Part shown: positions 1-64,000 of the stretch, in pieces
How positions within the stretch are numbered: the first letter of the stretch is position 1
Layout of the letters: each line of letters starts with the position of its first letter
Assembly: GCA_020891255.1 (NCBI GenBank)
Contig: BQFW01000007.1
Coordinates: 558,001-622,000 of the forward strand
Direction: 5' to 3'
DNA: 64,000 nucleotides
Origin: Entomortierella parvispora E1425
Lineage: Eukaryota; Fungi; Mortierellomycota
Made by a program: the position numbers and the translations under genes
The notes under the pieces: generated by a model
Told to the model about the DNA's origin: nothing
Seen by the model: the letters and a program-made list of their open reading frames with translations, nothing else
The model's database searches: none

Positions 1-1867
1 ATCGTGTTCCTGCCGAGTAATGATCTCTCCCGTGTTCTCGTCTTCAACAAGATCGTCAAATGCAGAGTAATCCGTCATCTGATCCGGGTTGATGGTTTCG
101 AAAGAGTTTTCGTTGTCGGAAAGAACATCGGGCCAATCTGGACTATGGCCAGCCTGGATTAACCGAAGTCGTGCTGCTTCATGGTCCTTATTATCAATAT
201 CATTAATGACACCGAGTCCAGTGGTGGCACCTGGGTTGCTTTCAGCATTTCGCCTACTAGATTGTTCATTATCCAGCTGTGCAAATTTGGCCATGACCTT
301 CTCAATAGACTCGTCCTCGTCCATGTATGCCTCGGGATGATCTATAATGGAGTCCACACGAGGTATTGCTGGTGCTGGAAGAGGAGGGGTCTCGACTTTA
401 GTCGTCAGTCTTGGCGATAGTGTTGCCTTGAGGGGGGTATATAATGGTACCGCCTCCAAGTTGGGGATCTTCACCTCCTCAAATTCCACGCCGTCCTCGT
501 CGTCACTCTCCCACTGATCCTCGTCGCCATCCTGTAGGTCTACCTGCTCCTTTTTGGGCTTGATATCTTCATCGGGATCCAGATTAACAGGCCGCTCAGC
601 TGTTACGCCCTCTGTTGGCTTTCTCCCGCCCAAGACCCATCCGCCTTCCTCATTCTTGACCAAGAGGTATTGTCGATTTCTTTGGGATGCAATCCTGCCG
701 GGCTTGGCTGTTGTTTCATCGCCAATCTTGCTAACGGCCTGATTGACCGAGAGAAGCTTGTGTGTGACAGTGTTCCGTCGGATCACTCCTTCGACCTGTA
801 GCTTTGAAAAGTCCATCGGGGTCTCGGACAACCGAACCATTTCCTGCACACGCTCATACGAGGTGACTCTGGATCGCAAACGGATATCGTGCAAAATTTC
901 ATATTGAAGTTCAGATGGTAGGGCCTTGAAGACATCCGAGTCAATGTTGGCAACGCCGCCTTCCCGTTTGAAATCGTTCAAGAATGTGTTGACATCATCA
1001 TCGTCCTGTTGGTTGAATCCGAACCGTTCATCGTAGCTCCGAATCTTGGCCAAGGTCTCGAAATCAGTATCCATAGGGGGTAGCACATAGTTGTCCTTGA
1101 TGCGTTTAGCGTTGCTTCCTGTCGTAGCTCCGGTTCCAGTGGCTGTGACTTCGGGGGCTGTCGAGGTCACAGCATTGACAATATCATCCAGATAGTTTGG
1201 GTCCTCGATCGAGTCATGTACAACTTCCACACCTGAGCTTCCTGAAGACTGGGCTTTCTTTTCCTCGGCCTTTTTCTTTCTGTAAGATCATTATAAGAAC
1301 ACGGTTTCAATGAGTTTTTGTTGAAAAGGAATCAGATGTGAAAAGATGAAAAAGAATAAGAAAACAAAATTATATGGGAAAAAAAAGTGGTTTACCTTGC
1401 AGCTTTACGCTGCTCGAGAGCATGAAGACGGAGCTGAGCTGCTAGCAGCTTCTCGGCGGTTCGCTTGACCTGGTTGACATCGTGGTGCTTGCGTCGCTGG
1501 CGCTCTTGCTATAAACAATGGCCCATTTCGAACAAATTAATCGTTGATTTTTAGATTACCGATGCTCCGCATAAAAACAGGGAAAACAATCTCCAAAAGT
1601 TACAATTGTCTTTCGCTTCAAGGCCGGAGTGCCGCCATCGTAGATAAAGATGGGTTTGATGTTGTAAAAGAGCAGCTTGCAGATGCGTCTGAAGAATCCA
1701 ATCAAGTGGGCGTTGCCGATAGCTTGACCTTCCTGATCACGCATTCCACGCAGGAACTGATGGAGCCAGATACTGGCATCGATCGCCAGCTGCTTGTTGG
1801 CGAGTGTTTCTAGCTTGATGGGTCGAGCGACCGGGTGCAAGAGCTCCCAGAGACCCTTCACACCCAT
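1..1867 (-). CDS. RAD2: XPG/Rad2 nucleotide-excision-repair endonuclease, 5' part; runs off the window start. Exons 1867-1604, 1508-~1396, 1279-<1
   Basis: N-terminus [10 protein letters not shown]...[12 protein letters not shown]...[17 protein letters not shown] is the XPG N-domain. Donors GTAACT and GTAAAC and acceptors TAG/CAG join the frames. Exon 3 contains a UBM-like [18 protein letters not shown] and the Rad2-typical FSKLQV and [17 protein letters not shown]. Confidence 0.93.
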
Positions 1868-2339
1868 GGCGGCGGTGTTGGGCTTGGCGTGGCGTGGGGG
1901 CTGATATTATTAACAAAGAAGAAGGAAGGGCCGGGGAGTGTCAGGTAACCGACAGTGGCGGAGTCGTCCAAATATAACAAAAAGGGGGGTGCGGTGTGGT
2001 GTGCCACAAAGCAAGAGTAGGTTGTTGTTAATGTAGGCGATGGCTGCAGAATGGAGAGAGCGCAGGGGCACAAGAGATGATGCAGGAAGGAGAGAGGGGG
2101 CAGAAAGCCCGAGTCAGGGAGATAAGAAGAAGGAAGGAGGGAAGAGAGGGGAGTGACAGAAGAAGACAACACAACACAGAAAGAGGAGAAGGAACGAAGG
2201 GAATGTCTGCGGTGTCAATGGGCATCAACTGAGAATGAGGGCGGGTCAAGTGAGTGAATGACCGCAGTGGGAGGGAGGGAGAGAGAGAGAGAGACACGCG
2301 TGGAGAGGATGGTGGCGGTGGCTTGTGCGCAGCACCGAA

Positions 2340-2343
<4 letters not shown>

Positions 2344-2371
<28 letters not shown>

Positions 2372-2470
2372 CCTGGGTTGGCCCTGGCTGACGGTGACGG
2401 ACTGGCTGCAGGTTGCAGGGTTTGACTTGTTTGCATGCACAACACAGGACAGGACAGGACAGGACAGGAC
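2344..2470 (+). repeat. Poly-T tract (28 nt, 2344-2371) and (ACAGG)5 pentamer microsatellite (2444-2470) in the RAD2/AIRIM-like divergent promoter
   Basis: Read directly from the sequence. Confidence 0.9.
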
Positions 2471-2508
2471 TCATCATAGGAACTCGCTTACCTTACAACG
2501 ACAGAACA

Positions 2509-3219
2509 ATGGACCCAATCGCAACCCTACAGCAGCTCGATGACGAGTGCACTGCATGGTCCAATCAGCACGCGCATTCTTGCAACTTGCTCGCCTCTCT
2601 TCTCAACATTACTCGCCAGCGAGAGCAAACATTAGCCCAATGGCAGACACAGACCACGAAGCAGGAAAGGGCATCCTCTGCCTCCTCTTCCTCCTCCGTT
2701 TCGTCTCTATTGGCTCCCTCTTCCCTCCAACTTTTGATCCACAAGCAGTCGCTCGAAATTGAATCAGTTCTCCAACAACTCTACGAGACGATCCAAGTTT
2801 TCCAAAGAGTGGTCCAGGCCATGATCACGCTCGAACGCCAGACAGAAGCCAGCATTCAGCGGATAGCAGTCCCTACTTTATCCAGGACCAGCTCTGCTTC
2901 TTCCTCACCCGCCCTTCCTACTCCAGAGCGCCCTCCACAACCAGTCGCTTACTCTTCGCTCATCGATACGGCCGAGATTTCACCGCTGGAGGTCCTGGAC
3001 TGGGTAGCAAGGATACGCGCCATGTACGCACAAGAGCTTTACGTCAAGCAATCCCAAATACACCCCTCCATGACCGGACTAGATCGGTTCGAGACCCTGG
3101 CTGAACTCCAACGGAATTGGGGGCTTCAAAAACGACTCGACTTTGGTCTGGAACAAGAAATCGTGGAGCGGATCAAAGTCTATCGTCGCGTACGAGAGTT
3201 TTCCACACGGACAGCTTGA
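2509..3219 (+). CDS. Intronless 236-aa helical protein, probable C1orf109/AIRIM-like (AFG2-interacting ribosome maturation factor)
   Basis: Clean ORF from the first in-frame ATG (MDPIATLQQ). Blocks WSNQHAHSCNLLASLLNI, LLIHKQSLEIESVLQQL, LEVLDWVARIRAMY and LAELQRNW resemble, in order, the human C1orf109 blocks as I recall them (WQSALRDCQPLLSSLSNL, RRKQLVAGDIVLDKL, MLEWLQDIERHY, IQALPKAW). Family call is from memory. Confidence 0.62.
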   Translation: MDPIATLQQLDDECTAWSNQHAHSCNLLASLLNITRQREQTLAQWQTQTTKQERASSASSSSSVSSLLAPSSLQLLIHKQSLEIESVLQQLYETIQVFQRVVQAMITLERQTEASIQRIAVPTLSRTSSASSSPALPTPERPPQPVAYSSLIDTAEISPLEVLDWVARIRAMYAQELYVKQSQIHPSMTGLDRFETLAELQRNWGLQKRLDFGLEQEIVERIKVYRRVREFSTRTA

Positions 3220-3743
3220 GCAGGACACCATCAAAATCAAAAAAAAGCAGAAAAAAGGCAAAAACAAAAAACAAATAAAATAAATTCTAGATGATTTCGC
3301 AAAGGCTGGCTCCTTTGTGCTATTGCTTTGGATTTCATACTCGATCTCTGGCCAAATAGGCCAAATTACTGAGTGAATTACAGAAGGATCTCTTGGGAGC
3401 GATAAAGAACGCTGGTATTATTCGGGATCATTTCGAGGAAACGCTTTGTTTTTCTTTTGCCAACGGTGTCAAAGTTGACATCATGTATCATATCAGATGT
3501 CCGAGTCAAGAGTATGGTTTTATTAGGCCGAAAAGTCAGAAGGCATTCTGTACTATGGCCATACTAAATATAAAATAATGGCATTGAAAGATCGTATCGA
3601 TATATATATGTGTGTGTGTGTGTTGCGAAATAAAAAGTAAAAACAAAGTAAAAAAAAACAAACATCAATTGGTCATTTAGATAACAAAGATAAAAAAAAA
3701 GCTCCCCAGTAGGGTGGGCATAACGACTGACACCTGCGGGCCA

Positions 3744-6700
3744 TTAGAACCACTCGTCGTTGAACAAGCGCAAGTACATCATCTTGGCGCCTTGTGTAAT
3801 CAGCAAGTAGCACGCCAAGGCACCGGCCAAGTATCCATAAAAGATGGCAGGCAACTCGACCATGGTGAGCAGCTGCTGGAAAGCAGGAATGTAAGGCAAG
3901 GCGAGGACAATGGCCGAGATCAAGAGCGAGCCAAAGATCACAGGGCGGGAGGCCATGGACTGCACAAAGGCGACCTTGGGGGTACGGATAACATAGATGA
4001 CCAGCAATTGCGAGAGTGCGCCCTCCGTGAACCAGGCAGTCTGGAACAGGGTCACATCTGGGTTGTCGGCAGTCTTGATGTTGAAGTAGTACCACATGAA
4101 CAAGAAGGTGGTAATATCAAAGATCGAGGACCAAGGACCCATGAACACCATGAATCGCATGATCGACTTGATGGACCAACGATGAGGCACCTTCAAGAAT
4201 TCAGGGTCCATATGATCCCAGGGGATCGTGGTCTGGGAGAGATCGTAGAGCAGGTTCTGGGTGAGGATATGGATCGGCTGCATGGGCAGGAAAGGCAACC
4301 AGGAGGAAGCGACAAGCATCGAGAAGACATTTCCAAAGTTGGAGGAGATGGCCATCATGATGTACTTCATCGTGTTTCCATACGTAGTTCGGCCCAAGAC
4401 CACAGATTCAGCAATCACCATCAAGGACTTCTCGAGAAGAATCACATCGGCAGACTCCTTGGCAATATCGGTCGCAGTGTCAACAGAGATACCAACATCA
4501 GCTTCAGCCAAGGCTGGAGCATCGTTAATGCCATCTCCAAGGAAACCCACGACGTGGTCCTTTCGCTTCAAGGATCGGATCACGAGCGACTTTTGCAAGG
4601 GTGTAAGCTTGGCAAAGATGGTGGCTCCTTGGGCCAGCTCGGCAATCTGCTCGTCATCAAGACCAATCAGATCCTCGGTCGAGACAATGGACTTTACAGG
4701 GAGATTGATCTCCTGGCACACCTTGCGGCAAACAGCGGCCGAGTCACCGGTGAGGACTTTGATCTCAACGCCGAGGGACATGAGCTCCTTGATGGCTGGG
4801 CCAGTGGACTCCTTTGGAGGGTCCAAGAATCCAATAAGACCGGCAAAGACCATGTCGCTCTCATCTTGGAGACCATAGTTGTCCTTGACCTTGTCCAAAG
4901 TCTTGTAAGCGACAGCAACAACACGGAGACCGTCCACATTGAGGCCCTTGTTCATCTCCACCAGCTGCTCAATCATCTCGGACGTGAGGGTTTGGATCTG
5001 GTCCTCAACGGGTCGGTCCAAGAGATCGAGGGCGGTGGTGTTCTCGGAGGCCGCCGACATTTGAATGTCGGAGCTCGACTGAATAGCGCTGCCACGGGGA
5101 ATGACAATCTTGGTGCAGATTCTCAGCATCTCCTCGACAGCACCCTTGGACACCATCATGGCTTGGTTATCAGACAGGTCTCTCAAGACAACAGACATAC
5201 GGCGGCGGACAAAGTCAAAGGGGATCTCATCCAACTTGAGGTATCGGGCAGCAAAGGTAACAGCAGCAGGGGTCAGTCCCGAGCCCATGGGAGGGGCATC
5301 CTCACCAAGGGACTCATACATGGGAAGGGCCGAGGCCGTCTTCTCAAAGTACTCGACCACAGCGACATCGAGCAAGTTCTTGAGTCCGGTTTGGAAGCGC
5401 GAGTTCAAGAAGGCCAATTGAAGCGAATGAATCGAGGCCTTGCCATGGAAATCCAAATGACGAACCAAGACGACCTTGTTGTCTGTCAGAGTACCAGTCT
5501 TGTCCGTGCAAAGGACATCCATCGAACCCAGGTTGATGATCGCATCCAAGTTCTTGACAATGCAACGCTTCTTGGACATCAGGTAGGCACCGCGAGCCAA
5601 GTTCGAGTTCACAATCATGGGCAACATCTCAGGGGTCAATCCGACCGCGACCGAAAGGGCAAAGAGGGCGGCGTCCTTCCAGGATTGGTGGACAAAACCG
5701 TTGATCAACAAGACAGGGGGCACCATGATGGCCATCAAGATGAAGAAGACCCAAGAGATGTTGCGGACGCCCATCTGGAAAGCATTCTCGGGCTTGCGCT
5801 TGGACAACTCCTGCGCCATGGAGCCAAAGAACGTCTCTGCACCAATCTTCTCGACCAGAACAGTAGCCGTACCAGAGACAACAGAGGTACCCATGTAACA
5901 GCGGTCAGGCCGTCCAAGATCAATGTCAGCATTGTTGGCATCCCCAGACTCGGGATCGAATCGACGGATACCGAAGCAGGCATAGAGACTTCGCATCATG
6001 GAGAGCTTGAACGCCGCCATGCCAGTGGGCTCGGTGTAAGTAGACGAGAGGCGTTGCTTGGAAGATGTGAGACCAGCACCATAGGCTGCGGCATCAGCAT
6101 CCTCACGAATATCCTTTTCAATGGCGATCGTAGAAGCGTTCTTGGGGACAGCCTGACGCGCCATGTCCTCGTACGAGTTCTGTTGTTCTTGGTTCTCGGT
6201 CCAGGCCGCCATGGCTTCAGAGCTGGCACTGAACTTCTCCACAGGCATGGCCTCTCCCGTGAGGGCCGCCTGGGACACAAACAGATCCTTGGACTCGATC
6301 ACTTGCACATCCGCAGGGATCAGGTCTCCAGCCGACAGCTGGACCCAATCGCCCGGGACGACATCCTCGATAGGGATATCCACTCTGACCGTAGCATGGT
6401 TCATGATCCGGATCACATCCTCGGGGGTCGGGTCTCGGCTTTCGGGGCAGGCATACAACCGAGTGACCGTGATCAAGGTGGACACCATGGACTTCAAGGA
6501 CTTGGCCGCCGCGGCCGACTTCCATTCTTGCCAAAATCTCAAAACCGTCGAGATGAGAATCATCACAAACATCACACTCGCACCCTTCTCGTCGCCCGTC
6601 GCGATCGTCGCCACGGCCAGGAGGAAGAGAAGGATGTTGAAGGGATGGACGAGAGCATGGTAAAGGACCTTGTACCAGACTTGCTCGTTTCCGAACGAGA

Positions 6701-6902
6701 TGATGTTCCTGCCATGGATCGCCTTTTGTCGCTCCACCTGCTCCTCGTTCAGGGGCAAGAGGCCCGCAAACTCGGACGTAGCAGGAAGAGAGGAGGTGAT
6801 CGAGGACAAGGAGGTAACAGTGTCATAAACAACACCATGGTGGGCCCGAAGGGCTTCGATGGTCTTGTGGGTGTTCATGGCTGGACCGTTGCTGGGAGCC
6901 AT
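3744..6902 (-). CDS. mgtA: Mg2+-transporting P-type ATPase (P3B, MgtA/MgtB-like), intronless, 1052 aa
   Basis: P-type motifs TGEA, DKTGT (phosphorylated Asp), KGA, TGD and GDGINDAPAL, plus the MgtA-specific GLTPEMLPMIV, EIPFDFVRRRMSVV, SSNFGNVFS and QNLLYDLSQ. Confidence 0.95.
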   Translation of the reverse strand: MAPSNGPAMNTHKTIEALRAHHGVVYDTVTSLSSITSSLPATSEFAGLLPLNEEQVERQKAIHGRNIISFGNEQVWYKVLYHALVHPFNILLFLLAVATIATGDEKGASVMFVMILISTVLRFWQEWKSAAAAKSLKSMVSTLITVTRLYACPESRDPTPEDVIRIMNHATVRVDIPIEDVVPGDWVQLSAGDLIPADVQVIESKDLFVSQAALTGEAMPVEKFSASSEAMAAWTENQEQQNSYEDMARQAVPKNASTIAIEKDIREDADAAAYGAGLTSSKQRLSSTYTEPTGMAAFKLSMMRSLYACFGIRRFDPESGDANNADIDLGRPDRCYMGTSVVSGTATVLVEKIGAETFFGSMAQELSKRKPENAFQMGVRNISWVFFILMAIMVPPVLLINGFVHQSWKDAALFALSVAVGLTPEMLPMIVNSNLARGAYLMSKKRCIVKNLDAIINLGSMDVLCTDKTGTLTDNKVVLVRHLDFHGKASIHSLQLAFLNSRFQTGLKNLLDVAVVEYFEKTASALPMYESLGEDAPPMGSGLTPAAVTFAARYLKLDEIPFDFVRRRMSVVLRDLSDNQAMMVSKGAVEEMLRICTKIVIPRGSAIQSSSDIQMSAASENTTALDLLDRPVEDQIQTLTSEMIEQLVEMNKGLNVDGLRVVAVAYKTLDKVKDNYGLQDESDMVFAGLIGFLDPPKESTGPAIKELMSLGVEIKVLTGDSAAVCRKVCQEINLPVKSIVSTEDLIGLDDEQIAELAQGATIFAKLTPLQKSLVIRSLKRKDHVVGFLGDGINDAPALAEADVGISVDTATDIAKESADVILLEKSLMVIAESVVLGRTTYGNTMKYIMMAISSNFGNVFSMLVASSWLPFLPMQPIHILTQNLLYDLSQTTIPWDHMDPEFLKVPHRWSIKSIMRFMVFMGPWSSIFDITTFLFMWYYFNIKTADNPDVTLFQTAWFTEGALSQLLVIYVIRTPKVAFVQSMASRPVIFGSLLISAIVLALPYIPAFQQLLTMVELPAIFYGYLAGALACYLLITQGAKMMYLRLFNDEWF

Positions 6903-6956
6903 TTCGTTTTTTCAGGGTACAATTTTGGATAGAGGCAATTGGAAGTAGGATGAAGT

Positions 6957-7466
6957 CTGAGGGCTTCTTAGGGTGGCTTGTGCGAGGACTGAAGGAAGGT
7001 GAGGCGAGGGCGAGGGAGAGGGCGAAAAGGTGAAGAGAGAAGGACAACGGTGTCAATGGCAAAGTTCTGTCATGGTGGTGGACCGATGATCGTTGTTTGT
7101 CAGTTGCATCTTCTTACCTGGATCACACAGACGAGTTGCTCGCTGTTACGGGAGAGGTTGAAGGTCGCCAGTGCTATAGTTGTCGAAAGAAAGTTAACTT
7201 GAGAGTCAGGGACGCGTATTCATTGCTTAAATCGATGTGCACAGACAGGGCGGGCAGGGGCGACAATGATTATTTCCACTCACCAATTGACGAGAAGGGG
7301 GAAAGGGGGCAAGTCGACGCCAATTCTTGGATACGAGTTGGGGTTAAGTCGGGTGGATGGAGGTAAAGAAGGTGAGTCGGTGGGTGGGTAAGGGAAGGGA
7401 GGGTCGGCGGGTATCCGGGTGGATGGGAGAATGAAAAGCAGGGGAGATGCACCTTGGCCTTTTATA
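6957..7466 (-). promoter_or_regulatory. Putative mgtA promoter and leader: TATAAAA at 7466-7460 and two candidate 5'UTR introns (7283-7174, 7117-6957)
   Basis: Minus-strand G|GTGAGT...GTTAAC...TATAG| and CAG|GTAAGA...CTCAG| match splice consensus. I saw no ATG in the leader exons. Confidence 0.42.
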
Positions 7467-9107
7467 CAACTCGACTGTTGACTGTGCCACCTATTTTTTT
7501 TTTTTTTTTTTATATGATATGAATGGGCAGGGGATAGGGTACGGGCTGCAGCATTCGGCGCGAACGAGTAAGATGCATGTACAGAAATGGAAACAAATGC
7601 CGCAAGGGCGCTGTCCAGCTGGACCAGAGGATTGTGAGCTGCACCAGTGGGACCGGGCGCAACTTTCTGGATTTCTTTTTTTTTCTTCTCTTTTCTTCAT
7701 CTCCGACCTAGTCAAAAAAAAAACCGGACTCTGGTCCACGGCGGAACAACGAGGTGAGCCTTTTTTTTTTGACAGCTGAGAACGAAAACAATGAGCAAAC
7801 AAATGCCTCAATCCTTGGCTCCTCGGTGTTGTCGAGTCGTCGTGCCCAACGGCCCCCCTCCTTCTCGGCGTCCTTACCTCTCATTTGTCACCAATCCATC
7901 GATTTTACCAAACGACCGACTTCACTCCGACGAATGAACGAAATTGAACTCTGCTCTTCTTGGCTCACGAACGGACCAGGGCCACATGGAGATCGCTTTT
8001 TTTTTATTTGTTTTTTTTTTTGTTTGGGAACGTTGCACAAGTCCAGGCACGACAATGCTCCTTCTCTCATCGAGTCGAATCGAGTCGGCATGCCCGTCAA
8101 AAGAGAAAATTCTGTCCCATCTTCTCCTTCTCTTTGTCTGTCCCGCCCCTTCTTTGGCCTAGTCGACTCTCTTGACATGTCTAGATATGGCCCGCAGTCA
8201 ACCACCGAAAGTTTAAAATCCCCCCTTTCACCCCTGCCTTCTCATCCTCACAAAGGATATAAAAAAAAATAAAATAAACAAAAGACGCTCTCCGCTCCCC
8301 AAACCAATCTGTGGTAATTGGATTGTTTTTTGCTTGACGCCCAGACTTTCAATGTCCTTTGTGTGGTGCAACCTGAACGGCAACGTCGACCGAAAAACTA
8401 GTTTTAGGCTTAGGTACTGCAAATTACTGCTCCCAAGTGCTCCTGTCCTGCATTCGCGGCGACCCCGGGCCCTCATTAAAAAAAAAAATCTTTACCCACG
8501 CGCCTCAAGTAAAAAAAAAAAAATGAATACTGAAAGGTCCTTTACCTGGTGTTCCCGTGTCGAAAAAAGAGACAAAGACGAGGATAACGGGATTCTCGCT
8601 GCAGGTACATGCACGTGTTGGAGAGATATTGGAGTGCGCCCATCTTGGCAAGTTTTTTTTTTTGGATCCCTTTTTTTTTTTTTTTTTTTGAACTGTTTAT
8701 TAAAGAACCATTGGGGGGTTTTTTTTGAAGTGAATGAAACACAAACTGCTAAAGATTATATTCTGTGTAAAGGCAAAGGCCGAGAGGGCTGAAAGACTTT
8801 GGTTCCTCAAAGGCAAGAGGAAAAAAACAATAAAAGAGGGGCGAGGAGGGAACTGAGAGAGAGAGAATGTGGTTGCTCTGCAATACAATCCACAATCCGC
8901 ATCTTTTGGTCCGCTCCAAACTCTTAAAAGAAAATCCTGCTTGACGAAAAACGACTCTGCAATGACGCCTCCCGAAATAGACCATCTCCTGACCGCTGCC
9001 TGATTCTTGTTATCTTTTCCATCCTCTAGTCCCTTTGATAAGCCTCCCTCCTTCCTTCCTTCCAATCCTCCCACCCTTGCATATATGTCGAGTCGGCGCC
9101 TTTTTTT

Positions 9108-12100
9108 TTATGCAAATGCAAATCCTGTACTGCACTCTGAGATCGCCGTCAAAAGCTGCTGGCGCAAATCTTCATACGTCTCGTATTCGGGGAGATCCAG
9201 CTGGTTAAAGCTATTCGATGCAAAAAAGAAAAAGAACACGGGGTTAGAGTCTTCATCCATATACGTCGCAGAGGGGAAAGAATACCAAAATAAAATGTTG
9301 GAATTCAAGAGAAACAACTTACCAGGTATGAGCAGAGGGCAATCGCTTTGTCGAAGAAAAGTCCTTGTGAATCTGGAACTTTTGTACACCCGAGGTGCCC
9401 TGGAGCTGTGAGAAGCCGCCAAGAGGGACTTTGGACGTGCCTGTAACAAACTGCAGCAACTTGGCTCTCTCTGTCTGATCAAAGGACCGCACTGCTCTCC
9501 AGAAGTTTTGGATCTGGGGGCTCGCCTGCGAATAGTTCTGGTACTCCGTGTTGTTCTTCCACTCGTCCACATCGATATCGGGCAGACCCGAGATCAACAG
9601 CTCCAACTCTTGTTCGTTGAAGATACTAATCAGCTGACTTGGGATGACCTCATGGAAACCCTGGAGGAACGAATGGATCTGATCCTTGATGGCGAGTGTC
9701 AACTTCTGCTCCGTGATATACTTGACGTACTCGTGCTTGTTCTCCTCCGTCACAGGAATGTTTCTTCCATTGGGCTTCAAATCCACTGTCTTTGTGTTTC
9801 CGAAATCGTCCGTCTCCACCGAAAAGGTCTCGTCCACAATGTCCGTGATATCATTATCCAGCATCCAGACCAGCGACTTGTAATACTCGGGGTCGACAGC
9901 CTCAACATCACGGTAGTCTACAGGACGTCCGAGAATATGCTTGTAGAACGATCGAGTAAAGTAAGCATCCAAGAGCCGTCCATCATAAATGGCCTTTCCA
10001 ATCACTCGTCCGATGAACTTGAAGAAGAGCAAATGATCAGGGTTGGCCCAAGATGCACGGTTGGGTTGGTAAGTCAACTTGTCCGCCGCTGAGGTCTTGA
10101 AAAGAGCGTAATCCGGCTTGAACATCTGTCGAGCCAAAACCTGGAACCACTCACGCGTCACTCCTCCGGCATCCACACCCTCCTCTCCGTGGAAGTGAAC
10201 GTTCAGTTTGCTATGCTTGATCTCCTCTCCTGTCCTTGACTGCAATTGATTGAAACTGTCAACAAACACCATCTCGCGACGGACATTCATCGTCAGCTGG
10301 CCGTAATGATCCCGAGCCGAGCTTCGCTTATGGAGCTGCTGAGTAAAGTAATTCCGCTTGTTGTCAAACTCGAGCATCTTGGGGTTGTGAACCAAAAGCG
10401 AGAACGACCCAGACATCAATGCAGGGTTATTCCGGACCATGATGTTCAAGATCTTGCTGTGCTTTTCCGTAAATTCCAAGAACAGCTCCTCGGTCGAGTT
10501 GCTCGTCGCTTTGCATTCCTCCTCCTCCATTTCGAGTGTCGATGGTCTCAATCCTACATATTTACAGACGACCATAAAAGACTCGATCAAAGGAAGCAAC
10601 ACTGTCGCAACATGGATCATGTCGCTCCGTTCGTGGATCAACTCCAAAGTCTCGCCCACCTTTGACCAAAGAGAGTGGAACGAGAGATCGTCGTAAATCT
10701 TGGTTGCCTTCTCTTCGTCCTTGTTGAGCTTTGATGCCCCGGAGTGAATGTCGCGCAGGGACCTGGGCAAGACTGCATCAGCCTCCTCAGGATCCAAGGT
10801 AGGTGCCAACTCAATGTTCACGACCTGCGCAGAGGCTGGCATGGGAGGTGCTTGCTTCCTAGAGTACATGTAGTCGATTGTCTTGAGCACTCGGAGAAGT
10901 TTGGCCTGCTTTGAGGAAGCAGGAGAGAACTTTTCAAGAGCCATGCCCTGCACTTCAACACCACTCATTGCGCTGGACAAAGTTTGAGACAGCGTGTCGA
11001 GGTTCTCCAGAATGCCGGCACCAAGATCACGGGCAGAGCGGATGAGTTCGCCTGTAATGGCCTCACGAGCTCCAGGTATCACAGACAGATTTTGGATCAC
11101 AGACAAAGTGTACTGGAAAGTCCTGCTGGAGCACTCGCCTGCGGTCAATACCCGGACAACCATTTGGACACAATGCTCGGGGATCACTGGGGGTTTCAAG
11201 GCTGGCGGTTCCGAATCGTTGGTCTTTGTATCGTCTGGGCCTTCGGTCTTGGGTGCCTCAGCCAAAGGAGCCACTGTTGAGCTTGAGGCAGTTTCTGCCG
11301 CTGGCGTGACAGTCGAATCCGGGGCAACGGGTGCTGCTGTGCCACTCTCAGTGGAAGCGGTTGCGCCAGCTGCATCTCCTGTTGCTGTTGAGGGGGCGTC
11401 TTCGACCTTGTCCTTCTTCTCTTCGGTAGCAACCTTTTCCTCAGCGTCATCCTTGGCAAGGGTGGCCAACGGACGACAAACAACAGAGAGGACCATCATC
11501 AAAAGCTCCATGAGGGCCGAGTTCTCCACAAAGGTAGGTCTCTCCAAAAGATCCAGTAAGAGCACAATGGGGTATTTGCTGGTGTTCGATACTGGCTCCT
11601 TGCCCTTGCCCTTCTTGGAAAGAGCGGGTCGCTTCATGGTAACAATCTCGTTTTCGGTCAAGAAGAAGGTCGCAGCTTGCACGTTGTAGGTAACAATATA
11701 GTACAGAGCATCCAGGGTTCGACGCGCCACAAGGTTAGGTACATTGTCCATAGCTGCAGAAGAGGGTGTCGAAAGGGTCGACGGGCCCGCTGCCGTTGCT
11801 GTTCCCTTGCCCTTGTGCGAATGTTGGGTCTTGAGAATGGGCTTGCCACGAAGAGACATTTGCGCAAAGCTCTTGTCAACAGCAGCCAAATCCGCTCCAC
11901 CGTCCTGAAGAATCGACAAAAGGAGAGAAAGCAACTCGGCGCGTGTCTTGCTGTTCTCGCACAGGTTAACCAAAAGCTTGTTGAGAATGTTCTTGGTCAG
12001 AGACTGGGGCAGGAACATCAAGCGCACAAGTGTAGCAAGAGATGACTTGTCGACAAGTTGAATGGCATCTCGTTGAACCACCGCCTTCTTGGCAGTCGTG

Positions 12101-15100
12101 CCTGCAGCTGCAGATCCAGCCGCAGAGCTCGATCCTCCGGCAGCCCCCAATCGAGCATCACGGAGTCCTTGGAAGTGTCTAGGCAGGCCCTCGAGCAATG
12201 TTGCGGTCTCGGCAGATCCTGCTCCGCGACCGCTTCCGACCTGATACAGCTGTCGCAGTTGAGGAACCAGGCGAGCGAGATTGTAATCGCTAAAGGCAGA
12301 CAGCAGAGGCTCAGATGGAGCAACACCTCCGGTCGCACCATCCTGTCCTCGCATGATCTCATCCAGTTCAGCCCGCATGTTCTGTGGCAAAGCATCCAAA
12401 AACTCTGGATTAATGGCCGAGGCAGAGGATGATGCTGGTTGTTGTGTTGTGGTGGTAGGTGGACGTTGAGCTTGCAAGTAGTCGTTGTACACTTCACGCC
12501 GCATCTCCTCTGGCAATGCCTCCAAGAACTCTGGGTCGATGTCGCTATCAGTGATATCCACCATCTCGCCGTCAATACGAACAAGACGACGAGGGGGTGC
12601 CTCGGGTTCTGCGGGAGCTTGTGGCTCTGCTGCTGGGGCAGCTTCGCCTTCAACTTCCATGGCGGTAGAGGCAGCTTCTTGCGGCGCGTTAGCCTGTGCT
12701 TCTGCAAGACGGGCCGCGGCGGCAGCCTCTTCCTCCTCCTTCTTGGCCTTTTCTGCTTCCTCTTCGGCCTTCTTCTTCTCCTCGGCAATTCTCTTTCTCT
12801 CGGCTTCGGCCTTGCGACGTTGCTCCTGCTCCTCAGCGTCCCGCAAGGTCTTGAGACGCAACTCCTCTTTAGCAAGAGGCAACAGGGCATTGACGACATG
12901 GTTGACAAGTCTCGTTGCCTTGCTCTGGGCAGTCGCGCCGTACATCATGCGGCATTCCTGAGTCCATCGCTGAGAGGTTGAGAAAGGGACAAAGTCATGA
13001 ACGATGCTGAACATGTCACCCTTGCTGCTAGAGCTAGCCTCTCCTGGCTCCTGAAGTGTAGAGGCAGAACCAGCAGCTCCACCTTGAGGGGGGGCGGTGG
13101 CAAAAGTCATGGAAGCGGGCTGAAGATGAACATGGCTGTGTCCATGGCCGTGACCGTGGATATGGCCGTGACCGTGGTTGACCTCGACTCGAATAGCTCC
13201 ACCGTTTCCTGCACGAATGGCGCCTCCGTTCAACAATGTACCAATGAAATGAGAAGCATCGGCCCCAAAGAGCTCGTCGATCGTATGCCAATCTGCTCCA
13301 AGACTGCGGGATCCTCCTCGGCGATGACCCTCCGCCGCAGCGTTGGTGGGTGCGGCAGCTGGTTGAGCCAGCAAAGGATGAGTAATGACCTCGTCCGATA
13401 CTTGCAAGAATGGGTTTCTGGCAGGGGCTCCGAGAAGAGGGAAATCTTCGTCTTCAATGTAGGAGAACCGGCCTTGATCTGCTCCTGCATCATTCCACAA
13501 GAATCCACGATCATCGACCTGGCGACCTGCGGCTCTAGGACGACGGCCGCGAAGGTCCACCACTTGTGCACCATTCAGCAATGCACCGTCATTGATGATA
13601 AAGGCCTGGTTCATATCCCAGCGACCAGGGCGGCGAACAGGATCGAATCGCTCAGCATCCTCCATCACGACAATATCGTCGTCGTCCTCCCCATCCTCCT
13701 CGAGATCATCATCGTCCTCGTCCTCGTCGTCATCGTCGTCATCATCCTCGCCTTCGTCCATACCATCGTCGTCATTAGCATGGTTGTGATGGGCGCGGTC
13801 GTGTCCGTCGAAGTACTCCGGACCTCCAATGTGGTGGTCGTCGTCATCATCATCGTCAATGACTTCGCCAACCTCATCCTGGCGAAGGAAGATGGGTCGA
13901 GAGTTGTCGTTCCACTCCATCATTTCCTCATCGCCATCGTCATCGTGATTGAGGGCCTCTTGGAGCTCGGCCTCCATATCCTCGTCGAGGTCATCATCTT
14001 CATCGCCCTCCATATTTCCATCCTCATCCTCGTCATCGTCATCTTCATCATCAAGACCTCCGTGACTATGATGGTGGAAAGGGTTGCGGTCGACGGCCTC
14101 CTCTAGTTCATCGTCATCATCCTCGTCATCACTGAGGTCCTCCTCCGAGAGGTCACTGGCATCACTTGCAGTTTCCTCCTCGTATTCCTCGCCCTCAAAC
14201 ATATCTTCGTCACCGGATGAATCGCCAGACTCGCCGTCTTCCTCCGATTCAATGTTGGCGCCATCGAACATGCCCAGAGACGAGTTTCGATACAGATCTG
14301 GAGCATCGTCTCCTGATCCAGCGCCGCTTCCGGTTCCTGAGAGGGGTGTAGATTGACGACGGGCCTTGACTGCGCTAGGATCCGCAGCTCTACTCATCTT
14401 CAGTGACAACTTGGTGAGGTGTTCCAGAGGCTTCAATACGGCGTTGACTAGAACCCTGGCGTGAGGGTAGTTAAGGTCAATGTCGGAAATCACGTTGGTG
14501 AGAACCATGATGAAGTTCTTTTCCAACATGACCTTGACAATATTGATTGACATGTCCTCGTTGGGTTTAGCGGTAGCTCCGGCCTGAGAGGAAGCGCCGA
14601 GAATTTTGTAGCTCAACTCTGAGAGCGACAGGAATCGTCCGTACTTCAGTTCCACAGGCTCTGTTGATCCGACAGCATCCTTGAATGAGCGAATGATGCC
14701 GTCAATGACAAAGCGGCGGACTTGAACAATCTCACTGACAGGTTTTTGCTCCTCTTCCTCGTCACTATTAGAGCACATTGCGACAAGTACTGACGAGGCA
14801 AAGTTGGATTCGATAGAGTGCTTCCGCAGTTCGGCATCGCTGGACTGTGCCACAGTTCCACGGTAAGGAATAAGATCGTTCAGAAGATAGCTGAGCCAGT
14901 TGGTTCTTGGCTTGCTGGCGACCGCAGAATCTTTTCCTCCCTTTCTGCGCGAGTAATTCATCAAGTCCATCTTACAAGATGGGTACGAGATCAACAGTTC
15001 GTTCAAGCACTGCAACAGGAAGCACCGATGCACAAAGTTGGTATCATGAGGCACTGGTTCTGCCGCAGGAGTCGGCTTTTCTGTCGTCGATGAGTCTCCA

Positions 15101-18100
15101 GCAGGTGAGCTCGAAGTAGAGGCGGGAAGTGCTGCAGGTGTATCGGCTGCTGGGGTACCAGAAACGCTAGGAGTACTGATCAGAGCTGGGGAGCGAATCT
15201 TGAGAAGTTCCGAGACCAGATAATGGACCACAGTCTCAGAGATCTCCGAAGAGTACTTCTTGGAGGCATCCGTGATGGGCTTTGCTGCAGCAGTAGCAGC
15301 AGCTAAGGCAGAAGCCGCGGCTGAATCACTTGAAGCATCCTTTGTAGTTAAAGACTCTTTGTCCTTGTCGTCATCCTTGGGGGCTCCTCCTTCTGTTTCG
15401 GCAGTAGCCTCAACACTCTCTTTCGCCGCCTCGTCCTTGTTGGCATCGGGCTTGGCAGGTGTGGCGGCTTTGGCAAGAGAAAGCTGGAAGGTCCTATAAG
15501 CAGGATCGTATTTCGAGACTTTACAGGTGCTGAGTGTACCTGCAATAAAGGCATCGAGGTCTCGAAGACCCAAAAAGTTGTTATGGCGAAGATAAGCTTG
15601 AATGTCACCGGTCCTTGGTCGAGAAGGTTGAGAGAACCAGCGCACAATCTCGCGTTCCATGGTTGCCTGCAAGACCGCAGTGTCCTCAATGATGTGACGC
15701 ATGATCATGATAATGAAGCTCTGTTGTCCCTGGACGCCAATCCTCTCGGGCTTCAACGTCGAGAAGATCAAATCCAATCCATTGGCCTTCAAGAACTCCA
15801 TAGCGAGATTGTGGTGCCTTGTGAGACGCACCAAAATGCGAAGTGCTGAGAGAGCAATGACCTTGGTGAGGTCGTCCTGCTTGAGAAGCACAATACAATG
15901 CTGGAGCAAGGTCTCCTTGTCTGCGGGAGAGACAATATCCACCTTCATGGTCTTGTCGGTGTCTGCAGCCTTGGCCTTTCCTTCCGCCGTGCCTTCGTCT
16001 GGAACTTCCTTGGGCTCGTCGGTAAGAGAGAGGAAGCTCTCAATGATAAGAAGTAGCGGTGAGATCCACGCATTCTCCTTCTGGGGCAGATGACCGTTGA
16101 CCGCATCTGTCAAAATGGACATCAGCAGAGGCGCCAATGTCGCACCATGCTCCTCCAATTGAGTTTGGATGGCAACGTCTCCGAAAAGCAGTGCCAATAA
16201 TCTCAGACGGGCGCCAAAGGCCTTGCCAGCCAAGTCGTCCTTAATGTCCTGAGATTTGCTGGCAGCCTCCACCTCTTTAACGAGCTGCACCAAGACGGTG
16301 CTCTCCTTCTCCTTGCAGAGCAGAACCAACAGATCCCTGATAGAGAAAACGATCTCATCCACAAAGTCAATCAACTCCAGCGACCGCGAGACAAGAAGCG
16401 CTCTGAGAGCTTCTCTACCCTCCTTCAGCGCTTCCTTGTTTGATTCGAATTGGGCCAAGGCAGCCTTGTACTCGTCATCCTTGGGGGGTCCTGTTGAACT
16501 CGAGCTTCCGCCTTCAATGTCGATCGCTTCCTCTGCCTGCTGGGACGATGTTCCTTCCAGGGACGACGCAACTTCAGCCTCAGCAGATTCTTGAGTGTGA
16601 GGTTCGCTGGAAGACTCTCTGTCAGACATGGATACGTCCACAGCCCGCGACATCTCTAAAGCTTGTCGCAGCATCTCGTCTTCGTCATCGTCTTCGTCCT
16701 CGTCATCATCGTCGATATCGAAGTCCTCGTCCTCATCGTGGTCTTCATCGTCGTCATCTCCCTCGCTATCAGAATCGTGCTCCTCGTCATCCTCGTGGTC
16801 ATTCTCTTCGTCGTCAGATGCAACGGCAGGTTCGGGGGAGGCTGGTCTTGGAGCATTCTCCGAAGTCGTTCCTGTGCTGGAAGCGGCAGTGTCGGCGGCG
16901 GCAGGAGACCCGGCAGCAGGAGCCTCGGTGGAGGCCTCTTCCGCAGTAGTAGCAGGTGCGTCAGATGATGATGTGCCAGAAGGGGCTGTTGCTGCGGTGG
17001 CGGCAGCTTCAAGAGCTGCAGCACGAGCAGCAGCATCCTCACGCTCCTGTTCATAATGAGCTGCGGCTACGACATCAGGATGTGTGAGCAGATATTCCGT
17101 AGCTCTCTCCAGTTGATTTGCACTGCGTGTCAAGGCGTGTTCAGCAGCCGTGCGTGGGAAGCCCATGTCGAGCAATGTTGCTACGCTAGCAGCATCTGGA
17201 ACCAAAGGTCTGGCGCCAAAGATGTTGGGCGTCACTCCTCCAGTGGCAACAACGGGAGTAGGAGTCGCAGCTACAGGAGGCTTGGTTTCACCTCCAGCCT
17301 TGAGAATGTTGATGACAGTCTGAATTAATTTCCGGACAAGGGAAGTTGGGCACTTGTTCAGCTCCTTGTCTACCCAGAGCTTTTGAATGCGCTCCAGGAC
17401 GGAAAGTCGCACTTCAACGATAAACTCGTAAGGATTGAAGAAACCCTCGCCTCTGTTCTTGTCATCCTTGGTCGTGAGAGGGCCAGTGTTGGGCGATTCT
17501 TGAAGCAACGAAGAGGATGTGAGGGTTTGAAGAACGCTCAGGATGACTTCGATCGAGGCAAAGGCGCTCGCCAAATTCTCCTTCTGAGTGCCTTCCAGGA
17601 CCTTTCCAGACGACTGAAGTGCAGATGCTTCCGACCAAAGGGAGTCCAGAGTTGAATAGAGTGTGTCCAAGCCCCCTACTCTTACAAAAGCCACAACCAC
17701 GGTAGTTTGCAAGGCAGCTGGATTGCGATCGTCCAAAAACAGGAACGGCAGTAACTGGAGCATCGTGTTCAGATAGGTATGTCTGTCGCTATCTTCTGCT
17801 TTGACTGTAAAAGGGGTGAGGTATTCATTGATTAGTAAACATCGCTGGCAATTCAACAAAAAAAGAAAAGAATAGAAAAAAAGAAGACTTACGGATTCTG
17901 GTTACAGTGATATGAGACTGCAAAACCTTTGACAGCGAATCCGCAATCTTGAAAGCATTGATTCGGTGGGAGGCTTCCACTTCGCGACGGCTGTACAGCA
18001 GTTTTGTAATGCCTATAGAAACAAAATTTTGTAAATGCCATGGAGCCACCAAAGTCTGATGACACAAAATACTGAACTCGCCAATTACCTTGATACATTG

Positions 18101-21100
18101 GAGTAATGTAGTGGGGGATCTGGGTCAAAACAAACTTGAAGTACTTGATGTTGATGGCGCTTGGTGAATACATGTCTATGGTTGGAAGAGCAGTCTTCAT
18201 CTCCTCGCTCTCCCCTGCCGGCTCTTCATAGTACTCAAGAACAGTTCCTGGAACCAACATAGGGCTCATAGTCTTCTTGACCTTAGGGTTGGGGTCGTTC
18301 CAGTTTGAGCGCAAAGTGCGTTTAAGGGCGATACATTCCCAAACACACATTCTACAAAACAGGGGTAGGTTCAAGGTCAGCATGATGAATCTTGGCTCAG
18401 AATGTACCATATGCATCAAAAACTTCCGTCTCAATCACTAACCTGTGAAGTTGTCCTAGTCCTGACAAGGCCTGATCACCCTGCGCCTTTACAAATGCCG
18501 CCAATACAGATCCAGAATTTCGTCCGTGAGCAAAGGCTGGAGCACAATACATGTCAGAGAGCAATCCGCTGAGGGCATGGAGATTGATCAAAGCTCTAAG
18601 GATGGTGTTTCCACGCTCAATATCTTCCTCGCTTGAATCTACAGTTTTCAATAGAAGTCAATACCAAGGTTGCAATCATCAAAATCGCATTCTCCATGGG
18701 AAAGCAAAAAGGCCTTACTTGAAATATCAATATACTGAGCCAAATCCGAGCCAGGGTTTTCACTCTCCAGCAACGGCTTGACCACCAAGAGCAGCTTGTT
18801 AACATCATTGACAACTGCAACCATCGCCGCGCCTGGATTCGATTCGCTCAGGAGCTTGAGCAAATGTGACAACGTGAAGAAAGCAGAAGTGTTGGCAAGA
18901 TCGTACGGAAGAGTCGGAAGAGAGTAAAACTTCATTAAGAGCTCGATTCCGTTGCCCTTCAAAAAATCTTTTGCATTGGCTGTGTTTTGGAAAAAGCTCT
19001 CGCAGAACTAATCAAAAGACAAAAAGGTGAGCTTCAAGAATCATGGAAGCATGTCAAAGTAGGTATTATCCATCTCAAATATCTTACTCGTGCAGCTCCT
19101 TCTACAAGTTGAGCAACAAGACAGTCTTTCCGGTCGTCTTTGTTAAGATCCTCTTCAACCACCACGCCCAGGGCAGGAGCGTCAGCGGCACGAGTCTTTT
19201 GAAGAGAGCACAAAGCTTTGTCGGCGTCTGAGATTTCATCAGGTCCACACATCTTCAGGACCTTCTTCAACATGGCCACAATCTCGTCCATGACGGTTGC
19301 CTTCAGAGTGGGCTGATGGCGCACTAGTTCGTCCATGGAAATACCCAAAGTGGACGCGACATCATTGTCCTGGAATGCTCGGACGTGAGGCAAGGATGTG
19401 AAGATATCAAAGAACTTTTTGAACTGAAAATCTTTGGTAATCATCTCCAATCCTGCGGCGTTGAGACACATAGCCCCGAAAGCTCCTGGGAGATTGATAG
19501 CGACATCGGTCGAAGCTGGAATGTCCTTTGACAAGCTGGCAAGTAGTGTCTGTGGAATTTTCGCCTCTTGCAAGATAGAAAGGGAAGTCGGCTCATTGTG
19601 GATAAAAGAGGTCATCGTGTTGATTGCTAAATCAGCATGTAAAGAAGCAGGGGTCAGAACGTGGGGGAAAAGATGACTCCCATATATGAGGGAATTATAA
19701 ACTGAAATTTCATACCATGGGCGTAAACAGAGGTTCCGAGACTTGATGGGTTTTCCATGACGTCCTTCAAAGTGCCGGGAAGCGATGTGTCGATCAAATT
19801 GCGAAGTCCTTCCTGTGTTCCAGGGCTCTGCATCATGTGAATAACAAACTTAAACATCGCCTTCAACAATGCAGTCTTTTCGAATGGAATAGGCGACTCT
19901 TCCTCTAAGGGAGAGCAAATGAGAAATAAAATCGTAAAAGTAAGTAAAAGAGTTTTTTTCCGCAACCTCGTTCTTTGTCGGATATCTGCGCGTACCTTTG
20001 GGAGCATCGCCTGCGGTTGTCACACCAGACATTTGCGTTGCCTCCGCCTGCTTCACAAGTTTGAGCGAGTCATCAACCTCTTCCTTGATTCTAGCCACGA
20101 GAGAGGCAAGTCCGGCTGAATTGCAGAATGAGGTAAATGCCGAACTAAAACCATACACCAGACTGTCCAAGATAGAAACGCTCTTGGTAACGTTCTAACA
20201 GGTCAAAATAATGGTCAGATATAAATTTCATGTTTTGCGATATGATACGCACATCGAAATTAACAATGTGTTTGAATTCTTACCTTTAACTGAGAAGCAT
20301 GTTTGTTGGAGAGCAACTGCAGCAAGACCGGAACAAGACCGGCAGAGATGACCATGTTGCCTCCAGTCTGAGAACTGATGATGTATGACACAAATATGAA
20401 CAGTGAGTCCACGAATTCCTGGGGGTATAGAACTAGAAAATGAAATAGTAACAAAATGCTGTTAATATATGAAAACCAAACACAGCTGTGATATCAGTAA
20501 TATGATAAAAAAAACATATCATACCATTTTCAGAGTCCAATCCCGAGACTACTTTTCGGAGTGCATAAAGAAGAACTCCATGACTAGCGGAAGCGTTGAT
20601 TGCAGTCAACACATCCAGCTGTTTGTTCCTCAAATGAGCCAATCCATCAAGAGCAAAAAGTGCCACCGTTTGCAGATCCTAAACGATTGGAAATCAAGGT
20701 TAGAATTGATCCCAATTGAACTAAGTCACAACCGAGCAAGTATCCATCACTTACGTATGGCACTTTGTGGTCAGGGTGGATGAGATCAGTTAGGCTCTGA
20801 ATAATCTCTGGCTCGAACACGAAAAACTTTTCGACCACAATAGCCTCGGAAAGAACATGCGACATCACGGCGATGGCCAGGACGCGAATGGTCAGAAGAC
20901 GGTGCCGACTAGCGGGATCGCTGATGCCAGTTGCAATTCTAATCCTGCACAACAATTGAAATTGCTGCTCCTCGGGAATCTTGTATTCCTTGATAAGATG
21001 TTCAAGAATTTGATAATCTGTTGCGCCGAGCTGCTTCACATTTGCAGAATGAACCACAACAACGCCCTCGCTTGCAGTTGCGGTTGCGGTGTGGGTGGTC

Positions 21101-22578
21101 GTTGCAGCATGGGACGATCCAGAGCTAGATGCGCGCCTCTGCTTTGCTGGAGCGGGTGGGGCAAGATTCTCACTTGTGGTTGAGCTGCTGGCAGCGTCTG
21201 TAGAAGTGGATTGAGCCGATGTTGTGGAATCAGTGGTTGCTGGCTTTGAAATTGATATCGTCCTGTAAAACTGGAAGTTGAGTTCCGTGAGGGCTTCTGG
21301 GATGTCAACATTATCCATAGCCAACTGCTGAAGATCCAATCCTAGTTCCCTGTTTCCCCACGAATGAGCCAAAGCCAGAAGTCGATCCGGCGAAACAGTG
21401 AATATAGAGCGTGCAGACCGCTGCGCACTATGGCGCTGTGCTGGGCGTAGGAGCAGACGCAGACAGGCCTCCAGAACGTCCAGGTCACGTGCATGGAGCA
21501 GATCGTTGAGTTGCTGTGTTTGAAAGCGTAGAACGGAAAGGGTCTGATCAGCAAACAAAAGATCCCAAACGAAGGCGAAGCAGTTTGAAGACTTTTTTTC
21601 ATCCCAGCCAGTCGACTGACATTGCCGCAGTATCCACTGGTGATGCCGGTTCCTAAGAAAAAGATACTTACCTCATAAGAAGCATACAAATTGCGGTTTG
21701 TACAGCTCTCCAGCAACAGTCTTGAAAAGTTGATGATCGCCAGGGTTAAGGCTCGAGTCTCGGAAGAGAACTCCTTTGGCTGGGGCTTCTTCATCTCATG
21801 CGCTTTGCAGATATTGTCCAGAATCTCATCAAATCGGTTGAGCACGCCCACCCAGTGAAAGAGGTCGCCTCGGGGCCAGATCCAGTCAGGGGTGGCCTCA
21901 ACATGCTTGGCAATCTCAGACTCGGGGCATTCCTTCAAAGAAGAGATTAGGTTCCTGACAGCCAGTGGCTATTCTCGGTCAAACAGAAGAAACCAAACCA
22001 GGCCTTTGTTAGTGCATTCTCTTTGGGTAGAACAGTAAAGAATTTTTGTTGGTAGCACGTAATCCCGCAGCGCCTTTGCTTCTAGAGTGTGTATCCACGG
22101 GCTATGTCCCTTTGTTGCAAAGTGCACAATGAAGAAATGGTGCCTCTCTTTTGATGCTCAAGTGACATGCATGCTGCCCTCGTTTGTGATTCAGTGAACT
22201 CCTGACTGCTTTGCCTTCATGTCCTGATTAACAACTTCCAGGCACAGGCATTTTAGTCCAAGCCCCTTCTTCCCACGATGCCTTGAACAGGGTCGAATCC
22301 GCCTTTCTGATACAAGACGACATTATACTGCTCCAACAGGCCTTCAAAGCCGTCAGCAGAAGAGATAATGGCCACCCCGACAATATATGACATGACAATG
22401 ATGTCATGTCCATTTCTTGCTCCATGAAAGTGATGCGCCCCCTATGCCCATTTGGTCCATCGGTCTGCTCTGACTGGCTTCTAGAGGAATAAAGAGTGGA
22501 CGTGCGGGTGTAGTGTGCGAAGGAAAGAGCCCTTACCGGTACCGCCAGCTTCTTGACTGGGGTCTTTTTAATCTTCAT
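9108..22578 (-). CDS. TOM1: Giant HECT E3 ubiquitin ligase TOM1/HUWE1/Ptr1, multi-exon
   Basis: Exon 1 MKIKKTPVKKLAVP (donor GTAAGG) splices to PLAVRNLISSLKECPE...WPRGDLFHWVGVLNRFD (DUF908-type region). UBA domain (LLDMGFPRTAAEHAL), UBMs (IDPEFLEALPEEMRREV) and acidic tract follow. C-terminal HECT: GEEGVDAGGVTREWF, LLQFVTGTSKVP, PSAHT-C-FNQLDLP ending GFAFA. Confidence 0.97.
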
Positions 22579-22967
22579 TCGGTCACCTCCAGCCGATTAA
22601 AATGAACAAGGACTCGGTAGCAGTAGATAGGCCGAAAACAGAAGAGACAAGACACACAAAAAACACACGGTGCAGGAAAGGGGAGAAAGAGTAAAGTATT
22701 TGCAGGTGAACTTGACTCGAAAAAGGTGAAAAAAGGAACAAAGAAACAAGGTCCGTGTGGGAGAGTGCAAGAGTGGCGAACAAAGAAGAAAGCTGTGACC
22801 ATCACACAGAACAGAGGACGCGTGGATTTGAATTTGAAGCCACTGCTCTCGGACAAAGCAGCCTGGAATTCTATACCCTTAATTGCCCATTGGCACAAGA
22901 ATGAAAGGAGGTATGTATCTATGTCTGTTTGTATCCGATTTTATTAAGGCGACAACTCGCATGCACT

Positions 22968-24274
22968 CTATCGTCCAAAGACACTGCCAAGAACACTCTT
23001 GATCTTGCCCTGTACAGGACCAGACTTTGGTGCCTCGGATGCCCTTGACTTTTGGTCGCCGTCGTTGTCTCCACCAAGGCGTCGTTGCTTGAAGGCACGG
23101 CGGACTCCCTTGGTCTCGCCACCTGCTGCTGTGGATGCCGTATTTGCTGTTGAAGACCCCTCTCCTTCCTCTGCCTTGCGTTTGGCTGCCTTCTTTTCTT
23201 CCATGTTCTTGATCATCTTTGACTTTTCAATGTTGTTCATAATAAACTTGTTCTCCCGCTTAGCCTGACTGATCTCTGCCTGCAATCTCTGAGCACGTGA
23301 AGCATTCTCGTACGCTATAGAAACGATGGAATGTCAGAATACAAGTATAATTATGAGAGTCATCTGGATGATTGATGGGAGTGACACCAGAAAAAAAAAA
23401 GAAAAAAAAACCTCCTACCGATTCTCTCTGTCAAATGGTTCCACTTGAATTTTGGCAGGTATTTGATGTTCCACATGTCATCGTGGTAATAACTGCTCTT
23501 GTTGCCTCCGATAATCGTTGTATTGAGAGACTTTGCCACGTTCTTGGCCACAGCCTTGTCTACAAACTCAACCCATCCTTCCGTAAAGTTTTGCTTCTTG
23601 TTGCCTCCATACTTTTTTCTGCGGGCAGCAACCTTGGGATCTAGATGAGAGGGAAGTAAAAACATTAGACAGTAAGTATCACCTACAATTGAAGATCAAG
23701 AAGGACGGCATGCTGCTCTTTCAACATTGTCCTCACCTTCAGGAGCCAAGTAAACACGACCGAGCTCTCCAAATTTGCCCAACAAGTGTCGCAGCTTGAC
23801 GGGCTTCATAAAAGGAGGGATCTTGGAGAGGTATACGATGCCAGCTTTGTCACGGGCAGCCTGGAACTTCTCCAAGGCCTCGGGTGTCAGAGGCTGAACT
23901 CGTTTTGTCTTCTTGGTCCGTACGCGAGTCTTTTTCTCTCCATCTGCCTCGCTTTTGGTGTCACCAAGTTGGAATCTTGGGTCGGACGACTGAGATGTGG
24001 TCATGGTATCATCAGCCTCCTCATTGTCTTCCTCCTGAGAGCTGTAATCGTCGTCATCCTCATCGCTGTCGTTATCACCTTGATCAAGTCCAAAGACAAC
24101 TGTGTTTGCCTTTGCCTTCTTCGACTTGGCACCACTCTTCTTGGAAGCCTTGCGCATGTGTGCTGCCTGCTTGTCATCGGAATCGTAGCCAGAGCCATTG
24201 TCGGATGCGCTACCATCGTCGTCACCTCCAGGGAGGTTGAACAGGTCTTCACTTTTAGCTGTCTTGGAAGTCAT
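22968..24274 (-). CDS. ESF2: Pre-rRNA-processing protein Esf2/ABT1, 3 exons
   Basis: GIVYLSKIPPFMKPVKLRHLL, FTEGWVEF, IIGGNKSSYYHDDMWNIKYLPKFKWNHLTE and AYENASRAQRLQAEISQAKREN are Esf2 hallmarks. Confidence 0.94.
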
Positions 24275-24403
24275 GTCGGGTAGGGGAATGATGGGAATGA
24301 AGTGTAGTCTGATGCAAGTCCATGCGTTCCAGGGCGATTTCTTTTTTCTTTTTTTTCGGTTTGTTTTTTAGAAAATTGGTGGCAACCGACCAGCAGTCAC
24401 TTT

Positions 24404-26091
24404 TTATTTTTCGCTTTGCTGGGACGGACGACGAAACCTCTCGATGAAGGCCCCGGTTTGTGAAAACACCAAAAAGGTAACGGCACTCGCTGGCGCTGCC
24501 TTGAGGATACCAGGAAGAAGGCCCTTGTAAAGGGCCAAATATCCCTCGTTCTTCACGATGTGCACCATACACTTCCAAACAGTTGTAGGTAAGCCCTTTG
24601 CTGCTGCAGGCGCGGATGGCAAAGTTCCCTTGAGAACTGAGGTATTATTTGAGTTGATGGCGGGTTGGGCCGCGAATACTCCTTGATTAGTTTTTTGCTG
24701 GTCAGATCCTTGAATTTGAAGTCGTTTCCGGACCATGTCCAATGGGTATACTGCCGTCTTTGAGATCACACCTGACATGGCGCCACAAAACATATCCTCA
24801 AGCCCCAACAATACCTGCGCCATAGTCTTTGTTGATGCCTCGGATTTTGACGAGGCGCCACCCTTTGATTCTTCCAGTTGCGCCTTAGCCTTTAGCCAGG
24901 AAATAGCATGTTTCAAGGTATCGTAGGATCCAAACATGACTCCCATGTACGGAATTACTTGAATAAGAGCTGGAGCCATTCCTCTATAATACCCTGGTAT
25001 CCCGTCTTTCTTGTAGATGTGTTGAAATGCTTGAATTATTCCAGTATAGACCTGCGTGAAAAACACAGAATAACGTTAATCTAACAGAACTCAATATCCT
25101 TTTGAGTAATATGCCTTCTGATATCTTGAATCTGTTTGCATACCTTGACATCACGCTGGATAGCAAAACGAGTCCGCAAGAGGTCAAAGGGATATGTACA
25201 GGCGGTAGCCATGATACCTGCAGTGGCTCCACTAATAAACGATTGCACCGTAGATGATCCTGCTATGCTTGTCAAAATTTGACTTGGTGCGGCTTTGGAC
25301 GGAGATCCTGTCAAACTCCTAGATTTCACCTTTTGAGCAGCAATGTCTGCTGTCTTTGACAAAAGCAGTTTCGTTTGTTGATAGACCAAGAACTGAATCC
25401 CTCCGTAGGTGAGATAAAGATACTCTGCAGCCATGTTTCCCTTCCAAAGACCCTATACAATCCAAGTTGTGAAGAATGAGAAATCTGAATCCTGCGATGG
25501 CTCCTACTACCTTGCGTCATCAAGGCGGATAAAATAAATAAACGTACCCTGATGCCCTCCTCTCGAGCAATCATGGCCATTCCTGAAAACATCCCCTTGT
25601 ACTTTGGTTGTACCGATCCGGGTGTGCCTGTACGCGTCATGGTCGCGTCACCTTTAGCATCTACCCGTGCATGATGCAGGTCCGTACTTGCATTCAAAAT
25701 ATCTGCTGCAGCTTTTCTTCTGAGAACTTTTGGAAGGTCTTTTCGTTGGGTTTGAATCTAGAAGGGGCTTGGGCATTAATAACAGATTCGGTAAAACAGA
25801 ATAAGACCACCACAATGATAACAAAAAGGGCCCGCAGGATCGTACTTGAAGTCTGATCTTGACAACATCCAAAGGCGCGATCACAAACCGAGAGACGACG
25901 CCAGCTGTAGATCCGCAGAGTACTGTCTCGATCTTTGTGAGGTTTGGAGCCCCAGCAGCTATACTCTGCCTATCATGAGGCTTGTCGCTGTTTGTGGTGG
26001 ATCGCTTTGTTGTTGGGGCAGTGGTGGTGGTCGTGACAGAGGAGGAATGGGAGAGGGAGACAGGGTCTGGGTGGATGACAGGCTGAGCCAT
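24404..26091 (-). CDS. TPC1: Mitochondrial carrier, probable thiamine pyrophosphate carrier (Tpc1/SLC25A19), multi-exon
   Basis: Three carrier signatures: APLDVVKIRLQ, YPFDLLRTRFA, YPLDMVRKRLQ. GLWKGNMAAEYLYLTYGGIQF resembles the Tpc1 subfamily. Confidence 0.82.
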
Positions 26092-26842
26092 GTCTTTACT
26101 GAACCGATGGTGAAGAATGATGAAGAAAAGGGTGGATGGATGAGATGAGAGAACGAAGGGAGAGGGAGAGCGGGGGGAGAAAGGGAAGGAGAACGAACAA
26201 AAGAACAAAGGAACGAAGGGACGAAAGAACGAAGGAGAGAAGGAAAGGGGAGGATGGCCAACCTTGTTTGTCCCCTGTCCCACAGGATTCGTCCACAAGA
26301 GCCAAGGTGGGAAAGTGGGAGCGGGCAAAGGGGAAAAAAAAAAAAAAAATGTGACTGCGACTTCAAAGGATGAGCGCGCGTTAAGGGGCATAAACAAAAA
26401 AAATTCTTTTTCTTTTTTTTTTTCTTTTTTTCCCTTCCTCTGTTTGCCACCGTGGACACAGGGCACAGAACCAGAAAACAAAAAAAAAGAAGAAAAAAAA
26501 AAGGCACACTCTCCCAGACAGATTCAGTCCTCCCATTGTGCCACCATCACACCGCCCCTCCTTTGCTGGTTTGAATCTTCTTCTTCTTCTTCCTCTTCTT
26601 CTTTTCTCTTCCTCTTCCTCTTCCTCCCTCCCTCCTCCTCCATCCCGATCTGCATCTCCCCTCCCTCCCCCTCATCTCTGCTTCCCCACTCGCATTGTCC
26701 CTTCTTTTTTTTTACCTTATTTCATTTTCATTCATTCATTTACTGTTGTATTTTACCCTTCTCTCCTTCCACAAACAAACACACGCGCCTTGCCCCTTGC
26801 CCTTTCATTCCCCACACTCCCGCCCACATAATCAATCAAATC

Positions 26843-29800
26843 ATGTCGAACGTCCCTCAAGAAGTCCTCCAGCAGTTGGTGCAGGTCCTCTCCAATCTCG
26901 TTTCCAACGACAATGCTGTGCGTTCGGCCGCCGAGGAGCAGCTGAACAACCAGTGGATGGTCAAAAGCCCCGATGCCCTCCTTTCCGGATTTGCCTACCT
27001 CTCACGCAACAGTGAGGAGGCCGATGTAAGCTTGTTTGCCTTGGTCTGCTGCAGGTCCACATGTCCCTTGCGTTTCTGTTACTGACTCCACACCTCCATC
27101 TCTCTTGCCTTCTCTTTATGTACTGCTGACTTTCTGGACAATCGAATCAAATCGACTATGGACCTAAAACTTGTCGACGTTCACCAGCTTCGCTCATTTG
27201 CTGCCGTTCTCACACGCCGCGTGGCTTTCAAAGGAATCCCCAACCCCAACCAGGACCCCGAGGCTGATGAGATTACTCTTTGGGAGGTGACACAGGAGGA
27301 GACCCGCAACGCAATGAAGACCCACTTCTTGGCCGGACTCTCTGAGGAACAAAACAAGTCTGTCCGTAACAAGGTGTGCGATACCATTGCCGAGATGGCT
27401 CGCGCCTCAACTGCCAGCGAACGTATGTTGTCGTGTTTCCGCGTTTTTTTGACCCACAGGGACGCGTCCTCTGTTTGAAAGTATCGTGCTCACACACTAC
27501 TTGCGCACATGCCCACTAATCCTCCTGAACACTCTTCATCATGTAGAGGCCTGGCCTGAGATCTTGCCTGCTCTCTTCCAATGCACAAAGTCGCCTTCTC
27601 CAGAGCACCGTGAGTCTGCTTTCCGCATCTTCACCTCTGTTCCCAACCTGATCTCTGGACAGCATGCAGATATCCTCAAGTCTGTCTTTGCTGAGAGCTT
27701 GCGTGACGAAAACCTCCATGTAAGGAAGCCAGGAACTGGGTGATAACGCAGACATTTTCGAAATTGAAGTGGACCTCTTGAGTATTTCAGTACTGATCAG
27801 AAGTGTGCGTGATCCATTGTAGGTTCGTCTTGCTGCTGCAAAGGCTGCTGTCTCGTTCATGTTGGATACCAACAACGCCACTCGCAACTCCATGGCATCT
27901 TTGATGCCCCAGCTTTTGGAGGTCTTGAACGCATTGGTGGCTGCAGGAGATGAGGACTCTTTGATCGAGGGATTGGTTGTCATGATCGAGTTGGCTGAGC
28001 ACTCCCCCCGCCTGTTCCGTCATGTTATCGTGGATGTTCTCCCTTTCATGATCGAGATTGTCAAGAAGAAGGATCTTGAGGATCGCACTAGACAGTCGGC
28101 CTTGGAGCTGTTGCTTACCTTGGCTGAGTGCGCCCCCGGCATGGTTCGCAAGGTGCCCGACTATACGACCACGATTGTCCCCGTTGCTCTCGAGATGATG
28201 ACTGAACTCGAGGAGGATGAGGATTGGTACACCACCGATGACTTGGATGAGGGCGACAATGACGAGAACTATGTCATTGGAGAGCACGCTATGGATCGTC
28301 TGGCCCGTGCTTTGGGTGGCAAGGCTATGCTCCCTGTCTCGTTTGTGTATATCCCCCAGATGCTCGCCAACGAGAACTGGAAGGCTCGCCACGCTGCTCT
28401 CTTTGCCGTGTCTGCTATCGGTGAGGGCTGCGTTCGTATCATGGAGGCCGAGCTTGGAAAGATTATCAACATGATCCTTCCCTTCTTGAGAGATCCCCAT
28501 CCCCGTGTCCGATATGCTGCCTGTAACGCCATCGGTCAAATGTCGACTGATTTTGCTGGACCCATGCAAAAGAACCACCACGCTGTTGTCTTGACCAACT
28601 TGATCCCCGTCATGGATGATGCACCTTTCCCCCGTGTTCGCGCCCATGCCGCTGCTGCTTTGGTCAACTTTTGCGAGGCCGTGGAGAAGGGCACCTTGGA
28701 GCCCTACTTGGATGCCATCTTTGAGCGTCTTTTGTCCCTCCTCAACACCGGTACTACCTATGTTCAGGAGCAGGCCATCACCACCATTGCCACTGTTGCC
28801 GATAGTGCCGAGGATCGCTTCGTCAAGTACTACAGCAGCATCATGCCCCTCCTTATTAACGTCCTTCGTCAGGCTACCAACAAGGAGTACAGATTGCTTC
28901 GTGGAAAGGCCATGGAGTGCGCCAGTTTGATCGCCCTGGCTGTTGGCAAGGAGGTCTTTGCTCCTCATGCCCAAGAGTTCATCCAGCTTTTGGTCCAGAC
29001 CCAGGCTAGTGTCACTGAGGCCGATGATCCTCAGGTTTCTTACCTCTTGGCTGCTTGGGCCCGTGTCTGCAAGGTCCTTGGCCGCGACTTTGTTCCCTAC
29101 TTGGATATTGTCATGCCTCCTCTGTTGACCAGTGCTCAGCTCAAGCCCGACTTTGCTGTTCTTGACCCTGAGGATGATATCGAGTCCAAGTACTCAGCCG
29201 AGGATGGTTGGGAGTTTGTCGGTGTCGATGGTCAGCAGATTGGTATCAAGACCACTGTCTTGGAGGAGAAGTGCACCGCTGTTGAGATGTTGATCTGCTA
29301 TGCTCGTGAGCTCGGACCTGGTTTCCGCCCCTACATTGAGAAGGTCCGCGACATTGTCGTGCCCTTGCTCAAGTTCTACTTCCACGATGGTGTTCGCCAC
29401 GCCGCCGCTGCCACTTTGCCCCAGCTCATTTCCTGCGCCAAGCAGGCTGAGCTCGGCCAGGACTATGTCATCAACTTTTGGCACGGAATCTGCGCAAAGA
29501 TCTTGGAAGTCATGGCTACGGAACAAGACCCCGCTTTCCTTCTTCAGCTTTATGTCTCCTTCTACGAGTCCTTGGACTTTATGAACGGACCCAGTCTCAC
29601 ACCTGCTCTCCTTGAGGAGTTCACTCGCGCCACTGAGGCTCAGCTCAAGGAGTTCTACGCTCGCTTGAAGCACCGCGAGGAGGCTCGCGCCAGCGCCGAG
29701 TTTGAGGCCGAGGATGAGGAGACCATCCAGGAGGAGGAGATGAGCGAGGAGGCTGTGCTCGGCGAGATGTCGCGCACCATCCACAGCGTGTTGAAGACCC

Positions 29801-30663
29801 ATGGAGTTGCCTACTTGCCCATGTTCAAGTCTCTGGAGCCGGTGATTGCCACTTTCCTCAACGACACCAACTCTGCCGCTCGCCAGTGGGCCATCTGCGT
29901 TCTCGATGATCTGATCGAGTTCACCGGTCCCAACTCCTGGCCCGTCATGATCCCTTACCTGCCCAAGATGCTCGAGTCTGTTTTGGACTCTGCTCCAGAT
30001 GTCCGCCAGGCTGCCTGCTATGGTATGGGTCTCTGTGGTCAGTTTGGTGGACCCGACTACGCCGAGGTCTGCAGTGCTGCTTTGACACCCTTGTTCCAGG
30101 TCATCAATGCCCCCCAGTCAAGAGAGATTGAGAACGTGTTCGTGACTGAGAACGCTCTCTCGGCCGTGACCAAGATCTGCAAATTCAACAGCAGCAAGTT
30201 TGATGTGAACACTGTCTTGCCCTCTTGGGTCCAGGCTCTTCCTCTCCTCAATGACGAGGAGGAAGCCCCCACCACATATACCTACCTCTTGGATCTTATT
30301 GATGCGTAAGTTTCAAATTATTTTTTTCTATTTTTTTTTTTTTTTTTTTTGCCTCCTTGAACAGATTTTTATGATCTTTTTTTTCCAAGATTGCTCACCC
30401 AAAACTCACCTATTCTCTCTTTTCTTTGATCGTTCAGTCAACATCCTTCAGTCCTTGGACTCAACAACGTCAACATGCCCCATTTGGTCACCGTGATGGT
30501 TGAGGCTTTGGTAGCAGGTGTCATCCCAGAACCCATTGCTGGCCGTATGGTCCAGACCTTGAAGGCAGCTCTCGGCAGCATGGACTCGAACATGACATCG
30601 ACCATCTGGAATAGCATTTCGCCCGAGAAGAGAAAGACTCTTCAGGACTTGAACTATCTGTAA
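26843..30663 (+). CDS. KAP121: Importin-5/karyopherin beta-3 (Kap121/Pse1/Sal3), multi-exon
   Basis: HEAT-repeat protein with SNDNAVRSAAEEQLN, MDRLARALGGK, DPHPRVRYAACNAIGQMSTDF, LRGKAMECASLIALAVGKE, IGIKTTVLEEK and RQAACYGMG. Confidence 0.92.
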
Positions 30664-31705
30664 ACATTTGTTCCCACCCCCCTCTATGTCTCTCTCTCTC
30701 TCAAACTCATTTTTGTTGTAGTTTATCAAATCTTGGGAGCGAATTGCTATGCTAGGGTAAAATAGGAAATGAAGGGAAAGAAGATATCATAATAGAAAAC
30801 CTCATTTGAATACGTAAAAGAAAGAAGAATCAACTCATCTCATATTCATATTTCATTACATGTTTTTTGCATCAGAGTGTGTGCCCTGAACGTTTCTTTT
30901 TTTGTGTGTGAGTGGTCCATGGTTGGGAGATAGGGGAAGAAACTCTGGACCCAGCCACCTCGCCTGGCTGAATATTATTTCTGCTGTCGAAGGGCTGGGA
31001 CAAAATCTCGCCCTCTACTACAACTGTACTTTGTTGTGGTGTTGTGGAGGTACTAGTACAGTGGGTGTGATGGAATTGTATGAAAAGGTTGGAGTTCTTG
31101 ACTTGAAAGTTGTGTCCAAAGATACTTGATTTTCTCTTATAACGTGCCTATAAGATGTGTGTTGCTCATTGTAATGGAGCCTCTAGGCGGCGTTCCTCTT
31201 TGTTTCTGTCTCCTTGTTTCCCTTATTCTTTGTTTCTAGTTGCTATTCTTCACGCGAGTTCCTTTTTTTCATTTGCTTCAGCCTGTCTATGGAGCCAGTC
31301 CATCTCCATCTGAATTTGGACACGTCCCGGGTGTAGCTTGCTCTGTATACTGAGTCGGCCGCTGCTGTATATCAGTGGCGTCGCAGAGCACATGGTGGTG
31401 TCCTCTTAATGGGTGTAGATCATAAGGGCGTTGCGCTCTTTACAGTATTGCTCCTGATATTCAGAAAGCAATTTTTTTCTTCTTTACTGATGACACCTCC
31501 AGAAACTCCTGCTCCCCTCATATTATCATTCGCTTCCTCCATCTGAGATCTTTCAACAATTCCTGGCACCTTCCTTCAGGCTCTACTGTGTCTTGTAATA
31601 ATGTTGCAGTTTTTCGCTCTTTTGCTTAGATACACGTCAACCAACCATGCTAACTTTCCGATTTACTGTGGTAGATCTTCAAGCTTTTCTTTTTTCTATC
31701 GCAAT

Positions 31706-31906
31706 ATGTGCAAGAAACTCACAACATACTGCTGCTTATGTGCTGAGCAAGAGGAGTTCACGATTGACCCCTGCAAAGACAAGCCTGTCTGTAACAAAGA
31801 CATAAGGTTCATCTTTATGGCTTGTCTAAACTGCTTGGTGCCAAGATTCACGGTCGATGATGTCGTACCAGGGGCCAGCATGTTTTTTCCCAGTAACCCG
31901 AAATAA
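31706..31906 (+). CDS. Possible 66-aa Cys-rich microprotein (MCKKLTTYCCLC...C...C...CLNC)
   Basis: 8 Cys within the first 43 aa, with a terminal CxxC. A GCTAAC branch point and TAG acceptor lie just upstream. No homologue recognised. Confidence 0.33.
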   Translation: MCKKLTTYCCLCAEQEEFTIDPCKDKPVCNKDIRFIFMACLNCLVPRFTVDDVVPGASMFFPSNPK

Positions 31907-32006
31907 ATTCACTTTCTCTCACTTCCACTTAGTTGAGGAAGAGCTACGTTCCTTACGCTCAAGTCGCCCAGGCGCAGACCCAACTGCGTTCACTTCTTTC
32001 TTGGAA

Positions 32007-32507
32007 GCTATGAGTCGAGGTTGAGCAACGGCGTACCCTTCCACCACAGTGCGCTCGCCCTGTTGCGACCACTTCTCACGCTCTCAGTGTTGTCTTGCTT
32101 GTGCGTTGTTTTTTCGTGCCAACAACACAACTTTCAGAATTTCCGGGGGGCACTTTTTTGTCACCCTTTTCTCTCTTTCATGCTATGAGTCGAGGTTGAG
32201 CAACGGCGTCACCTGTTGCTACAATGTATTCGCCCTGTTGCGACCACTGCTCACGCTCTCAGTGTTGTCTTGCTTGTGCATTGTTTTTTTCGTCCCAACA
32301 ACACAACTTCTAGAATTCCCGGGGACACTTTTTGTCACCCTTTTCTTTCTTTCATGCTATGAGTCGAGGTAGAGCACCGGTGTAACCTTTTTCTACAGCA
32401 TGTTCGCCCTGTTGCGACCACTGCTCACGCTCTCAGTGTTGTCTTACTTGTGCATTGTTTTTTTCGCCCCAACAACACAACTTTCAGAATTCCCGGGGTC
32501 ACTTTTT
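32007..32507. repeat. Tandem array of three ~175-bp units starting at 32007, 32182 and 32356
   Basis: Each unit starts GCTATGAGTCGAGG and shares CGCCCTGTTGCGACCACT, CTCACGCTCTCAGTGTTGTCTT and CAACAACACAACTT. The third unit is 3'-truncated. Confidence 0.95.
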
Positions 32508-32616
32508 CTCAACGAGGTGGCTCGGTTCAGCGGAATGTTCAAATTTGGTGGCAAAAAGAGATGAAGTTTGGTGGCAATGTTTTTTTTCTTCTGTCAAAGG
32601 TTTCATGACGAATGCT

Positions 32617-34028
32617 TTAGTATTGATAACTAGTGTAGTTTTGCTGCTGTTGTTGTTGCATCTGCTGCTGCTGTTGTTGAAACTGATGCTCCTGGAAGAG
32701 GCGCTGCTGCTCGTATTCAGCCTCTTGCTGCTGACGTTGCTGGTACGTCATATTGGGACGGGGTTCTGGGGGAGGGGTAAAAGAACTGGTGAGCAAGGAT
32801 GTGGGCCGGTCCTGGTTGGCGGCCACGGAGGGTAACAAGGAGCTGGGACGTGACAAGGACGCCCCAGAGGGTGAAGAGGACATGTGTCCGAATTGACTGT
32901 TGTGGGCGGCAGCAATGGGCGTTTGGGGTCGGGAAGAGTTGGATCCGGAATCATTGTCGGAATAAGGTCGATGGGAGTTGAGTTCGGCCATTTGAAGTTG
33001 TTGTTGAGCTTGCTGATGCGGTTGAACGGGAGAGTACCCTGCCACACTGGCTGTGACGCTTGAGAGCTCGTTGTACCGGGCACCTGAAGCTCCCACGGCC
33101 AAGGACGATCCTCCTGCGCCGGCTCCGCCATAAGGAGAAGAGTTTAAAGGTTCTCTGAGTTTCTTGGACACTTGGGCTTGAACGGCTCTCTTGTTGGAGT
33201 AACGAATATAATAAAAGCCGACAAAGCCGGCGAGGACCAAGGCGCCCACAGCACAACCGACACCAATGACGACCTTCTTTGTCTTGTCCGTGATTTCGAT
33301 GGGTCCTGTGGTATCAGGATCATCTGGAGGCTGCTCCGAAGGGTCTGGGTTGACCGTGCCTCCTCCGCCCACAGGTGGCACAACGCCTGGTCCTACCAAC
33401 AACATGGCTTTACAATTGGCAGATCCCGAAGCAAGGACTCCCGTTGTTGGGTCCGTGTAGTTCCAGTCAAACTGTCCTCGATATTGCTATGAAAAGGAGA
33501 GGAGTAACGAAAACGAGCAAAAGGGTATTTTCCACAAGCATTAGTATCAGTCGGTCTAACACCACAGCATTTTTCTTTTTTGCTTTTTTTGTTTGGGATG
33601 AGGAAACAGAAAAGGATAGAGAGGGCAGAGGAAGAGAACCAAGTGCTTACATTGGAAGGACAAGAAGAAGCCTGGGTCATGATGGTCTGGTTGACGACCC
33701 ACGTCTGAGGCGAGACAGATCCAGTGGCGTTCAAGGTGGTGATGGTCTCCATGAACTTGTCATTCTCGATACAATACAGATCCAGTCGGAAAGTATCGAT
33801 GGGATACGCACCAGTATCGTTCCATCCAAATTTGACTGTGGATCCAACACGGAACGTGTCGGATCCCTTTTGAGTACAATAGATATCGGCCATGCCCGGT
33901 TGAGGCATGCATCCCAACGTCGCCAAACAGGCGAGGGCGGCCATCTTTGTAAATCTAGACAACATCCTGCCGCTGTTTTTTGTTGATCCAGTTGTTGTTG
34001 GTGACGGCAATGATGATGTCGGTGACAT
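32617..34028 (-). CDS. Type-I single-pass membrane protein: signal peptide, Cys-containing ectodomain, Pro/Thr stalk, TM helix and Ser/Gln-rich tail; 2 exons
   Basis: Signal-like MAALACLATLG. Ectodomain IYCTQKG...VKFGWND...LYC...C splices after SCPSN (GTAAGC) to QYRGQFDWNY...NCKAML. TM segment VVIGVGCAVGALVLAGFVGFYYI is followed by RYSNKR. Confidence 0.8.
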
Positions 34029-34830
34029 TGCGGATATAATGGAATAGAAGGATAGGAAAAAAGGTGGCTTCGTTTCTTCTTCTGTAACGGTTGTGTTTCC
34101 AGTTGGTTGTTTCGCTTTGCTATAGGGGCGAAACGAGGGGAAGGTTAGAGACAAAGAGGTCATTCGAGCTGCTGTCAAAAATGGTCGACTGGTGACATGA
34201 GGACAAAAGATGAAAAAGACGAGAGGTAGGGTGGTGAGGGTGGCAGAGAGGGGTGGACAAGGAGAAACGGTGATGCTTGTTTCAATAACAGAGTCAACGG
34301 ACAACCTGTCTTTCCTGGCACAAAGAAAATATAAAAAGGAGGCCCATCCTAGTTCACACACCAGGTCCATCATCAATCCTCCTTTTGTCACAGAATAGCA
34401 AGGAGAAGGGGAAGGGCGAGAGAAATAAAGGCGAGAGCGAGAGAAAGAGCAAGAGAGAGACGTTGAAAGGAGAGCATGCCATGCATATTATATGTCCAGG
34501 ATAAAGGTACATCGGCAATCTTGACAAAGGAAGTACCTCAAGGCACAGATCTCTACGAAGGAAAGTGAAGGAAGGGACTGGGAAAGAAAGAAGAAAAGGG
34601 AAGGGAAGGGAAGGGAAGGGAAGGAAAGATGGGCAAGAAAACTCACCAGGAAACTGGCAGGAACAAGAGCTCGGGGCGAGATGAAAAGGCTCAAAAGGCG
34701 TTCAATCAGGGATAACCGAGGGACTTCAGGCACAGCAGAGTACGCGCGTGAAAATTAAAAGAAAAAAAAAGGTTGGGCGAGGTGGTGGCGGGCTAGGGGC
34801 GATGCCGAGGAAGAGATGGGAGCGTAAAAG

Positions 34831-34947
34831 AAGGAAGGAAGGAAGGAAGGAACAGTGAGAAGCGGATGTCAGCGAGGATGAAGAGGAACAAAGAGAGAAG
34901 GAACAAAGGAGGGAAGGAAGGAAGGAAGGAAGGAAGGAAGGAAGGAA
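34831..34947. repeat. (GGAA)n tetranucleotide microsatellites (34831-34850, 34912-34947) in a divergent promoter region
   Basis: Read directly from the sequence. Confidence 0.9.
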
Positions 34948-35315
34948 GAAGAGAAGCAGCTGAGACACGGCCCAAGGTTGTGTTTTGAACAAGTAGGCGA
35001 ACATGTTATTTGCGGTACTTTGTGCGGTGATATTGCAATGCAGGTATAAATAGAGAATGTAACTTTCTGTCAATTACACATCTCCGCCTGCCGCTCGTGT
35101 GCAATTAAGGAGGGCCAGATTCCTGCCTCGATCTGATCTGATCATGGACATGCATCCTGTCAGCTCCGCCCTCATTCACCTCCCTCCCTCCCTCCGTATT
35201 GACATTGTCGCCACCCACGTAGGAGTAGCCCACGCGTCCATTGCATCTAGTGAGCACAATCTCTCCTCCTCCTCGTCGTCTTGCATCCATCCGTTGAAAC
35301 AACTCCTCTCCTCTC

Positions 35316-38010
35316 ATGCAACGACAGGTACAGTGCAACAACTCCCAAAAAAACTATAAAAAAAACGTGCCTCATGCTCATTTTGTGCTCCTCTCTCTCT
35401 CTCTCTGTCTATGCTGCAAACCCCCTTTGGTCGACTCTTCTTTTGTCGGCATGTCCCCTTCCTTGACACCATGCCCCTCTCTCCGTCCAAAAATATAATA
35501 CTACTAACGGTGGCTGCTCTGGCTCCTGCCTTTCTGCCCGTCGGCATTCGAATTTGACTGATGTTTTGCCAGCCAACATCGTTCCTCTTGGGTCATGTGG
35601 CTCCCGTGATGAGTCTCGATTGCCGAGACTGGATGCTTGCCTCTGGCTCTGGTAAGGATCCAAAAAAAAAAGATAAAAACGCGTGCGACGCCCACATTTT
35701 GGTGTTCAAAGTGGGGGGGACTCCAGAGTGTCTAGTGAAGAAAAAAGTAGAGAAAGTGATAGACAGAAACAAGGCTGTGTTTTGTAACATTAGGTATGGG
35801 CGGAAAGCAACGAACTCACGAGAGCTCTGGGAAGAAGAGGAGCAAACTGTTGGTCAATTGCTGGCCAATGACTAGGGCCATGTGCGCGATAATTGACTTT
35901 TTAGGACATTTCATGCTATTTTTTCCTGTCAACAAAGACATCGCCCAAAACCTGTGGCCTTTCTGTTACCGAGGAAGAGATTTTAGGCTAGGGGAGGAGT
36001 GGGGGTGAGGTGGGAAGAGCAAAAACCACAGGGAAATGCCACAACATCATCACTGGGCTGAGCTGAATTTTTGCTGGACTGCTAAACCTCGCCACCCACC
36101 TGGACCTACTCATGTTTTAGAGGACAAGACGTGCCGCATCTGGGATTTGAGAACAGAAAAAGTTCACAAAGCATTGACAGGATTTGACTCTGCAGTAGGT
36201 TGCATGCCTTCCTTGAGCTGAATTTGTTGAAAAGCATGAAACTCTGACATTGAATCGATCTATGCTTGCGCTTTTGTAGGTGACAACAACTTCTTTTACT
36301 TCTGCAGACGTGCATACGATCTATGTCGGCTCTGGTCGCAAGATTTACACGTATGATCTTCGAATGGAATCCCTCTTGCTCAACGTTGACCAGGCTGCTA
36401 AAGTCTATGATGGTGCTGAGGATGAAATTAATCAGGTAGAGAAGGAACTCTGCTCATGTCATTGGAAAGAAAAGACGCACAATGTCGACTATCACTTGCT
36501 AATATACACTCTTTCAGATCGATATCAACTACAAGGCATCGTATCTGGCCGCGTGTGACGATGCTGGGGATGTACGAGTTCTTGATCTCAAGACTGAAAA
36601 ATGGATGCGTCCTTTGGAGCGCAAACACCAAAACGTGAGTCATTTGCCCATCTGGCTGTCGGTTTTCCTTTCTAATAGTATTCTCAGCTTTTTTGCGACC
36701 CTGCTAACATATCTCTGACGTTGGTGTTTTTAGATTGCTATGACGGTGCAATTCGTTCCGAAAAAGGAACTGCAAGGTATGTGAATGGCCCTTTTTTTTT
36801 TGCCATTGTTGTTCGTACAGGGTTCACACATGGTTTGCAAACGTGGCAGTTAATTTTACCGAGAAAATATTATCGGCATTCTAATGACGTTGGCTTGTTC
36901 CGAAAATCATGCTTTCGTAATGTAGCGCTCACTGGCGGGATGGACAAACTTGTCGTTGCTTGGGATTTTTACAAGGGTCGAGCAACACAACTCATCGAGA
37001 CTGGTAAGACAGCAATGCAACGGTTTGCGACAGCGCTATCAATAGGATCAAATATACATCACAGCGGCAAGCAATGAGAAAAAGGAGCCTTCAATTTATT
37101 TTGCGCGAATTACTCTTTGCTGCCCTCCATGTTTACTAGAAACGCCACAGCCAGCAGCTGTGCAGTCCAAGCAACTGTTCAACCCTCCTTTTGTGCATTC
37201 AATTGCGGCCCATCCTTCGGGAACAAGGGCTGCGGTGGGGTTGGGCGATGGTACAGTTCAATTCCTGCACACTGCAGCCGATCCCCCCACTGCTCCTTCT
37301 TTGGATTCTGCGTCGACTCTTAGCAGCACAACGCCGACGAAAAAGAACAAAAAGAAGGCTCCTGCGGGCTCTGACAACTGGGTCGTGGGCGGCCGCTTGG
37401 TTGATGCACACTCCAGTCCCATTGCAACCATGTAAGTGTTTTAGGTGTAGCAGTAACTGGCAGTAACGGTGGCAGTAACGTCATGGTGGGCCAGCTGCCC
37501 AGTGATCATGATCTTGACCTTGCTTCTGTGGATACTCATTCCTCTTTTATTTGTTGCATGTGTTTATTGCCCGTTTGTGCACGCTGCTGTAGAGGATATG
37601 CTGGGTTCAACTCCAATTGGTTGGTGACTTCGGCCAACAATGGCACAGTGGCAGTGTGGGACGATCAAGCAGCGCGCTACGAAAGTTCACTATTGCAACA
37701 AGAGATGGACCACCGATTGATGCTTCAACAGCAATTGCAAAAAAAGAAGCCGACCGCGCAGGCTATTGCGGCGGTGGAGGCTTTGGGACCGTTGCCTGTG
37801 GGGCGGCCCGTGGAACCGATCCTGGAGTTCAAGACGACCCATGTCTTTGAACGAGTCAATTGTATTGCGACGAGTCAGAGCATCCCAGGGGGCGAAGACG
37901 GCCACCAGGCCGCAGGTGATCCTGCAAAGAATCTATTGTTTGTCGCAGGGACCCATCCACGGACAGGGGACAAGAAACTTCAGGGACGCATTGCAGTTTA
38001 TCCACTGTAG
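35316..38010 (+). CDS. WDR53: WD40-repeat protein, WDR53-like, multi-exon (start exon MQRQ tentative)
   Basis: Spliced blocks: LGHVAPVMSLDC..LASGS|EDKTCRIWDL, AEDEINQ, LAACDDAGDVRVLDL, LTGGMDKLVVAWDF, LFNPPFVHSIA, LVTSANNGTVAVWD. EDEINQ and NPPFVHS are typical of WDR53. Confidence 0.75.
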
Positions 38011-39161
38011 ATTTGTGCGTGTGTGCCCGTTGTGGCACTAGAGAGCTTTGAACTGACGGGCAATTGAGCACGGGTTCTTGTGTCCCTATCCCTCCGCCCC
38101 TCGCCAACCGGATCTCCTTGAAAAGGAACGCGCATGGGTAGATCTTTTGCCGGGATGAGCGCAGGTGTGTTGTGTTGGACTCGGTTGTCCTCCACAACCT
38201 TCTTTGTGGTGCGAGCGGAGAAAATAAATCAACAACAAAAAAAAAAAAATATGACAGAGGGAGAGGCAAGAGGGAATTGAGAGAGATGTCGAGGGCGTGT
38301 GCGTCCCGATGTTTGTTTTTCCCTTTTGGAGCGTAATCGTTTTGCCGCGCAAACAAAACAACTCTTGCAACCAACAAAGATGGCAGAGAAAGTGACACAA
38401 ATGCACCATTTTTTTTCTCTTTTGGTCTTGCCAAGTCCCCACCTCCGTCTTGTCTTGAACAAAGTCAGCAACAGGATGAGGGTCGAGCCATTGCTGTCTC
38501 TCTGGAGGTGCGGCCTGCTTTTTTTTTATCTCTGTCTTGTGCTATCTTGTGCTATCTTGTGCTATTATGGACTTTAGAGTGTGATCGTAAGTCAAAGATC
38601 GGCAGATGTTTGAAAGGAGGGCCAGTGAAAAGTGAATTGGCCAAGCAGGGAGAGACAGCACGCGGAGGGCCCGAGCAGAAGCGAACGACTCATCCCCCCA
38701 ATCGTTGGGTCTCTTGTCTCGATCCAGGGAACCCCCAACGACCCACCCCTTTCTTTTGGAAAGCAGACAAGGAGAGACAGAGCAGCGCGCCAAATGTGAG
38801 AGAGCGCGAGTCCAAGTGAATAAGAAAACAACCGTGAATGAGCACACCGCTAGCCTCTCTCTCCCTCTCTTTTGATGGATGAGAGCTAAGATCAGAGAGG
38901 AGGAGAGGGAGCATCCATGTCCATCCAGGCAACCAGAACAAGAAGACGAGACAAACAGACAGACAGGGGGGGATTTGTCAGTCGCCTCAGAAAATAAAAA
39001 AGGGCGCTCGGCCTCGGCATGCGCAGTTACCTGCGGGACAATTGATTGCAACTGTGGGTCGAAGCGTGCACCGTCAACGTCCTCCGACTGTGTGGGTGAG
39101 CGAAACAGGTCAAGCACCCTCTTTCCCCTGAGAAGAGAGACCTGGCCCGCCCTTACTGCCA

Positions 39162-39162
39162 G

Positions 39163-39220
<58 letters not shown>
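39162..39220. repeat. (GTT)19 trinucleotide microsatellite
   Basis: Read directly from the sequence. Confidence 0.97.
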
Positions 39221-40080
39221 GGGTCTTCTCCTCTTCGTGGCGATAGGATGAACGGAATGGAATTGGGACCGAGACAAGACGGAGGGGCGAGACGCGAGAG
39301 AGAAGAGCGAGGATACAAAGTGGCTTGAGAGAGGGAGATGATCCCCGGTACATCCAATGGGTGGCAGCACCAGAAGAGGAGGGGAAAAGCAAGGATTAGT
39401 CAACACTCCGCCATGGCCGCCATCGTTATCCCGCATCTGCATCATCGCCATCGTCATTGTCGGGCCCAAAGTCCAGTCGATACGATGCAACTCAGTGCGA
39501 TGCGTTGCTATGCGCAGGAGACAGCGATAGGGTTCTCTGACCACACTCCGCGCAGGGGCGGAGTTGAGGATAAACCCGAAGGGGGACTAGAATGTGCGCA
39601 TGCGGCCAACACGCCCAGGGAGAGGAGACACACCCACAGAGAAGAGGACGCGCTTTCTGTTGGCATTACAGTGAGCGAATGAATATAATTCTTCTTTCCT
39701 TCTCTTTCTTCTTCTTCTTCCTGCTCTTTTTCACTTTACTACTCCTCTTGTCTCCTCTCTTTTGTCTCTTCTGCTTTCCTCTCTCTCTTTCCTCTCTCAC
39801 TCTCACTCTCTCTTCATCTTCATCTTCATTCCTTCCTGATCCAAAACATATAACTGCAATTCAACCTCGCTCTACATTCCTTCCTCCTAGCCTCCTTTTG
39901 TTGCCGAACCATCCTTCTTTGTTCCCGCGCATCCTCCCATCCCACCTGTCCTGCCCGTCTGTTGTGGTTCTGCATGACTCGACCTTGCTCTCCCACGTCC
40001 TCTTGAATACCTCCTTTCTCTTTCCCTCTTCTCTTTCCCGCCCTCCATCTCTACTCTGTAACAACACACGCCCTTTTGAA

Positions 40081-43000
40081 ATGGACCGGCTTCAGGATCA
40101 CTTCCGATCAACACTGACCAGTGCAGTGGATGGACCGCTCTCCACCCCACAGCCTCTTGGCTCGGTGTGGGAGCGCCATTCAAAGGTCCAGCTCTTCTGC
40201 ATGGTTCTCTCCATCTTCTTCTGGGTCTTTTCCTTCACCGCTGCCTTCACTGCCATCACTATCAGGTAAACTGTCGCGAACCCTTCTTCCTCACACAACT
40301 GCCTCAACTGGACAGCTGGACAGCTGGACACATACACACGCCCCCTTCTTTTTTGTCCTTGGTGTGTGTGCGTATATGTATGCGTGTACCTGTTCGTCAA
40401 GGACGACGCTTGTGTCAACTAGACCCTGGTCACCAACTGGACATTGACTCGGTCGAGGACAGACAATACGCAACAAGAAAGCAGGCAGGGCGATTGATGG
40501 ACACAAAAACGCGCCTTGCCTTGGCAATTTTTTCATATCTTTTCTTGCTGTCTGTCCCATTTCTGTTTCCAACACACCCTCATATTCTTGCAGCAAGAAT
40601 GGAAGGACGGAAAGGAAGGAGAACTGGATGCTGGACGCCCTGGTGGGCGTAGTCGCAATCGGTCCCTGAAGGAGACAGACGACAGTCCGCACGTTTCTTC
40701 TTGGCCCGCAAAACAAGCGGGACACAGTTTATCACAGCAAGAATAGAATCCAATCCTAATCTTGGGTATTATTGCCTTTTTCTTTCTATTCTTTTTTCTT
40801 GTTTCCCTCCGTGTCAACAGCCGCTGGCGATATGCAGGCCACAAGCGGTCGCTGTCGTCGCGAATGACAAAAGAACAGGTCCCTGGAGTCACGATCATCC
40901 GCCCTCTTCGAGGCATTGACTGCAACATGTACGAGAACCTGGCCTCTAGTTTCCGCCAAGACTATCCCCTCTTTGAGATTGTATTTTCCGTGGCCCAGGC
41001 CAATGACCCGGCCATTGCGGTTGTCAGGGACCTGATGAAGAAGTTCCCAAAGGTCGATGCCCGCCTGATCATTGGTAAGCGAGTCGTTGCGCACGTTGCC
41101 TGGTCCCCTTTCCCCTTTCCACTTTCTGTTATGTAAACAGGCTAGCCGACAACTAGCGAGCGATCAGACAAACGAGGGTCGGAAGGATGACCCTGGTTGT
41201 TGCCCTTTCTCCTCCAATCCTTTCCTCCACGCTCTCGACTTTATTTTCTGACGTGTCCAACAAACGGCCGCGCCTGATCACGGTGTGCCTGCGAGCATGC
41301 CCATTCACAGTTACACAGTTGGCTAAACTGAGGAGCACTGCTGTCAGACGGACAGAATGGCCAGAGGGCACAAACAAACAGACCAGGCAGACTCGCCGGC
41401 AGCGAGAACTCTTTTCCGCACAGACAGCGAGAAAAGACTCGCCAATCATTCACCCCTGCACTACCCACCCCCTTGGCATCCTCTGCATGGTTCCCCTTTA
41501 TTCTCGTCTTTGTGCAATCCACATGGTTCCTGACCCTGCCCCCCTATTGTTTTATTGTTGTCATGCCTCGCTATAGGTGAAAAGAACGTCGGTATCAATC
41601 CAAAGATCAACAACATGATCCAGTCATACGAGACTGCAAAATACGACACTGTCTGGGTCTGCGACTCGAACGTCTATGTGGACCCTGGATGCATGGGCCG
41701 ATCCATGGACAAGATGATGAAACCAGGTGTCGGTCTGGTGCACCACCTGCCATTCGGTGTCCGACCTCAGACTCTTGGTTCGGAGCTTGAGTTGATGTTC
41801 CTGGACACGGTCCACGCCAAGATGTATCTCTTTATCAACTGGACCGGTCTTGCTTCCTGTGTCGTCGGAAAGTCGAACCTTTATCGCCGCTCGGATCTGG
41901 ACAAGGTCGGAGGCATGGCTGCCTTTGGCAAGTACATGGCTGAGGACAACCTCGTTGCGACCGCCATCTTCAACATGGGCTACAAACACGAGATGACCAG
42001 CGACTTGGCATACCAGTCTTTGGGATCCATGTCACCCTCGGATTACTTTTTGAGACGCGCTCGCTGGACCAGGATTCGCAAGTACACTGTCACCGCCGCA
42101 ACTGTCGTGGAACCCTACATTGAGATGATTGGATGCGGACTTGTAGCCTCGTATGGATTCAACCTCCTCTGGCAGATCCATGCCCTCAACTTTTTGGCGT
42201 TTCATGTCGTGATCTGGTTCCTGGTCGATCTGTCCATGTACCAAGCTCTCTCTGGAGAAAAGATGGACAACTTGCAAGGCTTTTTGATGGCTTGGTGCTT
42301 GCGTGAGCTGGCCGCTCTGCCTTTGTATGCTTATGCTGTTGTCGGATCCACTGTTGACTGGCGCGATCAGACTTTTAGACTCCTCCGTGACGGCACCGTC
42401 AAGGCCATCAACCCAGCGCCAGTTGCTGTCAAGGGTCCCAAGATTACTGTTTCCTCTTCCTTTGCCTCCACATCCTCCCCTACGTCTTCAGTTCCATCTT
42501 CACCTACAGAGGCTGCCTTTTGGACCTCCAAAAATCTGGCCAACACGATGGTACCCGAATCGACCCAGGCATCACTTCGAAAGTTCTTCCGCCACCCGGC
42601 CGTCATCTCTATTGTCAGGAGCACCTTTGCTGTGATTCACTTTGTGGTCGACATTTTGATCAAGAGTCAGAGGAATGGTAACCAGGAGGAGGACGAAATT
42701 GAGCACCACATGGAGGGCCATCAGAGCGAGGCGTCGGGATCATCCGGGAAATTGGATGATGTTTTGAAGCTGCAAAGAGTGCCTTTGAAGCATCGCTCCA
42801 GTAGTGGCAGCATCAACAGCAAATCTGGCAAGACCCGCTACACCGTCTTGACAGACTATGATGGTGATGACAGCAGCGCGACCGAAAGCGACGTGGCGCT
42901 GAGGAGACACGCTCGATTGAGGCCCTCGGTCAACAGCTCGACGAACTCTTCTATCGGCTTGAATGCTCAAACTAAATTGCATCGATACGCCATGGAGGAG

Positions 43001-43219
43001 AGCGAGGACGAAGAAAGTCAGGTGTACTCCACGACCAAGACCGAGACAGAGGCCGAGCATGGGCGTCGGTCGACTGAAGAAGATGAGCTGTCAAAGGCTG
43101 TTGAGCCCTATCTCTCAGATTCGCTCAGTCGTCGAGGCGGTCGAAAGACGAGCCATCTCCACCATCGACGAGAATTGTTGCAGTCGAGCTCTCAGTTTTT
43201 GAGCGTGAATGCAGCGTAA
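40081..43219 (+). CDS. GCS1: Ceramide glucosyltransferase (glucosylceramide synthase, GT21), 3 exons, long C-terminal extension
   Basis: N-terminal TM segment, then PGVTIIRPLRGID, GINPKINNM, VCDSN, VVGKSNLYRR, MAEDNL and RRARW (the D, D, D, (Q/R)xxRW motif set). Confidence 0.95.
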
Positions 43220-43729
43220 AAAAGACACCCTAATCTCCTTTTAATTTTCTTTTCCACCTTTTTTTTTGTTTGCTCACTCGTCCCCACCCCCCTTTTTTCC
43301 ATCCTTCCTCCCCTTCTCAACTCTCACTTTGTATCATATTCATCCTAATTGTCAATCTCCTTCGCCCCCAATACCCCTGGTTCCTCAACCTTGTTCACCT
43401 TTCTTTGTCAAATAAAGACCTGCCCTATTGAGGCATTGAGGAATACTTTGCAGATGTACTGTCCACATCCATTTTCATTTCATTGACTTGATGGACATCA
43501 CTCAAACAAGCGGCAAGGAGACTCTTCAAGTTGAGCAAGGTTCCTCTAAAGCGGCGCATTATATTGACGCTCCATTTCTTATTCAGTCTGTCGCAAGCAT
43601 GAACTTTGCCAATCTCCATTGAGTTTGCTGGTGGCGTTATCAGGCCTATCCTGCGGTTACATGCACAAAAGCCCCCCTCTAATGATATGGTCCAATCAGG
43701 ACCATGAAAAATTCCCATGCAATCTGCAA

Positions 43730-45340
43730 GGGCAAGAGTTGCAGTTTGGCGAGTATCCGTACCTTGAGGTAGAAAGCGCAGGATGACATTGTGCATTCTC
43801 GCCTGACGGGAGGACAGTTGGACTTGACAATAGTACAATTGCTACCACGTCAACATGGAACAAGCTTTTCTCATCCCACAATACCAGGGATGCACATTTG
43901 CTCTTTGAGTTGCAACCAGGATCTAGCGGTGGGACCAACGCCATAGGACCTCAGGACTCTCAGGACGACAGCTCTGCCTCTTACTTGAGTGGCCACACTA
44001 ACAAGGTCACTTCTGTAGCGCATTCACCAAGCGGACATCAGATTGCCTCGGGGGGGGGGGGGGAATGTCAATACTGTACGACTGTGGGATGCACAAACTG
44101 GCATTCTCTCTTCTTCATTAAGAGGCCACATCAGCAGGGTCACCTCCGTGGCATACTCACCTAGTGGTCACCAGATCGCGTCTGGCAGTTGGGATGACAC
44201 TGTGCGACCGTGGGATGCTCAGACTGGCGCTCTACCCTCCTCGTGGAGCGGCCACAAGAACAAGGTCACATCTGTAGTCTATTCACCCAGTGGCCGCTAG
44301 GTCGCCCCAGGCAGCCATAACATGACAGTTCGATTATGGGATACAGAGACCAGCACTCTTGGCTCATCAATGAGCGGCCACGCTGACTGGGATACCTCCG
44401 CAGTGTATTCGCCAGACGGTTGCTGGGTCGCCTCAGGTAGTTGTGATAGGACTGTAAGACGCTGGGATGCAGAAACTGGCACTCTCACTTCCTTCAGCGG
44501 TCACACCGGTGCTGTCACCTCTGTTGCATATTCTCCTGATGGTCAACAGATTGCTTCAGGCAGCTATAACGAGACCGTGCGACTGTGGGATGCGCAGACA
44601 GGCGCTCTTTCCTAATGCTTGAAAGGCAACACTGGTGCAGTCACTGCCGTGGTATATTCTCCCAGTGGCTATCACATTGCCTCTTGTAGCGATGACTACA
44701 CTGTGCGGCCGTGGGACACACAGACGGGGATTCTTGTGTCAACCCACAGAGGCCAGTTCGGCGGCATCACTTCCTTGGAATTTTCACCCAGCAGTCATCA
44801 CATCATCACAGACGGCAGGAGCCAGATTAAGAGACTGTCGGATGCGCTACTGGGACCCTTTCGAGGGCCGCACTGACGCTGTCACCTCCATAGCCTATTC
44901 ACCTAATGGCTACCAAATTGCATCGGGCAGTAATGACAAAACTGTGCGATTATGGGATGCGCAGACTGGAGCTTTCATCTCTTTATTGAGAGATTTCAGT
45001 GACATATTCACCCAAATCATCAAATAGCCTCTTGCAGCTATGACGAGACGATTCGAGCTTTAAGCAATGTCTCGCTGTAGTGGATGGCTTTCAAGATGTT
45101 GCCCTCGGTATGTCCTGGAGGCGAATGGCAGCTACCTTGTAGTCGGCGGTGTGGCCAAGTCTGTGCGCGTGTGAAGAGTGGTGGAGGACGAACAGGGCGT
45201 GCATGTGAGTTTGCACTGGCGCTCCACTCCAGACACGCTTGTTTTAGATACAGCTTCCATCCAAGGGGTTCAAGATCTCTGTGAGGTCAATGTACGCCTC
45301 TTGCAGCAACGGCAGACTGGCGTCCTTGAGCCTCAGGTTA
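43730..45340 (+). pseudogene. Decayed 3' half of an NLR-like (NACHT-WD40/HNWD-type) gene: about 8-9 WD40 repeats of ~126 bp with stops and frameshifts; NACHT not present
   Basis: Repeat consensus L.GH...VTSVAYSP.G.QIASGS.D.TVRLWDAQTG. Upstream QFGEYPYL..CAFSPDG and terminal LHWRSTPDTLVLDTASIQGVQDLCEVNVRLLQQR match the linker and C-terminus of Mortierella NACHT-WD40 proteins as I recall them. In-frame TAG (~44298) and TAA (~44613), plus a 14-G run at 44050-44063. Confidence 0.85.
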
Positions 45341-45607
45341 ATGGGTGATATCTCGTTTCTAGTTGTTCGGTTGAACTCGTTGGAAATAACAAGATCGTTT
45401 ACTGGCTATTAGCAGCAATATGGGGGCTTTCTGGAGCTCGAGGCAACGAGTATTCTAACTTTTCAAAATTGATAGTTGGTGGCGGAATGGTGGCGGTGGC
45501 TTTGCCTTTTCGCGTTACCACCAGGGGACTCAAAGACGATTCTTCCGTCCACGTCCATCTTTCATTCACTCCCCCATTCAAGCTTTGTCCACCGCACAAC
45601 CCACGAC

Positions 45608-46537
45608 ATGTCGACTGCAAAGACGAAATCAAAGAGCAAAGCAAAGGCGAAAGCAAAGAATGGAGAGAAACATGCAGAGACGTCATTACAAAGCGCCTCC
45701 AGCCCAAGTACAGAAACAGGAGCAGCGACCACGGCAGCAGCCACGGGAGCAAAGGGCGCAGGAGCAGCAAAGTCTGAGCGTGAACCAATTGAGCCTCTCC
45801 CCGTCATTGACTATGTGGGTTATGAATCAGAACATCAATTGCAGGGAATGATGTACCTGATTGAGAATGACCTCTCGGAGCCTTACTCCATATATACCTA
45901 CCGATACTTTTTGCACCAATGGCCGAAGCTGTCTTTCCTGGTAAGCCGGGTGACCTCTATCTCTAAATACGTCTTTCTGAGACGCTCGACCGCGTGCTCT
46001 GGACTCTACTCTCAGAGTGGCTAGACTGACATGCCTTTCTCCGAATAGGCCATGGACAAGGAGAAGCAAACGTGCATTGGAGTTATCGTATGTCGACTGG
46101 AGCCTCATGGACGCTCAAATTCCAATCGCGGCTATATTGCCATGTTGGCGGTATCAAAGGAGTACCGGAAACGAAAGATTGGCTCGACGTTGGTCTTGAT
46201 GGCCATCGAGGCCATGAAGGCAGGAGGTGCAGACGAGGTAAGTCCTATGGAAAAAAAAGACGATTACTTCCTTGAATCGGGAGCAAAGAGTGTTGAAGGG
46301 ATAGATCTAACCATTGTCCGCTGTATCATCGTATCACAGATTGTGCTGGAGACTGAATACACAAACCAAGGAGCGATTGCCTTGTATCAACAGATGGGCT
46401 TTATCAAGGACAAGAGGCTGTTCCGCTACTATCTCAATGGCGTGGATGCCTTCCGACTGAAGCTTTTTTGCGGGCCTGGTGTAGAGGGAGGGGCAAATGT
46501 CCCTCTGAACCCGGAGCATTCATCGTCGCATTCATGA
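45608..46537 (+). CDS. MAK3: N-alpha-acetyltransferase 30 (NatC catalytic subunit), 3 exons
   Basis: [53 protein letters not shown] and [16 protein letters not shown]. Confidence 0.96.
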
Positions 46538-46800
46538 GGCACACACATAAAAATAAAATGTAAAAAAAAAAGCAGAACTCGTGGAACCGCATGTCTGCGG
46601 AGGCTGTCGTCTTTTTTTTTCTTCTGTAATCCAGGACTTCTTTTTTTTTTTTTTTTTTTTTTTTTGCTCTTTCCCTTCACACAGACATTCCTCTCATTCC
46701 TCTCATTGACAATCCAGCACTTGCCCCTCCCCTTTTTTTTGTCTCTCATTCATCGTCACCTGGCTCCTCTCATTTCCTGTTTTTACTCTTCCCCATTTCC

Positions 46801-47569
46801 ATGCCATCTACTGTCCCCAAAGGCACCACCTCTTCGCGCTCATCGCCTGTGCACAAACTCGTTCAACGGACAAAAAAAATGCGTTTCCCTCGCCGTGCCA
46901 ATCAATTTCTACAGATGCAGGAGGACAGTGGATACTCTGATGGACAGTTCACAGCGCCCATGCCCACGAGTAATTCACATGAATAAAAAAAACAGTCGTA
47001 TTTCGTGGAGCAGCAGAGAAAGGAAACCAGGACTGATACCCGCTCTTCCTCTTCCCTTTCCTTTTCGTTTTTCAGTCCCTTGGAAGTCTATCCTACTAGC
47101 CGTGATCCTGTTGATCCTTGGTGTTGTGGGCCTCACAATAGGATCATTGCTCAAAGTCGGTATTCTCGATAGTCCTGTAAGTCGAACAGAAAAAAAAAAG
47201 ATAATTTGATTTTTCTGCTCATGGACCCTGCATCCTGGATGACAAGAAAAAAAAGGGTGAACTTTTTTTTTTTTTTTTTATTCTCTAACGAAGACCTCAC
47301 CTTGTCTTTCTTTTTCACAGGACTGGTTGGACAAGGGAACACCGCTCCTCATCCTTGGCGCTCTTTGCTTTATTCCTGGTAATGACCCATTCGATGGATT
47401 CTCTCCGCCTCGCTCTTGTCTTGGCAAATGATGGCTTTGTCTGACAAATCCCAACGTCCACACTTTTTTCCCTTCTCTCCTAGGATCATACCATGTTGCT
47501 CTCGCGTATTACGCCTATCAAGAATACGAAGGATACTCTTTCTCACACATCCCGGACCTGGATGATTAG
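46801..47569 (+). CDS. TMEM230: TMEM230-like small membrane protein (DUF872), 4 exons
   Basis: PWKSILLAVILLILG|...LILGALCFIPG|SYHVALAYYAYQEYEGYSFSHIPDLDD* matches the TMEM230 C-terminal pattern PGFYH..IAY.A..G..GYS...IPDFDD. Confidence 0.86.
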
Positions 47570-47899
47570 CCACCCAAGGAGACTATAGTCCCCGCTTTGT
47601 AAATATTTTCAGATAAATAATCGATAAAGAAAAATACTTTTATGAAATTGATTGACAAAAGGAATAGAGAACAACGGAAAAGGAGGGGTTTACAAGGATG
47701 GGCGCAGCTACCAGAGATAGCGTTGGAATACGGGTGTGTGGATAAAACAAGAATATGAGACAAATGCAAAAAGGACCTTCTAGTACTTGACTTTTTGGTG
47801 ATGACCCGTGCACAACAAGGTAATATCCATGATAAAAAAGGAGGACAAGAGTGAAAAAAAACTCACAGCAGGGTCGCTATCATCTTTTTTTCTCTTCGC

Positions 47900-49603
47900 T
47901 TAGTTGCTGCTGTTGGTGATAACGGCAGTGTTAACGGCAGCACCAGTGGTCAACTTGGCGTTGGCAATGACCTGGAGGATATCGGCAAGGGACTGCTTCC
48001 AGCTGCTCAAGCGCTGGCTCAACTGCTGCCACTGAGCGGTTCCAAACGTCCTGTAGATAGAACGGTTGATGATAACGACCTTGGAGACCTGGTTCAACTT
48101 GGCCTCAACCAATCCAGCACGAATAACATCAATGACCCAGAGCTCAACCTCGCTCTCCTCAACCTCAAGAGCCTTGGCAATCTCCTGGTAGCTCAACTCA
48201 CGGGTCAAGTTCTCAGATCCCAAAGAGGCAAGAGACAACAGGCGAATCTTGCGAAGAGTCTCCTCCTCATCCAAACCCAAACCCTTGACAAGTCCAGCAT
48301 CCTTGGCAACCAATCCACGGTAATCCTGAACGTTGCCGCTCATGAAGACAGACAAGAGCTCGTAAACCTTCTCGGACTTCAAGTTCTGGATAGCATCGAC
48401 CTTCAACAAGTTCTCAAAGTTCAAGACGTTGGGAAGAGCGATCGACTCGACAATGGCGCGAGTGGCGTTGGTCTTCTGCGAGGACAAGTCTGAGGATCCG
48501 TTGTAGGTGTTGAGGGCCTTGAGGAGGAACTCCAAGGACTGGTATCTAAATCGGTGAGAACAACATGATCAGATTCTCAGCTTCCATTTTCCTATCTGAT
48601 ACATCTGCCACGTGAAAGGGCATAGATCCATGGTTCCTGACACTTACTCGTTTCCAGACTCCTTCAAGCGGTCAGACAAGGTCAACAATAAAGAGCGCTC
48701 GGCGTCAACGCCGACACCCCACTCGCTAATCCAGTTGGGGACATACTGGAGCTGAGGAAGAACAAGATCCATGTCGTCGCTGGCAACAGCCAAGTCCACG
48801 ATTGAGGTGAAGACTGAAAGGCGGAGGGGAGAGTTGGCGGGGAGAGTGTTGAAGATGTTGGAGAGGCTAGTAATGTAGTACCAGGACAATAGACACGGTG
48901 GTCGTCAGCAATAGATCAGGTCACATTTGTCAAAGCCTGCAAAATTCCATCCTGACAACGTACACCTTGAACTTGATGTTAGTCTTCTGGGTGGGCTCGG
49001 AGACGAGAGACTTCAAGACCTGATCCAAAACGGCCTTGTCAGACTCGATAAGGACGATGGCAACCAGCAAGTTGTGGGCAGCCTCAAATTCTACACATTG
49101 TCAAAAAATTAATAATATTAGTTTCCAGCAACATTCCACCGAAGACCACCGAGCACAGCCAGTGAAAATCTCATACCCTTCTCAGGAGCCTCCAAGAGGG
49201 TCTTGCTCTCGCGAACAAGAACCTTGGTGGCCTCAGAGATGTTGTTGGCCTCGGCAAGAGGGGTGACCTCCTTGACCAAAGCCAACTCCTCGTCGCCGCG
49301 GAGAGTGCTGATGTAGGTGGCCAACTCAGCAACCTAGTCAATTTAGAGGGCATGATGGTTATTAGGGCAGCCATTGGTTGGGAATCATCATGGTGGTGGG
49401 TGCTGGTGTCCATTATCCAGTCCCTGAGTGAGATCGTGCAAAGTACAGCTTCAGAAGGTGGTTCTGCATTCACAACGTTCTGAGGCGATGGTGCAAAGTT
49501 GGTGCTGCACAATCTCGGGGCAAGGGGAGAGGGTAGTCGGATTGGGCCGCGAGCTCTGTACCTGATTTCCAACAGGAGCGTCGATGAAGATGATTGAGTC
49601 CAT
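47900..49603 (-). CDS. EIF3M: Translation initiation factor eIF3 subunit M (PCI domain), multi-exon
   Basis: Exon 1 MDSIIFIDAPVGNQ|VAELATYI. PCI domain KIRLLSLASL..ELSYQEIAKAL..EVELWVIDVIRAGLVEAKLNQ..IYRTFGTAQWQQL. Confidence 0.9.
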
Positions 49604-50032
49604 TGTGATTTGCGTGGTTGAAAGACAGAGATGATGCAGGCCCGCCTCTCATGATATCAGCACATCTCACGCTGCTGCTGGCTGATGCCAGGGCAAAAGA
49701 GAGGCGAAAAAAAATAACACTCACGTCACCGTATTTCACGAGATCGTGTTTTTTGCTTTCCTCTCTGGGGCCACCGCAGCACACTGCCATCCACAGCAGA
49801 CATGACCTTGCCCTGCTAAATTGACATATGGCGGTGGAAAGGAAATAGAATCGAATTCCCGGACATTTTCATATCATGGAAACAACTTGGTAGCGCTGAT
49901 TTTTTAACTAAGGATTTTTAATGAAAGGTGCAGCCAGCAATTGTGTTGGATCCTGTCCATCCTAGAAGAATAAACTTGGTTCCTGAACAACGGTGGGAGC
50001 TCCTTGTTGATTCAACATTTCATTAAAAATAT

Positions 50033-50980
<948 letters not shown>

Positions 50981-51219
50981 TTTCGAATAAAATTTGAGAG
51001 AAAGTACGACTGAGTCCACATCGGCAGGGCACAAAAGGACGAACGCCCGGTGGCTTTTCCTCTCAAGTCATGTGACACGTTTTCTTGTGGCGAGTCTCTT
51101 CAAAAGGTGCATTCGCCTCTTGTGCGTTGCATGTAACAGCACACGTTCGCCCTTGTGCTGAACATCATTCGTACCTGGACCGCATCAGTAACAGCCTGCT
51201 GCTGCAGTTGCATGACATC
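50981..51219. promoter_or_regulatory. 239-bp bidirectional promoter and UTR region between RPS30 and the INTS1-like gene
   Basis: Head-to-head start codons at 50980 (-) and 51220 (+). Confidence 0.6.
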
Positions 51220-54200
51220 ATGAGCAAAGATGTGCGGAAAGGCAAAGCCCCAGAGCGTATTCCGGGTAAGATGCCGCGTTTTGAACTGCGTGTCTGGCCT
51301 CACTCGTCACTCCTGACTGTCGCGCGCTCGCATACTCACTTTTATCATTACTTTAAAATATCTCGTCCCGTTGCCTCCCCTTTCTTTTAGATTTGATACC
51401 CCTCGGTAAGGACCAATAGTCAGTCCACTTGACTCTTTCATGTAATGGCGAAATATACCCTAACCATTTGCAATGTATGCATATCAATACGTTAGGACGA
51501 GTTCCAACAAGACCGATCAAATCATCTTTAAAATCAGAGAAGCAAGAAGGCGCGGCGTCCCAAGACTCAACTTCATTTGGATCTCAGGACTCGGCGCTGG
51601 ACCCCCAACCACCACTGAAAAAAGTTAGGATCAATACGTCCACAGGAAGTAGTAGCGCGCCATCAACACCTCCCCGGATCAAAACTGAAGAATCGACCTT
51701 AAGATCAGCCCTACGCAAAGTCCCTGGGGGCAGCCAGTCATTAGATCAGAAGCCTTCACCACATTCCGGAAATCGAGTTGCCACTCTCTGGACTCTAAAC
51801 AGGAACGCCAGGATCGAGCAGGAGACAAGCCAGCTCAACCCACGTCAGGTCGATGAAGAAGGTAGAAAACTCTACAATGGATTATCACATATGGCGGCGA
51901 TGAGTGGACGAAAATCTACGTTGTTGATTTTAAATGGCATCTAACTCTGGATCAATTGTACGTATAGTTCACAACACATTTGTTCAGCAATCTTGGGAGG
52001 AACCGCCCCCCGTCCAGCACATTCGAGCTGCATTGCAGTACCTTAAAGCCAATGCTCTAAAACCGGATCCAGTGATTACAGGAGGGCTTTTGCGACTAGG
52101 AAAGGCCATGCCTGGTTTAATTAGGGATCAAACAATCACTACCATGATGCTGCAGATGCTGCTTCCAGAGTTCACTCACAGTTTCAAGATTCGAACCAAC
52201 AGCACCGTCGTCTTTCTAGTCTGCGCTCTGCTTCACCTTGCATGGGACGAAGTGGATGACTGGCCGACTGACTTTGTGATGGCCTATCTGGAAGATGCTC
52301 TTGGAGAGCGCTCGTGGTGTGCGCATGCCGATACCACGCACTTTGTAGGGAATGTCCTTACCGCCTTCAGGACGGATGTAAGGAGTGATCATGGAGCGCC
52401 AGGTCTGCTATCCTAATGATCATGGAGATATTTTTCTAACCCTTTGGTACTTTCTGTCAATAGAGCCCAGATGGTGACACTGAGGACGAGAGGCTAGATC
52501 CTGTTCGGTTAGATGACAAAAGCGGAACATCAGCAGTCATGGCTACTATCGACATGAACCAATATACAAGTAAGCACCAGACACCCAAGCCGCGCCAGGC
52601 TCTCATCACACAGCGACAAGTAGACTCCCTCTAATATGTGGTCATGACTCTTATCTTCTTATAGGCACCTTGAGTTTGAGAAAGCGCTATAGAGACCCAG
52701 AAACAAGGAGTCTTGTGAAACAGGTGACATTGGACACCATGTGGGAGTACATACCGTCGTCAATAGGTGGAAGTGCTGTAGATGCCAGTGTTCGCAGCCT
52801 CATTAAGGTTATGATGGCAACCAGTCGCTGGTCAGAAGTGCGACTGAAAGCAATGGAGTGCATGGAGTGTAAGAAAACCCAATAACCTGCGCTTCGGGAT
52901 ACTTTGGTATGTCATCGTCGTATTGTACCAATCCTCACACAACTGTCTATCTTTAGTCTGGCTAGGTGGATTCGTCAAAATTGCCAAACCCTTGCTCCGG
53001 CTCATTTTACGCGAAATTACTTCACAGCCAACCTTATCCGCAGATGATCTGGAAACCTGGAGGACTCTGATTGACTTCCGGTACAAGGGGCGCCCTCACC
53101 AGGTCGAGACGGTGAAAGAGGAACTGCGCTTTGCACTCATTGGCCTTAATGGCCAGGAGCTTATTCGGATAGGACTAAATCACATTATGGCGGCGGAAAT
53201 GAACCCGAGTGAATTCAAGAACCCATACCATCTGGACTTAATGGAGCTCTTTCTACATGCTATTCCCGATAAGCCAGCCGTGGAATTTGGATACCTGATT
53301 CAAGGATGCACCATCGATGCAGCGTTCCAAATGGTCAACAGCGCCCCAGTTAGTCCACCTTTGGCCCCAGTCGTTTTGGTGGCAAAGAGATGGATCCGAC
53401 ACTTGGGAAAACGGAGCATGTCATGGAACGCTGATGTTGTGGTCGGCCTCTTAATGGATGGGACTCACTTCGCGAGGCTTGTACAGAAGCAGGAGCACAA
53501 TACAGCGACCAACGGACGAAATGCAGGAACTATTTGGCTACAAGTGGTGACCGAGATCATTTGCTGTGTCATGATGGCGACAGCGATTGACGCCAAGGAC
53601 GCCGAAGAGATCAAAATGAGCAAGTTTTCGGTAGGGCACGCCCATGCCTTTACTTTGCAGTGGTTTCAGGCTATGATTGGCGGCGGCAACTTGACTATTC
53701 CCGGTGATTCAGCCGACGTTCGGAGGACGCCTTTCGGTATTGTTCCTGTGGACGCCCTGAGGATATGTCTTGCTCGACTCTTGTTCTTGGACCCACCTCA
53801 GTCATATGCGCTGGACAGTGTAAGTGTTGATTCTGTGGTTTAGCTTGGAGTTCGTGTACGCCCTTGACATTACTTTAATCTGATCTGACCCATCTTTTCT
53901 CTTTATGAGATAGTCCTCTCAAGAGTTTGACATGAACTTGATCCAGAAATTACTCGAAAACGGACTCCCATTGACCGAGATGGGACTTATCGCACTCTTG
54001 GATATGCAATTACCGCCAAAACTCATGCTTTCTCTAGTTGGCGAATACGTCTCCGGTGCAACGGATCTCAGCCGATTTGTGAGTTTTGAAAGGAAGACAG
54101 GACCTTGGCTTGATGTACTTTCCCATGAAGAGATTCTAATACTACCCTTCTTTGTTTTCTACCTTCTGATTAGTATACTGACAGTTGCGTCGTAAAAAAT

Positions 54201-56470
54201 CCAGAAGTTGTAGTCAAGCTTTTCAACCTATCTCGATTCTGCGAGACACCACACGAAGAAGCCCTGAGACTTGCAAGAGAACTTCCATTGGCATGGATGC
54301 AATCCTTTTGGACTTGCTCTCTTATCACTGTAATGCTCGCCAGCTGCAATCCAAGGTAGGTAGTGGAGTGACATCAAGTGGCAATGGTATTGTCGAAGGG
54401 GTGTTGATGTCTAATAATCTTCTTTCTTTTTTGAATTACTTGTAGGATTCTGGCGCTCGTAGTTTGGGACTCAATGCCAGTCATCCGAACCCTCTTGGAA
54501 CTTTGCATATCACAGCAATACTCTTTTCCTCCTCCCAACTATACCTCTCGTTCTGATCCTTCAGCAGAACGTCTTTTGCGCAACAGCATTTTGGCAGACC
54601 AAGCCGATCGCGATTGTGTGCTCGAGTGGGAGAAGAAGGCAATGATAATTGAGGGACGTTGGAACGAGTCCACGCAGGGTCCGGTCTCACTCTCTCCAAA
54701 TGAGAGTGAATTCGCTGGATGGTTGATGCGGCTTGACTATGGACTCACTCAGCCACCAAGAGCTCCGCCTGCGGAAGTCATGCAGCAGCTCCGCGGTATG
54801 AACGAGAGGTTTGGCTTGGGAATGAAGCTCGCCGCGTCCAGAGATCCCGATTATTTAGGACGAATGGTGGGCACCAATGACGATGCAGCCTGGATTGATC
54901 GCCTTCTTCGAGATGTTCCCGAAATTTTGAATGCCTTGCCAGCATCAACGCTCTGTGCCAGATACTGTCGATCAATTGCTACATTGGAAGCAAACAACAA
55001 CAAGAACTCGGAAGCGACTGGTGCTGTGAGCGACGTGGCAGCAGACTTCAACGTGCGCAGGAAACTCGGAGGCTACCTGGATAGTGTCATGGATACAAGT
55101 GGAGCCAATGCCTACGCGCTCTCCACTATAGACCCCAGATACCATTTCCAAGAAGTGAGAGATATTTTTGAGTTCTTTTTGGCTCGGCTATGCCCACCCA
55201 CCATTGACTCGGAAACTGATCCCAAGACGTCGGCTGCCATTGCTCTGGAAACCAAGGCAGCAATGGATGCCCTCTTTCAAGGTCACCTCAAATGGCCGCA
55301 AGTTCTTCTCCAGACTGTTCTCAAGACCCCCCAAACAGGATTTCTTCTCAAGGCTTTGGACTGGATTGAGGCAATCCTCTCCGCGGAGAATGATCCCAAA
55401 TGGATTCACGCTTCTCTTGAGTTCTTGCTCAAAGTAGAGTGTCATGGAGGCGACGGCGAACAGGCCCTGGAGCCCAGTCTTTTGGCAGTAGCACGACTTT
55501 TACTTCAAAGAACATTTGTCTTTGATTGGCTCATTCGCGAGCGGGTTGGTTCAGAGGCTGGGGCAGTGGTACGGGCACTCAACAAACGACTCGAGATGTA
55601 TTTTGTCCGTCAAGATACTGCCATGGAAGATGTCAATCACGACTCCTTATCAAGGCACCATTCATCGAATGAGAGACCTAGAGTGCATGTGCGATTGCTC
55701 AACGGCGCGAACTTTCCGACCTTCTCAGAGATTCTTTGGCTATCACTTATGGTGATATCGGTCGGCGAGGTCAACAAGCAAGGTCAGAGCTCCACCTCGC
55801 CAAGCTTTGCTGATGGATCATACGACAAGAGTTCTAACAGCAATTGTTATTTATCTATAGATGGAACGATATGGAGTATCCTACTGAGTGATACGGATTC
55901 CCGTTCTGCCACGCCTAAAAGACTTGTGGACGAGACTCCTCTGCTAATGAGTCAACCGCCTCTCTTAAATGACCTTTCCCTTCGAATCCGACTTGTTCAA
56001 TCAACGCAAGAGTCTGATGTTGTAAGGATAGCGCTGGACGGACTCTCAGTAGTGCAAGTTCTGGAGGTTACCAAGCAAGGTTTCGGTCTCCAACTTCACA
56101 TCGCACAACTGGTACACGAGGCGGTTGCTGTATCTCTGGAAAGAGATAGTGAATCAAACGTGCCAACATACCTGGAACCAGCAACAACACGACGTAAGTC
56201 TCAGCATTTTTTTTTTTTTTTTCACTTCTGCGTTATAAAGAATACGGTATACCAACGTTACTTTTTGACTCGCTGTATTCTTTAGAAATCACGGCCCTGC
56301 TTCAATACTACGCTGACCAAGGTGGCCAGTCTAGCTTGAAGGCTTTAGGCGTTTTGAAGAGTAGACTTGGTGATGCAAGGACGGCCAAGATGCTTCATTC
56401 CAGTCAAGGAGCCAACGGAAAGGATAGCAAGCAAGCCGCCCTGCCTGATTTTTTCGCGATGGAATGTTGA
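51220..56470 (+). CDS. INTS1: Integrator complex subunit 1-like protein, multi-exon, including a 15-nt microexon (51391-51405)
   Basis: WPTDFVMAYLEDALGERSWCAHADTTHFVGNVLTAF matches the INTS1 block WPEIFVKVYIEDSLGERIWVDSPHCKTFVDNIQTAF (recalled). Also LLELCISQQYSFPP, LAASRDPDYL and LNALPASTLC in INTS1 order. Exons join in frame at GT-AG sites; the last exon ends ...FFAMEC* at 56470. Confidence 0.8.
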
Positions 56471-56533
56471 AAGTTGTGTGTATGTTTAGAACGACTTTTT
56501 TTTTCCTAGAGGTGCAAGGTCGTTGTAGAATAG

Positions 56534-56596
56534 CTAGTTCACCCGTTTATCTCTTTGTCCGTAGCCAGACGAGATAAAAATAACTATAACTTCAAA
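56534..56596 (-). ncRNA. Candidate Fanzor omegaRNA scaffold or element 3' end: strong hairpin at 56578-56546 followed by CTAG
   Basis: Minus strand UUUAUCUC-GUCUG-GCUA-CGGAC-AAA-GAGAUAAA (13-bp stem with a 3-nt bulge) begins 18 nt after the Fanzor stop codon. Function is inferred from position only. Confidence 0.4.
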
Positions 56597-59500
56597 TTAT
56601 AGAGGTTGGAGGGAAGAAGGTGGGGGTCGCGCGAGCTGGCGCGGTCGGTCTTGCTGCTGGACATACCGCTCTCCGATTATCGCAATGTTGTGCGCTCCCA
56701 CGCAGTCTCTGTGGATCCATCGACCACACTGCGTGCATGCACACGTCCTCATAGAGGGTTTTGCAAGGCGTGTCGCGACGTTCTTTCCTATGCACGTGGG
56801 ACACATTGTCGATGAGAGGTATTCATCGCCAATGACGGCCTTGTATCCCATTGTTTGTATCTATCATAAGCGAGGGAAAAGATATAATCAATCTGCATGC
56901 CCACAAGAGAGAGAGCGCGGACACTACCAAGATCGTGTGTGTTTTTACCTTTCCGAAAAGACGCCTCAGGAAAGTGGTGTGCACGGACGTCAGGTTGATG
57001 CCTGTTTTAAATTTGCCATTCCCGAGCACAAATATAACCCTCCTTGCTTCAACAGGAACTCCCTCGCATGCCAATTCCACCAACTTTAAAACACCGTTGA
57101 CCGCAAGGTCCATTTCTGCGAGTTTGGATTTCTTGTGGTCGTGAGCCGCTTTCTTCCAGGTTGCTGATGAATAAAACCCGTGTATCAAAGGTTCAAGTTG
57201 GAAGTACTGCCGGTGTCTGTTTTCAATGGCTGTAATGTCGTGGTAGTTGAGCGGATGTAGGGCGTTTTGCAGGTCGTGCAGCGACGGCAACAAAGTTGGG
57301 TTGTCTTGGTCCTGACCCTGCTGAGTACAAGCCCACAAGGAAGGGCCTACGCTGTCGTTTGATCCTGCTGTTGGTTGGGCCCGTTTGCAATGCTCCGCCC
57401 ATTCTCGGAATGCAAGCGTCGGCTGATAAAGCGATGACCTTTTCACCGTCAGGTTGACAACCCTTTCTCCCGGCAAGCTCACACAAAAGGCGCCACTGAC
57501 CACCTCTCCTGGATCTATTCCGATAACAACAACTGATTCAAGATCTTGACCGAATTCAGCAACCAAACTGTCCTTGTCGGGATACAAGGTCTCGATCCTC
57601 CTCATGAACTCTTTGTATCTTGTCGATTTCCGTGGCTTGAAAAGATCATACCCAAGGATTTGCAGCTCATGCCCATCTGTTCGGATTATGTTGTTCAGGG
57701 CATATCGGTATTGTCCGGAAACCTGGGGCGGCATGGGAAGTCGAGGTGGTTCAGGATCCATTGTCGATGGTGCCGAGGAGGAGGGCAATGGTTGCTGGGC
57801 TGTGAGGGAGTTGTTGTGCAGTCTCCGGTAGTGATTAATACGTCTCTTGTTGTATTGCTCTAGCACCAGTTGGCCGTATACGTCCGGCAAGGTGTTGCTC
57901 CGCTCGTCCATTGAGGTTATTTTCTTCCCGTACGGTGTCTGTCTTTTCTTGGCTGCCTTGATGGTGGACCGGTCTCCGACAAACAACTGTTTAATGACAT
58001 TTCCGTAGGAGTTTTTCCGGAGATGATTGGCACGTTGCCGATTGCAGACGGAGGTCATCAAGATGTCGCCCACTCGTCCGGCTGTTACGCCCCATAGTAA
58101 TGCCACCAGAGCCTCTTCATTCAGGTCAATGAAAGAGTCTGTCATCCCTGCCTGGACACAAAACTTTGGCTGTTTTACGGCTGTCGGTATCTGCAGCAAA
58201 TGACGCCAGCAAAGTCTCAAGTGACCCTTCTTAAACGTCATCTTTTGCGATGCTTTCCTTGGGTCGTCGTCTGAGTCTTCGTCATCTGCAGACAGTTCGG
58301 CTTCGTTGATGGCGTTGTTGATGGCAGCATCTGATGTCTTCTCGTCATCCACTACCCCCATAAGCTCGGTGCAGTCTAAAGATAACTTTGTCAACTGCAG
58401 CACGCAAAGGTATTCTTCGATTAGAATCAATTTTTTTAGAATGCAGTGATCCAATTTCAAAAACCACTTCGTTCAGTACCTTGTTGCAGAGAGTGGTCGG
58501 CAATTTGCGATAATGCTGCTTGATTGCTAGACAGATTTTTGGTGTCAGTTCGGCAATGACATTGCTCAGGGGGAGGTTGGACGGGTTTAATGCCTCGAAC
58601 TCCGGGTGGAACGCCTTAAATTCGTCAAAGGTACTTTGTGCTTCCGCCACGGCATCCTTGGACTGGTCCTTAACAGGACGGCGTCCACTTTTCATGTCAG
58701 AGGAGCCTCGCAAGACAAACGATAATAGATTCTGCACGAATCTTTCTAGCCAGTCTGACTTTGAGTCCAGGACATTTTCCAGAAACTCGTCCCCAGTGCT
58801 GTCGATCAAGTGCCGCAAAATCCTCATCTCCATCATCTTCAATACGTAATGCTTGGCACTGTTGGTGACGGAGACAGCTTCATCCAGACGCTGGACTACC
58901 AGTGTGCTCTCTTCTTTGGAGAGATCTGTGGCACGCAGGAGACATCCTCGCAGAGAACCCATGGTCAGAGTAACGGTTGCAAAAGCAGATTTGAAGGATT
59001 TTTTAAGAGCCTTGGGACCCGCTGTCGGTGATGTGGGAATAGGAAGCTCCTTCTTGCGTGTCTTTTTCACTGGGGAAATTGTTGGCCGATCGGACTTTGT
59101 AGTTGGTTTACGCGGTTTTGGTTTTTTGGGCGTCGAAGGCGTCAAGTGTGCAAGCTCAACATCGTCTATGGGACTTGCAGTCTCCAGCGCAACTGTTTGG
59201 GGAAGATATCGGTGGTTCAGGTCGGTCCGGGATCGAAATCTAAAGAGGTACATGAACGATATGTGAGAACGTTGGAGTTGATGCAACTTTGTCTTTTAGT
59301 TCCCAGAAGGGTACGAACCTTGATTTCTCCCACTTCTTCTTTCTTCTTTCCTGCTTCCTCTTGGCCTTCTTCCTTTGTCGCTTCTGCTCCCTTTTCTGTG
59401 CACGGCTTGGGTCAGGGACAGGCTGGACGGAGGTCGAAGAGTCTGCCGCATCTGTGGAGGGTGCTATGTGGTCCGATTCGGCTATTGGTGCTGGTGGTGC

Positions 59501-61041
59501 CAATGGCGGCTCCGTGTGTGGTGGTTTTGCAGGGCCTAGGGCAAAGCGGTCCCAACTGCGCTTCGCTTTCTTGAGTTCCACTTTGTTGACTATGGACAGA
59601 AGTCGCCGGTGAATGTCCAGCGTTGGAATGTTTCCAGCTGCATTTAGAGCTGTCTCCTCACAATGAACAAATGCCTTCACTGCATTGTCATAGCTGTTGG
59701 CTAACACGCTCAGCTGCTTGTTGGCAGTGGCTATTCGTCGAAGATCCTTCTGGTGGGCCTTTACTGAGGAAGGGTCGGCGATCCTCCTCAGACGTTTCTC
59801 GCAACTCGCGATGGCTGCAGCCTTTGACTCTTCCGCAGTCTGATGTATGGCACGGACATACTCTTCGATTTGCTGGTAAATCCATTTTGCCTGGTCATCT
59901 TTGCTGGCAACGTTAGAGCTCCCCGTCACAAGCTGTCTAACCTTGGCCATGTTCGATGCCAGTTGGTAGAGTGGCATGCCTGCGGTATAGTCATTGGTCG
60001 TCAAGACAGAAACGAGTACGAGATGCGCCGGAGTTTGGAGCTCGAGTTCCTCCAAAAGTGCCTGCTTACTGAAAGTGGTCCAAGTCAAGGGCCGACCAAC
60101 GGGCATTGTGATTGTGGTCACCGACTCGTATGCCATAACGTCTGAATCTTTGGTAATGATCCTGACATTATCTGGTGAATGGGCATTCGTCACGCGGTTT
60201 GCAATGCATGTGTCACTCTGGTGGGTACACTGGCATATTTTCCATCCGCTTTCATGAAGTTGTGTGATGACATCCCTGATTGCGCTCGCGGGAACTCGGT
60301 ACGAAGTCTTCACCCTCTTGTATAGTTGGGTAGTATTCCTGATCCTGCCCCCGTCATAGTCTTTCTCTAGCTTGCCGACTCGCGTCTCCAAGGTTTGGTC
60401 GCGCTTTCTGTGAGCAAGTTCCTTCTCCAGGGACCGGGAACCGTCGAAATGAAGTGTTGTATGATCCTTGCTCAAGTAGGACACAAGGATTCGATCGATT
60501 GTCTTCCCCAAGGATCGATAATCCTAAGAAGCAGCGCGATTGAGACGGTAAGTATTCCAATCGAAAAGGCATGACTCTTGTTGTAATGATCAGACTCTCT
60601 CTAAATGTAGAGTAGATATACAGATATACGTACAACGCTCCTTTCCTCAGCATCGTTTGCTTCCAGTGACCCGTCTTGATTGAAACGAATTTGGGATGGT
60701 CGTTCTGCCAGCATATCCTGCATCGCTGCTACAATGCCATAAGGGGTGCTTTGGCTTGAAGGATCCACCCGGGCGCGTTTTCGATGCAGACTGGCCTCAT
60801 CTGTTCCTGGTCGCTTCGGAATGGTTGTTGACGGTGGTGTAGACGCGCTCGTTGGGACATCGGGCGAAGCTACCTGTCGCCGAGCATTTTTGGCTGCGAA
60901 CGCCACATCCAGGTGGAAACCATGACTGTGAATTATTCCGAAAAACATGGAGGCGCAGTCCACATGACAGGTGAATCCTCGAAGGTCCTCCTCAACTCCA
61001 TCGGTCGATTTGATCCTAGCTGCAAGGCCCTGGATTCCCAT
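56597..61041 (-). CDS. 1360-aa fusion of a FEN1/XPG-like PIN-H3TH nuclease with Fanzor (TnpB-like RuvC RNA-guided nuclease). Exons 61041-60634, 60523-59319, 59239-58480, 58394-56949, 56860-56597
   Basis: Four GT-AG introns (110, 79, 85, 88 nt) join the ORFs in frame; 4083 nt total = 1361 codons. PIN motifs: MGIQGL, HVD, HFDG, QSD, KDSD, NDY. Fanzor motifs: NNIIRTDG, VIGIDPG (RuvC-I D, 57515-57513), IFVLGNG, GDEYLSS (E, 56824-56822), CPTC..CTQC zinc finger, HRDCVGAHNI (RuvC-III D, 56707-56705). Confidence 0.9.
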
Positions 61042-61208
61042 GGTAATCTATGGCATTGTTGTGTTTAAAAAAAAGTTAGTATCATTACTTTTTGCTTGTC
61101 TAGCTCTGGCGGGGTCCAGATGGTAGCGAAATGCAACGAAAAGCATACAGGCTTTGTCCACGAAAGGGTGAATGACGGTGCAGTAAACAAGGAGAATGAA
61201 GACTAATG

Positions 61209-61234
<26 letters not shown>
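61209..61234. repeat. (GT)13 microsatellite upstream of the PIN-Fanzor start
   Basis: Read directly from the sequence. Confidence 0.93.
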
Positions 61235-61239
<5 letters not shown>

Positions 61240-61446
61240 TGGGTTGGAGGAGCTGGAGCTGTTGATGATTTGAAAGGAGGATCCAAAGAATGGAAAGTGA
61301 AGGCGGACGAATGACCAAAGTGCTGCTTTTCCCATAGTCTATCCTCTTTTTATCAGTTCCTTGCGCGTGGTTCAACTGATGGAACCCAGCGGCCCGTCCT
61401 CTGAAAACACAACCCATAACACATCCAGCTCAGTAGGAAACACACT

Positions 61447-61648
61447 TGTCGCTATCTCCTTTCATGCTCTATGAAATGTTTTGGTACTCACAAGAAGTAA
61501 TTGGGACTAAGAGAAGGATCTGAACTGACCCCTCTGTCTCGATCCTATAAGGACGAGCCAGAGTGGCTTAGCACGGCTCCTGTCATCTTGCTTTATTGTG
61601 CTATCTGACATGCCCGCTTGACCCAAATATACCACAGCCCTCTTCCTT
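61447..61648 (-). mobile_element. Candidate polypurine tract (61648-61637) and ~190-bp 3' LTR (61636-61447) of the Gypsy element
   Basis: Minus strand AAGGAAGAGGGC is followed by TGTGGTA...AATAAA...TAGCGACA (TGT...ACA termini). The 5' LTR lies outside the window, so this cannot be confirmed by pairing. Confidence 0.5.
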
Positions 61649-61936
61649 GGGGAAGGCTGAAAGCCGGGTAAGAATAGTATCATTTGTGTCGTACAAGCAT
61701 GCTTGATGATCCCAAGTAAGAAAAAGAAATCAAAAAAAGAAACATATAAAAAAAATAAAAAATAAAAAAATAAGTGAAATGGAAGTCAACATCTTCCAAT
61801 GACCTTGGTGGAGACTACCGGGCAAAAATCAAAAAAGCCTGGCTGAAGGGAAAACCTCGTGGGTGAAAACCTTCATCGTTCTCCTGAGGGAAAAGCGGAA
61901 AACAACCCTCCATAATTCATTTAGCGATGTGAGTGG

Positions 61937-64000
61937 TTAAGTGCGCTTGCGTTTTTTCGCATGAGCTGCTTTCTCCTTTCTAGCCCGCTCAGCGCCTTCG
62001 CCAGTTTGGTCTGCCGACTGGGTTTGACCTGACCGCGTACGCGTCCTTGTCGCGATCGTTGTGTTCTCACTGGAATCATTGCCCTCTTGGTTCCGACCAG
62101 TTGGGTCTTCCTCTGATTCTGATTCGCTGTCTGTGAAGTCCGTCTCTTGAACTGCCTGCCCAGACTTAGTCCTCTTCGTCAGATGGTTTAACTGCTGCGA
62201 CGAGTGCACCCCTGGTCGATCGCGAGTCTTCCAGTAGTCCTCGATGCATTTCGTCTCAAAGAAATTCCTTATCGGTTCCCAGGTATTGTCCTTTGCCGTG
62301 TATCCTTTCCACTTCACCAGGTACTCTACTCCCCCCCCAGGTGGCTCCCTGTGGTTGAGTACTTTTTCTACCTCGTAAGTGGGTGTAGCTTCAAAATCCT
62401 CCAAGACGAGTTTGAGCTGTGATGGTGCAAAATTACGCTTGAGTTCCTCACCTGTACCGTCACGCAGTACATATGAGCCCCCTGTTGTTTTGCGAACGAC
62501 CGTAAATGGTCCCTCGTAACGCGGCGCAAGTTTGTCTCCTCGGATTGGGTCAATTGACATCACCTTAGCTCCGTCAGCAAATTCATTGAGCAGGATCGAT
62601 TTGTTGAATCGTTCGACCATTCGTCGTTGGGTCTCCTTAGCCTTAGCTGCAATTCCTGGAAAGACAACATCGGTCACGTATTGTAGTCTCTCCAAGAGTT
62701 CTTCCTTCGTGGCGGCTCCCACATTGGCACGCGGAAAGTTGCTGTTCCCGTCGTATTGTCTGGCAAAGAAGAGTGAAAATGGAGATGAGTTGTGTAACGC
62801 GACGATCCTCGTGTTCATGGCCAACTGTGCCATAGGTACATGCTGTGCCCAACTGGCTTTGTCTCCTTTGATCTCCTTCCTAATTATGTTGCAAGCCGTC
62901 TTGACGTGGTTCTCTGCCACTCCATTTCCCCGTGGGTGATATGGTGTGACAAGACGGTGCTCTGCTCCTGCTTTCTTCAGTAGCGTGGTTACTGCCTCGT
63001 TGACAAACTCTCTGCCATTATCCGATTGGATGATCCTGGGGAATCCGATCGTAGTGAAGATACCAAGAAGTACTTCCGCGATCGTGAGTGCTGCTTTGTC
63101 TGGTATGGGTCGTAAGAATACAAACCGCGTGCATACGTCGACCAGCACAAGGAGGTATCGGCATCCATTGCTTTCCTCCGGAAATGGTCCAGCCAGGTCG
63201 ACTGCCATGTGTTCACCAGGTAGATTCGAATATATGGCCGCCAATGGGTGATAGCCTTTGCGAGCGATGTTGGTTCGCTGGCATTCGCGACAACGTTTGA
63301 CGTGTTCCAGACAATCCTTGACAAGATGTGGCCAAGTTTTGCCTATCGCATGAATATGTTTAACCATTGCATTGGCACCGAAGTGGCCATTTGCATGTAC
63401 ATCATCTAACAGCGTCGTTCTGTCCGATTCCTCGACGGTTTCCCTAATTGTGTCCTTGTCCTGGATCAGATGTACGTAACCATACACTTTGTCTGGTGCG
63501 GTTCCTTTGATCTTATCCGTCCATAAGTCCTTTGGAAATTGCCGAGATAACGCGTCTGGCAGAACGTTCAGCGCTCCTGGTCGGTACACCACCTTGAAGT
63601 TGTAATCCAAGATTGTCTCCTGCCACGCTGTCAACATGGAGTTCATCTCTTGCTGGGTATGCATGAATGTCAGAGCTCTATGGTCCGTGTAGAGCGTGAA
63701 GTGTCTACCCCATAGGTAATAGTGCAATTTCTTTAGTGCAAAGACAATCGCCAGCAACTCCCGCTGTGTAGCTGAATAATTGCGTTCACTTGGTTGCAAT
63801 GAACGTGCGACAAATGACACATACCGAATATTCTCCGGGTTTTGCTCCCCATCAGGTAATTGATACAATACTGCTCCTATGCCGAAGTTCGATGCATCTG
63901 TGGCAACATGGAACGGTAGGCTAAAATCAGCAAAGTGTAGGATGGGAGCAGCGATGAGCAGATTCTTTAGGGCGTTGAAACATTCAAGCTGTCTCTTATC
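61937..64000 (-). mobile_element. pol: Ty3/Gypsy chromovirus pol, 3' part: RNase H, integrase and chromodomain; frame open to the window edge
   Basis: RNase [14 protein letters not shown] and [21 protein letters not shown]. Integrase HHCC (HANGH..CREC) and DDE (DLAGP, SDNGREF, NGVAEN), GPF. Chromodomain [23 protein letters not shown]. No stops seen. Confidence 0.96.

Follow-up and report, generated by a model that had tools for sequence, protein, structure and literature searches.

Within the window, the 64,000-nt stretch of Entomortierella parvispora E1425 DNA that we analysed, the minus strand carries a gene of five exons (61041-56597) whose four GT-AG introns leave a single open frame. The spliced coding sequence is 4083 nt long (1360 codons plus the stop, with 0 internal stops) and is predicted to encode one protein with an XPG/Rad2/FEN1-family nuclease domain at its N-terminus and a Fanzor1-type module at its C-terminus (Table 1). 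An earlier note on this DNA had joined five fragments into such a 1360-residue protein, and our reconstruction yields exactly the same frame, with the junction peptides as written there: ERSV/DYRS, KS(R)/FRS (across a split codon), CNK/LTK and FGK/IQT. The same four junctions occur in the public model EMPS_04109 (P0157, 1363 residues), an E. parvispora paralogue of 98.5-98.8% identity that differs from the window protein by 17 substitutions and one 3-residue indel, 0 of them at the junctions. GT-AG sites and intron lengths are unchanged in two further copies, so that the splice sites are kept in 4/4 closely related copies (family 1), 3/4 of which have an intact frame; dN/dS between the intact copies is 0.23-0.38. 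Intron positions also recur in four more divergent members from three genera (L005, L006, L008 and L009). The public model of the window locus itself, EMPS_04955 (P0164, 1153 residues), stops early and lacks RuvC-II and RuvC-III despite the open frame. In one soil metatranscriptome, the sole match was a 449-nt contig of a relative, lying inside exon 4. We infer that the fusion gene is spliced into a single mRNA and has an omegaRNA.

Table 1. Features of the fusion gene and its mobile element; coordinates are those of the window.
Feature	Position	Strand	Description
Mobile unit, portion in window	56548..61474	-	4927 bp; right end (56548) intact
XPG/Rad2/FEN1-family nuclease domain	59912..61041	-	aa 1 to ~340, intron 1 inside
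Linker	59026..59911	-	~aa 341-609 (~270 aa), intron 2 inside
Complete Fanzor1-type module (predicted)	56600..59025	-	~aa 610-1360; AlphaFold pLDDT 86, pTM 0.84
Exon 1	60634..61041	-	aa 1-136; MGIQGL start, first catalytic Asp (D28) of XPG/FEN domain, then low-confidence insertion
Intron 1	60524..60633	-	110 nt, GT..AG, phase 0; site shared by P0157 and other copies, position kept in L005/L006/L008/L009
Exon 2	59319..60523	-	aa 137-537 + 2 nt; rest of XPG/FEN domain (D163, K170, R177, Q238, D240, D262, D264, D314)
Exon 2, 3' part	within 59319..60523	-	first section of linker, including K/R-rich stretch
Intron 2	59240..59318	-	79 nt, GT..AG, splits a codon; within the linker separating the two nuclease modules
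Exon 3	58480..59239	-	aa 538-791; end of linker and start of Fanzor1 module
Intron 3	58395..58479	-	85 nt, GT..AG
Exon 4	56949..58394	-	aa 792-1273; Fanzor REC/WED, RuvC-I (GIDPG, D1085), GNG at canonical RuvC-II position
Intron 4	56861..56948	-	88 nt, GT..AG; intronless ORF P0146 aligns directly over the junction
Exon 5	56597..56860	-	aa 1274-1360 + TAA stop; relocated Glu E1286, C4 zinc ribbon (TNB), RuvC-III (R1324, D1325)
3' untranslated tail to right end	56548..56602	-	identical in 4 copies; two hairpins

By its sequence and modelled fold, the C-terminal ~750 residues are a complete Fanzor1 module, consisting of REC/WED, a RuvC domain with a relocated Glu and a TNB zinc ribbon. All the motifs of the Fanzor/TnpB signature that the earlier note had read in this region are there (IRTDG, 1028-1032; IGIDPG, D1085; VLGNG, 1247-1251; DEYLSS, E1286; HRD, D1325; zinc-finger cysteines C1293/C1296/C1315/C1318), and profile and fold searches agree with this assignment. 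The D/E/D triad D1085/E1286/D1325 and C1315/C1318 are invariant among 11 members, and C1293/C1296 nearly so. The relocation of the catalytic Glu to DEYLSS, also claimed previously, is borne out by the Gly of GNG (1249-1251) at the canonical RuvC-II position and by the invariant E1286 just before the zinc finger; the C-terminal profile aligns vdEYltS with VNEYLTT of ApmFz2, the Glu of which was mutated as E467A by Jiang et al. The Fanzor motif of Bao and Jurka, D-X(125,275)-[TS]-[TS]-X-X-[C4 zinc finger]-X(5,50)-RD (PMC3627910), is present as D1085, followed 203 residues later by S1289-S1290-T-M-C1293..C1296..C1315..C1318, five residues and R1324-D1325, and its conserved S and RD are invariant across the 11 members. 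Pfam TNB (PF07282) matches exon 5 (1.2e-7; 32.2 bits, curated cut-off 26.3) and P0157 (31.3 bits). Against PDB chains, the C-terminal profile matched TnpB, Fanzor and Cas12 chains only, ApmFz2, GtFz1, TnpB and Cas12f among them. A Foldseek search with the 754-residue AlphaFold model placed Fanzor1 structures first by a wide margin: PpFz1, GtFz1 and SpuFz1 made up the top 7 (E-values between 6.7e-13 and 2.1e-10; highest TM by target 0.61), the next match being Cas12j (3e-5), with TnpB at 4.6e-4 and ApmFz2 at 5.8e-3.

The N-terminal ~340 residues are, as judged by sequence and model, a structure-specific 5' nuclease domain of the XPG/Rad2/FEN1 family, most similar to EXO1. The FEN1/XPG motif set previously noted over ~350 residues was recovered in full (MGIQGL, 1-6; HVD, D28; FDG, D163; QSD, D240; DSD, D262/D264; NDY, D314). 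A profile of 10 members matched EXO1 (3.4e-10), Pfu FEN-1 (1.6e-7), XPG (3.9e-7) and Rad2 (1.1e-5) among PDB chains, the first 31 matches all belonging to this family, and Foldseek with the AlphaFold model (pLDDT 77.5) returned FEN-superfamily folds throughout the top 50 (EXO1, FEN1, XPG, GEN1, Rad2 or T5 FEN, each with probability 1.00). Pfam XPG_N (PF00752) and XPG_I (PF00867) gave no match on the window exons or P0157, and none of the members reaches threshold, the best scores being 16.8-17.9 bits against a cut-off of 24.9 (P0125, P0146); we therefore class the domain as a divergent member of the superfamily and not as an orthologue of a named enzyme. We take the active-site carboxylates of FEN1 to be D34, D86, E158, E160, D179, D181 and D233, and K93/R100 to be its gateway Lys and Arg. 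Six of the seven acids are present here (D28, D163, D240, D262, D264 and D314), and K170 and R177 lie at +7 and +14 from D163, the same spacing as in D86/K93/R100. The position of the first metal-ligand Glu (FEN1 E158/EXO1 E150) is occupied by Gln (Q238) in all Mortierellaceae members, a substitution absent from the earlier note, and by Glu in the metagenome members P0146 and P0125. An insertion of ~85 residues, mostly of low confidence (pLDDT <50 for residues 59-99), follows the first helix. The linker to the Fanzor module is helical at first and then basic and of low complexity, with K/R runs that look NLS-like by eye.

Proteins of at least 10 species of Mortierellaceae have the two modules co-linear, with conserved intron positions; co-linear matches to both ends were seen in P0001, P0005, P0010, P0022, P0060, P0154-P0157 and P0162. 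The fusion also exists unspliced in one environmental lineage, as an uninterrupted 1256-residue ORF on a metagenome contig (P0146). Its recurrence in many independently predicted proteins and in P0146 indicates, at the level of sequence, that the fusion is not a one-off accident of gene modelling. No relative was found in the viral contigs scanned with P0146.

The fusion gene is carried by a ~5.5-kb element with the terminal inverted repeat (TIR) TATCCCTTAGTCYGTA, a context that had been missed before. E. parvispora has at least four near-identical copies of it and a second family at 42% identity; the window copy, from which 570 bp at the left, with the left TIR, are missing or displaced, is 98.3-99.1% identical to L001, L003 and L004, with unrelated flanks. 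The TIRs were found in three genera. Neither the window nor any of the four family-1 copies in E. parvispora encodes a DDE_Tnp_1_7 transposase; the Dissophora relative L009 has DDE_Tnp_1_7 ORFs inside its TIRs (6.4e-51, profile positions 1-249 and 296-349) and Linnemannia hyalina L007 retains a remnant. The element is a multi-copy DNA transposon bounded by TIRs, with the gene as its cargo, and in relatives it is associated with a piggyBac-type transposase. Two hallmarks of piggyBac elements differ here: in 6 complete copies neither a TTAA target-site duplication nor another direct repeat was seen, and the ends read T/TATCCC...GGGATA/N and do not start with CCC. The ends may have a TA duplication; no empty site was seen.

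In the window copy, 49 nt separate the ORF from the right end of the element; across 5 families the stop codon lies 48-73 nt from that end. This tail can form two hairpins, the first pairing 56602-56597, including the stop codon, with 56589-56584, and the second, terminal one pairing 56576-56571 with 56553-56548; the left end has no such hairpin. Both are conserved over the 5 families (60/60 cells paired, with one compensatory change each), a covariation that comes from one lineage and was equalled by 19/500 shuffles. The hairpins are candidates for the 3' part of an omegaRNA scaffold or for a right-end recognition site.

The C-terminal module has its closest folds in Fanzor1 (SpuFz1, GtFz1 and PpFz1; PDB 8GKH, 9CER, 9CF0), with which it shares the Bao-Jurka motif, the RuvC-II Gly with relocated Glu, the TNB zinc ribbon, a eukaryotic transposon-borne gene and an ORF ending near the right end of the element. 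Most Fanzor1 proteins are 600-700 residues long (PMC11423790), whereas the fusion, known here from its sequence, has ~610 extra N-terminal residues including the second nuclease domain. Its carrier also differs, in that Bao and Jurka do not name the piggyBac-type (DDE_Tnp_1_7) superfamily among the Fanzor carriers that they list (Mariner, Sola, IS4-like, Helitron, MuDr; PMC3627910). Like TnpB of IS200/IS605, for which a role in homing or transposon retention has been proposed, the protein has a RuvC and zinc-ribbon core encoded by an ORF abutting the right end, with a structured 3' tail where omegaRNA scaffolds end; unlike TnpB, the gene is eukaryotic, contains introns, encodes an extra 5' nuclease domain and lies in an element with TIRs and, in relatives, a DDE transposase instead of a Y1 or serine TnpA. 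The N-terminal domain resembles EXO1, FEN1, XPG and GEN1 of the Rad2 family in its MGIxGL start, six of seven carboxylates, K93/R100-equivalent spacing and NDY (GxDY-type) motif. It differs from them in the Gln for the first Glu, the ~85-residue insertion and the sub-threshold Pfam scores, in being fused to an RNA-guided nuclease and not to PCNA- or MMR-interaction tails, and in being transposon-encoded rather than the product of a housekeeping repair gene. Laboratory Cas9/Cas12-exonuclease fusions, in which a nuclease that processes 5' ends is joined to an RNA-guided one, share the concept but are engineered, whereas the fungal protein is natural, conserved family-wide, transposon-borne and known from its sequence. 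Our literature searches found no paper describing a natural XPG/FEN-Fanzor fusion, in line with the earlier note, whose author was aware of no such domain in a characterised Fanzor. The only text found to pair Fanzor with a flap endonuclease for a natural gene is one speculative sentence in PMC11071296, which mentions 'Fanzor flap endonuclease homologs (Fendons)' on contigs of giant viruses in datasets from animals, gives no architecture, sequence analysis or fungal link and may or may not mean a true fusion.

The best explanation overall, to which we give a probability of about 0.72, is that a single five-exon fusion gene travels as transposon cargo and that its product would make a guided cut and then process the ends in cis. 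As in TnpB and Fanzor, transcription from the gene's 3' end on through the right end would yield an omegaRNA whose guide comes from the DNA flanking the element. Cleavage by RuvC would then be directed to sites without the element, such as an allele that is empty or a donor site after excision. The attached EXO1/FEN-type domain may process the break in cis, either by 5'-to-3' resection or by removing a 5' flap or displaced strand, and this would favour repair by homology-directed copying of the element over end joining. A two-nuclease, RNA-guided action of the protein is our conjecture, and a natural design of this kind might be of interest both to work on transposon homing and to genome editing.

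An alternative that we hold to be unlikely is that the fusion is real and its XPG/FEN domain catalytically dead, serving to bind DNA structures (by recognising a flap, nick or R-loop junction) or to dock proteins (by recruiting PCNA or repair factors). The replacement of the first catalytic Glu by Gln in all Mortierellaceae members means that the domain could be weakened or inactive, and a dN/dS of ~0.85 over residues 1-350 among recent copies (from small counts) and a divergence too great for the Pfam XPG models point the same way. Gln can still ligate metal, however, the metagenome members retain Glu, and the high-dN/dS window contains the disordered insertion. In addition, the six other acidic ligands, G2 and the equivalents of K93 and R100 are invariant or nearly so (G2, D28, D163, K170, R177 and D314 invariant, D240 nearly) among members at 22-44% overall identity, as expected where an active site is maintained.

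We consider it similarly improbable that, in a variant raised in the earlier note, the FEN domain acts inside the R-loop, cutting the displaced non-target strand or the junction and so complementing or replacing one RuvC cut. XPG and GEN1-type nucleases cut bubble and junction structures, both enzymes are among the matches of the domain, and the 270-residue flexible linker would let it reach the R-loop. The best sequence and fold matches are nonetheless EXO1 and FEN1, which act on 5' ends, nicks and flaps. Moreover, all of the RuvC triad is preserved, and those Fanzor1 enzymes that have been characterised cut DNA with no other nuclease domain present (PMC10432273), so that the break itself needs none.

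Guided cutting followed by end processing in cis is also preferred to a reading that strikes us as very unlikely, in which the nuclease is itself part of the transposition machinery, processing hairpin or flap intermediates at the right end so that the 3' part spreads without a DDE transposase. It would fit the exact 3' end common to all four family-1 copies and their differing 5' extents, L001, which lacks the left TIR yet has unrelated flanks, the absence of a visible target-site duplication, the hairpin at the right end only, and the similar 'fuzzy 5' ends' described by Bao and Jurka for Mucor MCi-2 Fanzor elements. Later insertions and deletions account equally well for the 5' differences, though: the window copy adjoins a Ty3/gypsy element and L003 contains two insertions. 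In complete relatives the TIRs are symmetric and a piggyBac-type transposase is present, and we know of no FEN-family nuclease that acts as a transposase.

Least tenable is a gene-model artefact, in which exons 1-2 would be an XPG-like gene and exons 3-5 a neighbouring Fanzor gene expressed on its own. The exon-2 frame does meet a stop where intron 2 ends, an in-frame Met (M631) lies in exon 3 close to the Fanzor start, and the unreliability of gene models for this family is demonstrable (the truncated 1153-residue model here; those of L. hyalina, which fuse a transposase remnant onto the gene), but the spacer that this reading needs has a length of just 79-107 nt in all lineages compared, at a conserved position and with GT..AG ends, too short for a terminator plus a promoter. 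In the intronless P0146 a single frame encodes both domains, co-linear fusions are given by about a dozen independent predictions in several genera, and dN/dS is ~0.25 over residues 351-790, a span that covers the linker to either side of the intron and the beginning of the Fanzor module.

Our analysis showed that a transposon resident in the genome of E. parvispora carries a gene whose protein joins an N-terminal nuclease domain of the XPG/Rad2/FEN1 family, through a linker, to a C-terminal Fanzor1 module. An earlier note on this DNA had proposed that five fragments and four GT-AG introns make up one frame of 1360 aa. Five long ORF pieces do lie on the minus strand within 56400-61300, and joining the exons at the GT..AG sites implied by the note, from the ORF list and the minus-strand sequence of that region, gave a spliced gene of 4083 nt (1360 codons and a TAA) with introns of 110, 79, 85 and 88 nt, free of internal stops and with every quoted motif at its expected place. 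A query with exon 4 against 1.84 billion representative proteins returned 170 matches, and a second search retrieved the hypothetical protein EMPS_04109 (P0157, 1363 aa), a paralogue in the same genome, which matches the spliced product end to end at 98.5% identity. They are set apart by 17 substitutions and a single 3-aa indel, none of which touches the four junctions, and the same introns are thus used by an independent public gene model. The window locus itself is EMPS_04955 (P0164), identical (100%) across exons 1-2. This public model stops early, at 1153 aa, despite an open frame and leaves out RuvC-II/III and the zinc ribbon (window 56597-57351), which is probably an annotation error.

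Coordinates of the fusion gene, its neighbours in the window and related TIR-bounded elements
Feature	Location	Strand	Remarks
Fusion-gene exons	61041-60634, 60523-59319, 59239-58480, 58394-56949, 56860-56597	-	joined at GT..AG
Ty3/gypsy chromovirus-type pol	61475-64000 (pol ORF 61940-63868)	-	RT RNase H, integrase zinc-binding domain, rve, chromodomain
603-aa ORF	54474-56285	+	262 nt past the element's right end, convergent with the element
Dissophora ornata element	L009 1854-10622 (MU616581.1)		8.8 kb, TIR-bounded; near-complete piggyBac-type DDE_Tnp_1_7 transposase and fusion gene
Linnemannia hyalina element	L007 5785-12566		same TIRs; DDE_Tnp_1_7 transposase remnant

Fanzor and TnpB are thought to aid the persistence of their transposons in that sites without the element are cut and repair restores it, a strategy that end joining would defeat in eukaryotes. 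We consider it possible, with a probability of about 30%, that the fusion is a natural 'cut-and-resect' RNA-guided homing nuclease, in which a break guided by the Fanzor1 module would be followed at once by resection or de-flapping by the covalently tethered EXO1/FEN-type domain and the transposon recopied by homologous recombination, even in a eukaryotic cell inclined to end joining. On the model of TnpB and Fanzor, the guide of an omegaRNA would be drawn from the right flank, RuvC would cut element-less sites, and processing of the ends by the EXO1/FEN-type domain would favour homology-directed restoration. If true, this would make a built-in 5' end-processing nuclease a direct, testable answer to end joining; the fusion itself is a natural, ready-made counterpart to engineered Cas-exonuclease fusions.

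The N-terminal domain escaped simple searches: Pfam gave no match to this region in the window or in P0157, and single-sequence phmmer with exon 2, as with exon 4 of the Fanzor part, found nothing in the PDB, so that profiles were required. Language-model features of exon 2 pointed to Pox_G5 and XPG_I/XPG_N clusters, and protein searches from the N-terminus of P0146, a metagenome fusion protein, and from profile A1 recovered only the family itself or its fragments. A profile of the N-terminal region matched Rad2-family chains only in the PDB, bearing out the proposed FEN1/XPG identity, with EXO1 best (3.4e-10), followed by P. furiosus FEN-1 (1.6e-7), XPG (3.9e-7), human FEN1 (1e-6) and Rad2 (1.1e-5). 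One rival to the cut-and-resect reading has the FEN domain cut inside the R-loop. The structure search that the earlier note had called for agreed with the profile: the best 50 PDB matches of the N-terminal AlphaFold model (pLDDT 77.5) were all EXO1, FEN1, XPG, GEN1, Rad2 or T5 FEN, each at a probability of 1.00. Residues 59-99 (pLDDT below 50) look like a disordered insertion in this model. A second rival is a fusion whose FEN domain is dead. The profile aligned the catalytic motifs (hvDG/vFDG, qaD/EAD, dSDl/DSDL and NDY/CDY), and in an alignment of ten family N-termini G2, D28, D163, G164, K170, R177, N313 and D314 are invariant and D240 nearly so; as a caveat, every Mortierellaceae member has Gln at the equivalent of EXO1 E150 (FEN1 E158), where two metagenome members have Glu.

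The Fanzor/TnpB identity claimed for the C-terminal part also held. On single exons the sole Pfam match was the Cas12f1-like TNB domain, above cut-off in exon 5, and a C-terminal profile matched TnpB-superfamily chains only (ApmFz2 at 2.6e-8, LaTranC, GtFz1 at 9.7e-6, TnpB, Cas12f and SpuFz1). An alignment of 11 members has D1085, E1286, R1324-D1325 and C1315/C1318 invariant and C1293/C1296 nearly invariant, with GNG at the canonical RuvC-II site. In the structure search with the model of residues 610-1363 (pLDDT 86.2, pTM 0.84), the Fanzor1 structures PpFz1, GtFz1 and SpuFz1 came first (6.7e-13 to 2.1e-10, TM by target up to 0.61) and Cas12j next (3e-5). By its predicted fold, the C-terminal part is a complete Fanzor1 module, more than a RuvC remnant.

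Since the XPG domain is invisible to Pfam, domain-based surveys would miss this architecture, which probably explains why public records call the fusion proteins only 'hypothetical', 'PIN domain-like' or 'Cas12f1-like TNB domain-containing'. The earlier note knew of no characterised Fanzor with a FEN-type domain, and our literature searches agree: none found a paper on Fanzor together with XPG, those pairing Fanzor with FEN1 or flap endonuclease returned engineering reviews or tools, and the founding and structural Fanzor papers make no mention of an XPG/FEN-type domain. A preprint has a single speculative phrase on giant-virus contigs, 'Fanzor flap endonuclease homologs (Fendons)' (PMC11071296); viral contigs scanned with P0146 yielded no relative. 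The fusion would be the first natural RNA-guided nuclease of the TnpB/Fanzor superfamily found joined to a Rad2-family nuclease.

Window positions 56548-61474 (4927 bp) are common to three other loci of the same genome (98.3-99.1% identity) with unrelated flanks. All four copies stop at exactly the same base, 49 nt past the stop codon, and their 5' sides differ, extending to 9419 in L001, 213 in L003 and 4683 in L004, against 61474 in the window; L001 is entirely without a left TIR. Such varying extents recall the Mucor MCi-2 Fanzor elements, for which Bao and Jurka described 'fuzzy 5' ends' (PMC3627910). Comparison of copies, through which alone the left end was identified, gives a full length of ~5.5 kb starting TTATCCCTTAGTCTGTAAAATATGGCAAATTTGCCCG; this start and the right end together make up an imperfect TIR. 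The reverse complement of the right end of this family did not find the left TIR, and a repeat search around the gene within the window found no TIRs because the window copy lacks the left end. Unless the terminal TA counts as such, the element shows no visible target-site duplication, and a Helitron-like terminus was rejected, complete copies having TIRs at both ends. On its left side the window copy adjoins the Ty3/gypsy pol, directly upstream of the fusion gene, and homology of the repeated unit ceases at 61474, beside a '...TCA' end; insertion of an LTR retrotransposon into the 5' region of the Fanzor element has probably interrupted this copy. The 603-aa ORF on the other side has no Pfam match.

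The genome has a second family (42% protein identity) with this TIR motif, which also occurs in elements of L. hyalina, L. gamsii and D. ornata. A further rival takes the XPG/FEN domain for a transposition nuclease. In the D. ornata element, the fusion gene is preceded, on the side of the left end, by the gene of a DDE transposase. In its radical form, the cut-and-resect reading would have the nuclease pair spread the 3' part of the element without a DDE transposase, which would explain copies with an exact common right end and no left TIR. The public L. hyalina 'piggyBac-Fanzor' proteins (P0158, P0159, P0175, P0183 and P0184) are a transposase remnant merged with the XPG-Fanzor gene, and a piggyBac-XPG-Fanzor triple fusion (P0158 and similar) was dismissed as a merged gene model; the real MGI exon falls within the 1351-nt 'intron' of that model.

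In five families, 48-73 nt separate the stop codon from the right end, and this non-coding 3' tail shows stronger conservation than the synonymous sites that precede it. Of two hairpins in this tail, one takes in the stop codon and the other closes on the element's final six bases; pairing holds in 60 of the 60 cells examined, and in the family of the window copy each hairpin shows a single compensatory double change. Nothing at the left end corresponds to the terminal hairpin. The fold of the 313-nt 3' region is better than that of shuffled sequences (z = -2.8), and Rfam found nothing relevant over window 54-64 kb. These features fit, short of proof, a candidate omegaRNA scaffold ending at the right end.

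The least likely rival would make the XPG-like and Fanzor parts separate genes; in P0146 (1256 aa), N-terminal FEN motifs and a C-terminal TNB match share one uninterrupted ORF on its contig. Intron positions are kept in five loci of three genera, the intron linking the two halves measures 79-107 nt at all loci compared, and among the four near-identical copies splice sites are identical in all and the frame is intact in three. The dN/dS between intact copies is 0.23-0.38, with ~0.25 over aa 351-790, linker included, and ~0.85, on small counts, over aa 1-350. Soil metatranscriptome X1 yielded one 449-nt contig from a relative, with no junctions in it. Two intronless XPG-Fanzor fusions, on L002 (a 5461-bp contig of JGI metagenome 3300037462) and in P0125 (43% GC), retain the canonical Glu (GEAD) and are without the TATCCC TIR motif; 3' of their stop come a GC-rich hairpin and a T-run. 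Such a version might be convenient to express, and many diverged homologues are available for screening alongside the intronless P0146.
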